Of a stretch of 64,000 bases of DNA, positions 1-64,000 are shown one piece after another. The DNA lies in contig JBGPQK010000008.1 in NCBI GenBank assembly GCA_041489005.1, positions 6,602-70,601 on the forward strand, given 5' to 3'. Position numbers and translations under genes: made by a program. This DNA comes from Anaerolineae bacterium (GTDB lineage: Bacteria; Chloroflexota; Anaerolineae; Anaerolineales; Villigracilaceae). The notes under the pieces are model-generated. The model saw only the letters and a list, made by a program, of their open reading frames with translations, was not told the origin of the DNA and did not search any database. Within the stretch, counting starts at the first letter, position 1; the number at the start of each line of letters is the position of its first letter.

Positions 1-336
1 CTCATACTGACAGCAGAAGAAATCGTGGATGAAGCAGTCATCCGGTCCGATCCAAACCGGACGATCATCCCCGGCTTCATCGTCAGCGCGGTGTGCCAGG
101 TTCCTGGCGCGGCGCACCCATCTTATGCCCAGGGCTACTATGACCGCGATAATGATTTCTATCTTAAGTGGGACAAGATAAGCGAGAACGCCGAAACGGT
201 CAAGGCATATCTGGATGAATGGGTGTATGGTGTGAAAGACCGTCTTGAATACTGGCAGAAACTCGGCGTGGAAACGCGTAAACGTTTGAAGGTCAAGGCA
301 CACTATAGTGAGAAGATCAATTACGGAAAATATTAG
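1..336 (+). CDS. CoA-transferase alpha subunit, C-terminal fragment (gene enters from the left edge)
   Basis: Frame is open from base 1. The tail PGAAHPSYAQGYYDRDNDFYLKWDKIS is the conserved C-terminus of family-I (glutaconate/3-oxoacid type) CoA-transferase A subunits. The cognate B subunit is at 1186-1956. Confidence 0.75.
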   Translation, partial: LILTAEEIVDEAVIRSDPNRTIIPGFIVSAVCQVPGAAHPSYAQGYYDRDNDFYLKWDKISENAETVKAYLDEWVYGVKDRLEYWQKLGVETRKRLKVKAHYSEKINYGKY

Positions 337-349
337 TGGACAGGGTTAA

Positions 350-1189
350 ATGAGCATACCTTACATTACCCTTGGTGAGTCCGGCTTGCCGCTGGTCTTC
401 CTCCACGCTAATGGCTATCCGCCTGAATGCTACCGTCCCCTGATCACCAGACTTTCCGAACAATACCATGTTTTTTCAATGCGTCAGCGCCCCCTTTGGC
501 CGGATTCCAGGCCGGATGAAATAATGGATTGGAATCCATTGACAGATGACTTCCTGCGCTTTCTAGACGAGCAACAAACCGGAGCCTCGATCGCCATAGG
601 CCACTCGGTCGGAGGGATCGTCGCTCTGCGGGCTGCGTTGCGCCAGCCGGAACTCTTCCGGGCGCTGGTTTTGATTGACCCGGTGCTTTTTCCGCCATTC
701 ATTATCCGCTCCTGGAAGGTTATCTGCGCCCTGGGATTGGGCTACCAAATGCACCCCCTCGTCCGGGCAACCAGGGACCGTCGTCGCCAGTTTGATGATC
801 TGGACAGGCTGTTCGAAGGTTACCGGCGCAAACCGGTTTTCCGGTATATGGGTGACCCGGAGTTGCACGCCTACATTGAGGGGATTGCCTGCCCGGGGGA
901 ACATGGTTATCAGCTATGCTACAGTGCCGATTGGGAAATGCGCATTTACGTTACCAGCGTGGGGTCCGACATGGACATCTGGCGCGGTCTGCCAGGTCTG
1001 AATATTCCGCTCCTGATTATTCGCGGAGCAGAAACGGATACTTTCTGGGCCTCCACCGCTCGCCGCGTACTCCACAAAGTCCCCGCGGCTCACGTCGTGA
1101 CCGTGTCCCAAGCCACCCACCTCGTCCCGCTTGAACGTCCAAACGAGGTTTACCGGGCTATACAGGAATTTTTGCAGGAGAATTTATGA
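350..1189 (+). CDS. alpha/beta-fold hydrolase
   Basis: 279-aa ORF with HANGYP near the N-terminus, a GHSVGG nucleophile elbow (GxSxG) and a C-terminal ATHLVPLE histidine region. Its stop overlaps the next start (ATGA). Confidence 0.8.
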   Translation: MSIPYITLGESGLPLVFLHANGYPPECYRPLITRLSEQYHVFSMRQRPLWPDSRPDEIMDWNPLTDDFLRFLDEQQTGASIAIGHSVGGIVALRAALRQPELFRALVLIDPVLFPPFIIRSWKVICALGLGYQMHPLVRATRDRRRQFDDLDRLFEGYRRKPVFRYMGDPELHAYIEGIACPGEHGYQLCYSADWEMRIYVTSVGSDMDIWRGLPGLNIPLLIIRGAETDTFWASTARRVLHKVPAAHVVTVSQATHLVPLERPNEVYRAIQEFLQENL

Positions 1190-1956
1190 CCAACCTGACC
1201 TCTTCAGAACTTATGATTGTCAATGCATCCCGGATGCTCAAAGACCGTGACGTAGTCTTCGTGGGTGTGGGACAGCCCAACCTGGCCTGCAACCTCGCCA
1301 AGCGGACGCATGCCCCGAACCTGGTTATGATCTATGAAGCGGGTGTGATCGGCGCCGAACCGGCCCGCTTGCCCCTCTCCATAGGCGATCCGACACTGGT
1401 CAGTGGGGCACTCTCGGTGGTCAGCATGTACGATATATTTACCAATTACCTGCAACGTGGCAACGTGGATGTTGGTTTCCTGGGCGGAGCTCAGATTGAC
1501 AAGTATGGGAACATCAATGCCACCATCATCGGTAGTGACTACACCCATCCAAAAGTACGTCTGCCCGGTTCCGGTGGCGCGCAGGAAATTGCCGCTTGGG
1601 CCAACCGTTGCTATATTATGACACCCCATCAGAAGCGTCGCTTTCCAGAAAAGGTGGACTTCATCACCTCCGCCGGCTATCTAAATGGGATAGGCGGGCG
1701 CGAGAAAGCCGGACTGCGCGGCAAGGGTCCCATTGGTGTGGTGACCGACATCGGGCTCATGGAACCTGACGAAACCGGTGAGTTGATACTGACAGCTCTG
1801 CACCCCGGCAAAACACCTGAAGAAGCTGTCAACAATACTGGCTGGCCATTGAAGGTGACCGCTCACCTCCGCTATACGGAGCCAGTCACGGAGAAAGAAC
1901 TCAGGATATTACGCGAGGAGTTGGATCCGGCCGGGATTTATCTAAAAGGTGGATAG
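1186..1956 (+). CDS. CoA-transferase beta subunit
   Basis: VGVGQPNLACNLAKRTHAPNL, GFLGGAQIDKYGNINAT and RLPGSGGAQEIA are typical of family-I CoA-transferase B subunits. Confidence 0.8.
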   Translation: MTNLTSSELMIVNASRMLKDRDVVFVGVGQPNLACNLAKRTHAPNLVMIYEAGVIGAEPARLPLSIGDPTLVSGALSVVSMYDIFTNYLQRGNVDVGFLGGAQIDKYGNINATIIGSDYTHPKVRLPGSGGAQEIAAWANRCYIMTPHQKRRFPEKVDFITSAGYLNGIGGREKAGLRGKGPIGVVTDIGLMEPDETGELILTALHPGKTPEEAVNNTGWPLKVTAHLRYTEPVTEKELRILREELDPAGIYLKGG

Positions 1957-1976
1957 AAGAAAGAGATTCTCAGAAC

Positions 1977-2007
1977 GGAGCGAGAAAACAACACTCGCTC
2001 CTTTTTC
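1977..2007 (+). terminator. intrinsic terminator after the CoA-transferase genes
   Basis: Stem GGAGCGAG / CTCGCTCC followed by TTTTT. Confidence 0.6.
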
Positions 2008-2085
2008 ATTAGTCCAGGTTGCTTTTACAACCCATCCTACTCATCGTCGTATGTAGAGATATTCACTTTATAAGGAGAGTACCCT

Positions 2086-2289
2086 ATGACTACAACTACT
2101 CAAAACCCATTCCGTCGGTCCAAGGATAATCGTGTTGTCGCCGGCGTCTGTGGTGGCCTGGAAGAATTCTTCGGCATCCGCGCATTCTGGTTCCGGTTGG
2201 CTTTCCTCATTGCCCTGATCCCCGGCGGCGTCCCCGGTCTTCTCACCTACATGCTTTTCTGGCTGATTGTCCCCAAAGCAAACGACTGA
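2086..2289 (+). CDS. PspC-domain small membrane protein
   Basis: RSKDNRVVAGVCGGLEEFFGI followed by two hydrophobic helices. GGAG lies upstream of the ATG. Confidence 0.75.
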   Translation: MTTTTQNPFRRSKDNRVVAGVCGGLEEFFGIRAFWFRLAFLIALIPGGVPGLLTYMLFWLIVPKAND

Positions 2290-2493
2290 CAGATAACGAT
2301 TGCCAAACAATAATTAGATCGCCCTTCCTCCCAGCCATATACAAAACAGGCACGGTTGATTATCGTCTTTTCTGGAAGACTCCGTAGAATTGGGTGAACA
2401 AGAGGGCCTTTTTCTTTATCCTCTTTATTTGAAACAACTAGAGGGGATACAAGAAATGATTAAATTCTTCTTTGCAGATATAATTCATTCATT

Positions 2494-3255
2494 ATGTCCA
2501 CGCTTGAAGTTGTCTTCTTCGACTTGGGTTCAACCCTCGTTTATTCAAAAGATCACTGGCCGCCCATTTACGAGCAGGCTGACCGGGCTCTGATCGAAGC
2601 GCTTTGCCGCCTCGGTATCGAGATTGACCCGGCCGCTTTCTACACCGAATTTGGTGGTTTCATCCGCTTCTATTATGACAAACTCACTGAAGACAATCTT
2701 GAGCCGACAACATTCAAAGTCCTGCGCGACGTGCTGTCCCGGAAAGGCTTCCGGAGTGTCCCGGAACCAGTTCTGCGTGCCGCGCTGGAGGCGATGTACG
2801 CCGTCACACAGCAGAACTGGTATCTCGAAGAGGATGCCATTTCGACCCTCGAAATACTCAAATCCCGCGGTTACCACCTGGGCCTAATCTCCAACACTTC
2901 GTACGACAATAACGTTCAAGGAATTATAGACCGCTGGGGGCTTCGTCCTTTTTTTGAGACCATCGTCACCTCCGCCGCGCTGGGCATCCGTAAACCGGAT
3001 GCGCACATCTTCCAGGTCGCGTTGGATCGTTTCCGGGTCCAGCCCGAAGCAGCGGTAATGATTGGCGATACGTTGAATGCCGACGTGCTGGGAGCCAATC
3101 GGTCCGGGATTTACAGCATTTGGATCACGCGCCATGTCCAATTCCCCGAAGAAGGGGAACTAGCGATCCAGCCGCAAGCGGTAGTCTCAGCACTCGCCCA
3201 AATTCCAGACCTGCTTGCCGATGTCGAAAACGATCACCTCAAAGGTTTTGCCTAA
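2494..3255 (+). CDS. HAD-superfamily hydrolase (subfamily IA-like)
   Basis: N-terminal FFDLGSTL, ISNTS, a KPD lysine and the GDTLNADVLGA motif IV. Confidence 0.8.
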   Translation: MSTLEVVFFDLGSTLVYSKDHWPPIYEQADRALIEALCRLGIEIDPAAFYTEFGGFIRFYYDKLTEDNLEPTTFKVLRDVLSRKGFRSVPEPVLRAALEAMYAVTQQNWYLEEDAISTLEILKSRGYHLGLISNTSYDNNVQGIIDRWGLRPFFETIVTSAALGIRKPDAHIFQVALDRFRVQPEAAVMIGDTLNADVLGANRSGIYSIWITRHVQFPEEGELAIQPQAVVSALAQIPDLLADVENDHLKGFA

Positions 3256-3325
3256 AGCGTGTTTCTTCATACTGAGGCTTTTGATTCATTCATAATTCAT
3301 TAATCCATCTCGAAAGGAAAATTTC

Positions 3326-4489
3326 ATGCCCAGCAAAGTTTACTTCGGTACCGCCCGCCAATCCCGCCTCGATGCAAAAGAGACTTTACCGGCAAAACTC
3401 GACCTGATCCTGGAAAACCTTCAAATCCGCCAGCGCGTCAAAGACGAGATGGTGGTCATCAAAATGCACACCGGCAATAACATCGGCTATTCGACCATCC
3501 ACCCGGTCTTCGTGCGGCGCGTCGTACAGGCAGTCAAGGACGGTGGCGGCAAACCCTTCATCGCAGATGTGAATTGGGACGTTGCCGGAGCAGAGACACG
3601 TGGCTATACTCAGGAGACCATCGGCTGCCCGATCTATCCCGCCGCCGGCCCTGACGAGAAATACTTTTACGAGTACGAGAAGCCTTATAAAAGTATCCAA
3701 AAATGGAAATTAGCCGGGATGATCCATGACGCCACGTTTCTCATTAACTTCTCCCACGTTAAAGGACACCCTTCTTGCGGTTTCGGCGCGGCCTTCAAAA
3801 ACCTGGCGCTGGGTTGCATGGCGGGGGAAACCCGAGGCGATATGCACCGTGCTACCCACTTCGATCAATACTGGTTCCCCGAAAAATGCACGGATGCCGA
3901 GACAATCCAAAAAATCGCTGCATCGTGTCCATTTGAAGCCATTGTCGAAGATAAAAAACAGCCCGGCCAGATGCACCTGCATATGGAACAGTGCAACCAG
4001 TGCGGACGATGTCTCAAAGTGGCTCCGCCCGGAAGCCTGAAGATTGACGCATCCAACTTCAACACCTTCCAGGAAGCCTGCGCCATCTCGACCAGCATAA
4101 CACTCTCTACCTTCGACCCAAAGAAGGTTACCCACCTCTCCTTAGCCACGCACATGACCCCGGTCTGCGACTGCTTCGGATTCACCTCCATGCCCATCCT
4201 GCCCGATGTTGGTATCTTCGGGTCCGATGATATCATTGCCATCGAACGCGCCGTGCTGGATGCCACCGCCGGGATGTGTCTTATCGAGGAGAACCTGCCG
4301 CTGGTGATGGAAGTCCACTCCCACGCAGGCCACCCCTTTCAGCAGTTACATGGTCCTCTAAAAGACCCGTACCTGGTAACCGAATACGGAGAAAAACTCG
4401 GTCTCGGAAGCCGCGACTATGAATTGGTGGATATCCTCCCGCTCGAAAAGGTCGAACGCTCCGCCCTGCAATATATATCGGCAAAATAA
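3326..4489 (+). CDS. DUF362-family protein with an inserted 4Fe-4S ferredoxin-type motif
   Basis: The N-terminus (KVYFG...VVIKMHTGN...KPFIADVN) is DUF362-like. It also carries the cysteine motif CNQCGRCLKVAP. Confidence 0.7.
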   Translation: MPSKVYFGTARQSRLDAKETLPAKLDLILENLQIRQRVKDEMVVIKMHTGNNIGYSTIHPVFVRRVVQAVKDGGGKPFIADVNWDVAGAETRGYTQETIGCPIYPAAGPDEKYFYEYEKPYKSIQKWKLAGMIHDATFLINFSHVKGHPSCGFGAAFKNLALGCMAGETRGDMHRATHFDQYWFPEKCTDAETIQKIAASCPFEAIVEDKKQPGQMHLHMEQCNQCGRCLKVAPPGSLKIDASNFNTFQEACAISTSITLSTFDPKKVTHLSLATHMTPVCDCFGFTSMPILPDVGIFGSDDIIAIERAVLDATAGMCLIEENLPLVMEVHSHAGHPFQQLHGPLKDPYLVTEYGEKLGLGSRDYELVDILPLEKVERSALQYISAK

Positions 4490-4502
4490 ATTGGAATGAC
4501 AG

Positions 4503-4534
4503 CCCCGTTTCTTCGAGACGGGGTTGTTTGGTTT
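4503..4534 (+). terminator. intrinsic terminator after the DUF362 gene
   Basis: 9-bp stem CCCCGTTTC / GAGACGGGG with a 3-nt loop, then TTGTTTGGTTT. It lies inside the first 17 codons of the long ORF 4496-5953, which argues for the later start. Confidence 0.65.
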
Positions 4535-4546
4535 ATAATCATCTCG

Positions 4547-5953
4547 ATGACCGATCTGTTTGACCACGCCATGCAGCAACGCATGAAGAACGAAGCCCCG
4601 CTGGCCGCCCGATTGCGCCCGCGCACCCTCGACGAGTACGTCGGTCAGGAACACATCGTCGGCCCGGGCAAACTTCTACGCCGCGCCATCGAAGCAGACC
4701 GACTTTTCTCGTCCATCATCCTGTGGGGTCCGCCCGGAACCGGAAAGACCACCCTGGCTCAGGTTATTGCCAACCGCACCCAATCGCATTTCGAGACGCT
4801 CTCCGCCGTCCTTGCAGGCAAGGCCGAACTCAAGGAAGTCATTGACGCCGCCCAGGAACGCCGCCGTCTGTATCAAAAAAAGACTACCCTCTTCGTGGAC
4901 GAGGTCCATCGCTGGAATAAGGCTCAACAAGATGCTCTTTTGCCGCATGTCGAGATTGGCACCGTGCTGCTCATCGGCGCCACCACCGAAAACCCATATT
5001 TTGAAGTGATCGGCGCGCTGGTTTCCCGCAGCCGTGTCTTCCAACTGCTCCCATTGACCGGTGAACAAACCGGTAGAATCCTCGACACGGCCCTCATCGA
5101 CCCGGATCGCGGTTATGGTAACCGCCGCATCGTTCTGGACCCCAAGGCCCGCTCTCACTTAATTGACGTTTCTGGTGGCGACGCGCGTAATGCGCTAAAC
5201 GCCCTCGAACTGTCGGTTGAATCCACACCCCCCGAAGCAGATGGCATTATCCACATCACCCTTGACGTCGCCCAGGAATCCATTCAGCGCCGCGCGGTGC
5301 TTTATGACAAGGATGGCGACGCCCATTACGATACGATCAGCGCCTTCATCAAATCCGTCCGTGGCTCAGACCCGGACGCCGCCCTTTACTGGCTGGCGAA
5401 AATGCTCTACGCCGGGGAAGACCCGCGCTTCATTCTGCGCCGTCTCATCATTCTTGCCGGGGAAGATATCGGTCTTGCCGACCCGATGGGTCTGGTGGTC
5501 GCAGCCTCTGCCATGCAAGCCTTCACCTTTATCGGCCTGCCAGAGGGCGTTTACCCCATCGTTGAAGCGACGCTTTACCTGGCGACTGCTCCCAAGTCCA
5601 ACACAGCCACATCTTATTTTAAAGCCTTCGAGCGCATTGAAAAGGAAGGGTTGGGTGACGTGCCAGTTCATTTGAAAGATAACAATCGGGACGCGGCCGC
5701 CCTGGGTCACGGCAAGGGATACGTCTATCCGCACATGTCCGAAGACCATTTCACTCCCCAGCAATATCTACCTAAAGAGCTGCTAGGAACATATTTCTAT
5801 AAACCTTCCAGTGTTGGTTATGAAGTCGCAGTCGCAGACCGGTTGTCACGCTGGCGCAAGGCCCAGCGCAAGGCTCTTGGTATCACCCGTCTCGAAGAAA
5901 TCCCTGATCTGACTCAGGAACAAATCGACGAGATGAAGCGGAAAATTAAATAG
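4547..5953 (+). CDS. rarA: replication-associated recombination protein A (AAA+ ATPase)
   Basis: MTDLFDH...RPRTLDEYVGQEHIVG, Walker A GPPGTGKTT, VDEVHRWNK and the C-terminal MgsA-type domain (GEDPRFILRRL). Start moved to the ATG at 4547, downstream of the terminator hairpin. Confidence 0.9.
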   Translation: MTDLFDHAMQQRMKNEAPLAARLRPRTLDEYVGQEHIVGPGKLLRRAIEADRLFSSIILWGPPGTGKTTLAQVIANRTQSHFETLSAVLAGKAELKEVIDAAQERRRLYQKKTTLFVDEVHRWNKAQQDALLPHVEIGTVLLIGATTENPYFEVIGALVSRSRVFQLLPLTGEQTGRILDTALIDPDRGYGNRRIVLDPKARSHLIDVSGGDARNALNALELSVESTPPEADGIIHITLDVAQESIQRRAVLYDKDGDAHYDTISAFIKSVRGSDPDAALYWLAKMLYAGEDPRFILRRLIILAGEDIGLADPMGLVVAASAMQAFTFIGLPEGVYPIVEATLYLATAPKSNTATSYFKAFERIEKEGLGDVPVHLKDNNRDAAALGHGKGYVYPHMSEDHFTPQQYLPKELLGTYFYKPSSVGYEVAVADRLSRWRKAQRKALGITRLEEIPDLTQEQIDEMKRKIK

Positions 5954-6125
5954 AAAAGTTTTAAAGAAAGAAAACCTCCCCCGCTTGTGGCTACGAGGAG
6001 GAGAGTATCGCTAAAAAGAGTTACTCTGGTAATCACCATGGTGATATGGATAATATGGGGGTATTGGGCGGAGTCTGCTTAATACCCCCATACCATTCTC
6101 TCTATCTCGGAAATTCGCAAAGACC

Positions 6126-6623
6126 TTGCAAAGAGAGGCAGAGGTCTGCTGGAGTATAATTCAAGCAATGGAACTTCGTCCCCATACTTCCTTCCGTCCC
6201 TACATCGCATCGACGATCGTCCTTTTTATCATTGGCTGGGGGTGCGCAGCGCTCGCCGTCTTTACGCTTACCCCTACCGTCTGGGCACGTTGGTTGCTCT
6301 TCTTCGGTGGCACACTCGGACTCACCAGCCTCGCCCTGCCCGCCACCTGGTTCCTGAACCTGCGTTTTCCCGCCAAGTCGCCCGTCGGGACCGTTGTAAT
6401 TGTCCGGCAAGCCGTCTGGCTCGGTGTGTACGGGGCCTTGCTGACCTGGCTCCAGCAGGAGCGCCTGGTATCCTTGTGGACCGGCCTCGGTCTGGCCGCA
6501 GGCCTGACTGCCATCGAATACCTCATGCGCATGAGAGAGAATGCCCGCTGGCAACCCACCCCGAATTTACCATCAAGTACCATCGTGCCGCCTTCATCGG
6601 ATAATGACCAGTCGAAAGAATGA
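6126..6623 (+). CDS. hypothetical polytopic membrane protein (start uncertain: TTG 6126 or ATG 6168)
   Basis: Four hydrophobic helices (IASTIVLFIIGWGCAALAVF, WLLFFGGTLGLTSLAL and others). The stop overlaps the selA start by 4 nt. No family recognised. Confidence 0.45.
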   Translation: MQREAEVCWSIIQAMELRPHTSFRPYIASTIVLFIIGWGCAALAVFTLTPTVWARWLLFFGGTLGLTSLALPATWFLNLRFPAKSPVGTVVIVRQAVWLGVYGALLTWLQQERLVSLWTGLGLAAGLTAIEYLMRMRENARWQPTPNLPSSTIVPPSSDNDQSKE

Positions 6624-7996
6624 ACCTGCGCGGACTTCCCTCTGTTGAACAATTACTCCAAACCCAATTGGCTGCTGAACTCATCGCGAGTTACGGCCGC
6701 CCGTTAACGTTAAAAGCCATCCGTAGCGCAATGGACGAGGCGCGGAAGGACGTTTCGAAGCTCAGCGAGGCCACCTTGCCCGACCGGGAAACCCTCCTCA
6801 TCCACACAGCATCCCGGTTGCACCTGTGGACAGCCCCGACGCTGCTGTCCGTCATCAATGCCAGTGGTGTCATCCTGCACACCAACCTGGGCCGCGCCCC
6901 GCTTTCAATCGCCGCCATCCAGTCCATGGATGCTGTCTCGCGCGGCTACTCAAATCTTGAATTCAACCTGGAAACCGGCAAACGCGGAAGCCGCCAGATC
7001 CACACCGAGGCATTGCTCCAGGAATTGACCGGTGCAGAGGCTGCGTTGGTGGTCAATAATAATGCTGCGGCCGTTCTGCTGGTTTTATCTTCCCTTGCGA
7101 ATAAGAAACGCGTGATCGTTTCCCGTTCGCAACTGGTCGAAATCGGCGGTGGGTTTCGCATCCCCGATGTGATGAGGCAGTCAGGAGCAAAACTGGTCGA
7201 AGTCGGCACAACCAACCGCGTTCACCTTTCAGATTACGAAGAAGCCCTGTCCGTACCAACCGCACTGGTAATGCACGCTCACCACTCAAACTTCAAAATG
7301 ATCGGCTTTACCATAGAGCCTGAACGAAAAGAAATCGCGGACCTCGCCCACAAATTCGGGGTTATATTCGCAGACGACCTCGGGTCTGGGACGCTGCTGG
7401 CGACTGAACTCTACGGGCTGGCTCACGAACCGACTGTTCAAGAATCGCTCGCAGCCGGTGCAGACCTGGTTTGTTTTTCCGGAGATAAGTTGCTCGGCGG
7501 CCCGCAGGCAGGCATCCTCATCGGTAAAGCCGACCTGCTGGCGAAAATCAAGAAGCACCCGTTGGCGCGTGCCCTGCGCGCCGATAAACTCTGCCTGGCC
7601 GCGTTGACGGCTACTCTGCTACACTATATCAAGGATGAGGCTGAGCGTGAAATCCCCATCTGGCGCATGATTTCAGCATCTCCAACGCAGGTGAAGGAAC
7701 GTGCGGAATACTGGGCTGCCAAACTTGGACAGGGCGAAGTGCTGGCAAGCGAATCCACCGTCGGCGGCGGAAGCTTGCCCGGCGAATCCCTGCCGACCTG
7801 GGTCCTTGCGCTTACCGTCAATAGTTCCGACAGGTTTATGGAAAAACTGCGCCAGGAACAACCACCGGTCATTGCCCGCACCGTAAATGACCGTATCCTG
7901 CTCGATCCACGCACAGTCCTGCCTGAGCAGGATGGAGTATTGCTGGTCAATCTGGCAAAAGTCCTTCAATCTCAAAAGCGCAAGCGTAATCCTTGA
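6620..7996 (+). CDS. selA: L-seryl-tRNA(Sec) selenium transferase
   Basis: N-terminal LPSVEQLLQ, VINASGVILHTNLGRAP, and FSGDKLLGGPQAGI carrying the PLP lysine. Confidence 0.88.
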   Translation: MNLRGLPSVEQLLQTQLAAELIASYGRPLTLKAIRSAMDEARKDVSKLSEATLPDRETLLIHTASRLHLWTAPTLLSVINASGVILHTNLGRAPLSIAAIQSMDAVSRGYSNLEFNLETGKRGSRQIHTEALLQELTGAEAALVVNNNAAAVLLVLSSLANKKRVIVSRSQLVEIGGGFRIPDVMRQSGAKLVEVGTTNRVHLSDYEEALSVPTALVMHAHHSNFKMIGFTIEPERKEIADLAHKFGVIFADDLGSGTLLATELYGLAHEPTVQESLAAGADLVCFSGDKLLGGPQAGILIGKADLLAKIKKHPLARALRADKLCLAALTATLLHYIKDEAEREIPIWRMISASPTQVKERAEYWAAKLGQGEVLASESTVGGGSLPGESLPTWVLALTVNSSDRFMEKLRQEQPPVIARTVNDRILLDPRTVLPEQDGVLLVNLAKVLQSQKRKRNP

Positions 7997-8026
7997 GAAA
8001 TCCTTTTCAGACTGGATAATTGGCCT

Positions 8027-8848
8027 ATGACTTTACATGCCGACCTTAAGCGCATCCTGAAAAATACAAGCCGGACTTTTTTTATACCAATTACCCGTCT
8101 GCCTGCTAGGCTCCAAGAAACGGTTGCATGTGCTTATCTGTGCATGCGGGCTATTGACGAGATCGAAGACCACCCTGATCTGGATGACACCACCAAAGCG
8201 GCATTGCTAAACGGACTAGGTCCAATTCTGCAAGCGCATTTAGGCGTGGGGAATGCACATACAGTTCTCGCTGAATTGGATTTCTTTTTCTCCCCATATC
8301 GTTCCATCCTTCCAGAAGTCACTTTGCGGATGGGTGACTGGCTTTCGAGTACGCCCAGCGCCATTGCCCCACGCGTCTGGGACGCTACGATAGCGATGGC
8401 TGAACGCATGGCCTATTGGGTAGAGAACCATTGGCAGATTCAAACTGAAGCCGACTTGGATGGGTACACATTCAGTGTAGCAGGGGCGGTGGGGTTGCTG
8501 ATTTGCGACATCTGGGGCTGGTTCGACGGGACAGCGATTGACCGGATTTGCGCGGTCCAATTCGGGCGCGGCCTTCAGGCGGTCAACATCCTTCGCAACC
8601 GCAAGGAAGATACAGACCGCGGTGTGAATTTCTTCCCGAGCGGCTGGACAGAAAAACATATGTTCAGGTATGCCCGGAAGAACATAGACCTCGCCAAAGC
8701 GGGTGTCATCTCCATGCCTAAAAGTTCCTTTAAATTTTTTGTAGAGATCCCCTTGCACCTTGCAGAGGCCACTCTGGTTGCAATCGAAAACGGGGTAGGG
8801 AAACTATCACGCGAGCAGGTTATGCAAATCGTGGGGCAAGCCTCTTAA
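8027..8848 (+). CDS. squalene/phytoene synthase family protein (head-to-head isoprenoid synthase)
   Basis: TSRTFFIPI, an Asp-rich AIDEIEDH motif and LQAVNILRNRKED. Confidence 0.75.
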   Translation: MTLHADLKRILKNTSRTFFIPITRLPARLQETVACAYLCMRAIDEIEDHPDLDDTTKAALLNGLGPILQAHLGVGNAHTVLAELDFFFSPYRSILPEVTLRMGDWLSSTPSAIAPRVWDATIAMAERMAYWVENHWQIQTEADLDGYTFSVAGAVGLLICDIWGWFDGTAIDRICAVQFGRGLQAVNILRNRKEDTDRGVNFFPSGWTEKHMFRYARKNIDLAKAGVISMPKSSFKFFVEIPLHLAEATLVAIENGVGKLSREQVMQIVGQAS

Positions 8849-8928
8849 ACACAAACATCGCAAAAGGGTGCAAGATGAGGGAAAGAATAGCAAATGACCA
8901 CAAAAACCATTGAGATTGAGATTATTTA

Positions 8929-10494
8929 ATGAGGATACGCTCAATCAAAGGCCCTTGGGTTATCCTGGCACTGATGGCGGGCGGAGCCATCCTGCGGGTC
9001 GCGCATCTCTTCTCTATTCCCTTCGATGCTCCGTTTCATCTGGGCGGTCTATTCTACGAATTTTCACGCCAAATCATCCAAAATCATTTCGCCCTGCCCG
9101 AAACCATCCCGTATTACTCGCTTGGAGGCATCCCTTTTGCTTACCCACCGCTCGTTTTCTACCTCCAGGCGATCGTGATAGAGTTGTTTGCTCCTCCGCT
9201 TTTCGTGTCCGTCAATCTGTTACCCCCGCTGGTTGCTGCATTTTCGGTGCCCGCCTTCTACTGGATGATCAAAGGGTTCACCGACGACAACCGCCTGAGG
9301 ACTGCGGCGTTGTTCTCCTTCGCGTTGATGCCGAGTGCTTTCGTAAACCAGATCGAAGGCGCCGGGCTGGCTGAAGCATGCGGGACCCTGGTACTGCTTT
9401 TCTACCTGGGTTGGTTGTTTCGCTTCGAAAAGAACTCTCATCCAGCTCCTGCTCTCTGGGCCGGACTCTTCCTCGGGCTGAGTGTCCTTTCCAGCCCAGG
9501 CAGTGCCTATGGCGGCGTGATCATCTCCATCCTTTTCTTCATTAGATTTCTCGGGCAGGACTTTAAAAGGCGTTCATTCAAAAGATCCGCTTGGCTGTTG
9601 CTGACTGGACTGACCGGCCTGATTATCTCCGCACCCTACTGGTTGACGATCATCCTGCACCACGAATTCGGTGGCTTCACCATCGCCTTTCTAACACAAC
9701 AGGATACCTCTTCATTACTCAATCAGATCAGATACATGATCACCTTCAAACCTGCGGACATGATTACTTTCGTGTCTGACGAGGGCATCTATGGTTTCCT
9801 GTTTGACTGGTTGGTCTTCGCCGGGCTGATATGGGCCTTGTTGAACAAACAGGTTTTCCAGGCTGTGATCTTTTTTGCCGTCTGGCTGATTCCGCGCGAA
9901 GGAAGCTGGCTGGTTGCCATTCCAGCCGCCTGGCTGGCAGCCTCAGGAATTGTCCATCTCGTCTGGCCGCTTCTCCAAAAGGCCTTCTCGATCAGCGGCA
10001 TAAACAACAGACCACCGCTGGCTCCTGGGTTGCTGGCAATGGTTCTGGTGCTGCTGGGTCTGGCTAGTGCTGTGAACGCCCTGTACGACATGCAGAATCA
10101 GGCGGAATTGCAGATCAGCGCCGCGACAACTGAGACCCTGCGTCAGGAACGTCAAATCATTCCTCCCGGCGCACACGTACTTATCGCCGGCAACGGCGCC
10201 CTCCGTGAGTGGGCGCCAGCACTGCTGGAACGTCAAGTCTTGAATTGTGAGTTCGGGCTGGAATGGCAGCCGGATGAGTTAAAGCAAGTCTACCTCATCA
10301 ATGACGCACTCCACGCCAACGACCTGGCCGCAGCAATGGCAGCCGTCCAAGGTTACAGCGGGGATACCCGCCTCTGGCTGGTAGGGGATCCAGACCTGGT
10401 CGGAAAACTCGCCGCAGATGCCGGCCCGTCGCTTGAAATCTCCATCCAGGTCCATACACCAGAGGTTGTTTTTGCCATTATTCAAACGAAATAG
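8929..10494 (+). CDS. large polytopic membrane protein, possibly a GT-C-fold glycosyltransferase
   Basis: About 12 predicted TM helices in the first ~370 aa, then a soluble C-terminal domain. The N-terminal layout resembles GT39/ArnT-type enzymes. Function is not established. Confidence 0.5.
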   Translation: MRIRSIKGPWVILALMAGGAILRVAHLFSIPFDAPFHLGGLFYEFSRQIIQNHFALPETIPYYSLGGIPFAYPPLVFYLQAIVIELFAPPLFVSVNLLPPLVAAFSVPAFYWMIKGFTDDNRLRTAALFSFALMPSAFVNQIEGAGLAEACGTLVLLFYLGWLFRFEKNSHPAPALWAGLFLGLSVLSSPGSAYGGVIISILFFIRFLGQDFKRRSFKRSAWLLLTGLTGLIISAPYWLTIILHHEFGGFTIAFLTQQDTSSLLNQIRYMITFKPADMITFVSDEGIYGFLFDWLVFAGLIWALLNKQVFQAVIFFAVWLIPREGSWLVAIPAAWLAASGIVHLVWPLLQKAFSISGINNRPPLAPGLLAMVLVLLGLASAVNALYDMQNQAELQISAATTETLRQERQIIPPGAHVLIAGNGALREWAPALLERQVLNCEFGLEWQPDELKQVYLINDALHANDLAAAMAAVQGYSGDTRLWLVGDPDLVGKLAADAGPSLEISIQVHTPEVVFAIIQTK

Positions 10495-10532
10495 CAATCC
10501 TCGATAAACCGACTCTCAAGGAGCACTCTGAC

Positions 10533-11780
10533 ATGAAATCCGACCTCGACGCTCATATGCAAACGAAGAATCTCGATGCTATCCTTGTAATCGGCGATGC
10601 CACCCACAACCCGCCCATGTATTATTTGACCGGTGGAGGGCACGTTACCGGCGCGACCCTTATCAAGAAGCGCGGGAGCGAACCCGTATTATATTGCAAT
10701 GATATGGAACGCGAAGAGGCCGCTAAGTCGGGATTAAAGGTCATCCCATACAGCACCTACAATTTCGACTCCCTTTTAAAGGAAGCTCAGGGTGATCCAG
10801 GTCTAGCTTCGGCCATCCGGTATAAACGCATGTTCACCGATCAGGGCATGCACGGACGGGTCGGCATCTACGGCAACACGGATTTGGGGTCGGCCTTCGC
10901 CATCTTTGCCCATTTGCAGAAACTCATGCCTGAGTTCGAACTGGTTGGCGAGACTCGTGACAATTCTCTCTTCATGTATACCATGGAGACGAAGGACGAG
11001 GCCGAAGTCGCCCGCATCCGTAAGATGGGCAAAGTCACCACCACGGTCGTGGGGCGCGTCGCCGGGTATCTCACCAGCCGAGAGGTCCGGAAAGATGAAG
11101 TCTTGTTAAAAGAAGATGGTTCCCCGTTGACCATTGCAGATGTCAAATCCCGCATCGACCTGTGGCTGGCTGAACTGGGCGCTGAGAACCCTGAAGGGAC
11201 GATCTTTGCCATCGGTCGCGATGCGGGTATCCCCCACTCCGCCGGTACACCCACCGACCTGTTGCGCCTGGGCCAGACTATTGTCTTCGACATCTACCCG
11301 TGCGAAGCGGGCGGCGGCTATTTCTACGATTTCACCCGAACCTGGAGTCTGGGCTATGCCACTCCCGAGGCGCAGAGACTATATGACGAGGTAAAAACCG
11401 TTTTTGATAAGGTTCAGGAGAATCTCGACCTGAATGCGCCATTCAAAGACTATCAACGCTTGGTATGCGAAGAGTTCGAGAAGAACGGACACAAGACCCC
11501 GCTCAACACACAAGCGCCGGTGGAAGGCTACGTTCACTCGCTGGGACACGGCGTTGGGCTGAACATACACGAACGGCCCTGGTCTGGTCTGACTGCCGCG
11601 GACGATAACATCCTGAAACCGGGCGTGGTTATTACCAGCGAGCCGGGCTTGTATTATCCCGAAAAAGGCATGGGTATCCGCATCGAAGATACGCTCTTGG
11701 TTCGCCCGGATGGGACAATGGAAGTCTTGGCTGAGTATCCTTATGATTTTGTGTTGAAAATGAAGAAATGGAAGATGTAA
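10533..11780 (+). CDS. M24-family Xaa-Pro aminopeptidase
   Basis: Metal-ligand context VFDIYP...YFYDFTRT, HSLGHGVGLNIHE, EPGLY and IRIEDT. Confidence 0.85.
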   Translation: MKSDLDAHMQTKNLDAILVIGDATHNPPMYYLTGGGHVTGATLIKKRGSEPVLYCNDMEREEAAKSGLKVIPYSTYNFDSLLKEAQGDPGLASAIRYKRMFTDQGMHGRVGIYGNTDLGSAFAIFAHLQKLMPEFELVGETRDNSLFMYTMETKDEAEVARIRKMGKVTTTVVGRVAGYLTSREVRKDEVLLKEDGSPLTIADVKSRIDLWLAELGAENPEGTIFAIGRDAGIPHSAGTPTDLLRLGQTIVFDIYPCEAGGGYFYDFTRTWSLGYATPEAQRLYDEVKTVFDKVQENLDLNAPFKDYQRLVCEEFEKNGHKTPLNTQAPVEGYVHSLGHGVGLNIHERPWSGLTAADDNILKPGVVITSEPGLYYPEKGMGIRIEDTLLVRPDGTMEVLAEYPYDFVLKMKKWKM

Positions 11781-11858
11781 AGAATTCGTTGTTCGTAAAA
11801 GAGGAACTATTTCCGCCCAAGCGTTGACGTACAAGCAGATAACACTATAATCACCTCA

Positions 11859-12881
11859 ATGACCAACTTAAAACCCGCCCGCATCCTCGCCATCGAAACC
11901 TCCTGCGATGAGACCGCCGCGGCCGTGCTCGAAAACGGACGTGCGCTGCTGGCATCCACCGTAGCCTCCCAGATGGATATCCACGCTCGTTATGGCGGGG
12001 TCTACCCGGAAGTGGCTGCGCGCCAGCATGTCCTGTCCATCCTGCCGGTTATCGAGGAAACCCTGGCTCAGGCGCACCTGGCACTTGCGGATATCAATGC
12101 CATCGCCGCCACGCGCGGCCCAGGTTTGGCCGGATCGCTTGTGGTCGGGCTTAACACGGCCAAAGGTCTGGCACTCGGGACGGGTTTATCGTTGGTGGGC
12201 GTGAACCACTTGGAAGGCCATATCTACTCGGCCTGGGTATACAATGACGGGGATACTCCTGCCCCCGAGCCGAAGTTCCCACTGATGGCCTTGCTCGTTT
12301 CCGGCGGGCACACCGAATTAAACCTGATGGATGCCCATCTTTCTTACAGGCGCCTCGGCGCCACCCTCGACGATGCAGCTGGCGAAGCCTTCGACAAAGT
12401 TGCCCGCCTTCTGGGACTCCCCTACCCCGGCGGACCGTCTATTCAAAAAGCTGCCGAAGAGGGTGATCCGACGGCCTTTAAATTCCCGCGCGCCAGGCTG
12501 GAAGGGACTTGGAATTTTTCCTTTTCCGGTTTGAAGACGTCTGTCCTCAAAGAAACGAAAAAACTGGCCGGCAAGCCTTTGCCCGTGGCAGACCTGGCTG
12601 CAAGTTTCCAGGCGGCAGTCGTTGATGTGCTATTCAACAAAACGTTGAATGCGTCGCGCGAGTTTCACGTAAAGCAAATCGTCGTAGGCGGCGGTGTCTC
12701 AGCCAATAAACCCCTGCGTGATGTATTTCTGGCGCAAAAGGAATTTCCGGTCAACATCCCGCCTCTGTCGCTCTGTACCGACAACGCTGCCATGATCGCT
12801 GCAGCAGGTTATTTCCGTTACGCTCTCGGTCACACCGATGGGCTGGAGATAGATATTCTGCCGACCTGGCCATTATCTTAA
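11859..12881 (+). CDS. tsaD: tRNA N6-adenosine threonylcarbamoyltransferase
   Basis: ILAIETSCDETAAAV, HLEGHI and LLVSGGHT. Confidence 0.9.
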   Translation: MTNLKPARILAIETSCDETAAAVLENGRALLASTVASQMDIHARYGGVYPEVAARQHVLSILPVIEETLAQAHLALADINAIAATRGPGLAGSLVVGLNTAKGLALGTGLSLVGVNHLEGHIYSAWVYNDGDTPAPEPKFPLMALLVSGGHTELNLMDAHLSYRRLGATLDDAAGEAFDKVARLLGLPYPGGPSIQKAAEEGDPTAFKFPRARLEGTWNFSFSGLKTSVLKETKKLAGKPLPVADLAASFQAAVVDVLFNKTLNASREFHVKQIVVGGGVSANKPLRDVFLAQKEFPVNIPPLSLCTDNAAMIAAAGYFRYALGHTDGLEIDILPTWPLS

Positions 12882-13057
12882 CTGCCCCATAAAAAACACA
12901 AACCCCTGGGGGGACTGGCCCTAGTCCCGGCGGGGTCTGTTAAGGAGGAGAATTAATTATTATTATATGCTTTGAGATGAGAACAAGATGAACAAAGATT
13001 AAGTTGCAGATGAGAGAATTTTGGGCGGGAAACGAGGGGATTGTACCAAGAAATGGA

Positions 13058-13684
13058 TCAGACCTTTTGACCTGACACCTCCAGGATTTCACTTTTGGAG
13101 ATCGGCCCTGCGCGCAAAACCTGCGGCTCTGCTCCAATGCAATCCACCACGGTGGATGGGACTCCGCCCGGCGTCTTGCCGCCGTCGAGGATTAAGGCGA
13201 TCCGTCCACCGAGCTGGGCATAGACTTCCTCCGCCGTGGAGGGGCTTGGTTGACCTGAATGATTGGCAGAAGTGACCGCCATCGGTCCGGCTAAGCGCAG
13301 CAAGGCACGCGTCACCGGGTGGTTCGGGATACGCACACCCACTGTCGGCGTGGCGGAGACGGCCTCAGGAAGTTCTGGGTGTTTTGGTACCACCACGGTC
13401 AAAGGACCGGGCCAAAAACGGGCAGCCAGTTTTAGGGCAATTTCCGGGACTTCAGCGGATACTTTCGCCAGATCATCTACATCACCAATCAAAATCGGAA
13501 TGGCTTTTTCCACCGGGCGATCCTTGGCTGCATAAATGCTTTCTACCGCCGCTCCGTTAAAAGCCAGCGCACCCACACCATAGACCGTGTCGGTTGGAAA
13601 AGCCACTAGCCCACCCAATTGCAGGATTTCGAGGGCGCGCGGCAGGGCAAACGGGTCTTGCACAGATAAAATTACCGTCTTCAT
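13058..13684 (-). CDS. tsaC: L-threonylcarbamoyladenylate synthase (YwlC/TsaC type)
   Basis: FPTDTVYGVGA, GPLTVV and SANHSGQPSP. Overlaps the prmC stop by 4 nt. Confidence 0.85.
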   Translation of the reverse strand: MKTVILSVQDPFALPRALEILQLGGLVAFPTDTVYGVGALAFNGAAVESIYAAKDRPVEKAIPILIGDVDDLAKVSAEVPEIALKLAARFWPGPLTVVVPKHPELPEAVSATPTVGVRIPNHPVTRALLRLAGPMAVTSANHSGQPSPSTAEEVYAQLGGRIALILDGGKTPGGVPSTVVDCIGAEPQVLRAGPISKSEILEVSGQKV

Positions 13685-14556
13685 ACCTGTACTTCCAGCA
13701 GCCGGTCGTGACCGGCAATGTCTTTGTGCAGTTGAACCCGGGCGTTCGTAAAAGCATCAGACGCCAATGACAGCACCGCCGGACCTTCAGACGCTTCGAT
13801 TTCCATCAGCAGCAAGCCTCCGGGGATAAGCTGGTGGGGGACTTCTGCCAGGATCCGGCGGATGAGCGTCAGCCCGTCAGGACCGCCATCGAGAGCCAGT
13901 GTCGGTTCGCGACCATACACAGGGATTTTATACAGGGTGCTGGATGGAATATATGGCGGGTTGGATACGATCAGGGAGAAGGAATCGGAGATAGCAGGGT
14001 TGGGAAACAGGTCGGTCTCGAGAAAAGTGATATCTCGAGAGACATTCATTTTTTCGGCATTACGGCGAGCAACTTTCAAAGCAGCAAAGGAAATGTCGGT
14101 GGCAGTGATTGATAAGCCCACTACATTGACCGCCATGGAAATTGCAATGCAACCAGAACCGGTGCCCACATCCATTACTCTCAACTCCCGACTCCCGGGT
14201 TCCGACTTTCTCAACCAGGCAATCGCCCGCTCAACCAGCATTTCGGTCTCCGGGCGGGGGATGAGCACATCGGGCGTTACTTCGAACTCCAGGCCGAAAA
14301 ATTCCCAATGACCGACGATGTACGGGAGCGGCTTGCCTCCCTCCAGGCGCGCAACAAGCGTTTCCAATCCGGCATTCTGGCTTCTGGTCAGGGGCTCTTC
14401 TGAGTGGGCCAGCACCCAGGAACGCGGTTTGTCCAACAGGCACGCCAACAACATTTGGGCATCCAGGCCCGGCATGTCACTTGTCATTTTCAAACGGGTA
14501 ATTAGACCGCCGAGGGTTTCCCCAATGGTCTTTCCACGGGCCTTACTCGGCACCAT
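13681..14556 (-). CDS. prmC: release-factor glutamine N5-methyltransferase
   Basis: SAM motif DVGTGSGCI and catalytic SNPPYIP. The track ORF extends to 14625. The ATG at 14556 reduces the overlap with the prfA 3' end (about 80 nt from 14625) to 14 nt. Confidence 0.85.
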   Translation of the reverse strand: MVPSKARGKTIGETLGGLITRLKMTSDMPGLDAQMLLACLLDKPRSWVLAHSEEPLTRSQNAGLETLVARLEGGKPLPYIVGHWEFFGLEFEVTPDVLIPRPETEMLVERAIAWLRKSEPGSRELRVMDVGTGSGCIAISMAVNVVGLSITATDISFAALKVARRNAEKMNVSRDITFLETDLFPNPAISDSFSLIVSNPPYIPSSTLYKIPVYGREPTLALDGGPDGLTLIRRILAEVPHQLIPGGLLLMEIEASEGPAVLSLASDAFTNARVQLHKDIAGHDRLLEVQV

Positions 14557-15622
14557 ACTCCATCCCGCTGGCAGACAGGCGGTCAGCCTCGTCACGGGAG
14601 GAGAGTTCCTCGATAAACTGATCAATGCTCCCCTCCATTACGACCGGAAGGTTGAAGATCGAAACGTTGATGCGATGGTCGGTGACGCGGTTTTGCGGGT
14701 AATTATAAGTGCGGATCTTTTCGGACCGTTCGCCGGTACCCACCTGTGAGCGGCGGTCGGCATCCTGTGTGGAGCGTCGTTTCTCTTCTTCGATTTCGTA
14801 AAGACGCGCCCGCAAAATGGACAATGCGCGCAGTTTGTTCTGCAGTTGTGACCGTTCATCCTGGACAGCGACCACCATACCGGTTGGGATATGAGTGATG
14901 CGGATGGCCGTGGCATTCTTCTGAACATTCTGGCCGCCCGCGCCGGAAGAGCGGAAAACGTCAATTTTCATGTCCGACTCGGGGATTTCCACATCCACAT
15001 CCTCCACTTCAGCGAGAACTGCCACGGTGGCAGTGGAAGTGTGAATACGTCCCGAAGACTCGGTGGCAGGGACCCGTTGGACGCGGTGCACACCCGACTC
15101 GTATTTGAGTTTCGAAAAAGCGCCCTTGCCTTTGACTTGGAAAACTACCTCCTTGAAACCACCCACGCCAATCGCATTTGAATCCATCAGCTCGACTTTC
15201 CAGCCCTGGCGTTCTGCATAACGCGTGTACATGCGATACAGGTCAGCGGCGAAAATGGCTGCTTCCTCTCCACCCGTTCCGGCGCGAATTTCGACAAACA
15301 CATTTTTATCGTCGCGCGGGTCCTTGGGCACAAGCATCAGCTTGAGTTCCTTTTCAAGCAATGCCGCCTGCGGTTCCAGATCAGAAATTTCCGACTCGGC
15401 CAGAAGGCGCATTTCAGCATCTTCTTCGGTCGCGGCAATTCCGCGGGCTTCTTCCAGGCGCGCCATGTCGCGGCGGTATTCTTCCATTTTTTCGACCATG
15501 GGTTCCAGATCGAGGCGTTCTTTGTTCAGTTCGGCAGCGCGTTGATAATCGTCGCCCACTTCCAACAGAAGACCCTGAAGTTCTTCGTATCGTCTCTTAA
15601 TTCCAGCAAGTTTTTCGAGCAT
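14543..15622 (-). CDS. prfA: peptide chain release factor 1
   Basis: RF1-specific PAT tripeptide (RVPATES) and the GGQ motif (SSGAGGQNVQK). Start set at MLEKLAGIKRRYEEL (ATG 15622) rather than the track's upstream start. Confidence 0.9.
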   Translation of the reverse strand: MLEKLAGIKRRYEELQGLLLEVGDDYQRAAELNKERLDLEPMVEKMEEYRRDMARLEEARGIAATEEDAEMRLLAESEISDLEPQAALLEKELKLMLVPKDPRDDKNVFVEIRAGTGGEEAAIFAADLYRMYTRYAERQGWKVELMDSNAIGVGGFKEVVFQVKGKGAFSKLKYESGVHRVQRVPATESSGRIHTSTATVAVLAEVEDVDVEIPESDMKIDVFRSSGAGGQNVQKNATAIRITHIPTGMVVAVQDERSQLQNKLRALSILRARLYEIEEEKRRSTQDADRRSQVGTGERSEKIRTYNYPQNRVTDHRINVSIFNLPVVMEGSIDQFIEELSSRDEADRLSASGMEYGAE

Positions 15623-15810
15623 AAATGACCTTTTCTCGGTATGACGGATACATCTTACGCACGTGTCATATTCTTGTGTCCCGTCTTTTGGGGATATCAT
15701 CCCCAATCGGGGTTTTCATCCCTCGCGAAGCATATTATTTCCAAAGGGAATACCCGAAGCGTCCGCAATGTTAAAATATCCTTGGTGGGAGACACCCGAA
15801 GATGTCACCG

Positions 15811-15936
15811 TTACTTGATGAGGGACAACAGCATGGTCGAGAGAACAATCACCGAGATAATAACAAAAATTACCCGATACGTGCGTGTCTGTCGCTGCTC
15901 TCTGGTTGTTTTTGTCGCATTTTTACCTTTTGCCAT
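15811..15936 (-). CDS. 41-aa basic N-terminus plus single-TM micro-protein (below the ORF-track cutoff)
   Basis: Read by hand as MAKGKNATKTTREQRQTRTYRVIFVIISVIVLSTMLLSLIK*. GAGG lies 11 nt upstream of the ATG. A UUCG-loop hairpin follows the stop. Confidence 0.35.
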   Translation of the reverse strand: MAKGKNATKTTREQRQTRTYRVIFVIISVIVLSTMLLSLIK

Positions 15937-16116
15937 CTCTTCTGCCTCACTTCTTGTCATCAAATATGGACCTGTTTATTATTTTCTAAATGCGCCTTAT
16001 ACATCTTTTTATAACCGTATCCAGCACAACTTTTTCAGCCTGTGGCACCGGTGGATAAGAGCGTCCTTTTGGTGCCTCTAACTTACTTCGTGTTCGTTGT
16101 GCCCTTATTGGTTAAA

Positions 16117-18003
16117 TCATTCCAGTTGCGCTTTGATACTTTCAGCTAATGCCTTATTAATTCCCGGCACGGCGCTCAATTCTACCACCGAAGCCTCTCT
16201 TATCTTATCCACCGAACCGAAATGTTTCAATAGGGCTTTCCGCTTGACAGGGCCAATACCTGGGAGAGAATCCAGAACCGAGGCCATGCCCTGCTTCGTC
16301 CTCCGCGCCCGGTGCGCGGTAATAGCAAAGCGGTGTGCTTCGTCACGGATGCGCTGGATAAGGTATAGCCCTTGCGAATGGCGCGGCAGCATCAAAGAAT
16401 CAGGCTTGTTTGGGAAGAAGATCTCCTCCTCCTGCTTGGCCAGACCCACCACTGGCACTTTGTCAAACAATTCGAATTTATGGAGGACATCCATCGCGCG
16501 GGATAGCTGACCCTTGCCACCATCCACAATCAATAGGTCTGGCAGAAAGGCGAAGGATTCATCCGGTTTGGACCCGGGGGCTGCAACGGGCGATGTAGAT
16601 GGGTCGGTATCCCTTGCCACCTCCCAGCGCTTGAAGCGACGCCTCAGCACTTCCTCCATGCTGGCGAAATCATCAGGGGCGCCGATTGACCCTTCCACAT
16701 TGAACCGGCGGTAGAGTTTTTTATCCGGCACACCTTGCGTGAAAACAACCATGCTCCCAACGGTTGCCACCCCCTGGGTATGAGAAATATCATAGCACTC
16801 GATGCGATTGGGAGGATGAGGCAATTGCAGGGCAGACTGTAACTCGGCCAGCGCCTGTTCCTGCTTGTGAGCGTCGGACTGCCACTGCGTCCGCAAGGCT
16901 TGCAAGGTCTCGGCAGCGTTTTCGGCAGCCATCTCGACCAGGTCATGCGGCTGGCCATTGCGCGGAACAATCATCTCGGTTTTCTCACCGCCCCGTCGTG
17001 ACCGCAGCCACTGGCCGATGATCTGGGCTTCCTCGATCTCCTGAGGCAGTAGTACCTGAGCGGGTATTTCCGCCGCTTCAGTATAAAATTGTTTGACAAA
17101 CTCTGCCATTACTTCTTTATCAGTCGTATCTTCCGTGCCTTCGAGCACGAAATATTCACGTCCGATCAGTTTGCCGCTCCGTATGAAGAAGATCTGTACA
17201 CAAGCTTCGTTATCGGCGCGCGCCATGGCAATTACATCCGAATCCTTGTAATCTGCCGCAAAAACAACCTTCTGGCGCTCAACGATGGATTGCATGGCCT
17301 TCAACTGGTCGCGCAAGGCCGCAGCCTTCTCGAAACGCATTTCCTCTGCCGCCCTATCCATTTCCTGCTGGACACGTGCAATAATAGCCTCGGAGTGGCC
17401 GTTGAGGAACTCCTGTAAGTCGGAGATCATCTGGCGGTATTGCTGCTGGTTCACTTCGCCAATGCAGGGCGCAAGGCAAAGTTTGATGTCGTAGTACAGG
17501 CAGGCGCGTTTATCCTGGCCGGTGATCTCCCGGTCACAGGTCAGGTATGGGAAGACGCGCCGCAACACATCCAGGGTCTGATAGACTGCCCAAGCGGAAG
17601 TGTATGGCCCAAAATAGCGCGCCCCGTCGTCAAGCATCAAGCGCGTCACGGTGACTCTGGGATACGGCTCATTCCAGTGGATTTTGATGTATGGGTAGCG
17701 TTTGTCATCTTTCAGTCGAATGTTGTACTTCGGTCGATGCTTCTTGATGAGGTTCATCTCGAGAATAAGCGCCTCGAGTTCGGACCCGACTAAAATCCAT
17801 TCAATGTGGGTGATCTCACGCACTAGGCGACGCGTCTTGTGGTCCTGGCTGGAATCAGCGCGGAAATACGAGCGGACGCGGTTCTTCAGGCTGATCGCCT
17901 TGCCGACGTAGATGATCTTCCCCTCGGCGTTATTCATCAGGTAACAGCCGGGCTTGGATGGGAGGGTCGCCAGAATCCCCTGGAGGTGTTCGCTAATCTC
18001 CAT
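16117..18003 (-). CDS. uvrC: excinuclease ABC subunit C
   Basis: GIY-YIG N-terminus (GCYLMNNAEGKIIYVGKA), a UVR domain, the endonuclease domain and a C-terminal (HhH)2. Confidence 0.92.
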   Translation of the reverse strand: MEISEHLQGILATLPSKPGCYLMNNAEGKIIYVGKAISLKNRVRSYFRADSSQDHKTRRLVREITHIEWILVGSELEALILEMNLIKKHRPKYNIRLKDDKRYPYIKIHWNEPYPRVTVTRLMLDDGARYFGPYTSAWAVYQTLDVLRRVFPYLTCDREITGQDKRACLYYDIKLCLAPCIGEVNQQQYRQMISDLQEFLNGHSEAIIARVQQEMDRAAEEMRFEKAAALRDQLKAMQSIVERQKVVFAADYKDSDVIAMARADNEACVQIFFIRSGKLIGREYFVLEGTEDTTDKEVMAEFVKQFYTEAAEIPAQVLLPQEIEEAQIIGQWLRSRRGGEKTEMIVPRNGQPHDLVEMAAENAAETLQALRTQWQSDAHKQEQALAELQSALQLPHPPNRIECYDISHTQGVATVGSMVVFTQGVPDKKLYRRFNVEGSIGAPDDFASMEEVLRRRFKRWEVARDTDPSTSPVAAPGSKPDESFAFLPDLLIVDGGKGQLSRAMDVLHKFELFDKVPVVGLAKQEEEIFFPNKPDSLMLPRHSQGLYLIQRIRDEAHRFAITAHRARRTKQGMASVLDSLPGIGPVKRKALLKHFGSVDKIREASVVELSAVPGINKALAESIKAQLE

Positions 18004-18122
18004 GCGGGTGATTCTAACATGTTCTGGAAGCCGGGCACATCCAGGAGAAAAGGGAGCGTAGGGCTTTTATAATGTCGACGTTCTGTGGTTTAGCAATTAC
18101 AGCAATTAATCCATAAAGGAGT

Positions 18123-18162
18123 AAAAAAACACCCGCAGTCAGATAGGAACTGAACGCGGGTG
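18123..18162 (-). terminator. intrinsic terminator after the lipoprotein gene
   Basis: On the minus strand, stem ACACCCGC / GCGGGTGT is followed by TTTTTTT. Confidence 0.6.
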
Positions 18163-18182
18163 TTTTGATTCCTTGCTCGCAC

Positions 18183-18713
18183 TCAAGGGGTCGGTGTGGA
18201 GGTCTCCGGGACATAGGTCGCCCCGACTAGGCGGGCCAGTTCCTGGTTGTACTGTGAGTGCAAGGCCTGCGCCTGGGCGATCCCCTGGGCGACGGTCTGG
18301 CTGTTCGTGTCGCGCACCTGTACAAAGACCAGCAGGGTGTTGATGAAGGTGTTCATCTCCTGCAGCTGCAGTGACTTCAACGTCGACAGGCAATCCGGGA
18401 CCTGCAGGTCCTCTGCCCGGCGGCGGACCGCCTGCAGGGACGGAATGACATCCACCAGCTGATCCACCTGGACGACAGCCGCCAGTTGGGCGGCGTCGTC
18501 GAACTCACGCATCAGGTCGTTGACCGGCTTGATCTCGGCGATCCGGTTCTCGGGTGCACATGGGTCATAGGGGGACGTTGCGGTTGGGGTAGCGGTCGTC
18601 TCCCCAGGGGACTTTGCAGTCGGGGTGGCAGTCGTCTCCCTGCAGGCCGCCAGCAGGAGCAGGACCGACAGGGTTGACATTACAAGGATGATGAATTGTT
18701 TGATGGATTTCAT
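18183..18713 (-). CDS. hypothetical lipoprotein
   Basis: Signal peptide ending in the lipobox LLLAAC, a tandem T/P-rich linker (TTATPTAKSPGETTATPTATSP) and a helical C-terminal domain. No family recognised. Confidence 0.6.
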   Translation of the reverse strand: MKSIKQFIILVMSTLSVLLLLAACRETTATPTAKSPGETTATPTATSPYDPCAPENRIAEIKPVNDLMREFDDAAQLAAVVQVDQLVDVIPSLQAVRRRAEDLQVPDCLSTLKSLQLQEMNTFINTLLVFVQVRDTNSQTVAQGIAQAQALHSQYNQELARLVGATYVPETSTPTP

Positions 18714-18794
18714 GAGCCCTCAAAATAGAAACAAAAATAACGATGAGGGACGGCGGCTGCCGTCCCTCAGGATTGTAGCACGAAACCGGCCAGT

Positions 18795-21131
18795 CTATTT
18801 CTTGATCAGTACGAACACGCCGGTGAAATTGACGGTCGCCTTGACATAATCGCCCAGGGTGCGGGTACCGGAGAAGATGCGCATCCCGTCGGAAGGGTCG
18901 GCATCCGGATGCAGTGCGTACACCAGCGGGACACCATCTAGGCGTTCAGTGTATTTGGGCAGTTCCACCCAGCCACCGGTCCCGTTACTGTCGGTCGGGT
19001 CCCAGTACAGGATGGCATAGTGGTCGTTCGGGGTGGCATCTTCGGGCAGCTTGAAGGCCAGGCCGAGAGAGCCACCATTGGTCAGGAGCGTGACCTGCTG
19101 ATCGCCATCCATCAGGGTGAAATGGAAGGCGGAAACGAACTCCGTTCCCTGTGGGATGACCCCGGGTAAAGCCTCCCCGAGCAGGGCCAGCAGGTTGAAT
19201 GAACCGGTGGCCGGGCAGTTCAGGGTGGCCCTGTCCTCGCCCGGTAGGACCAGCACAGTGCCGATGTAATCGGTGCAGTTCTGCTCGACCGGCTCACCGC
19301 CTGTCTCAGGCACTTCCACCACATGGTAAGGTTTCGGCTCCGGCTCGGATTTGGGCTCTTCCGGCGGAGAGCATGGGGAAACGCTGTTGTCCACAACGAT
19401 GTCGTATATGCTGAGTCCGGTCGCACCGCCGTTATCTCCTAGTAGGGGGGCTGTGACCCTCGTCAACGTGCCGTCCGGCCCAATGGCTGCATAGATGCCG
19501 TAACCGCCATTGGTCTCGTAATCGCCGCTGTTCACGCTGACATTCACCCCGCCGGCGGTTGTACCGCAGGGAGCCACATAGGTGATGTAGGCGCCCTTCA
19601 AGCCGTTGCCAATGGCTGTTACGCCCAGGAGAGTAACATCCGGATCCGTGGCGACACCAGTGGATTCAATATATAGACCTTTTTCGGTATTTCCATTAAA
19701 AATACTTCCCATGATCGTGATCGATCCATCCATATTCCCGACGATCGCACCGATGTTCTGTCCGAGGTCACCGAGTGTGTTGTTCGCAACCACATCGGTG
19801 AGGGTGACGGTTCCCTGCATCGTTCCAGCTGCCAGACCCGCATAGCTGTTATCGGAAAAAGTAGAAACGGCGACATTAACATCCCCCTGCTCGCTGCCAA
19901 CCGTCGCGCCGATATCGTTGCCGGTGGCGGTCACGAAGCTCAGGTTGACATACCCAATCCCCGTACCTGCTTGCAGACCGATCCCGTACCCATCCAATTC
20001 CGGATCTGGGGTGTTGTTACTGTTGAAGGTGCCACCTGATACCATGATATTCCCCGCATCCGTCCCAACGATGGCGCCATATTGGTTGTCCGAGGCGGTC
20101 ACGTTATTGAGGATGACGTCCCCGGAACTTGTACCAGCATATAATCCATTGTAATCATTACCATTGAAGGTGAATCCGGGAGGGTTGGCGACCAAGATAC
20201 TACCATCGGAGTTCAGATCGGCACCGGTGGCATTTCCATCCGCACCAACCATGTTCAAAGAAACTAAACCGGCGCCATCGACATACAACCCGGTACCACC
20301 ATTCAAATCAAATGTGCTGTTGGTGATCAGAACATCGCTGGTCCCGTTGCAGACCCATCCGGCGATGTCCGGATCCGGGTTGGGCACCATCACACAGTTA
20401 TCCAGATAGGCACCGTCATATCCGGCGCCGGTTACATTCACGTTGTTGACGGTGATCGCGTTGGAAATGATGTTATCGCCGGTCGTTACAACACGGAGAC
20501 CATAGGAGTCGGGGGTGTAAGACGTCAGGTCGATATTGATGTCATTCAATGTAACATCCGTCCCCCAGTTGGTGACGAAGATCGGAACAGTGAAAGTACT
20601 GGTCCCAATCTGGGTGGCATAATCCGGGCTCAGAAGGGTGAGATCCCAGCCTCCATCCAGGGTCAGGGCACCCCAGGTAGTCAATGTGGAACCATCGAAT
20701 TGAATACTGGTCTCAGGGCCTGCATAGCTCCCATTCTCGATATAGACAGTGCCAGGCCCGCTGATCGTGGAGTCCGCCAGCAGGGAGGTGAAATCAGAAT
20801 GAGCAATCGTGCAGCCGTTCGTACCGGGCGTCGGTGTGGTTTGTACGGCCGGACACCAGATCGGATCGCTGGTGACGATCGCCTCCGCAGCTGCCTGGGT
20901 GGCGAGTGGTTCGGTCGAGCCGTCCGAGTTCAGGACGACGATCTCGGTCCCCTCCGGGGCCTGGTCGAGGATCTCCGGAACGGTCGGGACCTCCTCAACA
21001 ACCACCGGAGCAACCTCGGTCGGATCCGGAGGTGGTGTCCCATCGTCCGCCCGTGCGACGACAGGCGTCATCAATTGCAGGACGAAGGTCAGAATGACCA
21101 TGCTGGGGACCAGCATGCGTTTGATTGACAT
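18795..21131 (-). CDS. large secreted protein with right-handed parallel beta-helix repeats
   Basis: Signal peptide (VVARADD), a long run of ~22-25-aa G/N/T-rich repeats (NxxG, GxxV, TxxN periodicity), a PEEPKSEPEPKP linker and a C-terminal beta-rich domain. Confidence 0.65.
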   Translation of the reverse strand: MSIKRMLVPSMVILTFVLQLMTPVVARADDGTPPPDPTEVAPVVVEEVPTVPEILDQAPEGTEIVVLNSDGSTEPLATQAAAEAIVTSDPIWCPAVQTTPTPGTNGCTIAHSDFTSLLADSTISGPGTVYIENGSYAGPETSIQFDGSTLTTWGALTLDGGWDLTLLSPDYATQIGTSTFTVPIFVTNWGTDVTLNDINIDLTSYTPDSYGLRVVTTGDNIISNAITVNNVNVTGAGYDGAYLDNCVMVPNPDPDIAGWVCNGTSDVLITNSTFDLNGGTGLYVDGAGLVSLNMVGADGNATGADLNSDGSILVANPPGFTFNGNDYNGLYAGTSSGDVILNNVTASDNQYGAIVGTDAGNIMVSGGTFNSNNTPDPELDGYGIGLQAGTGIGYVNLSFVTATGNDIGATVGSEQGDVNVAVSTFSDNSYAGLAAGTMQGTVTLTDVVANNTLGDLGQNIGAIVGNMDGSITIMGSIFNGNTEKGLYIESTGVATDPDVTLLGVTAIGNGLKGAYITYVAPCGTTAGGVNVSVNSGDYETNGGYGIYAAIGPDGTLTRVTAPLLGDNGGATGLSIYDIVVDNSVSPCSPPEEPKSEPEPKPYHVVEVPETGGEPVEQNCTDYIGTVLVLPGEDRATLNCPATGSFNLLALLGEALPGVIPQGTEFVSAFHFTLMDGDQQVTLLTNGGSLGLAFKLPEDATPNDHYAILYWDPTDSNGTGGWVELPKYTERLDGVPLVYALHPDADPSDGMRIFSGTRTLGDYVKATVNFTGVFVLIKK

Positions 21132-21297
21132 AAAAAATCCTCCTCAAAAATGAATGGGCGAAATTTCACAATGATCGTGCAATTAATTGTAAGTATACAA
21201 TTATTTATTGCTCAAGACAATAATTCTGACAGTCCTAACAGGATTGTAAAGTAATCGGAAAAAAATCCAGGTTTTTAAAAGGCAGTATAATCCCTCC

Positions 21298-21789
21298 ATG
21301 TCTGAAGACTTGGAAGTCACCATTGGAAACCTGCTGCGTCTCCGCGGCCTGAAACTGGCCGCCGCCGAATCCTGCACCGGTGGCCTGGTAGCTGACCACA
21401 TCACGGATGTCCCCGGCTCATCCGATTACTTCGTGGGCGGGGTTGTAGCCTATGCATTTGAGGCCAAAGTGGCCCTGTTGCACGTTTCGTGGGATACCAT
21501 GCGCCTCCACGGTGCTGTCAGCCGGGAGACCGTGATTGAAATGGCACGCGGCGTCCGCACCGCGCTGGGCGCAGATATTGGAATCAGCGTGAGCGGCATC
21601 GCCGGACCTGCCGGTGGATTGCCGGAAAAGCCGGTCGGGTCCACCTGGATCGGTCTTTCGGCGCGTGATGGTGACTGGGCCCGTAAATTCAACTGGGACG
21701 GTGACCGCCGCGCCAATAAAGAGTCCTCGGCGCAGGCTTCGCTCCAGTTAATTCTGGATTACCTGGATAAAAAACTGGAAAATGGGTGA
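21298..21789 (+). CDS. pncC: CinA C-terminal-type nicotinamide-nucleotide amidohydrolase
   Basis: LAAAESCTGGL and VSGIAGPAGG are family signatures. Confidence 0.85.
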   Translation: MSEDLEVTIGNLLRLRGLKLAAAESCTGGLVADHITDVPGSSDYFVGGVVAYAFEAKVALLHVSWDTMRLHGAVSRETVIEMARGVRTALGADIGISVSGIAGPAGGLPEKPVGSTWIGLSARDGDWARKFNWDGDRRANKESSAQASLQLILDYLDKKLENG

Positions 21790-22456
21790 TCAACGTATCA
21801 TCGTACTGATCTCGGCTAATTCCGAATGGCGGGCAGTCAAGGAGATACTCACCCCATCCCGTGTACAATCCACGCTGCTGGGTGAGACTTTCGACGTTCG
21901 ACCTGTGACATATTTCCACGGAGGCTGGGGCAAGATTTCCGCCGCGGCAACGACACAGGTGGTTATTGATCACTTCCAGCCCGACCTGCTGATCAACTTG
22001 GGAACCTGCGGCGGATTCGAAGGCCGAATTGCGCGCGGGACCATCATCCTGGTTACAAAAACGATCGTTTACGACATTATCGAGCAAATGTCCGACCCGG
22101 AGGATGCCATCGCCCACTACTCCACCGAGATCGACCTTTCTTGGTTGCCCGAACCCCTCCCCTTCTCTGTCCAGCGCGGGTTGCTCGTTTCTGCCGACCG
22201 GGACATCCTCCCAGCGGATATCCCCGGTTTGGTTCATAAGTACGGAGCCATCGCCGCAGATTGGGAGTCCGGGGCGATTGCCTGGGTGGCACATAGAAAT
22301 GGGAAGAAGTGTCTCATCCTGCGCGGGGTCACCGATCTGGTCAGCGCGGGGGGTGGGGAAGCATATGGCAATATCGAATTATTCCACGAGAACACAAAAT
22401 CAATCATGAAAACGCTGGTTCACCAGTTGCCAGGATGGCTGGAAAGCATCGAATAA
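21782..22456 (+). CDS. nucleoside phosphorylase family-1 protein (MTA/SAH nucleosidase-like)
   Basis: INLGTCGG and ADWESGAIAWVA...LRGVTDL resemble MTAN/futalosine-hydrolase active-site segments. Confidence 0.7.
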   Translation: MGDQRIIVLISANSEWRAVKEILTPSRVQSTLLGETFDVRPVTYFHGGWGKISAAATTQVVIDHFQPDLLINLGTCGGFEGRIARGTIILVTKTIVYDIIEQMSDPEDAIAHYSTEIDLSWLPEPLPFSVQRGLLVSADRDILPADIPGLVHKYGAIAADWESGAIAWVAHRNGKKCLILRGVTDLVSAGGGEAYGNIELFHENTKSIMKTLVHQLPGWLESIE

Positions 22457-22547
22457 AGGCTCACAACTGTCCCCTTCTACACTTGCTTCCGCTGGACGCT
22501 GCCCGGAGTAAAGTATCTGGCTTGATAGCCGGTATCCTCTTTCCTGC

Positions 22548-23810
22548 ATGTTTCCATTTATGACCTCCCCTGCCCCCGACAATTCTGAAGAAATCCGAAA
22601 GCGCAACTTCCTCAATGTGCAGATTGATGCCATCGGCGTCAGTATCTCAAACGTGGCCGCGCCTTTCCTGCCGGTCTTCCTGACCCGTCTCGGCGCCAGC
22701 AATTTCCAGGTCGGGTTGCTTTCGTCCATGCCGGGGGTGACCGGGCTCATTCTTGCCATCCTGGTGGGCCGCTTCCTCCAGACGCGTCGGCGCATTGTCC
22801 CGTGGTTCAGCCTGTCACGCCTGATGGTCATCTCGTCTTACGCTTTAACCGGCCTGCTGACCCTGCTCCTCCCCAGGAGCTCCATGGTGGCCTCCACGCT
22901 CGCCATCTGGGCCTTAGCCTCCCTGCCTCAGACTGCCCTGGCAGTGTCCTTTTCGGTGGTAATGAATGCTGTAGCCGGTCCGGAGGGACGCTATGCCTTG
23001 CTCAGCCGGCGCTGGGCCATCTTCGGCCTGACCAGCGTGGTTGGTACCTTTATCATCACCCGCGTGATTGACCGGGTGGTTTTCCCGTTGAACTATGCGC
23101 TAATGTTCCTGGGATTGTCGCTGGGCGGGCTGATCAGCTTCTATTTCTCGAACCGGATCACCCTGCCCGACCAGAACACCCAGCCGCTTTCCACCAGTCA
23201 ATCGCCGAAGGAAACCATCCGCAACTACCTGCTCCTGCTGCGAAGCAACCCGGCCTTTGTTTCGTTCGCCTCCAAACGTTTTGTTTATTTTTCAGCGCTG
23301 GCTTTGAGCGCCCCCATCATGCCGTTGTTTCTTGTGTGGGAAGTTGGTGCCTCGGACTCGCAAATCGGCAGCGTCACGATGATCTTCACCCTGGTGATGC
23401 TGGTGGGATACTTCCTCTGGCCGCGCGTATCCAAGCGCCGCGGCGGACGATTCGTCCTTTTGGCGACCACCCTGGGTATGGTGCTCTACCCGGCGCTGAC
23501 CGCAACCACCCGCCACGTGGAGTTGATTATGGTCTTCGCCGGTATCGCCGGATTCTTCCAGGCCGGGCTTGATCTGGTCTTTTTCGACGAGCTGCTGAAG
23601 ACCGTCCCTTCCGAATACAGCGCCACATTTGTTTCAATTGCGCAGTCCGTGCAGTATCTCTCCATCGTCATCGCTCCGGTGATGGGTACATTCCTGGCAA
23701 ATTACATCGGCCTGGGTGGGGCATTGTGGCTGAGCGCCGGTCTGAGGCTCCTGGGATTCTTGCTGTTCCTGAGGCGGGGAAAAATCACCTCGCGCGTACC
23801 CGATGGCTAG
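22548..23810 (+). CDS. MFS transporter
   Basis: About 12 TM helices in a 6+6 layout with a basic loop (GRFLQTRRR). Confidence 0.75.
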   Translation: MFPFMTSPAPDNSEEIRKRNFLNVQIDAIGVSISNVAAPFLPVFLTRLGASNFQVGLLSSMPGVTGLILAILVGRFLQTRRRIVPWFSLSRLMVISSYALTGLLTLLLPRSSMVASTLAIWALASLPQTALAVSFSVVMNAVAGPEGRYALLSRRWAIFGLTSVVGTFIITRVIDRVVFPLNYALMFLGLSLGGLISFYFSNRITLPDQNTQPLSTSQSPKETIRNYLLLLRSNPAFVSFASKRFVYFSALALSAPIMPLFLVWEVGASDSQIGSVTMIFTLVMLVGYFLWPRVSKRRGGRFVLLATTLGMVLYPALTATTRHVELIMVFAGIAGFFQAGLDLVFFDELLKTVPSEYSATFVSIAQSVQYLSIVIAPVMGTFLANYIGLGGALWLSAGLRLLGFLLFLRRGKITSRVPDG

Positions 23811-23864
23811 GGGCCCGACATCTCCCGCAAAAGTGCTGAGAAATGTTGGTCTTATTCCTAATAG

Positions 23865-23896
23865 AAGCGACTCACTTCGTACGTGGGTCGCTTTTC
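23865..23896 (+). terminator. intrinsic terminator between the convergent MFS and metG genes
   Basis: 11-bp stem AAGCGACTCAC / GTGGGTCGCTT followed by TTTT. Confidence 0.6.
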
Positions 23897-23905
23897 AATC
23901 TTGAT

Positions 23906-25744
23906 TTACTTTCCTAGCCTCGCCCGTTCTTCTTCAATCACGCTTTCTTCCAACTTCTTGAACAGCGGCATAGGCTGGTTGAGTTTAGCGCCGGATTTCA
24001 ATTCGCTTGGCTTCCACTGCATCCCGTCAACGCCATGATACATCAGCACAGTATGCTCGCCGAGCGAGTCCTTCACGGTCTCGGTATAGGATTCCCCAAA
24101 CAGCGGACTCCCATTCCCAAGGAATCCATTCAGTTTCTCACTGGTGAATGGCAGGAATGGTGCGAACAAGACCTTCAACGAGTCGATCGCTTTCAGGGCG
24201 GTGTAGATGGTCAGGGCGGCTGATTCCTTGTCTGTCTTGACTGCCTGCCATGGCGCCATCTGGTCGAGGTACTGGTTGACGGTTGTCGCCAGGCGGAAGG
24301 CCTCCTGTAAGGCAGCCCGCAGTTTCACCGCCTCCAGCAGTCCACCCACAGACTGGAATCCGGCCTCGATTCCGGCCAGCATCTCCAGGTCTATGGGACG
24401 TAGAGGCAGTGGCTTGTCCTCGCCCACCTTGAAAGACGGCACATATCCTTCCCAGTGTTGATAACAAAAAGCCAGTACTCTATTCGCCAGGTTGCCCCAG
24501 GTGGCCACTAATTCGCCGTTGTTTTTGGCGACAAATTCCTTCCAGTCCCAGTCAGAATCGTGATTCTCCGGCATGTTAACCGTCAAGTAGTAGCGTAAGG
24601 CATCCGGTTCGTACCGGGTCAGTGCCTCCCGGCCCCACACTGCCCAGTTGCGCGAACCGGAGATCTTCTGACCTTCCAAGTTCATGAATTGGTTGGCAGG
24701 CACATCGTAGGGCAACACCAGGCGTACCCCCTCCCCTGACGCTCTTTCCGCGATGGGGGAGGGCTTGGGTGGGGGTGCGAAGATCTGCAGGAATTGCTCC
24801 CCAGCGCCCATCAACTCGGCCGGCCACATTGCGGTGTGGAAGAAGATATTATCCTTGCCGATGAAGTAAAAAGCCCGCGCCAACGGGTCCACCCACCAGT
24901 TTTTCCAGGCATCGTGGTTGCCGTTGATCTTGGCCCACTCGATCGCCGCCGAAAGATAGCCGATGACCGCCTCGAACCAGACGTATAACCGCTTATCATC
25001 CCAACCCTTCACCGGCACAGGGATGCCCCAATCCAGGTCGCGCGTGATGGGCCGTGGCTTGAGTCCCTCAACTTCGATTTTCCGCAGCGATTCGCCCAGC
25101 ACCGTCTCGCGCATGTAGCCCGAGCGTTCACGCAGGAAGTTGGCAACCTCCGGTTCGAGTTTGGAGAGGTCTAGGTAGAAGTGCTCGGTCTCGCGCAGTT
25201 CGGGGGTGGAATCGTCCACTTTCGATTTCGGGTTGAGCAGTTTTTCGGGTTCGAGCACGTTGCCGCATTTATCGCACTGGTCCGAGCGCGCCCCCGGGTC
25301 GCCGCAAATGTAGCAGGTGCCTTCCACATAGCGGTCCGGCAGAAAACGTTTCGCCCCGGGGGAATACCACTGCATTGATTTCCGAGTGAACAGGAAGCCG
25401 TTCTTCTGCAAGGCCAGGAACATGGACTGCGCCACTTGGAAATGGTTTTCAGTGTGAGTGGTGGTGAAAAGGTCGTACTGGATGCCCAATTTCTGGAACA
25501 GGTCAAGAAATCCGTTGTGAAATTTCTTGTAGACTTCTTCGGCAGGTTTACCTTCTTTATCCGCCGCAATAGTAACCGGTGTGCCGTGCGAGTCCGTTCC
25601 GGAGACCATCAGCACGTTATTCCCTTTCAAGCGGTGGTAACGGGCAACAATGTCACCGGGCAGGTACGAACCGGTAATGTTGCCAACGTGGATCTCGGCG
25701 TTGGCGTAGGGCCAGGCGATGGCGATCAGGATGTTTTCGGTCAT
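23906..25744 (-). CDS. metG: methionine--tRNA ligase
   Basis: HIGH-type motif (PYANAEIHVGN), zinc knuckle CYICGD...CDKCG and a KMSKS variant KISGSRN. Confidence 0.92.
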   Translation of the reverse strand: MTENILIAIAWPYANAEIHVGNITGSYLPGDIVARYHRLKGNNVLMVSGTDSHGTPVTIAADKEGKPAEEVYKKFHNGFLDLFQKLGIQYDLFTTTHTENHFQVAQSMFLALQKNGFLFTRKSMQWYSPGAKRFLPDRYVEGTCYICGDPGARSDQCDKCGNVLEPEKLLNPKSKVDDSTPELRETEHFYLDLSKLEPEVANFLRERSGYMRETVLGESLRKIEVEGLKPRPITRDLDWGIPVPVKGWDDKRLYVWFEAVIGYLSAAIEWAKINGNHDAWKNWWVDPLARAFYFIGKDNIFFHTAMWPAELMGAGEQFLQIFAPPPKPSPIAERASGEGVRLVLPYDVPANQFMNLEGQKISGSRNWAVWGREALTRYEPDALRYYLTVNMPENHDSDWDWKEFVAKNNGELVATWGNLANRVLAFCYQHWEGYVPSFKVGEDKPLPLRPIDLEMLAGIEAGFQSVGGLLEAVKLRAALQEAFRLATTVNQYLDQMAPWQAVKTDKESAALTIYTALKAIDSLKVLFAPFLPFTSEKLNGFLGNGSPLFGESYTETVKDSLGEHTVLMYHGVDGMQWKPSELKSGAKLNQPMPLFKKLEESVIEEERARLGK

Positions 25745-25836
25745 AGGTCACTCCGTTAATGGTGAATGGTTGGTAGATATTGCAGGTTTCGAAAGGTTCA
25801 ATGCCCGAAGGCATAATTTGATGGACCCTGCTCTTC

Positions 25837-25869
25837 CAAACAAAAAGGCCGTCCTTCCAACGGACAGCC
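25837..25869 (-). terminator. intrinsic terminator inside the metG leader (attenuator)
   Basis: On the minus strand, GGCTGTCC-GTTGGAA-GGACGGCC is followed by TTTTTGTTT, about 90 nt upstream of the metG ATG on the same strand. Confidence 0.6.
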
Positions 25870-25891
25870 CTTTGGGTTGGCAAACAATATC

Positions 25892-25975
25892 TTACGCTCC
25901 CGGTACGGCTATCCGTGCGTGGCAAGGCATTGCCATGGGCATCATCATGGAAATGGAAAACGTAGGAGTATTCAT
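25892..25975 (-). promoter_or_regulatory. candidate Met-codon-rich leader peptide ORF of metG
   Basis: The minus strand reads ATG AAT ACT CCT ACG TTT TCC ATT TCC ATG ATG ATG CCC ATG GCA ATG CCT TGC CAC GCA CGG ATA GCC GTA CCG GGA GCG TAA, giving MNTPTFSISMMMPMAMPCHARIAVPGA*. Its 3' part (ACGGATAGCC) is complementary to the 5' arm of the terminator. Confidence 0.4.
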
Positions 25976-25982
25976 CAGGTTG

Positions 25983-26011
25983 AGTTTACTATGTACTGCG
26001 CCAAGTTGCAA
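25983..26011 (-). promoter_or_regulatory. candidate sigma-70-type promoter of the metG leader
   Basis: TTGCAA, 17 nt, then TAAACT on the minus strand. The leader ATG starts 8 nt after the -10 box, so the transcript may be leaderless. Confidence 0.35.
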
Positions 26012-26144
26012 GCTCTAATTTGCAGGCATTCCCTTTAGATCTAATCCAAAAAGGACTGCCCGGTTGCAAGGGGTTCCATCATGAATTGCTTTCGGATTGT
26101 CACCACAGATTGAGAAACTGGTTGTACAATCTCCCCCGAGGTAA

Positions 26145-27878
26145 ATGATGAAACCATTCCAACTCATTTTCAACTATGCTCGCAAATACACCTTCTCGTT
26201 GGTCGTGACAACTGTCAGTATGCTAGCCCTGGTGGGCATACAATTGCTCATCCCTTGGATAGTCAAATTGCTGGTTGCCGAGGTGACAGCACCTGCAGCT
26301 GGTATGGCAGATATGAGCTATATCACTCGACTGACAATCATTGTCTTGATTGCATTTATTGGGCGCGCCGGCCTGCAGTTTGTCCGCTCGTACGTGGCTC
26401 ACGTGGCTGGTTGGGGTGTAGTGGCTGATGTGCGCAAATATATTTACAATCACATGCAGCGCCTCTCCTTGCGATTCTATGAAGACAAGCAGGTTGGGCA
26501 GCTGATGTCCAACGTGGTCAATGATACCGATCTGTTCGAGCAATTCATCTCCCATGCCATCCCAGACGTGGTTGTTAACGTGGTCACCCTGTTAGGCGTG
26601 ACCGCTGTTCTCCTCGGCCTGAATTGGAAACTGACCCTGCTTAGCACCCTCCCCATCCCGCTGGTCATCCTGTCCCTGCAAATATATGCTAAACGCGTCC
26701 GCCCAGCATTCCGCAACCGTCAGAAGGAACTCGGCAACCTGAATGCCCTGCTCAACGACAACCTCTCGGGAATTCGCGAGATAAAGGCTTTCACCAAGGA
26801 AGAAGACGAGGCGAAACGCGTTCACACCGGGATTGACAACTACCGCAAGTCTCTGCTTACCGCGTTGAAATTAATGGCGACTTTCCGACCGTTTGTGGAA
26901 TTCACTTCCTCGATTGGGACGCTGATCGTCATATTCTATGGCGGACGGCTGGCGCTTCAGGGCATGCTGCCGGTCGCGGACCTGGTGGCCTTCTTCCTTT
27001 ATCTTGAAAGTTTCTACTCCCCGGTACGAAACTTGAGCGATGCCTGGGAGGCGGTGCAGTCATCGCTGGCCGGCGCAGACCGGGTGGCTGGTTTGTTAGC
27101 GGAGCCCCGCGAACCTCAGACTGCCCGTGGCGCGGCACCGGTGACGGGTCGGGTGCACGGTGATTTCGTCTTTCACAACGTCAGCTTTGAATACTCCGAG
27201 GGCATCCATGTGCTGGATAATGTCTCGCTGGAGATACCGGCCAAATCGGTGGTGGCACTGGTGGGGCCTACGGGTGTGGGCAAGACCACCCTGGTCAGTC
27301 TCATACCGCGCTTCTACGACGTAACCAGCGGATTGATTACGCTGGATGGGCGTGACCTGTGCGATTACACCCTCGACAGTCTGCGCCAGCAGATCAGCAT
27401 CGTCCTGCAGGATGTGTTCCTGTTTTATGGGACGGTGCGGGAGAATCTGCTCTTCGGCCGTCCGAATGCCGACGAGGCTGAGATGATTGCCGCCGCAAAA
27501 ACAGCCAACGCCCACGACTTCATCGCCGTCTTGCCTGAGGGATACGACACACTCATCGGCGAGCGCGGCGTCAAACTCTCCGGTGGGCAAAAGCAGCGCC
27601 TGTCCATTGCCCGGGCTATATTAAAAGACGCCCCAATCTTGATTCTCGATGAAGCAACTTCCTCGGTGGATACCGAGACCGAGCAACTCATCCAGCAGGC
27701 GCTCGATCGCCTGATGCAGGGACGCACCACCATCATCATCGCCCACCGACTGTCCACCATCCGCAACGCAGACAAGATTGTGGTTCTGGAGGATAAGTCC
27801 ATCCGCGAGATGGGGACACACGAGGAGTTGCTCGAGCTGGGCGGGTTGTATAAAAGGTTATATTCCGTACAGAACTGA
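26145..27878 (+). CDS. ABC exporter, fused permease/ATPase (MsbA/multidrug type)
   Basis: Six N-terminal TM helices, Walker A GPTGVGKTT, signature LSGGQKQRLSIARA and Walker B ILILDEATS. Confidence 0.88.
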   Translation: MMKPFQLIFNYARKYTFSLVVTTVSMLALVGIQLLIPWIVKLLVAEVTAPAAGMADMSYITRLTIIVLIAFIGRAGLQFVRSYVAHVAGWGVVADVRKYIYNHMQRLSLRFYEDKQVGQLMSNVVNDTDLFEQFISHAIPDVVVNVVTLLGVTAVLLGLNWKLTLLSTLPIPLVILSLQIYAKRVRPAFRNRQKELGNLNALLNDNLSGIREIKAFTKEEDEAKRVHTGIDNYRKSLLTALKLMATFRPFVEFTSSIGTLIVIFYGGRLALQGMLPVADLVAFFLYLESFYSPVRNLSDAWEAVQSSLAGADRVAGLLAEPREPQTARGAAPVTGRVHGDFVFHNVSFEYSEGIHVLDNVSLEIPAKSVVALVGPTGVGKTTLVSLIPRFYDVTSGLITLDGRDLCDYTLDSLRQQISIVLQDVFLFYGTVRENLLFGRPNADEAEMIAAAKTANAHDFIAVLPEGYDTLIGERGVKLSGGQKQRLSIARAILKDAPILILDEATSSVDTETEQLIQQALDRLMQGRTTIIIAHRLSTIRNADKIVVLEDKSIREMGTHEELLELGGLYKRLYSVQN

Positions 27879-27999
27879 AGTTGGTAGTTGCGACTTCGCG
27901 AAGCACCTTAAGGGTTGGTCGCAGAAATAAAACCAGGTAATAGCGACCTTAGTCGCTCGTAGCGAATGAAGTTGTTACAACTCACCATCATAAGGCGTT

Positions 28000-28036
28000 A
28001 GAGAAAGCCTCCCCGTTTGGGGAGGCTGTTATTCTT
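28000..28036. terminator. bidirectional terminator between the ABC exporter and rpoD
   Basis: 9-bp stem AGCCTCCCC-GTTT-GGGGAGGCT, flanked by A-rich sequence on one side and T-rich on the other. Confidence 0.6.
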
Positions 28037-28098
28037 AGGATGAGAATTCGCCTTTCATTCTTCTTTTTCCTGTTCCCTGGTCACCAATTCCTTGCACT

Positions 28099-29283
28099 TC
28101 ACAAATATTCCTTCAACTGTCTCGCCCTTCTTGGATGGCGTAACCTCCGCAATGCTTTCCCCTCGATCTGGCGGATGCGTTCGCGTGTCAGGCCAAACTT
28201 CTCCCCCACCTCTTCCAGTGTGTATGGGACGCCCGTGTCCAGCCCGAAACGTAGGCGCAGGATACGCGCCTCACGCGGCGTCAAAGTGCCCAACACCTCG
28301 TCAATCTTCTCCTGGAGCATGGATTGGTAGACGCTCTGCATCGGTGTGGGGGTCTGTTCGTCTTCGATAAACATCCCCAGCTCGGACTCTTCGTCATCCC
28401 CAACAGGACTCTCCAGCGAAAGCGGCAGCCAGGAAACCTGAAGAATCCACTGCAACTTTACCAGATCCAAACCCAGTTCCACCGCTAACTCTTCGAGCGT
28501 GGGAACTCGTCCCAGGCGCTGTTCCAGGTCATGAGTGGCCTTGTAAGTCTTCCGGATGCGATCGCTCATGTGGACCGGGACACGGATGGTTCGTGCCTGG
28601 TCAGCGATGGCACGCGTGACAGTCTGCCGGATCCACCATGTGGCGTAGGTTGAGAATCGGAAGCCTTTATGGACATCGTATTTCTCAACTGCCTTCATCA
28701 GGCCGAGGTTGCCCTCCTGGATCAGGTCTAGGAAAGGCACACCGCGTCCCATGTAACGCTTGGCAATGCTGATCACCAGGCGGGTGTTGGCCTTAATGAT
28801 GTGCTCACGGGCCATAATCCCGTCTTGTACTAGGGCTTCCAGCCGCTGCCGTTCCAGAGTCCGTTTGCGGCCGGGGGCGCGCAGCAAATCGTCTTTTGCC
28901 TTGCGCCCATCCTCAATGCGGACAGCAATCTCGAATTCCTCGTCCGCTTTGAGTAGCGGTACGCGCGACATCTCCTTGAGATACATACCCACGGTATCGT
29001 CGCTGGAATAATCGCTGACGACAGGCTCCGGTTCAGGCCAGGGTTCCAGACCCGGTACGACCAAAATGTCAGTTGGAGGGGTATCCATTACTTCGGGATC
29101 CACCACGTCCACACCCCGGTGGCGCAGGGCCAGCATGATAACAGACAGCCGCTCGGCATCCTCCCCCACTTCGGGAGAGACTTCCAGCAGGTCGTCGGTA
29201 GTCAAATAGCCTTGCACGGACGCTTTCTCCAGAAGCAGGCTCAAAACTTCACGGTTGCGGTGTAGTCGGTCAAGTGGCGCCAA
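28099..29283 (-). CDS. rpoD: primary RNA polymerase sigma factor
   Basis: Regions 1.2 through 4.2 are readable ([60 protein letters not shown]). TTG start with GGAGG 9 nt upstream. Confidence 0.9.
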
Positions 29284-29309
29284 TTATTACCCTCCTCATC
29301 AGGCGCGTT

Positions 29310-29816
29310 CTATTTCAACATGTCCTTCAACGCCGCGAACGGCGAATCGGGTTCAAGCTGGTGTCCACAGGCGGTCTGGTTCAAATTCTCACCGCAGACC
29401 GGACACAGACCTTTGCAGTCCGGTTTACACACCGGGCTGATGGGAAATTCGAGCAAAGCATATTCGCGCAACAACGGTTCCAGGTCAATCTGGGCGTCCT
29501 CTGGCACAAGTAAACCGGAATCGGTAATATTGCGTTTATCGAACGCATACAAATCCGAAAACGACCATTTTAGAGGTTCGGAAAAGGTTTCCAAGCAGCG
29601 GACGCATTCCAGATCTGCGGATGCTCCGAACTTGCCCTGGAGCAGCAGTCCTTGCTGGGTGCGGTCAAAACATGCCGTGCCCGAAAAATTAACCAAAGTC
29701 AGATCCTCCCCCAGGTGAATCTTTTCGTAGTCGAAATTAAAACCACGGCGCGTACCGATCGGCGATTTGATCAGAAATCCAACGTTGAGCCGCAAAGGAC
29801 GACGAAGGTTAGTCAC
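29310..29816 (-). CDS. DUF177 (YceD-like) protein
   Basis: CVRCL...CKPDCKGLCPVCGENLN cysteine pattern. GTG start. Confidence 0.75.
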   Translation of the reverse strand: MTNLRRPLRLNVGFLIKSPIGTRRGFNFDYEKIHLGEDLTLVNFSGTACFDRTQQGLLLQGKFGASADLECVRCLETFSEPLKWSFSDLYAFDKRNITDSGLLVPEDAQIDLEPLLREYALLEFPISPVCKPDCKGLCPVCGENLNQTACGHQLEPDSPFAALKDMLK

Positions 29817-30023
29817 ATTAATACTTCTATACGCAAGTTTGGGAACGTCTACATTCTAGCACAGCGGAGACTCGAAGTCAAGAATTCTTTAAGATTCATC
29901 CACGTTCTCCTTAAAATCCGAAATATCATAAGAGCAGGAATATATTATTGACTTTTCGTTGGATTGTCTCTATACTGTTAATTGATAATCGCCAATATTA
30001 TTCACTTAGGAGGAGGAAGCAAA

Positions 30024-31763
30024 ATGGATGCACATCCCTGGTTAGCGCACTATGATAAAGGAGTCCCGCAAACGATTAGTTATCCTTCTGTTCCTATTTT
30101 CCATTTCCTGGAAGAATCGGCGAGGAAATATCCCGATCAGCCATGCACTATCTTCAAGGGCGAGGCGATATCCTTTCGCGAAATGGATGCCATCACCGAC
30201 AAATTGGCCGCGGCCCTGGCAGGTCTGGGAGTCAAGAAGGGCGATCGCGTGGGGATCTTTATTCCCAACACACCTCAATTCGTCATGGTCTACTTTGGTA
30301 TCCTCAAGGCAGGCGGGGTGGTCGTCGCCATTGACTCTCGTTATACCGCGCCTGAGATTGTTTATCAGGCCAATGATGCTGGTATCGAGACCATGTTCGT
30401 GATGAGCAATTTCTACAAGACAATGAAGGTCGCCCAACCTAAGACCAAGATCAAGACACTGATCGTGACGAACATCAAGGAGACATTGCCGCCCGTGCTG
30501 AAAGTTCTGTTCACCTTGGCTAAGGAGAAAAAAGGCGGCTTTCGCGTACAGTTGGAACCTGGCGACCTCTGGCTTCAAGATCTGCTTGCCAAGTACAAAC
30601 CCGAAGACCGCCCCAAGCTAGATATTGGGTCAGAAGACATCGCCTTGTTCCAGTACAGCGGTGGCACCACCGGTGTCTCCAAGGGAGCGGTGGCCATGCA
30701 CCGCAACCTGGTGGCCGATACCCTCCAAGTGGATAATTGGATGCCCAATCTGTTACCCGGGAAGGAGATCGTGCTGATGGCCATCCCACTCTTCCACGTG
30801 TACGGCATGGTGGTTGGTATGCTCTTTGGCATCTCCATGGGCGCGCCATTAGTGATGGTCCCCAACCCGCGTGATATGCCCGATTTGCTAGAAAATATCA
30901 AGAAATTCCATCCCTCGGTCTTCCCGGGCATCCCCATGCTTTATAACGCCATCTCCAACCATCCGGATGTCATCGCAGGAAAATATAATTTGAGCTGCAT
31001 CAAAGCCTGCATCTCTGGTTCCGCCCCATTGATGCGCGATACAAAGGAACGTTTCGAAGCACTCAGCGGCGGCAAGGTCTTCGAAGGCTACGGGCTTTCG
31101 GAAGCACCAACCGCAACTCACTGCAATCCGCAATTGGGTATCAATAAAACCGGCTCGATCGGCATGCCCTTCCCCGATGTAGATGCAAAGATCATCGACC
31201 TTGTAGACGGTGAGACAGAGATTAAGGTCGGCGATATCGGCGAACTGGTCGTTTGCGGCCCGCAGGTGATGAAAGGCTACCACAACATGCCAGCCGAAAC
31301 AGAAAACACCCTGCGTAAACTGAAAGATGGCAAGGTGTGGCTCTTCACCGGCGATATTGCCCGCATGGACGAGGATGGCTATTTCTACATCGTGGACCGC
31401 AAGAAGGAATTGATTAAACCTGGCGGCGAGCAGGTCTGGCCGCGCGAAGTGGAGGAAGTTATCACCGCCCATCCGAAAGTTTTGGAAGTTGGCGTGGCTG
31501 GCATTCCCGATCCTCTCCGCGGCGAGGCGATCAAGGCATGGGTGGTGGTCAAGCCCGGCGAAAGCTTGACCGAGGATGCAGTGAAGGAATGGTGTAAAAA
31601 GAGCCTGGCGATTTATAAGATCCCCAGGCAGGTCGAGTTTCGCTCCGAACTGCCCAAAACCACCGTCGGTAAGGTCCTGCGCCGCGAGTTAGTAAGACAG
31701 CATAATGAAGAGGAAGCCAAGAAAAAACAAAATAGGGCCCAATTGCCTGTGAAATCGCTTTAA
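30024..31763 (+). CDS. long-chain-fatty-acid--CoA ligase
   Basis: AMP-binding motif YSGGTTGVSKG, GYGLSE and TGDIARMDEDGYFYIVDRKKE. Start set at the ATG preceded by AGGAGGAGGA, not the upstream TTG of the track ORF. Confidence 0.85.
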   Translation: MDAHPWLAHYDKGVPQTISYPSVPIFHFLEESARKYPDQPCTIFKGEAISFREMDAITDKLAAALAGLGVKKGDRVGIFIPNTPQFVMVYFGILKAGGVVVAIDSRYTAPEIVYQANDAGIETMFVMSNFYKTMKVAQPKTKIKTLIVTNIKETLPPVLKVLFTLAKEKKGGFRVQLEPGDLWLQDLLAKYKPEDRPKLDIGSEDIALFQYSGGTTGVSKGAVAMHRNLVADTLQVDNWMPNLLPGKEIVLMAIPLFHVYGMVVGMLFGISMGAPLVMVPNPRDMPDLLENIKKFHPSVFPGIPMLYNAISNHPDVIAGKYNLSCIKACISGSAPLMRDTKERFEALSGGKVFEGYGLSEAPTATHCNPQLGINKTGSIGMPFPDVDAKIIDLVDGETEIKVGDIGELVVCGPQVMKGYHNMPAETENTLRKLKDGKVWLFTGDIARMDEDGYFYIVDRKKELIKPGGEQVWPREVEEVITAHPKVLEVGVAGIPDPLRGEAIKAWVVVKPGESLTEDAVKEWCKKSLAIYKIPRQVEFRSELPKTTVGKVLRRELVRQHNEEEAKKKQNRAQLPVKSL

Positions 31764-31769
31764 TAATAA

Positions 31770-31808
31770 CTCCCGCAGGATCGAAATACCTGCGGGAGTT
31801 TTCTTCTT
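31770..31808 (+). terminator. intrinsic terminator after the acyl-CoA ligase gene
   Basis: 10-bp stem CTCCCGCAGG / CCTGCGGGAG followed by TTTTCTTCTTTC. Confidence 0.7.
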
Positions 31809-31916
31809 TCTCAGGTTCTCTGGGAATCGCCGTGGGATTGGAATAACTGGGGGGATGGTGGGTGTCACCCGCCCACCATCCCCTTTGTTATTTATTACAG
31901 GAATTTCCCAAGACCC

Positions 31917-32243
31917 TTAGCGAATCTTGAACATCGTCATTAATTTCATGGCCAGGTTTAGGTCGCCAGCCAGCTTGAGCTTGCCTCCCATGAAGGCCTG
32001 CATGCCATCTAGTTCGCCGGTGAAGATTTTGACATAGTCGGCGGAATCAGCAGACAGGGTCATCTTGGGGGTGGGGTGCGCACCCTGTTCGACGGTGCAT
32101 TTGTCATTTTTTATCGTAGCGAACCAGTCGCCTGCTTCCGCACCGCTGAATTTGAACTGGATTACCGCATCCAGCCCGGGGACCTTTTCTGGAAGAAAAG
32201 CCTTCGGCATTTTGGACATGAGTTCAGTTACTGTTAGAGCCAT
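31917..32243 (-). CDS. SCP2 sterol/lipid-carrier domain protein
   Basis: 108 aa ending in GKLKLAGDLNLAMKLMTMFKI, typical of SCP2 domains. Confidence 0.75.
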   Translation of the reverse strand: MALTVTELMSKMPKAFLPEKVPGLDAVIQFKFSGAEAGDWFATIKNDKCTVEQGAHPTPKMTLSADSADYVKIFTGELDGMQAFMGGKLKLAGDLNLAMKLMTMFKIR

Positions 32244-32341
32244 ATTTATCTCCTATGGTTTTGGTATATCACAGAGCTCAGGGAATTTCTCGCTGTGCTC
32301 CCCCGGCTCCTGCGTCCGGGGCGGGTGTGTAGTCTTAATGG

Positions 32342-33529
32342 TTAGTACTGCAAGTTCTCAAAGATGGTTGCCGCACCCATGCCTCCACCGATGCACATGG
32401 ACACCATTCCAAACTTCGACTTGCGCCGCGCCATCTCGTAGATCAACTGGGTGGTCAGTTTTGCTCCGGTGCAGCCAAGCGGATGGCCAAGGGCGATCGC
32501 GCCGCCATTGAGGTTGACCTTCTCCATGTCTAGACCCAATTCCCGTGCCACAGCTACAGACTGCGCAGCAAAGGCCTCGTTCAGTTCGATCAGGTCAATG
32601 TCGTTCAGCGAAAGCCCGGCCAATTTGAGCGCCTTAGGGATGGCGACCACCGGTCCGATGCCCATCAGCTCCGGTGGGACTCCGCCGACCGCGAAGGCCA
32701 CGAAGCGCACCAGCGGTTTGAGTCCCAGCGCTTGGGCTTTTTCGCCGGACATGATGACCACCCCCGCTGCGCCGTCGGACACCTGCGAGGAGTTGCCCGC
32801 CGTCACCGTACCGCCCTCTTTGAAGGCTGGCTTGAGTTTGGCAAGCGCCTCCAGGCTGGTATCGGCGCGTGGACCTTCGTCCCGTTTTACCGTGAATTTC
32901 TTCGTTACCGGTTTGCCGTTCGCTCCCAGTTCCTTCAGCTCTACATTAATCGGAACCAATTCAGGGTCAAATTTGCCTGAATTGACCGCCGCAGCAGCCC
33001 GCTGATGGGAACGTAAGGCGAAGGTGTCCTGTTCCTGGCGGCTGATCTTGTATTTTACCGCCACGTTCTCAGCGGTCAGGCCCATGTTGGTGTAGTAATG
33101 GGGCAGTTCCGCCGCAAAGTAGGGGTTCACCGAGAATTTATATCCCATCATTGGCACCATGCTCATCGACTCGACTCCGCCGGCAATTGCCACGTCAATC
33201 TGTCCGGCTAGGATGGCATAGGCCGCGTGAGCAATGCTCTGGACGCCGGATGAGCAGTAACGGTTGATGGTCTCGCCCGGCACTGAATCTGGCAGACCAG
33301 CACGCAGCGCCACCATGCGCGCCATGTTCAAGCCTTGTTCGCCCTCCGGGAAGGCACAGCCGAGGATAACGTCGTCGATCTCTTTTGGAACCAGTCCCGG
33401 GGTCCGGGCAAGCAGCGCTTTCACTACCGCCGTGGCCAGCTCATCCGGGCGGACAGTCGCCAGTCCGCCGCGTTTACCTCTCCCAACGGGAGTGCGTACA
33501 GCAGATACGATTACAGCATCGCGTGTCAT
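32342..33529 (-). CDS. acetyl-CoA C-acyltransferase (thiolase)
   Basis: Active-site Cys region [31 protein letters not shown] and CIGGGMG. Confidence 0.9.
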
Positions 33530-33538
33530 TATTACCTC

Positions 33539-35962
33539 CTAATTCCGTAACGGTCTTCCGGTCTGGAGCATGTTGAACATGCGCGCCTGGGTCTTTTCCT
33601 CACCGCACAGGGAAAGGAAAGCCTCGCACTCCAGGTCGAGGATGTACTGCTCACTGACCCAGGTTGGGCGGCTCAGGTCGCCACCGGCCATGATGTTGGC
33701 AAGTTTCCCAGCAATCACACCTTCGTATTCGGTAATGTACTTACCTTCTTTAAATGTCCAGGCGCCAATTCGCAGCGCCGCCAAGGCCTCTCGACCGCCA
33801 GCATAGATCAGTTCCGGCGCGGGCGGATGGTAACCCGCCGCAGCCATATGCACGGCCTCGCGCTTGGCTTCCGTCAGCAGGTGGTCACGGTTGATTACGA
33901 TCCTGTCCGCTGGACCTAAGAAGCCCATCTGGCGGGCTTCCTCGGCGCTGGTAGCCACCTTGGCCTGCCCGATTATCTCGAAGACTCGCTGGAGGGACGG
34001 AAAGATATCAATGCCCGGGATGCGCATACACGGGTTGATAATGCGGCGCATCAGTTCCTTCGTACCTCCGCCAGCCGGGATGACGCCCACGCCCAGTTCG
34101 ACCTGCCCGATATACGTCTCTGCCGCGGCCACAACGCGGCTGCCGTGCATGGTCACTTCGCCGCCGCCGCCCAGGGTCATTCCCGCCGGGGCGATCACCA
34201 CCGGCTTGGGGAAATAGCGCATACGCATGTTCAAATCCTGGAATGTCTTCACCACCTGCGTGAGCATCTCCCATTGCTGGGACTTGGCGCCCATCAGGAT
34301 CAAGCCAATGTTCGCGCCAACGCAGAAATTCTCAGCCTCGTTGCCAATTACCAGACCGTCGAATTCCTTTTCGGCGCGGTCAAGCGCCTCATTTGTGATG
34401 ACGAAGATATCATTATCCAGAGCATTCATCTTGGTGTGGAACTCGACCAGTGCCACACCATCCCCGATATCATACAGCGACGCACCGGGGTTTGTGCTGA
34501 TAACCTTTTTGGTTTTCTTTAATTCACTCAGTACAATCAGTCCCGGCGTTTTGGGGAGGGTGACGTATTTCTGCTTGGCCACATCGTAGACGCCTACCTT
34601 GCTGTCACCCTTGTACTTGTAGAACGTTTCGCATCCCGCCTTGAGCATGGCTGCCACCCAACTGGCAGGGGCAAAACCCGCGGCTTTCATTTGTTTGACT
34701 GTTTCCTGGACCCCCAACATATCCCAAATTTCGAACGGCCCAGCCTCGTGCATGAAGCCCCAACGGACAGCATCATCTATCGGTTTGGGTGTATCGGCAA
34801 CTTCAGGGATGATGGCCGAGGCATACTGGAATCCCTGGAAGGTCAGATCTTTTATCAATTGTGCGGCGCGGTCGGATTCGCCCAGGATCACTTTCAACCG
34901 TTCGCCCAGGCCATCAATATCCTTCGACTTCCCAACTGAGTCGAAGCGCGGCTTGGACGGAGCGGCATGTTCCATTGTTTTCAGGTCAAGTGACCAGAAC
35001 TCCTTTTTCCCTTCATCGGTGCGGACTTCCTTGTAGAAGCCAACTTTTGTCTTGTTGCCCAGCCAGCCGCGCTCGATCAGGGTATGCACAAGTTTGATCG
35101 GCTTTTCAGCTTCCAGGGATGGCATGGCATATTTGTCGTACGGGATGGCCTCTTTCAGGTTCGTGCCTACGTGCTCCCAAACATCCACGCCGACCAGGTC
35201 GATCAACCGGAAGGTGGCCGTTTTGGGGTGGCCCATCAAGGGACCGGTAAGGGCATCCACCTCATCCACGGTGTAGCCGTTTTCGAGGATGTAATTCAAG
35301 GCGAACGCGCCCGTTCCGAAGGCAACCCGGTTGCCGATAAAGTTGGGCGTGTCCTTGCATAGGACGATCCCTTTGCCCAGCCGGAATTCCCCGAACCAAG
35401 CCATGAACTTGGTCACTGCCGGCAGTGTGTCGCCGGTCGGGATGATTTCCAGCAACTTCAAATAGCGCGGCGGGTTGAAAAAGTGCGTACCCAGGAAGTG
35501 CTGCTTGAAGCCTTTCGAGCGACCCTCGGCAATATCTTTGATTGGGATGCCGGATGTGTTGGTGGTAATGATGGCCTCCGGTTTGCGGACGGCGTCGATG
35601 CGCGTCATCAGGTCCTGCTTGATCTTCAGGTTCTCGACAATGGCTTCGACGACCCAATCGGCCTTGGCGATAGCATCAAAATCGTCTTCGAGATTGCCAA
35701 GTTTGACGCGTGTCACCAGATCGGACGCCATCAGGTTGGCCGGGCGGGCTTTGACACATCGGTCCCAGCCCTCATTGACGATGCGATTGCGAACCGCCTT
35801 ATCCTTTAGTGTCAGTTTCGCTGCCTCTTCCTCAGGTTTGAGCTTGCTCGGAACAATGTCCAGCAGCGTCACCGGCACACCAACATTAGCCAGGTGCGCG
35901 GCGAGAGCTGCTCCCATTGTCCCTGCACCGACAACGACAACGGAATGAATTTTGTAGGTCAT
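33539..35962 (-). CDS. fused 3-hydroxyacyl-CoA dehydrogenase / enoyl-CoA hydratase (FadN-type domain order)
   Basis: N-terminal Rossmann motif VVVVGAGTMGAALA with HAD domains, and a C-terminal crotonase fold (VVIAPAGMTLGGGGEV). Confidence 0.88.
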   Translation of the reverse strand: MTYKIHSVVVVGAGTMGAALAAHLANVGVPVTLLDIVPSKLKPEEEAAKLTLKDKAVRNRIVNEGWDRCVKARPANLMASDLVTRVKLGNLEDDFDAIAKADWVVEAIVENLKIKQDLMTRIDAVRKPEAIITTNTSGIPIKDIAEGRSKGFKQHFLGTHFFNPPRYLKLLEIIPTGDTLPAVTKFMAWFGEFRLGKGIVLCKDTPNFIGNRVAFGTGAFALNYILENGYTVDEVDALTGPLMGHPKTATFRLIDLVGVDVWEHVGTNLKEAIPYDKYAMPSLEAEKPIKLVHTLIERGWLGNKTKVGFYKEVRTDEGKKEFWSLDLKTMEHAAPSKPRFDSVGKSKDIDGLGERLKVILGESDRAAQLIKDLTFQGFQYASAIIPEVADTPKPIDDAVRWGFMHEAGPFEIWDMLGVQETVKQMKAAGFAPASWVAAMLKAGCETFYKYKGDSKVGVYDVAKQKYVTLPKTPGLIVLSELKKTKKVISTNPGASLYDIGDGVALVEFHTKMNALDNDIFVITNEALDRAEKEFDGLVIGNEAENFCVGANIGLILMGAKSQQWEMLTQVVKTFQDLNMRMRYFPKPVVIAPAGMTLGGGGEVTMHGSRVVAAAETYIGQVELGVGVIPAGGGTKELMRRIINPCMRIPGIDIFPSLQRVFEIIGQAKVATSAEEARQMGFLGPADRIVINRDHLLTEAKREAVHMAAAGYHPPAPELIYAGGREALAALRIGAWTFKEGKYITEYEGVIAGKLANIMAGGDLSRPTWVSEQYILDLECEAFLSLCGEEKTQARMFNMLQTGRPLRN

Positions 35963-36079
35963 GTTTCCTCCTCAATTTCTATCACCGATCCCCACCCTTG
36001 TCCGTTCCTAATCCCAAAGAGGGATGGAAGAAAGGGGGACGTCAAGCGCCGGGTGGGGTTTGATGAGGTCTGAATAAGA

Positions 36080-37312
36080 TTACCTCAACTCACTTGAGCG
36101 GTAGCCCAGAATTTGCCGTGCCACCACCAGCCGGTTGATCTGGCCGGTGCCCTCATAGATGTCGCTGATCTTGGCGTCCCGGAACCACTTCTCCAGCAGA
36201 TACTCGCGGCTGTAACCGAGTGGTCCCATGATCTCCACGGCCTTCTGGGTGATCTTATTGACCACGTCGCCGGCCCGGACTTTGGACATCGAGGATTCCA
36301 GCGAGTTCGGTTTGCCGTTATCCATCATCCATACCGCCTTGAGCACCAGCCACCAGGCCGAACGCAGCTGGATTTCCATTTCAATCACGTCCTTTTCAAC
36401 AGACGTCAACTTCTGGCGCGGTAATCCATAGCGAATCGTGACACCCCGCTCAGCCAGCATCTCCTTGAGTAATTCCAGCGTGGCGCGTGCCAAACCGATG
36501 GCCTGCGCGGCGACGATGGGCCGCGTTGCATCGAAAGTTGCCATGGCGCCCTTGAATCCGGTGGCGGCCTTATCGGTGACAACTTCCGGGCTGCCGAGGA
36601 GGTTTTCGAACGGAACGCGGCAATCCTGCAGGACAATGGATACCGTGTCGCTGGCACGGATGCCAAGTTTATGCTCCATCTTCGTGACCTGGCAGCCGGG
36701 CGTCTTGGCCTCGACCACTAGCGGGCGCATTCCGGCACGACCCGCCGCTGGGTCAATCGTTGCCCAGACAACGATAAAGCCTTCCGAGTCGAGCATGGCT
36801 TTATGCCCGGAGGTGACAAAAATCTTCTCGCCGTTCAGCACCCACTCTTTTTTCTCCTTGTCCAGCACCGCCGTGGCGCGGATGGCTGAAGTGTCTGATC
36901 CGCACTGCGGTTCGGTCATGCACATGGCATCGAAGACCGGTTTCTCACCTCGGAAGCGCTTCAGGAAGCGTTCCTTTTGTTCGGGTGTACCGGTGGCCGA
37001 GACTGCCGCCGAACCCAGCATTCCGCCGGGTGTGTCCAGGTAAATTCCAGCATCGCCCCAGGATAGCATCTCAACCATCACCGCCAGACGCTGAAAACCA
37101 AAGCGCGGGCCTTCCTTCTTGCCCTCGCTTGCAGCCATCGAAGTGCCTCCCATCGCCTTTGTGGCGGTGTGCATGAAATTGATGTAATCCCAGGGGATTT
37201 CATGCTCGTGCTCGTCGAAATAGCGCGAGACCGGGCGCATCATGTTTACTGCCACCGTCTCGACAACCAAACGGGTACCAGCGATCTTTTCGGGAATTTC
37301 AAAGTCAATCAT
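36080..37312 (-). CDS. acyl-CoA dehydrogenase
   Basis: ACAD fold with the C-terminal IYEGTGQI segment that holds the MCAD-type catalytic Glu. Confidence 0.88.
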   Translation of the reverse strand: MIDFEIPEKIAGTRLVVETVAVNMMRPVSRYFDEHEHEIPWDYINFMHTATKAMGGTSMAASEGKKEGPRFGFQRLAVMVEMLSWGDAGIYLDTPGGMLGSAAVSATGTPEQKERFLKRFRGEKPVFDAMCMTEPQCGSDTSAIRATAVLDKEKKEWVLNGEKIFVTSGHKAMLDSEGFIVVWATIDPAAGRAGMRPLVVEAKTPGCQVTKMEHKLGIRASDTVSIVLQDCRVPFENLLGSPEVVTDKAATGFKGAMATFDATRPIVAAQAIGLARATLELLKEMLAERGVTIRYGLPRQKLTSVEKDVIEMEIQLRSAWWLVLKAVWMMDNGKPNSLESSMSKVRAGDVVNKITQKAVEIMGPLGYSREYLLEKWFRDAKISDIYEGTGQINRLVVARQILGYRSSELR

Positions 37313-37330
37313 AGTAATCCTCCTTTGGCA

Positions 37331-38416
37331 CTATACCATGGCAAGGCCGGTGAAGGTCGCGAACCCGCGTCCGTTGCGCATCCATAGTTCAACCGGGTGT
37401 TCTCGGATGTATCCGTGACCGCCCAGGATCTGCACGGCTCGGTCTGTTACCATCATCGCCATATCTATCGCACCGGTCACGGCGAGATAGGCTCTCTGGT
37501 TGGCATCTTCTTTCTTGTTGTCTATCGCCCAGGCTGCCTCCCAGACCAACAGGCGGATGGCTTCGATCTCGGTTGCCATCTCGGCCAGCATGAAGGCGAT
37601 GGCCTGTTTTTGAGCCACTTTTACCCCAAATACGTCGCGGTCCTTGGCGTAGTCACGCGAATATCCAAATGCCGCCTTTGCCACCCCGATAGCCATCGCC
37701 GCCACAGCCACGCGACTTGCATCCAGCACCGGTCCAAAACCTCCTGGTAAAAGATTGGCCTTGGGGATTTTCACTTCATCCAGTGTGACTTTAAAAAATG
37801 GGACAGCGTTCAGGCCCATCAATTTCTCGCGTTCCTCCCCCACCTTCAACCCCGCCGCGCCCTTTGGGACAATGAATCCCTTTGTCTCTTTCTTCAATTT
37901 GGCGTAAACGATCATAGCCTCGGCTTTATCGGCAAACGGGACAAAAGTCTTCTCACCAGTCAGGACGTAGTCGCTGCCTTCGGCTTTGGCGGTGGTCTTT
38001 AATTCGTTGGGGTCAAAGTCGAATGCCGGCTCGATAAGGGCGGCAGAGTAGGGCTTCCAGTCCGTTTCGATGATCGGGGGCAGGTATTGCTTCTTCTGCT
38101 CCTCGCTGCCAGTCAGCAGGATGGGCAGGGCGAACAGGCCCGGTGCTCCGACCGCCAGCGCCCCGGCCAGGTCACCGCAAGCCAGTTCCTCTGCTGCCAG
38201 CGCACCCGTCACGGCGGAACGTTCCCCAAATCCGCCATAGGCTTCGGGAATGGATGCCTGGAGGACGCCCAATTCCCAACCTTTGCTGATCAACTTGGGT
38301 GGTAGTTCTTTATTCTCCTCGGCATCGTGGGCCGCTTTCCGCAGGTCACTGATGGCGTAGCGGTTGACGGCATCAATCAGCATTTTTTGTTCATCTGATG
38401 GTTCAAAAGAATACAT
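37331..38416 (-). CDS. acyl-CoA dehydrogenase family protein lacking the MCAD-position catalytic Glu
   Basis: ACAD fold. The C-terminus reads FATFTG where the partner gene has IYEGTG. Start set at the ATG preceded by AAAGGAGGAG (MYSFEPSDEQ). Confidence 0.8.
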   Translation of the reverse strand: MYSFEPSDEQKMLIDAVNRYAISDLRKAAHDAEENKELPPKLISKGWELGVLQASIPEAYGGFGERSAVTGALAAEELACGDLAGALAVGAPGLFALPILLTGSEEQKKQYLPPIIETDWKPYSAALIEPAFDFDPNELKTTAKAEGSDYVLTGEKTFVPFADKAEAMIVYAKLKKETKGFIVPKGAAGLKVGEEREKLMGLNAVPFFKVTLDEVKIPKANLLPGGFGPVLDASRVAVAAMAIGVAKAAFGYSRDYAKDRDVFGVKVAQKQAIAFMLAEMATEIEAIRLLVWEAAWAIDNKKEDANQRAYLAVTGAIDMAMMVTDRAVQILGGHGYIREHPVELWMRNGRGFATFTGLAMV

Positions 38417-38542
38417 GGCTCCTCCTTTAGGTTTGGGTTGCACATTTACAGAATCGGGTTGACTTTTATTAGTGTCAAGCTGCTGTTTTCTTGGGCAATG
38501 TCCTCAAAACTATATTGGCGCTCAGAGAGCGTTTTGGATTGG

Positions 38543-39607
38543 TTAAACTCTCTTAGTGACTGTCTCATCGATGCGCTGATAGCGGGTGACCACTGGGCAG
38601 GTATCGGATTCCAATTCGTCCATGTTGACAATTCGCAGCAGGCCGCGCTGGTGAAGGTATTCCACGTGCGCGCCGGCCTCCTCAATCGCCAGCAGGACAT
38701 GGTAACCATACACGCTGCCAAAGAGTTCCTTTGAGACATCCGCGATGGTATGCGGCTCGGTGAGGAAATCCATTGTAAGCTTCAACCGGGAGGCGTGCTC
38801 CAGTTGAATCTCGGCCAGCCGCACCAGCAGGTTGGGGATCGGGTCGTCGTGACCGGCCAGGGTGAGAGGCAAACCATCGGCCCACTTTTCGAGCAAGGTT
38901 AGCGAATCAAGATAATGTCCCAACCCTGTGTAGAGCGTCAGTCGCTCGGGGCTTTGGTGCGGAGAGATTCGACCGAGTACATGATCACCGCTGAAGAGGA
39001 TGTTGTGCAGTCGAATCACAACATGCCCGGCACAGTGACCTGGTACGTGCAACATTTCGAATGAGTACAGGCGCATTCCGATGGCCTCGTAGGTGAAATC
39101 CACCTTTACCGAATGGGAGAGCATCTTGTTGACGCGGTACATGTTGAGGATGCCTTCGCGCTTATCCTCCCGGACACCGGCCTCAACCAGATAAGCCTTC
39201 AGTCGGTTCTCGGCGATCGCCACGCGCTCCTCGTAATTGGTCAGGTTGCCCAGGTCGAGTTCATGGATGCCGACGAGTGCATTCGTTCGTTCGAGCAGGA
39301 AGACCAGCCCGCCGAAATGGTCAATGTGGCCATGCGTGATAAGGATGTGGGTTAGGTCTTCGATGTGGATCTTCTGCCCAGCCACACGGCTGGCTTGATC
39401 GAACCCGGCTTCCAGGTGGGCATTGGAATCGCCAAAACCGGAGCCAGTGTCTATCAACACAAATTGACCTTCCACCAGTACCAAGTAAGCATACGCCCAG
39501 AAGTCCGGAAAAACGTTCATCGGGATGCGGAAGATACGCGCCCCGCCATTTGTCTCGAAGGTCTGGAAGGTGTAAGGAATTTTGGTCGATTGGATATCCA
39601 TTGTCAA
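38543..39607 (-). CDS. MBL-fold metallo-hydrolase
   Basis: ITHGHIDHFGG (HxHxDH) plus downstream His/Asp ligands. The start overlaps the TetR stop (ATGA). Confidence 0.8.
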   Translation of the reverse strand: MTMDIQSTKIPYTFQTFETNGGARIFRIPMNVFPDFWAYAYLVLVEGQFVLIDTGSGFGDSNAHLEAGFDQASRVAGQKIHIEDLTHILITHGHIDHFGGLVFLLERTNALVGIHELDLGNLTNYEERVAIAENRLKAYLVEAGVREDKREGILNMYRVNKMLSHSVKVDFTYEAIGMRLYSFEMLHVPGHCAGHVVIRLHNILFSGDHVLGRISPHQSPERLTLYTGLGHYLDSLTLLEKWADGLPLTLAGHDDPIPNLLVRLAEIQLEHASRLKLTMDFLTEPHTIADVSKELFGSVYGYHVLLAIEEAGAHVEYLHQRGLLRIVNMDELESDTCPVVTRYQRIDETVTKRV

Positions 39608-40173
39608 CGCCTTCGCAAGCCATCCAGGAAGAGTGCAGCAAAGTTGTCGGAAATCTGCCCAATGGAAGACAATCCATCTGGGTGGTACCAGGTGATCGTC
39701 CAGTTCATCACACCCAGCAGGGCGCGGGCCGTCATGGACGGGTCGGTATTCTGGAACACGCCGCTATCCACACCCTCCTGAATCAAATCGCGCCACAACC
39801 GTTCAAATCGGTCGCGGCGCGGGATGTGGCGTTCATGATATTCCGGGTCGAGCGAGCGGTGTTCGAGCAGCAGGACCGACGTTAAGGCAGCGTGCTTGTC
39901 CAGACTTCCCAAATAGACACGCATTGCCTCGCACAATTTCTCGTCAACCGGCATGTCCCGGTTAAGAACGGCTGAAACACGCTCTATGAGCAAATCCAGT
40001 GCTTTATCTAGAAGGGCAAGGAGGATTTCCTGTTTGCTTGAAAAATGGTGGTAGAGACTGGCCTTTTGCAGATTGACCGCATCAGCAATATCCTGCATCG
40101 AGGCAGCATGATAGCCTTTTTGACGGATGATTTGGGCAGAGGCTTCAAGGATCTGGTCGCGATTCATAGACAC
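39604..40173 (-). CDS. TetR/AcrR-family transcriptional regulator
   Basis: N-terminal HTH (GYHAASMQDIADAVNLQKASLYHHFSSK). It is the first gene of the beta-oxidation operon. Confidence 0.85.
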   Translation of the reverse strand: MSMNRDQILEASAQIIRQKGYHAASMQDIADAVNLQKASLYHHFSSKQEILLALLDKALDLLIERVSAVLNRDMPVDEKLCEAMRVYLGSLDKHAALTSVLLLEHRSLDPEYHERHIPRRDRFERLWRDLIQEGVDSGVFQNTDPSMTARALLGVMNWTITWYHPDGLSSIGQISDNFAALFLDGLRRR

Positions 40174-40175
40174 TC

Positions 40176-40191
40176 TACCGACCGGTCGGTA
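40176..40191. promoter_or_regulatory. perfect 16-bp palindrome, candidate TetR operator
   Basis: TACCGACC|GGTCGGTA lies 2 nt upstream of the tetR start and just downstream of the candidate -10 box. Confidence 0.5.
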
Positions 40192-40196
40192 AAATA

Positions 40197-40225
40197 AGAA
40201 TACCAGAATTGGAATTAAGAGTCAA
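40197..40225 (-). promoter_or_regulatory. candidate promoter of the TetR/beta-oxidation operon
   Basis: TTGACT, 17 nt, then TATTCT on the minus strand. Confidence 0.4.
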
Positions 40226-40268
40226 TAGCCTTAGGCCTGGTTTCTTTTATAGATCATCCGGGTGGATG

Positions 40269-40301
40269 AAAAATGAAACCCCTCTCTTTTTACGAGAGGG
40301 G
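40269..40301 (-). terminator. intrinsic terminator after etfA
   Basis: On the minus strand, CCCCTCTC-GTAAAAA-GAGAGGGG is followed by TTTCATTTTT. Confidence 0.65.
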
Positions 40302-40323
40302 CTTGGATTGATGGTTAAATATG

Positions 40324-41340
40324 TTATTTGCCCATTTTCTTCTTGAACGCCGCAGTCAGCGCTGGGACGATCTGGTACAGATCGCCGACCACGCCGTAGC
40401 GCGCCAATTTAAATATGGGCGCCTCGGGGTCCTTGTTGATGGCAACGATTACTTTGCTGGTGCGCATACCGGCCAGGTGCTGGATCGCCCCTGAAATGCC
40501 GCAGGCGATATATACATCCGGTGAAACAACTTTACCGGTTTGTCCCACTTGGTGAGTGTAGGGAACATAGCCAGCATCCACCGCGGCGCGCGATGCCCCA
40601 ACAGCTGCCCCCAGCGCCGAGGCAAGATCAGAGACCAGGGCAAAACCCTGCTGTGCGCGCCAGATTTCGGCTTGTTTTTCGTCCAGTCCGGCCGGTGGTG
40701 TCAGGGCCGGGTTGTTCGAGACGCCGCGCCCGCCGGAAACGATCACATTCGCGTCCGTCAGACTGACGCCGCCTTCGCTGGTAGTGTAACCTTCTACTTT
40801 GGTAGGGAAATCTCCAATGGCGGCAGCAACCTTGGTTAGCGTCCCGGATTTCCCGGTCTGCTGTGCCGGTTTCGGGAAAGCCCGCCCGCGTAAAGTAATG
40901 ATCTGCGGCTTTGTCGAACATGTCTCCTTGGTCAGCAACTTTCCAGCGTAGATTGGGCGAGTGATAGTGATTTTCCCGCCAGTGGCCTCTAAGGATGTCA
41001 CGTCTACCATCACACCGCTCTTCAGGTCTATGGCGACCATGCCAGCTAGCTCACGGCCGCGAGTTGTGGTTGGGAACAGGAGCAGGTCGGGGGTCCGCTC
41101 CGCTGCGAGTTTGCTTAGAGTCGTCGCATAAGCTTCAGAGCGGTAATCAGACAGGACTTTGTCGTCTGCCAGAAGCACCTCGTCCGCACCATACTCAAAC
41201 GCGGTTTTTGCCAGCGCTTCGATGCCAGAGCCAAAGACCAGAGCGGTGACATTACCGAGCGTTTTACCCACACCGATTGTTTCCCACGAGGCGGGTAGGG
41301 CATTGCCCTTGAAGTGGTCAATATAAACCCAAGTGTTCAT
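40324..41340 (-). CDS. etfA: electron transfer flavoprotein subunit alpha
   Basis: The C-terminal FAD-binding segment (VSPDVYIACGISGAIQHLAGM, VAINKDPEAPIF) is diagnostic. Confidence 0.9.
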   Translation of the reverse strand: MNTWVYIDHFKGNALPASWETIGVGKTLGNVTALVFGSGIEALAKTAFEYGADEVLLADDKVLSDYRSEAYATTLSKLAAERTPDLLLFPTTTRGRELAGMVAIDLKSGVMVDVTSLEATGGKITITRPIYAGKLLTKETCSTKPQIITLRGRAFPKPAQQTGKSGTLTKVAAAIGDFPTKVEGYTTSEGGVSLTDANVIVSGGRGVSNNPALTPPAGLDEKQAEIWRAQQGFALVSDLASALGAAVGASRAAVDAGYVPYTHQVGQTGKVVSPDVYIACGISGAIQHLAGMRTSKVIVAINKDPEAPIFKLARYGVVGDLYQIVPALTAAFKKKMGK

Positions 41341-42107
41341 AGGACTTTCTCCGCCAATATTTTATTGGCCAGTGTTTCCGCGATCTCCTCTGGATTGCCA
41401 CCGGTGATGAACTCGCATATGACTTCCCGGCTGGGTGTGTTCATGATCTCCGGCCAGGCGATGACAGAGGCTGGTGCGACGATGCCAAGCTCGGCCAGCG
41501 ACCAGGTCGGGATTTCGGCACGCGAAGCCTTGCGGATACCCATGAACGATGGGTAGCGCGGCTCGCCGAAGTCTTTTGGTAAGCTGAAGACGGCTGGAAG
41601 TCTGGCCGTGACAATCTGTCGCCCTTCCTCGATACTGCGTTCGACTCGGACGTTTCCCCCCTCAATTTTAATAACTGAGGCCAGGGTCAGCGCAGGCCAG
41701 CCCAGTATACGAGCCGCCTGCCCAGGGACCAGGCCAGCGTCGCCATCAATCGCCTGACGACCAAAGAAAGCCATGTCCACACCACCGGTTTTATGGATCG
41801 CAGCCGCCAGGACTTGGGCGGTAGCTTGAGTATCCATGTTGACCAGTGCGGGATCACAGATCAGGATGGCTTCATCGGCTCCCATGGCAAGGGCGCGCTT
41901 GAGCGCTTCTTTGCAGCTCTCGTCACCGATGGTAATAGCCGTGATGGTACCGCCCAGGGCCTCTTTTTGCTGGATAGCGGCTTCCACAGCATATTCATCC
42001 CATGGATTCAAGATCAGGGGAGCGTCACCCCACGATACCTTTCCCTGCTCAACAATGACCTTGGCTGTTGAATCCGGCACTTGTTTTATACAGACGACAA
42101 TTTTCAT
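41337..42107 (-). CDS. etfB: electron transfer flavoprotein subunit beta
   Basis: MKIVVCIKQVPD, NPWDEYAVEAA. Overlaps the etfA start. Confidence 0.9.
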   Translation of the reverse strand: MKIVVCIKQVPDSTAKVIVEQGKVSWGDAPLILNPWDEYAVEAAIQQKEALGGTITAITIGDESCKEALKRALAMGADEAILICDPALVNMDTQATAQVLAAAIHKTGGVDMAFFGRQAIDGDAGLVPGQAARILGWPALTLASVIKIEGGNVRVERSIEEGRQIVTARLPAVFSLPKDFGEPRYPSFMGIRKASRAEIPTWSLAELGIVAPASVIAWPEIMNTPSREVICEFITGGNPEEIAETLANKILAEKVL

Positions 42108-42176
42108 GAAACATCCTCCTGAAATTTAAGATTTCTGCCTTTTCCTGGATAAATAGATCATCCTTCAATTCAATTA

Positions 42177-42701
42177 TTATACAACACTCCCCAGAAGCCT
42201 AGATAGTTCGCGCATGTGATTCAATTGATGGCCATAGATGGCCACGATCATTATCTCAATATTTACATCCCCTAATGCCGGATGTCGTCCGATCTTCTCC
42301 AACTGGTCTTCCTCAAGGGTCCTGACCCACTCAATGGTCTGCTGCCGGGCTTGATCTAGCAGGTCGAGCAGGATAGGTGGCGATTGACCTTCCAGTCGCC
42401 TTTGCTCATCGGCATTATAGTGATTGATGTCAAAATCAGGTGGGGTGCCCGGGCCACCACCTGCAACAGATTGGGCCAGGGCAAGGAGTTGTCTCTCTGC
42501 AGATACAAAATGCGCTAAGAGGTGGCGCACTTGCCATGTTGGCTCGTGATAGAGGGGTATCTGCCACTGTTCCGGCGTCAAAGCGTTAAAAATCTCAAAG
42601 GTCTTTTGTCGACCTTTTTCCAGTTTGGCTGCTAATTCATCTGCTCTTGGTTGTATCATGGCACAAGTTGTCATCCTTTCTTTTGAGCGCTCAATTCTCA
42701 C
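42177..42701 (-). CDS. DinB-family protein (start uncertain)
   Basis: Four-helix-bundle His pattern (HLLAHFVSAE ... IYGHQLNHMRE) typical of DinB/YfiT-like proteins. Confidence 0.7.
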   Translation of the reverse strand: MRIERSKERMTTCAMIQPRADELAAKLEKGRQKTFEIFNALTPEQWQIPLYHEPTWQVRHLLAHFVSAERQLLALAQSVAGGGPGTPPDFDINHYNADEQRRLEGQSPPILLDLLDQARQQTIEWVRTLEEDQLEKIGRHPALGDVNIEIMIVAIYGHQLNHMRELSRLLGSVV

Positions 42702-42982
42702 TTTCGATGGAGCCCGGTCCTAAATTTATTAGTGTGCTTTGACACCGGAAGTTCAGTTCGAATAAATTGCATGGCTCCACATCCGGGAAAATTTTATTTT
42801 CCTAATACCATCTGACTGCACCTTTCACTGATTTCACTTTGCTGAATCGATTTCCAAGACATTCCCATGTTCACGCAGCCGCGCCCACTGGCAAAGCGAT
42901 CGAACATTAACAATTGACTGAACGTCCCTCCCTACGGAGACCAGCGATCTGAAAAAAAAGATGCCTTTTCAGGCGCCTTCGA

Positions 42983-43171
42983 GTTGCGGGGGCTGGACTC
43001 GAACCAGCGACCTCCAGGTTATGAGCACCAATCTCGCGTCGCACATTACAGACCGACGGGGTGCTGTTTTTGCCTGACCCGGTGGTTTGAGGTAGATAGG
43101 GGCCCGGCGAGCTAAAGTTGGATGATCAGCGAGCGGATTTTAGCACGAACGCAACCAGAACGCAAGTTCTG
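42983..43171 (-). repeat. repeat copy 1: conserved ~145-nt arm plus tRNA-Met(CAU) 3' half
   Basis: The minus strand ends with ...GCTCATAACCTGGAGGTCGCTGGTTCGAGTCCAGCCCCCGCAA. No matching 5' acceptor strand or D-arm is present. By hand alignment the arm differs from copy 3 at about 17 of ~147 positions. Confidence 0.8.
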
Positions 43172-43525
43172 AAACTATTGTTCAAAGCTCACAGCTCGGA
43201 CTTTATTATTTCCTTGAAATCCGTTTGGATGAAGTTATAAACCCTACGGGGTAATACCACAATTCCTACGGGTGTGATCGGATGGAATATTTGCACCATA
43301 CAGCATGGCTCTTGGTTTCCTTAGACAACAAGAACCAAGTTACCATGACCAAGCCTTTCCGTAAACTACTGAGAATAGTAAAAACGATGGTAAACTTAAA
43401 AAGGTTCAGTCAAGATTCTCACCCCGTTTGGGCGAAAATGATGGCAAAATTATTTCGACATGGAATTTCGGGATTATTTTATATTGACGTAGAATTCAGG
43501 TATCAGTTTTTTCATCGAGGGAGCA

Positions 43526-45550
43526 ATGGCTAAATATCTCAGATCAGTTCTCCTGCTCATGATCTTCCTGTTACCTGCCTGTGCCCAGACCAGCATACCT
43601 GCGCCGACCATCATCCCGCCTACAGGTTCAACAATCTCTATAACCACTCCCACAACTATCCCTTCTGTCACTCCTCAGCCATCTGTAACCTTGCAGCAGG
43701 ATGGTAGCCTCTATGCCGGTCCCGGCAACGCGGATTTTGAACAGGTTGCCTCTTTAAAAGCCGGTACGGATGTACTGCCTATAGCGACTTTTGGGGATTT
43801 TGTCCAGGTCGCGACCATCGTGGATGGTCAGGAACTGCATGGATATGTCTGGAAAAATATCCTGGCGGCATTGCCCGCCGGCCTGCCGGCATTGGCCAGC
43901 GCATCTGTTCCCTGGCAGCCACTTTACCTGCCGGATTGTTCGCCGGGGAACTATACCGCAGCCACCGACGCCGTTGTGTTCTCTAATGACAGCAGTGCTT
44001 ATTTGGATAACGAAAGCAGCGCCATTCCTTTGGCAGAACCGCTCAGTATTGCCATCGGTAGCGCTGCTGCCACCCCAGGCGATGGCGCACCTGCGATCAA
44101 GATCCTTGGCAGCCCTGAGCAGCCCAGCGGAGATTGGTGGAAAGGCATCACCCGCCTGGATCTTGGATACATGAATGGCAATTACTATATCGGCATCCGG
44201 GATGGCACCAAGGCCGATTATGTCGTTTATCGGGAACTGCCGATCAAGGCCGATCAAACCATCCAACTTGCCTTTGACCAAATCGAGGGAAAGAGTTTCC
44301 GCATTCTGGACGGGAACAGGCAGAAAATTCTATCTATGGATCTGACCACCACACAAGGCGTGAATCTGCCAAACGGCTTGTTTCCTAAAGGCGTCGTCTA
44401 CATCGGTACCACGCTCCCAGCGCATAGCACCTTCAATGTGACAGGATTGCGGATCGGTGTTCTAGCCTCCGGTCAATGGATGCAGGCACAGAACGGTTAT
44501 TACACCCAACCTGGGCTGGCAGAGCTGGCAGTATCCCACCATGTCACCATCGGGACGGAGTTTTCGGTCGGATATACCTCCGACCCGCGTTACTGCCGGA
44601 CCATGCAGCGGGACTTCAACGTGGCTGTTCTGAGCGAATTTTCCTCGCCCGCCATGTGGCTGGGCATCAGTCAATACGATTTCAGCGCCATTGATCAGGC
44701 CGTGGATTACGCCTCCCGCCACGGCTGGCGTATCCGCGCCTCGCACCTGTTATGGGGCAACCCCGATATTCTTCCCGATTGGCTGAAGAACAGTCACTAC
44801 CCTCGCGAGCAGTATATCCAGATCATGGAACAGTACATCAAAGATGTCGTTGGGCGCTACCGCGGTCGCGTCCAGGAGTGGAGCATTGCCAATGAAGCCA
44901 TCAGCCGCTCCTTCTCATCGGGTACGGATTTTTGGAATGACAAGATCGGCCCGGACTACATTTCGCTGGCCTTCATCACTGCCAGGCAGGCTGACCCCGA
45001 GGGCCTGTTGATCTTCAACGATTACAACAACCAGGCCCCCCAGGATGCCCTGCAAGCGAGTATCATCAACAAGATGTATACCACCGTAAGACAGCTCAAG
45101 GCAGGGGGCGTACCCATCGACGTGGTCGGGATGCAAATGCACCTTTTCATGCCCTGGCTCAGCAGTTCCTTGCTGCCTCAGAAAGCAGCTGTGGTTGCCA
45201 CCATGCAAAAGTTTGCCGCCCTGGGTGTGCGGATCTATGTTACCGAGATGGATGCGGATCTGGCCAGACAGCCGGGCAGCCAGGTCGAGAAATGGGCTTT
45301 TGAAGCCGGGGTTTATCGCGATATTATGGAAGCCTGTATCGAGTCGGGTGTTTGCAACAGTTTTGCCACTTGGGGTATCTCGGATGCGACTTCCTGGATT
45401 TCCTGCGCTTCGAATGGTTGCCTGAATGAAAAGAATGCCGACCCACTCATGTTCGATCCTTCCTATGCCCCCAAACCGGCTTACTTTGCCGTACGGGATG
45501 CTCTCCAGACGGATTTTACCGTCACACCTATTACCACCCCGACGAAATGA
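43526..45550 (+). CDS. GH10-family (endo-beta-1,4-xylanase-like) lipoprotein with an N-terminal SH3-like domain and an unknown middle domain
   Basis: Lipobox LLPAC. An SH3b-like segment (LYAGPG...GYVWKNIL). The C-terminal ~330 aa carry GH10-like motifs: WSIANEA (acid/base region) and YVTEMD (nucleophile region). Confidence 0.72.
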   Translation: MAKYLRSVLLLMIFLLPACAQTSIPAPTIIPPTGSTISITTPTTIPSVTPQPSVTLQQDGSLYAGPGNADFEQVASLKAGTDVLPIATFGDFVQVATIVDGQELHGYVWKNILAALPAGLPALASASVPWQPLYLPDCSPGNYTAATDAVVFSNDSSAYLDNESSAIPLAEPLSIAIGSAAATPGDGAPAIKILGSPEQPSGDWWKGITRLDLGYMNGNYYIGIRDGTKADYVVYRELPIKADQTIQLAFDQIEGKSFRILDGNRQKILSMDLTTTQGVNLPNGLFPKGVVYIGTTLPAHSTFNVTGLRIGVLASGQWMQAQNGYYTQPGLAELAVSHHVTIGTEFSVGYTSDPRYCRTMQRDFNVAVLSEFSSPAMWLGISQYDFSAIDQAVDYASRHGWRIRASHLLWGNPDILPDWLKNSHYPREQYIQIMEQYIKDVVGRYRGRVQEWSIANEAISRSFSSGTDFWNDKIGPDYISLAFITARQADPEGLLIFNDYNNQAPQDALQASIINKMYTTVRQLKAGGVPIDVVGMQMHLFMPWLSSSLLPQKAAVVATMQKFAALGVRIYVTEMDADLARQPGSQVEKWAFEAGVYRDIMEACIESGVCNSFATWGISDATSWISCASNGCLNEKNADPLMFDPSYAPKPAYFAVRDALQTDFTVTPITTPTK

Positions 45551-45678
45551 TCGGCACCCTCACTCTTCACCTGCATCTCCCTGGCTGCGGCTCATTTAAA
45601 AGAAAAACGCGGACGGCATAAGCGCGCTGCTGGCGCGCCTGCACCGCCAGTTCAATGTATCTGCAGCAGTTACAGTCT
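45547..45678 (+). pseudogene. DUF503 (YlxP-like) gene relic, frameshifted and truncated
   Basis: The ATG overlaps the GH10 stop (ATGA). It reads MIGTLTLHLHLPGCGS..K.KR, and after two frame changes LLARLHRQFNVSAAV, matching the DUF503 N-terminal pattern. The rest of the gene is missing. Confidence 0.5.
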
Positions 45679-46053
45679 GCCTATCTTTGTTAGCCCTTTA
45701 ACCTATTAAAGAACTTCTCTTCTACCGGAGAGTATATACTCGTTATTAAGCTGTCAAAAGGCAACAAGCCTGGCGATTTCTGCTAGATATGTTCTTCCTC
45801 CCGAATGCGGGGGCCTGTGCCAACGGTGGTAATTTTAAAACTATCAAAGCCCCAACCATGTGTGTCACCCGGGCGATCAATGTCACAATCAACTCCTAGC
45901 CAGGCACCGTAAACCCACTGATCAAACCCAAACCTGTCTCCCACCTCGATCGACCCGGCGGACTAGTCATACTCAAAATACCAAATAAAGGAAGTGCTCC
46001 AGCATCAGTCCGGTGTATAATTTTTGATCAGCTAAGCTTGAGTCGGAGGTTCG

Positions 46054-46857
46054 ATGTCTACATTCAGAGAAAAATACGGACCTTGGGCACTTGTCACCGG
46101 TGCTGCCATGGGACTGGGAGCAGAATTTGCCCGGCAATTGGCCAAAAAGGGATTAAACCTGGTTCTTGTAGATATTAAAGCCGAACCCTTGTCAGACATA
46201 TCCAAGACATACTCTCGCGAGTTCAACGTTGGCGTCCGACCAATCGTTTTGGACCTGGCTCACGGGATTTTCTCATCCCAGTTGATCCCTGCTACCAGCG
46301 ACCTCGAAGTTGGATTACTGGTGAACAATGCAGGGATCTCAGCCATCGGTCATTTTCTGGACGTGCCTCTTGAAAAACATTTATCCATCCTTGCCATCAA
46401 CGCCCGGGCGCCTCTGATGCTGGCCCATCACTTTGGCGGGCTTATGCGTGAGAGAAAACGCGGCGGGATCATTTTTGTCTCCTCCGTGTCAGCCATTGTA
46501 GGGACAAGTTATGTCAGCGAGTATTCAGCCACCAAGGCGCATGACCTGGCATTGGGTGAAGCTCTTTGGGAGGAATTACGATCCTTCAATGTGGATGTGC
46601 TAACAACGATCGTCGGAGCGACTGATACTCCTGGCTGGCGGGCAGAAAATGCCAGGCCAGATGCGAAAACCTGGCCGCCTGTCATGAAAGCCGAGGATAC
46701 AATCCGCGAAACACTCGCTGCACTGGGGAAGACATCTAGCTTTGTGCCTGGCGCACAAAACCGTTTCGCCACTTTCCTTACATCACGCCTGCTCTCGCGT
46801 AAGACCGCGATCGAGACGACAGGAAAAGAAATGGATAAGAGGTATGGGAAGAAGTGA
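46054..46857 (+). CDS. short-chain dehydrogenase/reductase (SDR)
   Basis: TGAAMGLGAEFA (TGxxxGxG), NNAG and the YSATKA catalytic Tyr/Lys. Confidence 0.85.
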   Translation: MSTFREKYGPWALVTGAAMGLGAEFARQLAKKGLNLVLVDIKAEPLSDISKTYSREFNVGVRPIVLDLAHGIFSSQLIPATSDLEVGLLVNNAGISAIGHFLDVPLEKHLSILAINARAPLMLAHHFGGLMRERKRGGIIFVSSVSAIVGTSYVSEYSATKAHDLALGEALWEELRSFNVDVLTTIVGATDTPGWRAENARPDAKTWPPVMKAEDTIRETLAALGKTSSFVPGAQNRFATFLTSRLLSRKTAIETTGKEMDKRYGKK

Positions 46858-47242
46858 GATGATCGCGGAGAGTATGACGATCGGGTGCTGTACAGTTCTC
46901 TCGTCGGGCGAGGCCATGAGACCTCGCCCTGACCTTGACCGGAGGTCTCTTCCAGCGTGTTGACCAGATCAACGGGCCTTTTTCTTTCCCGGCTCCTCCT
47001 GCAGATCAAGAGCATCCGTGCGTCAAGCGCTTGATATGAACAGGGCATAGCGGAAGGAGAATTCCTCATGTTCGATGCTCCCACATCCGTAGGCAGGCCA
47101 TATCACCTTGCCCCTACATTTACCTATTCAAAGATAGCAGCGGGTTTTGGACCAGAAGAGGGATTCTGTTTTACTTATTTGGTAAAAATGGATCATGTGA
47201 TATTCATCTGAATAGTCCCCAATGTTTGTGCCAGTTATCATG

Positions 47243-47297
47243 TGAGGCTGGAACCAACGACCCAGAGGTTATGAGCTCCAATCTAATTTCGCACATT
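47243..47297 (-). repeat. truncated, degenerate copy of the tRNA-half repeat
   Basis: The minus strand reads GAATGTGCGAAATTAGATTGGAGCTCATAACCTCTGGGTCGTTGGTTCCAGCCTCAC. It aligns to the junction of the arm and the tRNA 3' half in the full copies. Confidence 0.6.
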
Positions 47298-47305
47298 CTT
47301 AAAGG

Positions 47306-47331
47306 AAAAAGTGCCATTTCAGGCACTTTTT
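47306..47331. terminator. symmetric hairpin associated with the repeat unit
   Basis: AAAAAGTGCC-ATTTCA-GGCACTTTTT. Homologous hairpins precede copy 3 (51736-51759) and, in degenerate form, copy 1 (about 42953-42978). Confidence 0.55.
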
Positions 47332-47352
47332 CACTCTCTTTGGGACTAATTT

Positions 47353-47542
47353 AGTTGCGGGGGCTGGACTCGAACCAGCGACCTCCAGGTTATGAGCATC
47401 AATTTTGCGTCGCACATTACAGACCGACGGGTTGCTGATTTTGCCTAACCCGGCGGTTTGAGATAAATTGGGGCCCGGCGAGCTAAAGTTGGGTAATCAG
47501 CGACCGGATTCTAGCACGGAAACAATCAGAACGCAAGTTCTG
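47353..47542 (-). repeat. repeat copy 2: conserved arm plus tRNA-Met(CAU) 3' half
   Basis: Same tRNA 3' half as copy 1. Its arm differs from copy 3 at only about 4 positions by hand alignment. Confidence 0.8.
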
Positions 47543-47748
47543 TTCTCTTTCGTAAAGACTAAAGTGAATTGCAATATTCTTCAACTGCTTTAGAGGATAT
47601 ATACCATACCCGCCCATTCTTGATCGCTTCGAGCCGGCCCCTGTAAGCGCAAGAAGACTCAGGTATCCGGAGTGTATGGTGTTCCCTTCACCGCACCAGA
47701 GAGAGGAATCTACATTGAATCCATCTTGGGTTTTTCGGCTTGAGGAAT

Positions 47749-48227
47749 TCAGGCCTCCACATACATCGTCAGGTTGCGCTCGACTGCCCGTCTAACGAAA
47801 TTGACTAATCGCTCAAACTGTCCCCCGTCCGCTAACGCAAGTACGGTTTAGTATTGACGCCGGTTGACGTGGAATATAGCGGTTGGCGGGTACCCGGCGC
47901 GCATCAAAATCAGGTTTATCACATGGCGCGCCGTCCGTCCATTGCCCTCTACAAAAGGATGGATGGAAACCAGACGGAAGTGCGCCAACGCTGCCAATCC
48001 AACAGGATGTGTGGATATTTCTGATTTCTTGAGCCAACCTCCCCACTCATCCATCTTTCGCGCAACTTCCCACGACTCGGACCATAGATACTGGACCAGG
48101 AGATTAGCACCTGGGTTTTCCGGAATTGTCCTGCCTCGTCATTGTCAATGTTGGTCAGTACAAGTTTGTGGATTTGACGAACATGGAACGGCGTAAATGC
48201 CTCCATCCCCGATGCTAGACTTTCCAC
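47749..48227 (-). pseudogene. Fic-domain protein pseudogene
   Basis: The N-terminal part (FHVRQIHKLVL...GQFRKTQV) is in one frame. The Fic motif HPFVEGNGRTARHV is in another frame. An in-frame TAA follows NRRQY, and a recognisable C-terminus (TVLALADGGQFERLVNFV) comes after it. Confidence 0.7.
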
Positions 48228-48301
48228 CTATTCAAGCGCATCCTTATGATTGATGCAGAATCGCTAAGTTGGAAGAGATAGGTTCAGACCTTGAGTTCGC
48301 A

Positions 48302-48751
48302 TCAACCTGCTTCTACTTCGTCAAGCACAATTACGTTTAATTCGATTACCCGTTTAAGGGTATCGTCGTTTGTTAGAAAAGCATCACAGTCAGCTGCAAG
48401 TGCTGCGGCTGCTTGAAACGCATCAGATAGAGTGAGGTTGTAACGAGCGCGCAGATCCGCAGCTTGACTGGCAATCTGGTCCTCAATAACCACAAAGGTC
48501 ATGTTGTCACTTCTGCTCAACATTCGTATAAAGGATTGAGCAACATCCGGTTTCCCCAACCGGAACGGCAGTACCAGACATTCTGAAAGCGTCACCGGAG
48601 AAGCCACGCCCGCAAGAGTCCCATCATCCAGATGTTCAAATACTACCTGCACTTTTTGCAGGTAGTTCCGATTCTTCTCAACGAAATATATTACTGGTGC
48701 TGTATCGAGAAAAATACGATGAACGTTCTTTAGTTTAGAGGAAATCTTCAT
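48302..48751 (-). CDS. vapC: PIN-domain toxin (VapC family)
   Basis: Acidic quartet contexts FLDTAP, LSEC, LSDAFQ and LTND. Overlaps the upstream antitoxin gene by 4 nt. Confidence 0.85.
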   Translation of the reverse strand: MKISSKLKNVHRIFLDTAPVIYFVEKNRNYLQKVQVVFEHLDDGTLAGVASPVTLSECLVLPFRLGKPDVAQSFIRMLSRSDNMTFVVIEDQIASQAADLRARYNLTLSDAFQAAAALAADCDAFLTNDDTLKRVIELNVIVLDEVEAG

Positions 48752-49005
48752 AAATCATGATTCAACTGACGATCACGTTGAGCAGTGTCTTCACGCCGAG
48801 TACGTGAAATATAGGCCTGGGCATCTTCACCGTAAGCAGGGTAGGGTAGCATCCCACGCAAGTGTCGCCATTTAAGAGGTTTACCGTTTTTAGCAGGTAT
48901 CTCTTGTTTTACACCCTCAATCAGGCGCGACGCCAAGGTCAAACGTTCTGCCGGAGTAAGTCGGGCAGCTTGTTTGAGGACATTTTCGATGGATTGAGCA
49001 GCCAT
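48748..49005 (-). CDS. putative VapB-type antitoxin
   Basis: 85-aa ORF translationally coupled to vapC. The call rests on position and size. Confidence 0.6.
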   Translation of the reverse strand: MAAQSIENVLKQAARLTPAERLTLASRLIEGVKQEIPAKNGKPLKWRHLRGMLPYPAYGEDAQAYISRTRREDTAQRDRQLNHDL

Positions 49006-49094
49006 ATGTTAATCCTTTCGTTTTACTCCAATCAACCAATAACATAACCATTATACACTGTTGCGCTTCAGTATTGACAATAATGGATTGTGGT

Positions 49095-51023
49095 TCAACC
49101 GACTCCTACAATATCATACCCCAAGGCTTTATATCCTTTTCTTCGTTTCTCAAACATCCCTTTTAGGACAGGTACTTGTCCATCTACATAATCATAGATA
49201 AGCACATCAGTCTTCAATTCATATAAACGGTGCAATCGGCCAGCATATTGAGCCAATGTTCCACGCCAAGAAATCGGTAGAGCAAGAAAAAGCGTATCCA
49301 AACGCGCGTCATCAAAACCTTCTCCTAAATAGCGTCCCGTGGCTAGAATCAATCGCTCTTCGTTACTCGAGATCCGTCTTAATTGCTCTTCGATGATCTG
49401 TCGTTGTTTTTTACCCATACCGCCCGACATAACAATAACATTTTTAATTTGTGATTTGAGTTTATCTGCCAATAGCGCCAGATGTTCGCGGCGCTCAGTT
49501 AATAGTACAGGCGAACGTCCGCTATGTACAGCAGTGATCACGTCCTCAATAATCAACGCATTCCGTTCCTCGTTACTCGTCAGAGCGCTGTACAAATCCT
49601 GGATTGCCATAGGTGAATAATTTTCCTCCACGGGAGGCGCGCAAAATTCAGTTCGCCTGATAATGACCTTATGACTGAATGGTCTAGCAGCAGCTTGCTT
49701 TCGATCATCTATCCGATATCTTATTGGCCCACACTGCATAAAGACGATGGGTTGGTGACCATCCTTGCGAGTCACTGTTGCTGAAAGCCCCAAAACATAT
49801 TTGGCTTTGGCTTGTCTCGCCACAAGTTCGAAACTGCTGGCGGAAATATGATGGCACTCATCAAAGATGATCTGACCGTATTCTCCAACAAAATCGCTGA
49901 TCTTCCCCTTCTTCCCGAGGCTTTGGATCATAGCAACATCAACCAGTTTAGTAGGCTTGGTCCGTCCACCACCAATTTGACCGATCTCTTTCTTATCCAG
50001 GTTTAAAAACGCACCTAAGCTGGCAATCCATTGATCGAGAAGCTGTCTGCGATGAACAACCACAAGAGTATTAACTTTACGCTGGGCAATCAAATAACAT
50101 GCGACTACTGTTTTTCCGAAGGCCGTTGATGCCGATAACACGCCGGTATCGAACTGCAGTAATCTATCCGCTACAGATTGTTGTTCGGATCGTAATGAAC
50201 CATTGAAATTTACATCGATGGAGTTGCCTTCAAAACGCTCATCTTTTATCACAACCCTGATTTTTAGCGAATTTAACAGCCCCACCACATCCTCAAGACA
50301 CCCTCTTGGTATTCCAAGGTGATTCGGGAATTCTTCGCAGCAACTGATAATGCGAGGTTTGTTATATGTTGAAAGACGCATTGCTTGCGCCTTGTAAAAT
50401 TCCGGATTCTGAAAAGCAGCCAGTCTGATTAAACGGTTACGGAACGAGGGAGATAACCCCTCCTTCGGAATATACACTTGATTGTTTAAGATCAAGGTAA
50501 TTTCTTCAGGAAATGGTCCCAAGATCGGCGCTTCTGTTGAAGTCCTCGATGGTAACATCTTCCAGGGCTCCGCTTCGTTTTCATCCACTAAAGGCATTCG
50601 AATCCCGGTCAATTCACCTTGTTGTTTTTCAGCTTCTTCGACCACCTGTATGATTCTCGTTTTATCTATTCTTTGAACAGTTGAAAAAAACGCCCATTGA
50701 TCTGGGTATGGCACCAAAGTTTGATCGACAAGAACACTGTTTCCGTGATCACGAGGTTTCTTTTGCAATGGTAAAGCGATCAGGTTACCAAATCCTCCCC
50801 TGGGCAATGTATCCTGACTTGGAAAGAGTCGATCATAAGAATCCAACCCCAATTCAGGTCTGCGACGCATGGTTTCGGTAAGTAAAAAAGTACCCACCTT
50901 CCGAGCCAGAACTGCCGATACAGGTTCCGAGAAGTAAATCCATACGTGACCGCCGTTTCCGGACCTCGAGCGTTCTAACACTGCTGGGATATTGCGCAAA
51001 TCGCAGCTCTCAAGAAAAGCCAA
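49095..51023 (-). CDS. SF2 (DEAD/DEAH, ResIII-type) helicase; distal part of an AEP primase-polymerase/helicase fusion
   Basis: AEP motif II RSRSGNGGHVWIYF. Helicase motifs TAFGKTVVA (I), FDECHH (II), LSAT (III) and QYAGRLHR (VI). The annotated TTG start is in frame with ORF 51036-51554 across a single TAG. Confidence 0.8.
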   Translation of the reverse strand: MAFLESCDLRNIPAVLERSRSGNGGHVWIYFSEPVSAVLARKVGTFLLTETMRRRPELGLDSYDRLFPSQDTLPRGGFGNLIALPLQKKPRDHGNSVLVDQTLVPYPDQWAFFSTVQRIDKTRIIQVVEEAEKQQGELTGIRMPLVDENEAEPWKMLPSRTSTEAPILGPFPEEITLILNNQVYIPKEGLSPSFRNRLIRLAAFQNPEFYKAQAMRLSTYNKPRIISCCEEFPNHLGIPRGCLEDVVGLLNSLKIRVVIKDERFEGNSIDVNFNGSLRSEQQSVADRLLQFDTGVLSASTAFGKTVVACYLIAQRKVNTLVVVHRRQLLDQWIASLGAFLNLDKKEIGQIGGGRTKPTKLVDVAMIQSLGKKGKISDFVGEYGQIIFDECHHISASSFELVARQAKAKYVLGLSATVTRKDGHQPIVFMQCGPIRYRIDDRKQAAARPFSHKVIIRRTEFCAPPVEENYSPMAIQDLYSALTSNEERNALIIEDVITAVHSGRSPVLLTERREHLALLADKLKSQIKNVIVMSGGMGKKQRQIIEEQLRRISSNEERLILATGRYLGEGFDDARLDTLFLALPISWRGTLAQYAGRLHRLYELKTDVLIYDYVDGQVPVLKGMFEKRRKGYKALGYDIVGVG

Positions 51024-51035
51024 AGCATCATCAGA

Positions 51036-51554
51036 CTAGGTGGATTTATCAAAATCAACAGCTAAAAACCAGCAGTTTTCATCAATACACATTGGGTAAA
51101 CACCAATTGTAAAGTCCCGACCAGACCGATCGGTCGGATCAGCTCCTAAAAGATGAGAACGGATTACATCATTGCTAAGTGGAATAAAATCTCGGGCTGA
51201 ACATTCAGCGCAAGTAATCTTTGGCTTGAGACAGACGCCATTGACCCATTCATTTCGGCAAACCGGCTGGTATCCAGATTTTCCCGTCCGAACATTCTCA
51301 AACCTGCGCGGAAATGCATCTTCTCGCCCTCTGAACAAAGCACGGAATAGAGCTATTTTTTCTTCCTGATCGGATTGATTATTGACTGCTACATTCGGCA
51401 ATTGGAGCGCAAGTTGAGCCGGCTGATCAAGCAGAGCCTTTTGTTGCCGAAGCTGCTTTATACGCGCTATCAATTCTGCGCGATGGCTGTCTAAAGCAAG
51501 AAGCTCATTATCGGCTTCGGCTAACAGTCGATCTATTTCAATATACGACATCAT
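51036..51554 (-). CDS. N-terminal part of the AEP primase-polymerase/helicase fusion (coiled coil, Cys cluster, AEP motif I)
   Basis: FRGREDAFPRRFEN...GYQPVCRNEW...C..C and the DxD motif FLAVDFDK. It ends at a TAG that is in frame with 49095-51023. Confidence 0.7.
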   Translation of the reverse strand: MMSYIEIDRLLAEADNELLALDSHRAELIARIKQLRQQKALLDQPAQLALQLPNVAVNNQSDQEEKIALFRALFRGREDAFPRRFENVRTGKSGYQPVCRNEWVNGVCLKPKITCAECSARDFIPLSNDVIRSHLLGADPTDRSGRDFTIGVYPMCIDENCWFLAVDFDKST

Positions 51555-51735
51555 ATCTTTATTCTACTGTGAATCTCTAGAGTCTCAGAAGAAGATAATG
51601 TTATATTGGAGGCATCTCACTGCATGGCTATCTAATCAGATTCTTGATTTCTCCACTTTGTTGTAGCAGGGGAAGGATCCGAAGCAATGAGCCGTTAGTT
51701 ACGAGCCCCTAACCTATTCGTATATTTTTAAAGCT

Positions 51736-51759
51736 AAAAAGTGCCTCAAAAGGCACTTT
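51736..51759. terminator. hairpin associated with repeat copy 3
   Basis: AAAGTGCC-TCAAAA-GGCACTTT, homologous to 47306-47331. Confidence 0.5.
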
Positions 51760-51768
51760 CCATTTGGA

Positions 51769-51951
51769 TGGCTTAGGCTTCAACCTTAGACCTCCGGATT
51801 ATGAGCATCAATTTTGCGTCGCACGTTACAGACCGACGGGTTGCTGATTTTGCCTGACCCGGCGGTTTGAGATAAATTGGGGCCCGGCGAGCTAAAGTTG
51901 GGTAATCAGCGACCGGATTCTAGCACGGAAGCAACCAGAACGCAAGTTCTG
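51769..51951 (-). repeat. repeat copy 3: conserved arm plus a degenerate tRNA-like 3' half
   Basis: The arm is nearly identical to copy 2. The tRNA-like part keeps GCTCATAATCCGGAGGTC, but the T-arm and acceptor are diverged (CTAAGGTTGAAGCCTAAGCC). Confidence 0.75.
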
Positions 51952-51991
51952 TGATATACTTACAGCGTAATTACATTCAAGGAGTAAAACA

Positions 51992-52240
51992 ATGTTACGA
52001 AAAGTTTTCAGAACAGGCAACAGCACGGTAGTTTCTTTACCGAAGGATGTAATTGATCCGCTGGGCGTTAGAGATGGTTCGGACGTTTCCGTGGAACTGG
52101 ACCGCGAACACCGTCAAATAATTATCCGACCAGTGGATAAGCCAATCGCCGCAGCCGGCGTGGATGAGGATTTCGCCCGCCAGGTGAGCGAGTTCATTGC
52201 CGAATACCGCCCCGCCCTGAATTCTCTGGCGAAGAAATGA
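51992..52240 (+). CDS. AbrB/MazE/SpoVT-fold antitoxin
   Basis: MLRKVFRTGNSTVVSLPKDV is the swapped-hairpin DNA-binding motif. AAGGAG RBS. Overlaps the doc start. Confidence 0.8.
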   Translation: MLRKVFRTGNSTVVSLPKDVIDPLGVRDGSDVSVELDREHRQIIIRPVDKPIAAAGVDEDFARQVSEFIAEYRPALNSLAKK

Positions 52241-52629
52241 AATATCTGACTTCCGAACAGGTATTATTCATTCATGCACGCCTGATCGCTGAAACGGGAG
52301 GCAGCCACGGGGTGCGTGACCTGGTCCGGCTGGAATCGGCGGTAGCCCGCCCGCAGGCCGCGTTTGGCGGCAAAGAATTGTATCCGGATGTGTTCCTGAA
52401 GGCGGCCGCATTGCTGGATTCGCTGATCAACAACCACCCTTTTGTGGACGGCAACAAACGGACCGGGATCACTGTCGCAGCGCTTTTTTTGCAGGCCAAC
52501 GGTCGACAATTGACAGCCAATCCCGCCGAACTCGAAGAATTTACCCTGCAGGCAGCCACTTCTCATCCCGACCTTCCCATTCTTGCCGATTGGCTCCATC
52601 GGCAGAGTCAGAATACGGGGAAAAAATAA
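52237..52629 (+). CDS. doc: death-on-curing (Doc) family toxin, Fic fold
   Basis: HPFVDGNKRTG Doc-type Fic motif, 130 aa. Confidence 0.85.
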   Translation: MKYLTSEQVLFIHARLIAETGGSHGVRDLVRLESAVARPQAAFGGKELYPDVFLKAAALLDSLINNHPFVDGNKRTGITVAALFLQANGRQLTANPAELEEFTLQAATSHPDLPILADWLHRQSQNTGKK

Positions 52630-52737
52630 TCCAAAGATAGGATGGCCCTCACCACACGCGACCCTGCTTTTCAATTCTGGTTAACAAACAGGAATCAAGA
52701 ATAAGACCTCAATATCGGTTTCGGGTAAGATAAGCAC

Positions 52738-55329
52738 CTATAGTATCTTTTGGATCAAGCTGAAATAATCAATTTCTACCGGTCTGAGGTTTTCAGATAA
52801 CAACGTACCCCGAGTCTCCACCTGAAGCAGTGTTTTACTCCGGCACTTGAATCCGTCAAACTGATTCGGGTTGACCAGGACTACGCGAGACTCGCCTTGA
52901 GGTAGGATTAACTCAACTGCCCCAGCACCGGTGATGGTCTCGATCAGCCCGGTCATGTGGTTGGTAGTAAGTATCAGTTCGGGAGCAGACAAGCTGGTAA
53001 CATCCTGGTTTTGTTCTTTAATCATGGTGGCGATTCTCCACTTGGTCACCGTATCCATTTTTGCACGCTTTAACAGGCGCATCACGAGTGTTTCTACTGA
53101 GGAAGCGGGTGCGAGGATGAAGCGATTTATCGTGTGGATCTCAACCGTCAGGTCCTGATCGACCCCCATTACAAGAGGTCCGAAGACCACAGTGCGGCTG
53201 ACTTTTTCATAGACTATCGGTAGGTCCAGAATCTTTCCATTGACAGCCGCGCTGTGACCGTCTGGTTGTTCTACACCCCGGATGAGGATACGATAAGTTC
53301 GTTGTTGAGGAATGCATTTTATATCACCGGCAGCAGGTGAAATTCGAACCGAAATTGAATTATCTGTCCAGCTCGAAATGAATTCCGTGCAACAACCGCC
53401 TTTCTGCCGGTACTCCAACGAAACACCGTCATCCTCATACAACTTGAAAGAACCACTATTGCCAGGGAATACAATGAGATCGATAGCATCCGGATTGGCA
53501 ACACCGTTACGAGTGGTTTCAGCTTGTAAAGGCAGGATGGCACCCGCGCGAGCAAAAAGGGGAATTTCGGATAGTCCATAATATTGGATCTTCCACTGCG
53601 GGCCGCTGAAACGCTCACCGTTAAAGAAATCAAACCATTCGCCCGGAGGAAACCAGATAATCTGGCGGCTCTGATTTAGATCCGGGTCGACGGGCGTTGT
53701 GACTGGTGCGGCCATCAGTTCACTGCCCAACAGATACTGGCCACCAGCCAGGAAAGCGGATTCCTCACCCGGCCAATCGTAGTAAAGTGGGGTAATTAGA
53801 GGCAATCCTTCTTGCTCATTTCGTCTCGCCATTGTGTAAAGGTATGGTATTAGAGCGTGCCTGAACTGCATTGCCTGCCGGGTCAATCTCAGAATTTCAG
53901 CATCAAAAGCCCATGGCTGATGGTCGATGAAGTTATCTTTGGTACAGTGCAGCCGGAAAATTGGGCTGATAACTCCGAACTGTACCCATCGGGTGTAAAG
54001 TTCGCTGTCTTCCATCCCGCGCATGTGACCGCCAATATCATGGCTCCACCAGCCGTAGGCCGCATTGGCTGCGGTAGCGGTGAAATAGGGTTGATAAGTC
54101 AGCGCTTTCCAGGTTATGATCGTATCACCGGAAAAACCGATCGGGTAACGGTGGTTACCGGGGCCGCCCCAGCGGGAGAAGATCGCCGGGCGTTTTTTTC
54201 CACCGCGCACCAGGTCATAAAAATGGAGATGGTTCAACCACCAGAGAGGATCCAGACTAGGGATGGAGGTGCTCTTGCCCTGTTGCCAGTCGATCCACCA
54301 GAAATCTACCCCCTCCATTTCAAGCGGGTGGAGCATTTGGTCAAAAAAAACCTGGGCGAACCGCTGGTCAGCAATATCAAAGGGAATGATTTCTTTCTTT
54401 TCCGGGTCCAAACCCAGGGCAAGAGCCGCCTGCGGGTATTTCTCTTCATGCGGGTGAATGCCCTCAGCCGGGTGCAAGTTGAGCGAGGTAATCAATCCTT
54501 GATTGTGTAACCAATTCAGCAATCCGGGAGGATCAGGGAAGAGGGATCGATTCCAGCTATATCCTGTCCAGCCGCTGCAGGTGTTGCCAGTTTCGGTGAT
54601 ATGCCAATCCATGTCAATGATAAATACTGAAAGGGGGATCTGTTCCAGGTGAAAACGTTTTACCAGGAGCTCAATTTCTTCCTGTGAATATTCCCAGTAA
54701 CGGGACCACCAATTTCCGAGAAAGGCGCGCGGCAGCAGGGAAGGTGTTCCAGCAACCCGCTGATAATCCTGCAGGGCTGCTTTGTAATCCTGTCCATAAA
54801 TCAACAGATAAAGGTCTCGGTAACCGGTTTGAACAGGGCGCGGCTCCAACCAGCCGCCGGAATTGAATATCAGGCTGAGGCTATCATCCAGCTGTACCCA
54901 ACCTGCACGGGAGATCAATCCCAGCTGAAGTTGCACAGGTCCGTTGGTTTCGTCCAGCGTGCGGGCTGTGCCAGGCAGAAGCCCCGGGTTTGGATCATCA
55001 ATATGAATGATTGCGCCGGTCTTTTTTATGACCATCTTCAGGGAGTCGTGGGTGAGCCCTTCGGGCGTATCTTTGAATGTAAACTGAAAAGTATCCGTTT
55101 CGATGGACAAGGTTTGTTTTTTTGGATGGAGGTCTGCTTTCGGGAGTGGTTGGCGCCGGAACCAAAATACCTGCGAAGGCCGGTCTTCGAACTGACCCAT
55201 GGGACTGGACTCGATGCGGATCATACGCGAGGTGAGCAGGGTGAAGCGCACCGTCGGGAATTGAAATACCGTTTTAGGGTCAGCTTGAGCGGAGGAAATA
55301 GAGGGAGTGAAGAATTCCAAAGCAGGCAT
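52738..55329 (-). CDS. glycoside hydrolase family 31
   Basis: GVDFWWIDWQQG, GFSGDTIITW and WVQFGVISPIFRLH. Start set at the ATG preceded by AAGGAGAG (MPALEFF). Confidence 0.8.
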   Translation of the reverse strand: MPALEFFTPSISSAQADPKTVFQFPTVRFTLLTSRMIRIESSPMGQFEDRPSQVFWFRRQPLPKADLHPKKQTLSIETDTFQFTFKDTPEGLTHDSLKMVIKKTGAIIHIDDPNPGLLPGTARTLDETNGPVQLQLGLISRAGWVQLDDSLSLIFNSGGWLEPRPVQTGYRDLYLLIYGQDYKAALQDYQRVAGTPSLLPRAFLGNWWSRYWEYSQEEIELLVKRFHLEQIPLSVFIIDMDWHITETGNTCSGWTGYSWNRSLFPDPPGLLNWLHNQGLITSLNLHPAEGIHPHEEKYPQAALALGLDPEKKEIIPFDIADQRFAQVFFDQMLHPLEMEGVDFWWIDWQQGKSTSIPSLDPLWWLNHLHFYDLVRGGKKRPAIFSRWGGPGNHRYPIGFSGDTIITWKALTYQPYFTATAANAAYGWWSHDIGGHMRGMEDSELYTRWVQFGVISPIFRLHCTKDNFIDHQPWAFDAEILRLTRQAMQFRHALIPYLYTMARRNEQEGLPLITPLYYDWPGEESAFLAGGQYLLGSELMAAPVTTPVDPDLNQSRQIIWFPPGEWFDFFNGERFSGPQWKIQYYGLSEIPLFARAGAILPLQAETTRNGVANPDAIDLIVFPGNSGSFKLYEDDGVSLEYRQKGGCCTEFISSWTDNSISVRISPAAGDIKCIPQQRTYRILIRGVEQPDGHSAAVNGKILDLPIVYEKVSRTVVFGPLVMGVDQDLTVEIHTINRFILAPASSVETLVMRLLKRAKMDTVTKWRIATMIKEQNQDVTSLSAPELILTTNHMTGLIETITGAGAVELILPQGESRVVLVNPNQFDGFKCRSKTLLQVETRGTLLSENLRPVEIDYFSLIQKIL

Positions 55330-55386
55330 GATTCTCTCCTTGAGAGGGTATTGACAATTCCAAAAATAATCGTATAATGATATACA

Positions 55387-55407
55387 TAGTTCGTTCAATA
55401 AACAAAG
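55387..55407. promoter_or_regulatory. candidate operator motif, copy A (divergent GH31/ROK promoter region)
   Basis: TAGTTCGTTCAATAAACAAAG. The same 21-mer with one mismatch recurs at 56640-56660. Confidence 0.45.
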
Positions 55408-55417
55408 AAATTATATC

Positions 55418-56617
55418 ATGAATCCAATTCTGCGCGGCAACCGCGCTCTCATCCGGAGCATTAACCGCTCCATCCTTCTCAATGCCATCAAGACACAGGG
55501 GCTGGTCTCGCGTGCCGCCCTTGTACATATAACCGGTCTCAGCCCCGCTACTGTCACTGCCATAACAGGTCGGCTTATCGAGGAAGGTCTGGTGTTTGAA
55601 AAAGCCACCGGCGATTCCACTGGCGGGCGGCCGCCGATCATGCTGGCACTCAACCCGCGCGGCGGCTTTGTCATTGGAATCAAATTGATGGAAGGGCATG
55701 CGGTTGGTGCTCTGACAGATCTGAATGCAACTATTTTAGCGAAAGATTCCATCGAGCTTGCTGACAAGCAGTACGAAACGAGTGTGGAAACCCTGATAGC
55801 CCTCGTTAACCGTTTGATTCACAGCAGCGGTATCCCCACAAAACAACTGATGGGATTGGGAATTGGCTTGGCAGGGGTGGTTGATTTTGCACACGGAATC
55901 GTGAAACAGAATCCTTTTTTTGGCTGGCGGAATATTCTCTTACGCGATGTGTTGGAAACACGAATGCATGTTCCTGTTTATATTGATAACGACGTCAATA
56001 CGCTTACGCTGAGCGAAAAATGGCTCAACCGCGGTCAGCCTGAAGATAATTTTATCGTAATTACGATTGGGCGTGGGATCGGTATGGGCATCGTGATTAA
56101 TGGGGAGGTTTACCGCGGCAAAGGAGGTGGAGCAGGCGAATTAGGGCATGTGATGGTAGACCCCAATGGACCCCTTTGCGATTGCGGCAAGCGGGGTTGC
56201 CTGGAAAGCCTGGTGAGTGATCGCGCTCTTGTTGCTGAAGCGCGGCGTAATGTGAGTCCGGATATTGCTGATCTCGATGACCTCATCCAACTCGCCTCTG
56301 AAGGGGACGCAGGGGCTGCCCAGGTTCTGGCACATGCCGGCACGCTGCTCGGGAGACAAATCGCCAACATAGTGAATGTACTAGATCCGAAATTAATAAT
56401 TATTAGTGGCGAGGGCACTCGCATGGGCGATGTGTTCTTCTCCGCTGTTCGTACCGCTTTTCACGATTGCGTCATGACTGGCCTGGCAGAAGATACCGAA
56501 ATTCGAGTTAATTCCTGGGGGGACGATATCTGGGCGCTTGGAGCAGCCAGCTTGGTGATTGCGGAAATTTTTAAATCACCGATTCAAAAGGAGGAGAGAA
56601 CTGAAAATACCAAATGA
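55418..56617 (+). CDS. ROK-family transcriptional repressor (NagC/XylR type)
   Basis: N-terminal wHTH (RSILLNAIKTQGLVSRAALVHITGLSPATV), GIGLAGVVD and the zinc motif GELGH...CDCGKRGCLE. Confidence 0.85.
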   Translation: MNPILRGNRALIRSINRSILLNAIKTQGLVSRAALVHITGLSPATVTAITGRLIEEGLVFEKATGDSTGGRPPIMLALNPRGGFVIGIKLMEGHAVGALTDLNATILAKDSIELADKQYETSVETLIALVNRLIHSSGIPTKQLMGLGIGLAGVVDFAHGIVKQNPFFGWRNILLRDVLETRMHVPVYIDNDVNTLTLSEKWLNRGQPEDNFIVITIGRGIGMGIVINGEVYRGKGGGAGELGHVMVDPNGPLCDCGKRGCLESLVSDRALVAEARRNVSPDIADLDDLIQLASEGDAGAAQVLAHAGTLLGRQIANIVNVLDPKLIIISGEGTRMGDVFFSAVRTAFHDCVMTGLAEDTEIRVNSWGDDIWALGAASLVIAEIFKSPIQKEERTENTK

Positions 56618-56639
56618 GTAGTTTTTTTTTAAGCCAAGT

Positions 56640-56660
56640 TAGTTCGTTCAATATACAAAG
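56640..56660. promoter_or_regulatory. candidate operator motif, copy B (upstream of the ABC binding-protein gene)
   Basis: TAGTTCGTTCAATATACAAAG. A related half, TTGAATAAACCAAAG, lies at 56680-56694. Confidence 0.45.
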
Positions 56661-56723
56661 TAACTAATCACTTGTATAATTGAATAAACCAAAGTCAATC
56701 CAATCAATCAGAAGGAGTAGAAA

Positions 56724-58052
56724 ATGAAATCACATTTCCAGTTCGTTATCTTGTCCGGCTTGATTGTGATGAGCATGCTTCTGGGTGCATGCGCCACTAA
56801 AACTCCAACGGCCGCACCGACAGCCACAAATTCTGCCGAAACGAATCAGTCTGAAGCAACCACTGCCCCGGTCGAACAGACCACTATCAAGGTCATGTCC
56901 TTCTTCGCCTTTGACACTCCGGGAGTAGAATATGCTGTGGTGAAGGCTTTTGAGGAAAAGAATCCGGACATCACAGTCGTGTTCGAGTCTGTCCCATACG
57001 CTGATATTTTCCTGAAATACAAGACCCTGATCGCGGCTGGTTTGGCACCGGATGTGATGTCGATGAATTACGACAATGCCTACATGTTTGCGTCCATGGG
57101 TGCACTGGCACCATTGGATGAGTTAATCACTGCGTCTGGCTACGACACGAGCACAATCTACAAGAGCGCGTTAGATATGTTCAAACTAAATGGTGTGCAG
57201 TACTCCATGCCCGCCACTTTCTCAGATGTGGTGTTGTTCTACAATAAAAACCTCTTTGATGCTGCCGGCCTGGAATACCCCCAACGCGATTGGACAAAGG
57301 AAGAATTTCAGGCAGCTGCCAAGGCTCTGACCTTAGATACCAACGGCGATGGAAAGATTGATCAATGGGGTTACACCTTCCCCTGGTGGCCGATTGTACT
57401 TGAAATGTACAATGCAAAAATCTGGAGTGCGGATGGCAAGACCTGCACATTGAATTCGCCTGAAGGGATCAAAGCCATGCAGAGCATTGTGGATGCACGC
57501 TACGTGAGTAAATTCGCCATGACCGCTGATGACCTAGCCGTACAGGGCGACTGGGATACGTTCTTTGCTGGAAAACTAGCGATGCTCCCTACCGGACCCT
57601 GGGCTGTTGGGACATTCAACGAAAAAATCACCGGCTTTACCTATGACATTGCCCACATGCCCGCTGGCGACAAACAGGCGACTCATACCTATGCCAATTC
57701 CTATGCCATGTCTGCTACTTCCAAAAATAAAGATGCTGCCTGGAGATTCATTGAATTTGCTACCGGACCTGAAGGAACCAAGATTCGGCAAGATGGCAAA
57801 TATGAAATTTCACCTGTAAAAGAAATCGCAGAGAAATACTACCTCGCTGGTCTTGCTGGCGCTCCTCCAGAACACGCGATTGTCTTCCTGGAAGCTATGG
57901 ACTATGCAGTAGCACAGCCGGTCAATGCCAATATGAACCAGATTTATGATGCGATTCAACCAGAATTGGACCTTGCTCTAACTCAGGCGGAGAGTGTTAA
58001 AGACGCTCTGGATAAAGCGTGCGTGGGTGTGAACGCAGTATTGAACCCATAA
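56724..58052 (+). CDS. carbohydrate ABC transporter substrate-binding lipoprotein
   Basis: Lipobox LLGAC, a T/A-rich linker and family-1 solute-binding protein length and layout. Confidence 0.85.
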   Translation: MKSHFQFVILSGLIVMSMLLGACATKTPTAAPTATNSAETNQSEATTAPVEQTTIKVMSFFAFDTPGVEYAVVKAFEEKNPDITVVFESVPYADIFLKYKTLIAAGLAPDVMSMNYDNAYMFASMGALAPLDELITASGYDTSTIYKSALDMFKLNGVQYSMPATFSDVVLFYNKNLFDAAGLEYPQRDWTKEEFQAAAKALTLDTNGDGKIDQWGYTFPWWPIVLEMYNAKIWSADGKTCTLNSPEGIKAMQSIVDARYVSKFAMTADDLAVQGDWDTFFAGKLAMLPTGPWAVGTFNEKITGFTYDIAHMPAGDKQATHTYANSYAMSATSKNKDAAWRFIEFATGPEGTKIRQDGKYEISPVKEIAEKYYLAGLAGAPPEHAIVFLEAMDYAVAQPVNANMNQIYDAIQPELDLALTQAESVKDALDKACVGVNAVLNP

Positions 58053-58119
58053 CAATCCTCAATCGTTCGAAGGGGATGAGAATTTATTAATTCTCATCCC
58101 CTTGTATTAGAGGTAAATC

Positions 58120-59043
58120 ATGGTGATTAATCCATTTACACAAGTGAAACAGAAAATAACCTGGTCCAAAAAGAACCGTATACGGGAAGCCATTTGGGGG
58201 TATCTTTTCATAACCCCAAATTTTCTAATCATTCTATTTTTCACCGTTATTCCGATCTTTTTTTCGCTTTACATGAGTCTGACCGACTGGAATATTTTAA
58301 GCACTCCTAATTTCATTGGCTTGGAAAACTATCAGAATATTTTTTCCGATAAAGTGGCTCAAGAAACATTCTTTAATACATTTTACTTTACGGTGGTCAG
58401 CGTTCCCATCAATACGGTCATAACCTTATTGCTGGCCGTCTTACTCAATCAAAAAATCAGGGGGATCACCTTTTTTCGAACATCGTTCTACTTACCCGTT
58501 ATTTCAGCTTCTGTGGCTGTGAGTTTAATATTCATGTGGATTCTGGCAAACAATGGGTTGATGAATCAGATCTTGGGCAGTCTGGGAGTTGAGCCTATAA
58601 GGTGGTTAACGGACCCAAAAATTGCCTTGAATTCGGTCATCGGAGTGACGATATGGAAGGGGTTAGGGTTAAATATGATCATTTTTCTAGCCGCTTTACA
58701 AGATATTCCAAAGGAATTGCTCGAGGCAGCTTCCATCGATGGCGCCAACCGAATCCAGCAATTCTTCAAGATCACAGTTCCTTTATTATCGCCTGTGATT
58801 TTCTTTATCACTATTACAGGTGTGATTGGTTCTTTCCAGAGTTTCGACCTGGTGTACAACATGACAAAGGGCGGGCCGGGGCATGCCACCACGGTCATTG
58901 GATATTACATCTGGAAACAGGCTTTTGATTACATGCATATGGGGTACGGAGCTGCACTGGCGTATATCGTTTTTGGGGCTATCCTGGTATTAACCTCCAT
59001 TCAATGGGTTTTGCGCAAGCGCTGGGTGTTTAGCGAGGAGTAA
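58120..59043 (+). CDS. carbohydrate ABC transporter permease
   Basis: Six TM helices and the EAA loop EAASIDGANRIQQFFKITVP. Confidence 0.88.
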   Translation: MVINPFTQVKQKITWSKKNRIREAIWGYLFITPNFLIILFFTVIPIFFSLYMSLTDWNILSTPNFIGLENYQNIFSDKVAQETFFNTFYFTVVSVPINTVITLLLAVLLNQKIRGITFFRTSFYLPVISASVAVSLIFMWILANNGLMNQILGSLGVEPIRWLTDPKIALNSVIGVTIWKGLGLNMIIFLAALQDIPKELLEAASIDGANRIQQFFKITVPLLSPVIFFITITGVIGSFQSFDLVYNMTKGGPGHATTVIGYYIWKQAFDYMHMGYGAALAYIVFGAILVLTSIQWVLRKRWVFSEE

Positions 59044-59046
59044 CCA

Positions 59047-59901
59047 ATGCCCAATAAAAACAACCCTAAAAACGAATCCATTCAGGTGCAAATCATAAAG
59101 ACGATATCGATTACCTTCCTGGTGTTTGCCGCCATTACCATGATTATCCCATTCATATGGAGCGTGATCACATCGCTCAAAAGTGCAGAGAATATTTTTT
59201 CACACTCCGCTTTCTGGATCCAATTTCCTCCTGATTTTTCGGCGTATAAGCAGGTTTGGAATCGAGTCCCACTACTCCTCTATGCTGGTAACACGTTGAA
59301 AGTAGCGTCGATTGTCACAATCGGACAGTTGGCTACTTCTTCCCTGGCCGGATACGCATTCGCGAGACTCAAGTTTCCTGGAAGGGATAAATTGTTCTTC
59401 TTTTATATCGCTACCATGATGATTCCGGGGATGGTTTTATTGATTCCCAATTTCATGGTGATGAAATATCTAGGAGCCATCGATACTCACTGGGCGCTGA
59501 TCCTGTCTGCCGTTGGCAGTGCTTTCGGCACATTTTTGCTGCGGCAGTTCTTCCTCTCATTTCCAGCGGAGTTGGAAGATGCAGCGAAGCTGGACGGTTG
59601 CAATCCCCTCATGTTTTACTGGTATATACTGCTGCCCAATTCCAAGCCAATTATGACTACGCTTGGTTTGATGGCATTTCAATTTATCTGGAACGATTTC
59701 CAATGGCCTCTTATCGTACTAAACTCCCCATCCAAACGGACGCTACAATTGGGTCTTTCCTACTTGATTAATGAATATTACACCGATTGGACCCTCCTGA
59801 TGGCCGCCTCCGTACTGACCTTGATTCCGATTATTGTGCTGTTCTTTGCGGTTCAGAAGTATTTCGTGCAAAGCTTTAAATTTACTGGCCTGAAAGGATA
59901 A
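59047..59901 (+). CDS. carbohydrate ABC transporter permease
   Basis: Six TM helices and the EAA loop EDAAKLDGCNPLMFYWYILLP. Confidence 0.88.
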   Translation: MPNKNNPKNESIQVQIIKTISITFLVFAAITMIIPFIWSVITSLKSAENIFSHSAFWIQFPPDFSAYKQVWNRVPLLLYAGNTLKVASIVTIGQLATSSLAGYAFARLKFPGRDKLFFFYIATMMIPGMVLLIPNFMVMKYLGAIDTHWALILSAVGSAFGTFLLRQFFLSFPAELEDAAKLDGCNPLMFYWYILLPNSKPIMTTLGLMAFQFIWNDFQWPLIVLNSPSKRTLQLGLSYLINEYYTDWTLLMAASVLTLIPIIVLFFAVQKYFVQSFKFTGLKG

Positions 59902-59908
59902 ACTGGCC

Positions 59909-61054
59909 TTGGACTCTCTATATAACAATAGTCTTCGAATTATTAAACAAGGTCAATCGGAATCAGGGGCATATATTGCCTGCCCCAACTTTCCCACCTA
60001 CCATTATTGTTGGCTGCGTGACGGCAGCTTTATCGCTCACGCTATGGATACAGCTGGCCAATTCGCCAGTGCAAAATCATTCTTCCGATGGGTGGGTCGC
60101 ACCATTCAGAAATACGGGGTTAAGGTGGAAGATATCCGCCATCACCTGGAAGCTGGGGTGTCAATTGGCAAGGACGATATGCTGCACACGCGCTACACTC
60201 TGGACGGGAACGAAGTGACCGTTGATAATACCTGGGGCAACTTCCAGATCGATGGTTACGGATCCTGGCTATGGGCTCTTACTGAGCATGTACGTCGGAG
60301 CGGAGACACCTCTCTTCTTAAAGAATTGACAGAGCCTGTGCTGATCACCCTGCGTTACTTGGAGTTGGTCTGGAAACTTCCCAATTATGACTGCTGGGAA
60401 GAACATCCTGAGTGTTTACATCCCTACTCGCTGGCGACAGTTTATTCTGGTTTTGATTCTATCGCGTCTCTGGTTCGTGCAGGTTGGATAGAGGCCTGCC
60501 CGGTGGCAGTGGATGAGTTAGCCAGGCAGGTAAGAAAATTCTTAGTGAAGTACTCAGTGCATGAAGGACACCTTGTTAAACACATCTTGCCGGAACGAAT
60601 GGGTGAATCTCCCAAACCCATTCCGCAGAGCGGTGTTGACTCCAGCCTCATTGGCATTTCAGTACCATACAATGTCCTCAAGCCCGAGGATCCATTGATA
60701 CAAGCTACGATACAAGCCATTGAAACTGAATTGCATCGGCTGGACGGAGGAGTCTACCGGTACAAAGCAGATGTCTATTACGGTGGTGGCGAATGGCTAG
60801 TTTTGACCGCCTGGTTGGGTTGGTATTATGCGCTTATAGGTAAAATTGATCGGGCAGAATCACTTCGTGCCTGGATTGAATCCAAGGCAGATGCAGATGG
60901 ATGTTTGGCCGAACAGGTGAGCGACCACACACTGGCACCCGGCAATTTTGAACCCTGGGTAAAGAAATGGGGTCCGGTGGCTAGTCCGCTTCTCTGGTCA
61001 CACGCCATGTACATCATTCTTGTCAAGGCGATCCAGGAGAGTAAATCGAATTGA
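59909..61054 (+). CDS. glycoside hydrolase family 15 (glucoamylase-related, catalytic domain only)
   Basis: YHYCWLRDGSF, FQIDGYGSWLWAL, NYDCWEE and EQV...WSHAMYI, consistent with an (alpha/alpha)6 barrel. TTG start. Confidence 0.75.
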   Translation: MDSLYNNSLRIIKQGQSESGAYIACPNFPTYHYCWLRDGSFIAHAMDTAGQFASAKSFFRWVGRTIQKYGVKVEDIRHHLEAGVSIGKDDMLHTRYTLDGNEVTVDNTWGNFQIDGYGSWLWALTEHVRRSGDTSLLKELTEPVLITLRYLELVWKLPNYDCWEEHPECLHPYSLATVYSGFDSIASLVRAGWIEACPVAVDELARQVRKFLVKYSVHEGHLVKHILPERMGESPKPIPQSGVDSSLIGISVPYNVLKPEDPLIQATIQAIETELHRLDGGVYRYKADVYYGGGEWLVLTAWLGWYYALIGKIDRAESLRAWIESKADADGCLAEQVSDHTLAPGNFEPWVKKWGPVASPLLWSHAMYIILVKAIQESKSN

Positions 61055-63852
61055 TGATTTCTTCAGACTCTCTGACTCCCATTATTCACCATCAACCCTA
61101 TGGTGAACAGCATCCTTATGACCCTCTGCCTTGCGAGCGATACCCCCGCGATCCATCAGCAGGCGAGCCGGTGATGCTGGGTGTTGAAACTGGGCGCAGT
61201 TATTCAGCCGATGCAGTTTGGTGTATCTGGCAAGTCGAAGGCATTCCTAAGTCTACCCGAGCTGAAGCAGTGAAGCAAAGTGTTGGCGAAACTGCTGACC
61301 ATTGGCAAGTGCAACTGCCAGCCTTAAATGGCGGCGAAGTGGTTCATTATCGTTTTTTTGCGCACAGCGGGGAGCATCAGGTTGAGAGTGAAGAATTCAC
61401 TTTTAGTGTGACCACCTGGGTTGATGTAATGTCCATCGTCGCAATGGTAGAAAACGCGGAGAGGCTGGTCGTAAAGATGGCCACTGGTCGTCCAGGTCTA
61501 TATGTACATCTCCAGGCGGAAGCAGATCCCACGGGGACGATATCCCTGCGGCTGTCATCATTCTACGAAAGCAGCGTTCTAACTCCCACAATATCATTAA
61601 AGGAAACGTTGACCGTGAAATGGGGGGATGTGAGCATCACGCTGCATTGCAATCCGTTTAAGCTGGTGCTTTGCCGGGAAAGCGATGGCTTGATGCTTCA
61701 AAACGCAGGTCCGTTCCGGGTCTTGGTGTGTGCGGATGGGACAGTGGCGCGTTACCGGTTAGGGTTTGACAGCCCATCCGACGAAGCTTTTTACGGCTTT
61801 GGTGAGCGGTTCAATGCGCTTGATCAGCGCGGTAATCAACTGGATAACCAGGTATACGGCCAATACACAAGTCAGGGAAAACGCTCCTATATTCCGATTC
61901 CGTTTTTTATTTCCTCTCGCGGATATGGTTTGTGGTTGAATACGGAGCGCCAGGCAGAATTTGACTTGGCGGCATCTGAGAACAACTGCTGGACTCTGAC
62001 TGGTCATGTCGAAGAAGATGCCAGCCTGGAAATGAGATTCTTATTTCAGAAGCATCCGCGTGCTGTAGTGCAGGCTTTCACAGACCTGACCGGTAAACCT
62101 CACCTGCCCCCACCCTGGGTATTTGGTCTTTGGATGAGCAGCAACGATTGGAACAGCCAATCTGAAGTTTTGCGCCAATTGGACCTGGCTCGGAAGTATG
62201 AGATTCCTGCCACCGTGCTGGTAATCGAGGCTTGGAGTGACGAAGTCAATTTTTATATCTGGAACAATGCCCAATACAGGCAGAAACCCTCCTCTCATGC
62301 ATATAGCCTGAGAGATTACGCTTTTCCAAAGGCAGGACACTGGCCGGATCCAAAGGCAATGATTGATGAACTTCACGAGGCCGGGTTGAGATTGGTGTTG
62401 TGGCAGATTCCGGTCATGAAATCCGGCAATCCAGCTGAGCATATGGATGAAACTCAGAAAGATGCGGACCAGGGGTATGCCATCCAGAATCAATTTGTTG
62501 TTCAAAAAGCCGACGGCAGTCCGCATCGTATAGAAGCTCACTCGCCTTGGTTCGATAATAGCTTGGTGTTCGATTTCACCAATCAGGAAGCCCTAGATTG
62601 GTGGTTTAAGAAACGGGAATACCTGCCAGCCGAAATGGATGTGGATGGGTTCAAAACCGACGGCGGCGAGCATATCTGGGATACCGGAATACACTTCAAA
62701 AACGGCATGCCCGGAAGCCGGGGGATCAATTGCTACCCTTTGATATATGAAAGGGCTTATAACCGCTTCTTAAAAACCCACCGGGGAGAAGATTACATTC
62801 TCTTCAGCCGGGCTGGTTATACCGGGGTGCAGCAGGTTTCCTGCCATTGGACGGGGGATGAAAACTCCACCTGGGATGCCTTCCGCGCCACCCTGCGCGC
62901 CATGCTCAATGTGGGTCTGTGTGGGGTATCGTTTATTGGCTGGGATATTGCCGGGTTCGCTGGACCCATTCCGAGCAGTGAACTCTACCTGCGTGCGGCA
63001 GCGTTTTCAGTTTTTTGTCCGATCATGCAATATCATTCGGATTACAATGCCCGGAGCGAACCCAGCCGGGACCGCACACCGTGGAACATACAGGAACTCA
63101 CCGGCGACCCGGAAGTGATCTCTGTCTTCCGGCAATTTACGAACCTGCGCATGAATTTGATCCCATACATTCTGGGGCAGGCGCTTAAGAGCAGCCAAAG
63201 CGGTTTGCCATTGATGCGGGCATTGCCGCTGGATTTTCCTTCAAGTGCCACCTGCCGGGAATTCCCCTATGAGTATATGTTTGGCGATGCATTGCTGGTG
63301 GTACCCGTGATGGAAAAAGGAAAGTCTGCTTGGGAGGTTTTCTTGCCAGAGGGTGAGTGGCGTGATTTGTGGACCGGAGCGATATTTAAAGGTAATCAGG
63401 AATTCGCCGTTCCGGTGCCGAAAGAGCGGATCCCGGTTTACCAGCGCCGCGGCAGCATTGTGCCACTCAACCTGGGAGAAACGCTGGAATTGTGCAGCCC
63501 GGTAGGAAACTCACCCGTGGAGATCAAGAACCTGGCCGTGCTAGTCTACCCTGGTGATGCATGCCGTGTGGATGTGTACCAAGGCAAAGGATTCCCGTAT
63601 GGTGATATTTCCACTCAGCAGGTTGAAGAAAACGGTCAAATTAAGGTGGTTCTGAAGGGGTTGAAGTACCCAGTGAACTTGCTGATATTGGGGAATGAAC
63701 CCAGCCAGGTGAGTGTGAATGAAACTTTACTGCAACGTCTGGAAGACTGTGTCAGAAGTTCGGATGCTTTTTGGGTCTGGATGCCCGACCGTTATATGGC
63801 CTACATACACTTGCCTCCACATAAGGGAACAGCTGTGGTTATTCTCTCCTAA
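61051..63852 (+). CDS. glycoside hydrolase family 31 (alpha-glucosidase/alpha-xylosidase type)
   Basis: VLVIEAWSDE, VDGFKTDGGE, HWTGDENSTW and FCPIMQYH. Confidence 0.85.
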   Translation: MMISSDSLTPIIHHQPYGEQHPYDPLPCERYPRDPSAGEPVMLGVETGRSYSADAVWCIWQVEGIPKSTRAEAVKQSVGETADHWQVQLPALNGGEVVHYRFFAHSGEHQVESEEFTFSVTTWVDVMSIVAMVENAERLVVKMATGRPGLYVHLQAEADPTGTISLRLSSFYESSVLTPTISLKETLTVKWGDVSITLHCNPFKLVLCRESDGLMLQNAGPFRVLVCADGTVARYRLGFDSPSDEAFYGFGERFNALDQRGNQLDNQVYGQYTSQGKRSYIPIPFFISSRGYGLWLNTERQAEFDLAASENNCWTLTGHVEEDASLEMRFLFQKHPRAVVQAFTDLTGKPHLPPPWVFGLWMSSNDWNSQSEVLRQLDLARKYEIPATVLVIEAWSDEVNFYIWNNAQYRQKPSSHAYSLRDYAFPKAGHWPDPKAMIDELHEAGLRLVLWQIPVMKSGNPAEHMDETQKDADQGYAIQNQFVVQKADGSPHRIEAHSPWFDNSLVFDFTNQEALDWWFKKREYLPAEMDVDGFKTDGGEHIWDTGIHFKNGMPGSRGINCYPLIYERAYNRFLKTHRGEDYILFSRAGYTGVQQVSCHWTGDENSTWDAFRATLRAMLNVGLCGVSFIGWDIAGFAGPIPSSELYLRAAAFSVFCPIMQYHSDYNARSEPSRDRTPWNIQELTGDPEVISVFRQFTNLRMNLIPYILGQALKSSQSGLPLMRALPLDFPSSATCREFPYEYMFGDALLVVPVMEKGKSAWEVFLPEGEWRDLWTGAIFKGNQEFAVPVPKERIPVYQRRGSIVPLNLGETLELCSPVGNSPVEIKNLAVLVYPGDACRVDVYQGKGFPYGDISTQQVEENGQIKVVLKGLKYPVNLLILGNEPSQVSVNETLLQRLEDCVRSSDAFWVWMPDRYMAYIHLPPHKGTAVVILS

Positions 63853-64000
63853 CCGGTTTGAGGCTCTTCCTCCAGTACTAACCGGAGGAAGAAGGGCCCT
63901 TGTTTGTAAATTTCAAGACGAGAGCTCGGATACACAATAGGGTGTGGTAAGCCGCCTGGGCGTCACCTCAAACCTGTCAAATCGGGCAAATCGCTGGACA

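Follow-up and report, generated by a model that had tools for sequence, protein, structure and literature searches.

An AEP primase-polymerase and XPB-like helicase gene interrupted by a recent TAG codon in an islet bounded by tRNA-fMet repeats of an Anaerolineae bacterium

The window, that is, the whole stretch of 64,000 nucleotides analysed here (positions 6,602 to 70,601, forward strand, of contig JBGPQK010000008.1 in the Anaerolineae assembly GCA_041489005.1), carries on its minus strand two open reading frames (ORFs) parted by a single TAG codon. The locus raises the question of whether the two ORFs are one gene, whether that gene still works and what its intact product would do for the DNA that carries it. 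The original prediction had joined the ORFs into one gene for a primase-polymerase of the AEP type fused to an SF2 helicase, with the TAG at a probable Trp codon, and this single-gene, AEP, helicase and TGG-to-TAG interpretation is supported by the analysis reported below. The reading favoured here, to which a probability of roughly 0.8 is given, is that of one solitary gene of an AEP and XPB-like helicase family in which the codon for Trp173 has recently become TAG, leaving a young pseudogene in an islet at a tRNA-fMet gene. The case is real but ordinary, a broken member of a widespread and catalogued family.

Reading frame and domains of the joined protein

The ORFs at 51554-51036 and 51023-49095 (minus strand) were found, from the ORF listing and the translation, to share one frame with one TAG between them, as had been proposed. 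Translation of the minus strand over 49095-51554 gives 820 codons with 1 internal stop (FLAVDFDKST-stop-SDDALAFLESC), i.e. an 819-codon gene with one TAG inside; the surrounding DNA reads AAA TCC ACC TAG TCT GAT, with the TAG at 51038-51036. The 5' fragment of 172 codons (51039-51554) encodes an N-terminal helix or coiled coil, a cluster of Cys99, Cys108, Cys115 and Cys118, and AEP motif I (D167-F-D169). The 3' part of 646 codons (49095-51035) encodes AEP motif II (SGNGGH, residues 198-203), a GFGNLIALPL segment, a middle domain and the helicase motifs GKT, DECH, SAT and QYAGRLHR, and its translation is free of any further stop or frameshift. Its first in-frame near-cognate start is a TTG at 51023 and its first in-frame ATG is codon 229, with no clear Shine-Dalgarno sequence seen upstream of these candidate starts. 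The 172-residue fragment is also listed by database gene callers as a separate AEP-TOTE product. The homologues are single ORFs of about 815-830 residues with the AEP and ResIII/DEAD architecture, which fill more than 8000 database clusters, and none of those inspected is encoded as two genes at this point, the arrangement that had been named beforehand as fatal to a single gene.

The joined sequence matched the Pfam AEP-TOTE domain (PF22548) at residues 65-302 with 309 bits (cutoff 27; E 2.7e-92), over profile positions 1-228 of 230 and hence over the whole domain. ResIII (residues 453-595, 84 bits, E 1.2e-23), DEAD (38 bits) and Helicase_C (residues 672-777, 24.2 bits, E 4.1e-05) all scored above their cutoffs; both RecA-like lobes of an SF2 helicase are present, and the motifs AFGKT, DECH, SAT and QYAGRLHR are invariant in the family alignment A1. 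The AEP assignment of the N-terminal half, which was to fall if no AEP match were obtained, is upheld by the Pfam match and by a profile match to PDB 7NQD, while that of the C-terminal half to a ResIII/DEAD-like helicase agrees with the Pfam profiles and with XPB matches from PDB and Foldseek. A model predicted for the joined protein is of medium quality (pLDDT 68.9, pTM 0.43); it places a helix at residues 4-43, where a coiled coil had been foreseen, and the proposed Cys cluster corresponds to four residues (C99, C108, C115 and C118) that are almost invariant across the family. The Foldseek comparison suggested for the joined protein was informative for one half: the whole model gave XPB/TFIIH as its top matches and helicase matches only, with nothing for the AEP half. 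In the window strain AEP motifs I, II and III do not lie on one polypeptide and are split over the two ORFs, D167-F-D169 standing before the TAG and SGNGGH (198-203) with the invariant D238 and D241 after it. Pfam describes AEP-TOTE as 'TOTE conflict system, Archaeo-Eukaryotic Primase domain', and the RefSeq and GenBank records for the family are named only 'DEAD/DEAH box helicase'.

Origin and age of the internal stop

The position of the TAG (51036-51038, minus strand) is occupied by W in 103 of the 104 other fetched loci and by Y in the remaining one; apart from the window, a stop was seen among the fetched loci in none but the four Logan copies nearly identical to it. Every full-length homologue in alignment A1 reads DFDKSTW, in keeping with the Trp that had been expected shortly after DFDK, and the codon is TGG in the four closest relatives. 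The proposed single transition from TGG has its counterpart in an allele on a JGI contig (L126), which is 99.76% identical to the window over 4570 nt (4.57 kb), differs from it by 6 nt within the gene and keeps the TGG. A sequencing or assembly error in an otherwise intact gene can for practical purposes be dismissed; no evidence in its support was found, and the identical TAG is present in four Logan contigs (L001-L004) assembled separately from SRR29604878, SRR29605724, SRR35961412 and SRR35962388, in a second NCBI assembly (GCA_041490165.1, locus L127) and in JGI gene calls (P0132). The synteny of the copies from the four Logan runs and GCA_041490165.1 matches over 16.5 kb. The TAG is a recent, segregating nonsense allele that is polymorphic in public data, and its lineage also has Y207, at a position where 36 homologues invariably carry F.

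The TGG of Trp173, which in the predicted model is the first residue of the helix after the catalytic DFD strand, was in this strain turned into TAG by a recent G>A transition. Translation would then stop after 172 residues, which include the first AEP motif as well as the Cys4 cluster and the coiled coil, and motifs II and III together with the whole helicase would be left without an ATG of their own or a clear ribosome-binding site. Since the TAG splits AEP motif I (DFD) from motifs II and III, primase-polymerase activity has most likely been lost and the window copy is most likely a young pseudogene.

The 3' part of the window copy, with a dN/dS of about 0.13 over its intact 646 codons and no second lesion, fits a very young lesion and fits also a continued use of the 3' ORF. 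Under the latter, the break would be tolerated, perhaps even favoured, with the 3' ORF made from an internal TTG or GTG or with the pieces of 172 and 642 residues reassembling, in a Chloroflexota clade that sheds the N-terminal Zn/AEP part and keeps the helicase. It would agree with a dN/dS of 0.10-0.14 for the 3' region in every pair, with terminal-branch N:S ratios of 13:41 for the window copy and 15:37 for the intact L005, and with the lesions of the close relatives, which are confined to the 5' part: CGA>TGA at codon 100 in L007 and L008 (one JGI and one Logan assembly) and frameshifts near codons 110-120 in L014 and L009. The ORF is moreover kept without the Cys cluster in P0002 and P0003, and the 3' part is undamaged in each of the partial contigs L095, L107 and L108. 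However, the TGG allele is only 6 nt away, and the window lesion is therefore too young for 3' conservation to be informative; ranking by bit score favours long intact ORFs, so that 3' lesions are missed; and the frameshifts of L014 and L009 fall within short stretches of A or T, on contigs with long-read-style names, and may be sequencing errors, two solid lesions being left once they are discounted. The break also removes motif I, the first ATG after it is codon 229 and no Shine-Dalgarno sequence stands out, and on balance tolerance of the break appears unlikely. The concentration of lesions in the first fifth of the gene was set aside as a weak sign of selection on the 3' ORF, given the search bias, the two homopolymer indels among the four lesions and the mere 6 nt of divergence since the window lesion arose. 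Equally doubtful is a wider proposal in which the family is not a TOTE component but an autonomous single-gene module with transposons, integrative islets and conjugative plasmids as its vehicles, and in which the Chloroflexota clade repeatedly disables the Zn-cluster/AEP part under selection for the helicase; the nonsense codons at 100 and 173 and the loss of the four Cys may, under that proposal, mark a transition to a helicase-only or two-piece protein.

Decoding of the TAG by a suppressor tRNA, pyrrolysine-type recoding or context read-through, with the full-length protein as the main product, is very improbable. Nothing speaks for it directly, and the single lesion in an otherwise intact ORF is compatible with it; against it, TAG ends 10 of the 48 long ORFs of the window at sensible gene ends, no other window gene is split in frame by a TAG, the window yielded no tRNA gene of any type, the homologues carry Trp and not a recoded residue at this position, and the 99.76%-identical strain has TGG. 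Recoding was accordingly rejected and the TAG taken as an ordinary stop, at which low-level read-through, being compatible with the sequence, may occur.

The islet, the family and its probable role

The interrupted gene is the first gene of an islet of 4.4 kb and 45% GC, which also holds vapBC and a Fic pseudogene. The gene itself has a GC content of 44.8%, which compares with 52.8% in the window as a whole and 54.7% in the first 42.9 kb of the window, and it lies among the 14 lowest-GC of 308 sliding windows, which puts figures to an AT-richness previously judged by eye. The VapBC said to follow the gene consists of a PIN-domain toxin, vapC (48302-48751, minus strand; Pfam PIN, E 1.1e-13), and of an upstream 85-codon gene (48748-49005, minus strand) that overlaps it by 4 nt; the latter gave no Pfam match and is called a vapB-like putative antitoxin from its position alone. 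A PIN toxin after a small overlapping gene is the arrangement of a type II VapBC toxin-antitoxin pair, and such a pair is kept beside the AEP gene in L007, L126 and L127. A second decayed gene lies inside the same islet, namely a frameshifted Fic-domain pseudogene (47848-48227, minus strand) in two overlapping ORF pieces in different frames: the piece at 47848-48054 corresponds to positions 46-93 of the 93 in the Pfam Fic profile (E 1.2e-12), and the upstream piece at 47949-48227, for which the Pfam search gave no match, would be the N-terminal half of Fic. Beyond the proximal boundary, and outside the islet, are a MazE/AbrB-type antitoxin (51992-52240, plus strand; Pfam MazE_antitoxin, E 1.9e-10) and a Fic/Doc toxin (52237-52629, plus strand; Pfam Fic, E 3e-21); the window neighbours of the gene are vapBC, the Fic pseudogene, MazE-Doc and a GH31 gene.

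The cassette had been described as repeat-bounded, and three direct repeats of 216 nt do occur, at 47327-47542, 51736-51951 and 42956-43171 (all minus strand). The first of these, at the distal end of the islet, comprises an arm of about 170 nt, a 45-nt tRNA-fMet 3' half (47397-47353) and a terminator with its hairpin at about 47330-47306; the Logan contigs end at this copy, and an extra diverged fragment resembling the tRNA 3' half lies just past it (47248-47297, minus strand). The copy at the proximal boundary has the arm of about 170 nt and a degenerate tRNA-half-like stretch (51778-51827), and the third, at the outer end of a GH10/SDR islet, has the arm, the tRNA-fMet 3' half (43026-42982) and the terminator. 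We take the 45-mer to be the 3' end of a bacterial tRNA-fMet (...CCCCCGCAAC), its identity resting on the E. coli sequence and on the ARAGORN call of an intact tRNA-Met(CAT) in L014 (9724-9796), which stands at the equivalent position directly upstream of the AEP gene. The tRNA half is 100% identical in L007 and L014. The bounding repeats are read as attachment-site scars made of tRNA-fMet 3' halves and the conserved arm of about 170 nt, and the direct repeats of a 3' tRNA part with an intact tRNA at one end, the latter known from L014, are those of a tRNA-integrated island. The repeats were also considered as an RNA gene and rejected as such, Rfam giving nothing at E <= 0.1 and ARAGORN no tRNA or tmRNA in the window; their fold z-score of -3.3 is accounted for by the T-arm and the terminator. 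No integrase was found in the islet (47353-51777), in the flanking genes that were also profile-scanned, or in the equivalent islets of L007 and L014. We infer that the islet was mobile in the past: it would have inserted at the initiator tRNA-fMet gene and now belong to a tandem array whose islets lack an integrase, would have accumulated serially and are parted by scars of the tRNA 3' half.

The family spans many phyla. Its single-gene architecture was found in at least 546 matched species-genome stretches, the identity is 52-65% over the 80 best-matching genomes of many phyla, and full-length copies occur on 98 plasmids and in none of 50,697 phage genomes. The survey of homologue neighbourhoods that had been recommended was run with Pfam and PADLOC, covering 148 nearest neighbours in 80 genomes and, for 21 long loci, the 124 ORFs up to 10 kb away, and neither these scans nor neighbour clustering revealed a conserved partner gene in the window or at the 80 genome loci. 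The biggest clusters in the all-against-all comparison of neighbours were alternative-frame ORFs overlapping the AEP-helicase gene itself. AbiEii, DUF4143/AAA_14, integrase, SLFN/AlbA_2 and PIN families are the commonest neighbours in the 80 genomes, and type I restriction-modification, GmrSD, RloB/AAA and AbiE genes adjoin the gene at individual loci. In L010 and L011 the gene is preceded by a small divergent HTH_26 gene, which was rejected as a partner, as it is missing from all other loci and the window. No experimental work on any member of the family was found in the literature.

The intact family most likely forms a self-contained single-protein module of mobile elements and defence islands. 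We conjecture that in the intact protein an XPB-type translocase would open or track along DNA and the PrimPol would use the exposed strand for synthesis, acting against invading DNA or establishing the carrier element. The original prediction had offered two corresponding roles, and both still stand: that of a PrimPol-helicase conflict gene, for which the naming of the Pfam family after the conflict system TOTE speaks, and that of the replicase of a decayed integrative element, for which the place of the gene speaks, nearest the tRNA in a decaying islet that lacks an integrase.

That the family replicates or establishes its carrier and has no part in immunity, the window copy being the dead replicase of a dead element, is possible though not favoured. 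In L007 and L014, as in the window, a tRNA attachment site lies immediately beside the gene, and integrases are the most frequent of the mid-sized neighbours up to 10 kb away (8 of the 124 ORFs, 21 loci), but they account for only 3 of the 148 nearest neighbours. On two alphaproteobacterial plasmids the gene comes right after transposase-TniB-TniQ genes, overlapping TniQ by 4 nt in pTB1, and other plasmid copies lie beside recombinase trios or near DUF736, ParB and zincin-like metallopeptidase genes, the last of which we read as ArdC-like. The carrier plasmids, however, measure 90-1400 kb and several have a separate replicon type (MOB-suite), which makes a replicase role for the gene on them improbable. 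Tycheposons, with primase/helicase genes and partial tRNAs, offer a parallel for element replication (bioRxiv 10.1101/2020.12.28.424599); on the other side stand the many Abi, restriction-modification, GmrSD, SLFN and toxin-antitoxin neighbours, as in defence islands, the placing of the domain in a conflict system by the Pfam curators and the lack of a full-length copy among the phage genomes.

The window copy, most likely a fresh pseudogene and with both alleles in public data, is a clean example of the fast switch-off of mobile-element or conflict genes, and the natural TGG/TAG pair, 6 nt apart, would be a ready isogenic control for a functional test. The family itself, a conserved fusion of PrimPol and XPB-like helicase beneath a helicase annotation, is of more interest than this copy, and the array of integrase-less islets with tRNA-fMet halves provides a non-cyanobacterial example of serial integration at one tRNA.

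Comparison with known systems

Among catalogued proteins, the joined sequence resembles those of PF22548 most fully, with the complete domain match, the order AEP, ResIII/DEAD and Helicase_C and a length of about 819 residues as in thousands of them, and differs in being broken by a nonsense codon. TOTE systems, as defined here by PMC12458937 and the Pfam description line, consist of linked TPR, OB/CSD and TBP genes plus an Effector. Within that definition, linked TPR-CSD/OB and TBP genes are absent from the window locus, and unlike TOTE systems neither the window nor the 80 homologues have such neighbours, no TPR, CSD or TBP family being among the 25 commonest of the 148 nearest neighbours (80 genomes) or among the 25 commonest of the 124 ORFs within 10 kb (21 genomes).

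With the CRISPR-associated primase-polymerases, for which PDB 7NQD/7NQF and NCBIfam NF040561 (PrimPol_Msp) served as references, the window protein shares a homologous AEP core (7NQD profile, E 4.2e-15, residues 131-309), and it matches the PADLOC PrimPol PDLC01465 at E 9.7e-90. It differs from them in its XPB-like helicase fusion and N-terminal Cys4 cluster; it scores 76 bits against the NF040561 cutoff of 200, and the genes called up to about 5 kb away on each side include no cas gene. Residues ~420-800 find their best sequence and fold matches in XPB/Rad25 and archaeal XPBII (PDB 6P4F, 5TNU and 2FWR; TFIIH XPB), with the same SF2 motif set, whereas the equivalog NF045503 is scored at 73.7 against 610 bits, the Bax1 partner is lacking and the helicase is fused to a PrimPol. 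The window helicase is XPB-like by fold and motifs and is not an XPB orthologue.

The prim-pol replicases of integrative plasmids and satellites usually have SF3 or DnaB-type helicases, unlike the SF2 XPB-like one of the window; unlike them and the tycheposons, the islet has no integrase or excisionase, and elsewhere an integrase seldom adjoins the gene. The likeness to these elements lies in an AEP-helicase fusion beside a tRNA attachment site and, for tycheposons, which form tandem elements parted by partial tRNAs with primase/helicase hallmark genes (bioRxiv 10.1101/2020.12.28.424599), in tandem elements separated by partial tRNA copies.

One primase-helicase gene with a single internal stop

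Translation of the minus strand from 51554 to 49095 revealed a single internal stop in one 820-codon frame. The stop is a TAG at 51038-51036 (minus strand) within the codons AAA TCC ACC TAG TCT GAT, and the translated junction reads CWFLAVDFDKST, stop, SDDALAFLESC. The two ORFs joined in the original prediction appear with identical coordinates in the ORF listing, and the gene, described there as AT-rich by eye, has a GC content of 44.8%, lower than that of the window (52.8%) or of its first 42.9 kb (54.7%). A protein search matched at least 8000 clusters, the best 120 of which are almost all 809-836 aa long with an identical set of three Pfam domains, bearing out the reading of the two ORFs as a single gene. 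The guess of a Trp codon at the stop was likewise correct: DFDKSTW occupies the junction in all full-length homologues of the family alignment (A1), 103 of all the loci fetched have W at this position whereas one 41%-identical sequence has Y, and the four closest relatives carry TGG. Over the same loci, only the window and copies nearly identical to it have a stop at codon 173. TAG serves as a normal stop codon in the window, where it closes 10 of 48 long ORFs, and no second gene split in frame by TAG was found among these 48.

Profile searches were performed with the 819-aa product carrying W at the stop position. It matched Pfam AEP-TOTE (E 2.7e-92, residues 65-302), described by Pfam as 'TOTE conflict system, Archaeo-Eukaryotic Primase domain', PADLOC PrimPol PDLC01465 (E 9.7e-90), and Pfam ResIII (453-595), DEAD and Helicase_C (672-777); NCBIfam PrimPol_Msp and XPB were both matched far under their equivalog cutoffs. 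A family profile matched the CRISPR-associated PrimPol structures 7NQD/7NQF (E 4e-15, residues 131-309) and the XPBII/Rad25 helicases 6P4F, 5TNU and 2FWR (E 6e-16 and weaker). In the AlphaFold model (pLDDT 68.9) of P0001, an intact homologue with 92% identity, two RecA lobes accompany an AEP core and a long N-terminal helix; the closest folds in the PDB are XPB in TFIIH, archaeal XPB and UvsW. Four cysteines (C99, C108, C115 and C118 in the window numbering) are nearly invariant across the family. The predicted AEP N-terminal half, SF2 helicase C-terminal half and Cys cluster are all supported, and the original observation and most of its interpretation hold overall.

Age and consequence of the TAG allele

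Contigs assembled independently from four sequencing runs, at 99.9-100% identity to the window, encode the 634-aa ORF downstream of the stop (P0005), and each of them reads ACC TAG TCT. TAG is also present in a second NCBI assembly, GCA_041490165.1, which is 99.82% identical over 16.5 kb with unchanged gene order. An 819-aa protein, P0134, clusters with P0005 at 90% identity. It is encoded on a contig (JGI 3300047189) that matches the window at 99.76% identity across 4570 nt, including the flanks, and has TGG as codon 173. The recurrence of TAG in independent assemblies, and of TGG in so similar a contig, shows that the nonsense allele is real, that it arose very recently and that the species is still polymorphic for it. 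The two alleles of the gene differ by six nucleotides (A80V, a synonymous change at C118, *173W, Y207F, M542V and I611V). With so few changes, Y207 in the TAG lineage, at a position where F is invariant in 36 homologues, gives no more than a hint of relaxed constraint.

In the P0001 model, Trp173 starts the helix directly after the beta-strand bearing the DFD metal-binding motif. The 172-aa product retains the coiled coil, the Cys cluster and motif I, while motif II (SGNGGH), the remaining invariant acidic residues and the helicase lie downstream of the stop. The closest in-frame starts past the stop are TTG and GTG codons, at which no obvious Shine-Dalgarno sequence was seen, and the first in-frame ATG is codon 229. 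Primase-polymerase activity would most likely be lost in the TAG allele.

The helicase part could perhaps remain in use after such a break. Other broken copies exist in the 85-92% identity clade, namely L007/L008 with CGA>TGA at codon 100, present in a JGI and a Logan assembly, and L014 and L009 with +1 and -1 frameshifts, respectively, near codons 110-120; two further proteins, P0002 and P0003, have an intact ORF and have lost the Cys cluster. Over the 3' 645 codons, dN/dS is 0.10-0.14 in all pairs, and terminal-branch N:S does not differ between broken and intact copies. However, low weight is given to continued helicase use because the ranking of protein hits is biased toward copies with long ORFs, both frameshifts lie within short A or T runs in what may be long-read assemblies, and the window lesion is only six substitutions old. 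On sequence comparison, the locus is a nonsense allele, young and still segregating, of a known AEP-XPB-like helicase family. As a separate observation, all four near-invariant cysteines are replaced in the subclade of P0002, P0003 and L014 (85-88% identity; residues about 99-118 of A1), the rest of the protein being conserved.

Islets marked by tRNA-fMet halves

Three 216-nt direct repeats, all read on the minus strand, lie at 42956-43171 (copy 1), 47327-47542 (copy 2) and 51736-51951 (copy 3), with spacings of 4371 and 4409 nt. Each consists of a conserved arm of about 170 nt, the 45-mer CTCATAACCTGGAGGTCGCTGGTTCGAGTCCAGCCCCCGCAAC and a terminator hairpin. We take CTCATAACCTGGAGGTCGCTGGTTCGAGTCCAGCCCCCGCAAC to be the 3'-terminal part of an initiator tRNA-fMet, starting in the anticodon loop (CAU). 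This identity is supported by an intact tRNA-Met(CAT) called by ARAGORN at 9724-9796 of L014, directly upstream of the AEP orthologue, because it ends in the same 45-mer; neither ARAGORN nor Rfam found a complete RNA gene in the window. The 45-mer, 100% identical, borders the AEP cassette in L007 and L014. The cargo beyond the AEP gene varies: vapBC (window, L007, the TGG contig L126 and the second TAG assembly L127), HigB (L005) or AbiE (L014).

In the window islet (about 51777-47353), the AEP-helicase gene is followed by vapBC and a frameshifted Fic pseudogene (47848-48227, minus strand; Pfam Fic 1.2e-12 for 47848-48054), with no integrase, in keeping with the repeat-bounded cassette and VapBC originally noticed. 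The Fic pseudogene, which separates vapC from the distal repeat, is the islet's second decayed gene; the same fragment was called in L126 at 4092-4298. In the adjacent islet, which copies 2 and 1 enclose, a GH10 glycosidase and a short-chain dehydrogenase are encoded. The integrase-less array as a whole is marked by tRNA-fMet 3' halves, each with the arm before and a terminator after, at 42956-43171, 47248-47297, 47327-47542 and 51736-51951 in the window and at 6249-6451, 9312-9456, 13366-13410 and 15970-16018 in L007; its cargo comprises toxin-antitoxin genes, a sigma factor, glycosidases and an SDR. GC content is 49.1% over 42956-64000 as against 54.7%.

Such an arrangement would be expected if elements had integrated one after another at a single tRNA gene and then decayed, and the gene appears from these sequence features to sit in a decaying islet integrated at tRNA-fMet with adjoining toxin-antitoxin genes. 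By analogy only, the array resembles the tycheposons of Prochlorococcus, tandem elements with partial tRNAs between them, some of which have primase/helicase modules (bioRxiv 10.1101/2020.12.28.424599). Elsewhere, a 27-nt direct repeat, TAGTTCGTTCAATAaACAAAGaAAtTA (89% identical), lies at 55387-55413 and 56640-56666 on either side of a ROK-family regulator gene, in intergenic regions facing a GH31 gene and a sugar ABC transporter; it could be an operator.

The family on mobile elements and its relation to TOTE

Of 599 stretches matched in a scan of one genome per species, at least 546 held a relative. The best 80 loci are 52-64% identical, save one close relative at 88%, and represent Chloroflexota, Desulfobacterota, Acidobacteriota, Planctomycetota, Verrucomicrobiota, Chlamydiota, Pseudomonadota and others. 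Public names of these proteins are 'DEAD/DEAH box helicase (family protein)' or 'type III restriction protein res subunit', and records such as WP_211398713.1, WP_270092898.1 and MBE3143358.1 do not name the primase-polymerase half.

Clustering of the neighbouring ORFs of the best 80 loci gave no conserved partner gene. The commonest Pfam families among the 148 nearest neighbours are AbiEii (7), DUF4143/AAA_14 (4), integrase (3), SLFN/AlbA_2 with HATPase_c_4 (3), PIN (3) and PIN_3 (2). PADLOC agrees (AbiE, PDC-S01, DrmD/BrxH-like helicases). Within 10 kb of 21 long loci, integrase is the top family (8 of 124 mid-sized ORFs), and at individual loci the gene is surrounded by type I restriction-modification, RloB/AAA, GmrSD, AbiE and integrase genes. 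A small HTH_26 gene divergent from the homologue occurs in two Chloroflexota loci (L010, 7595-7840; L011, 7616-7858; 82% identical to each other) and is missing from all other fetched loci.

Full-length copies are carried by 98 plasmids, mostly large alphaproteobacterial conjugative ones, and by none of 50,697 phage genomes. The homologue directly follows transposase-TniB-TniQ in Sphingobium pTB1 (L121, 2910-8388) and Agrobacterium pAtA74a_b (L120, 2332-8376); this position, with a 4-nt overlap of its start with the TniQ stop in pTB1, suggests co-transcription with a Tn5053/Tn7-type transposition module in this branch. Other plasmid neighbours include recombinase trios, DUF736, a zincin-like metallopeptidase, ParB and toxin-antitoxin genes. 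Adjoining tyrosine recombinase trios abut the homologue on two plasmids (L125, 8151-11271, flanked by DUF736 genes; L124, 7414-10849). We lean towards the intact protein being a putative self-contained conflict module on mobile elements, and consider it less likely, though still credible, that the family serves its carrier element as a replicase. The interest lies mainly in this AEP-XPB-like helicase family and less in the window copy.

TOTE stands for TPR, OB, TBP and Effector in PMC12458937, which cites Aravind et al. 2022. TPR, cold-shock/OB and TBP families are absent from the 25 most frequent families of the 148 nearest neighbours. Under this definition the locus and its relatives lie outside TOTE systems, and all that they have in common with these is the AEP domain family.
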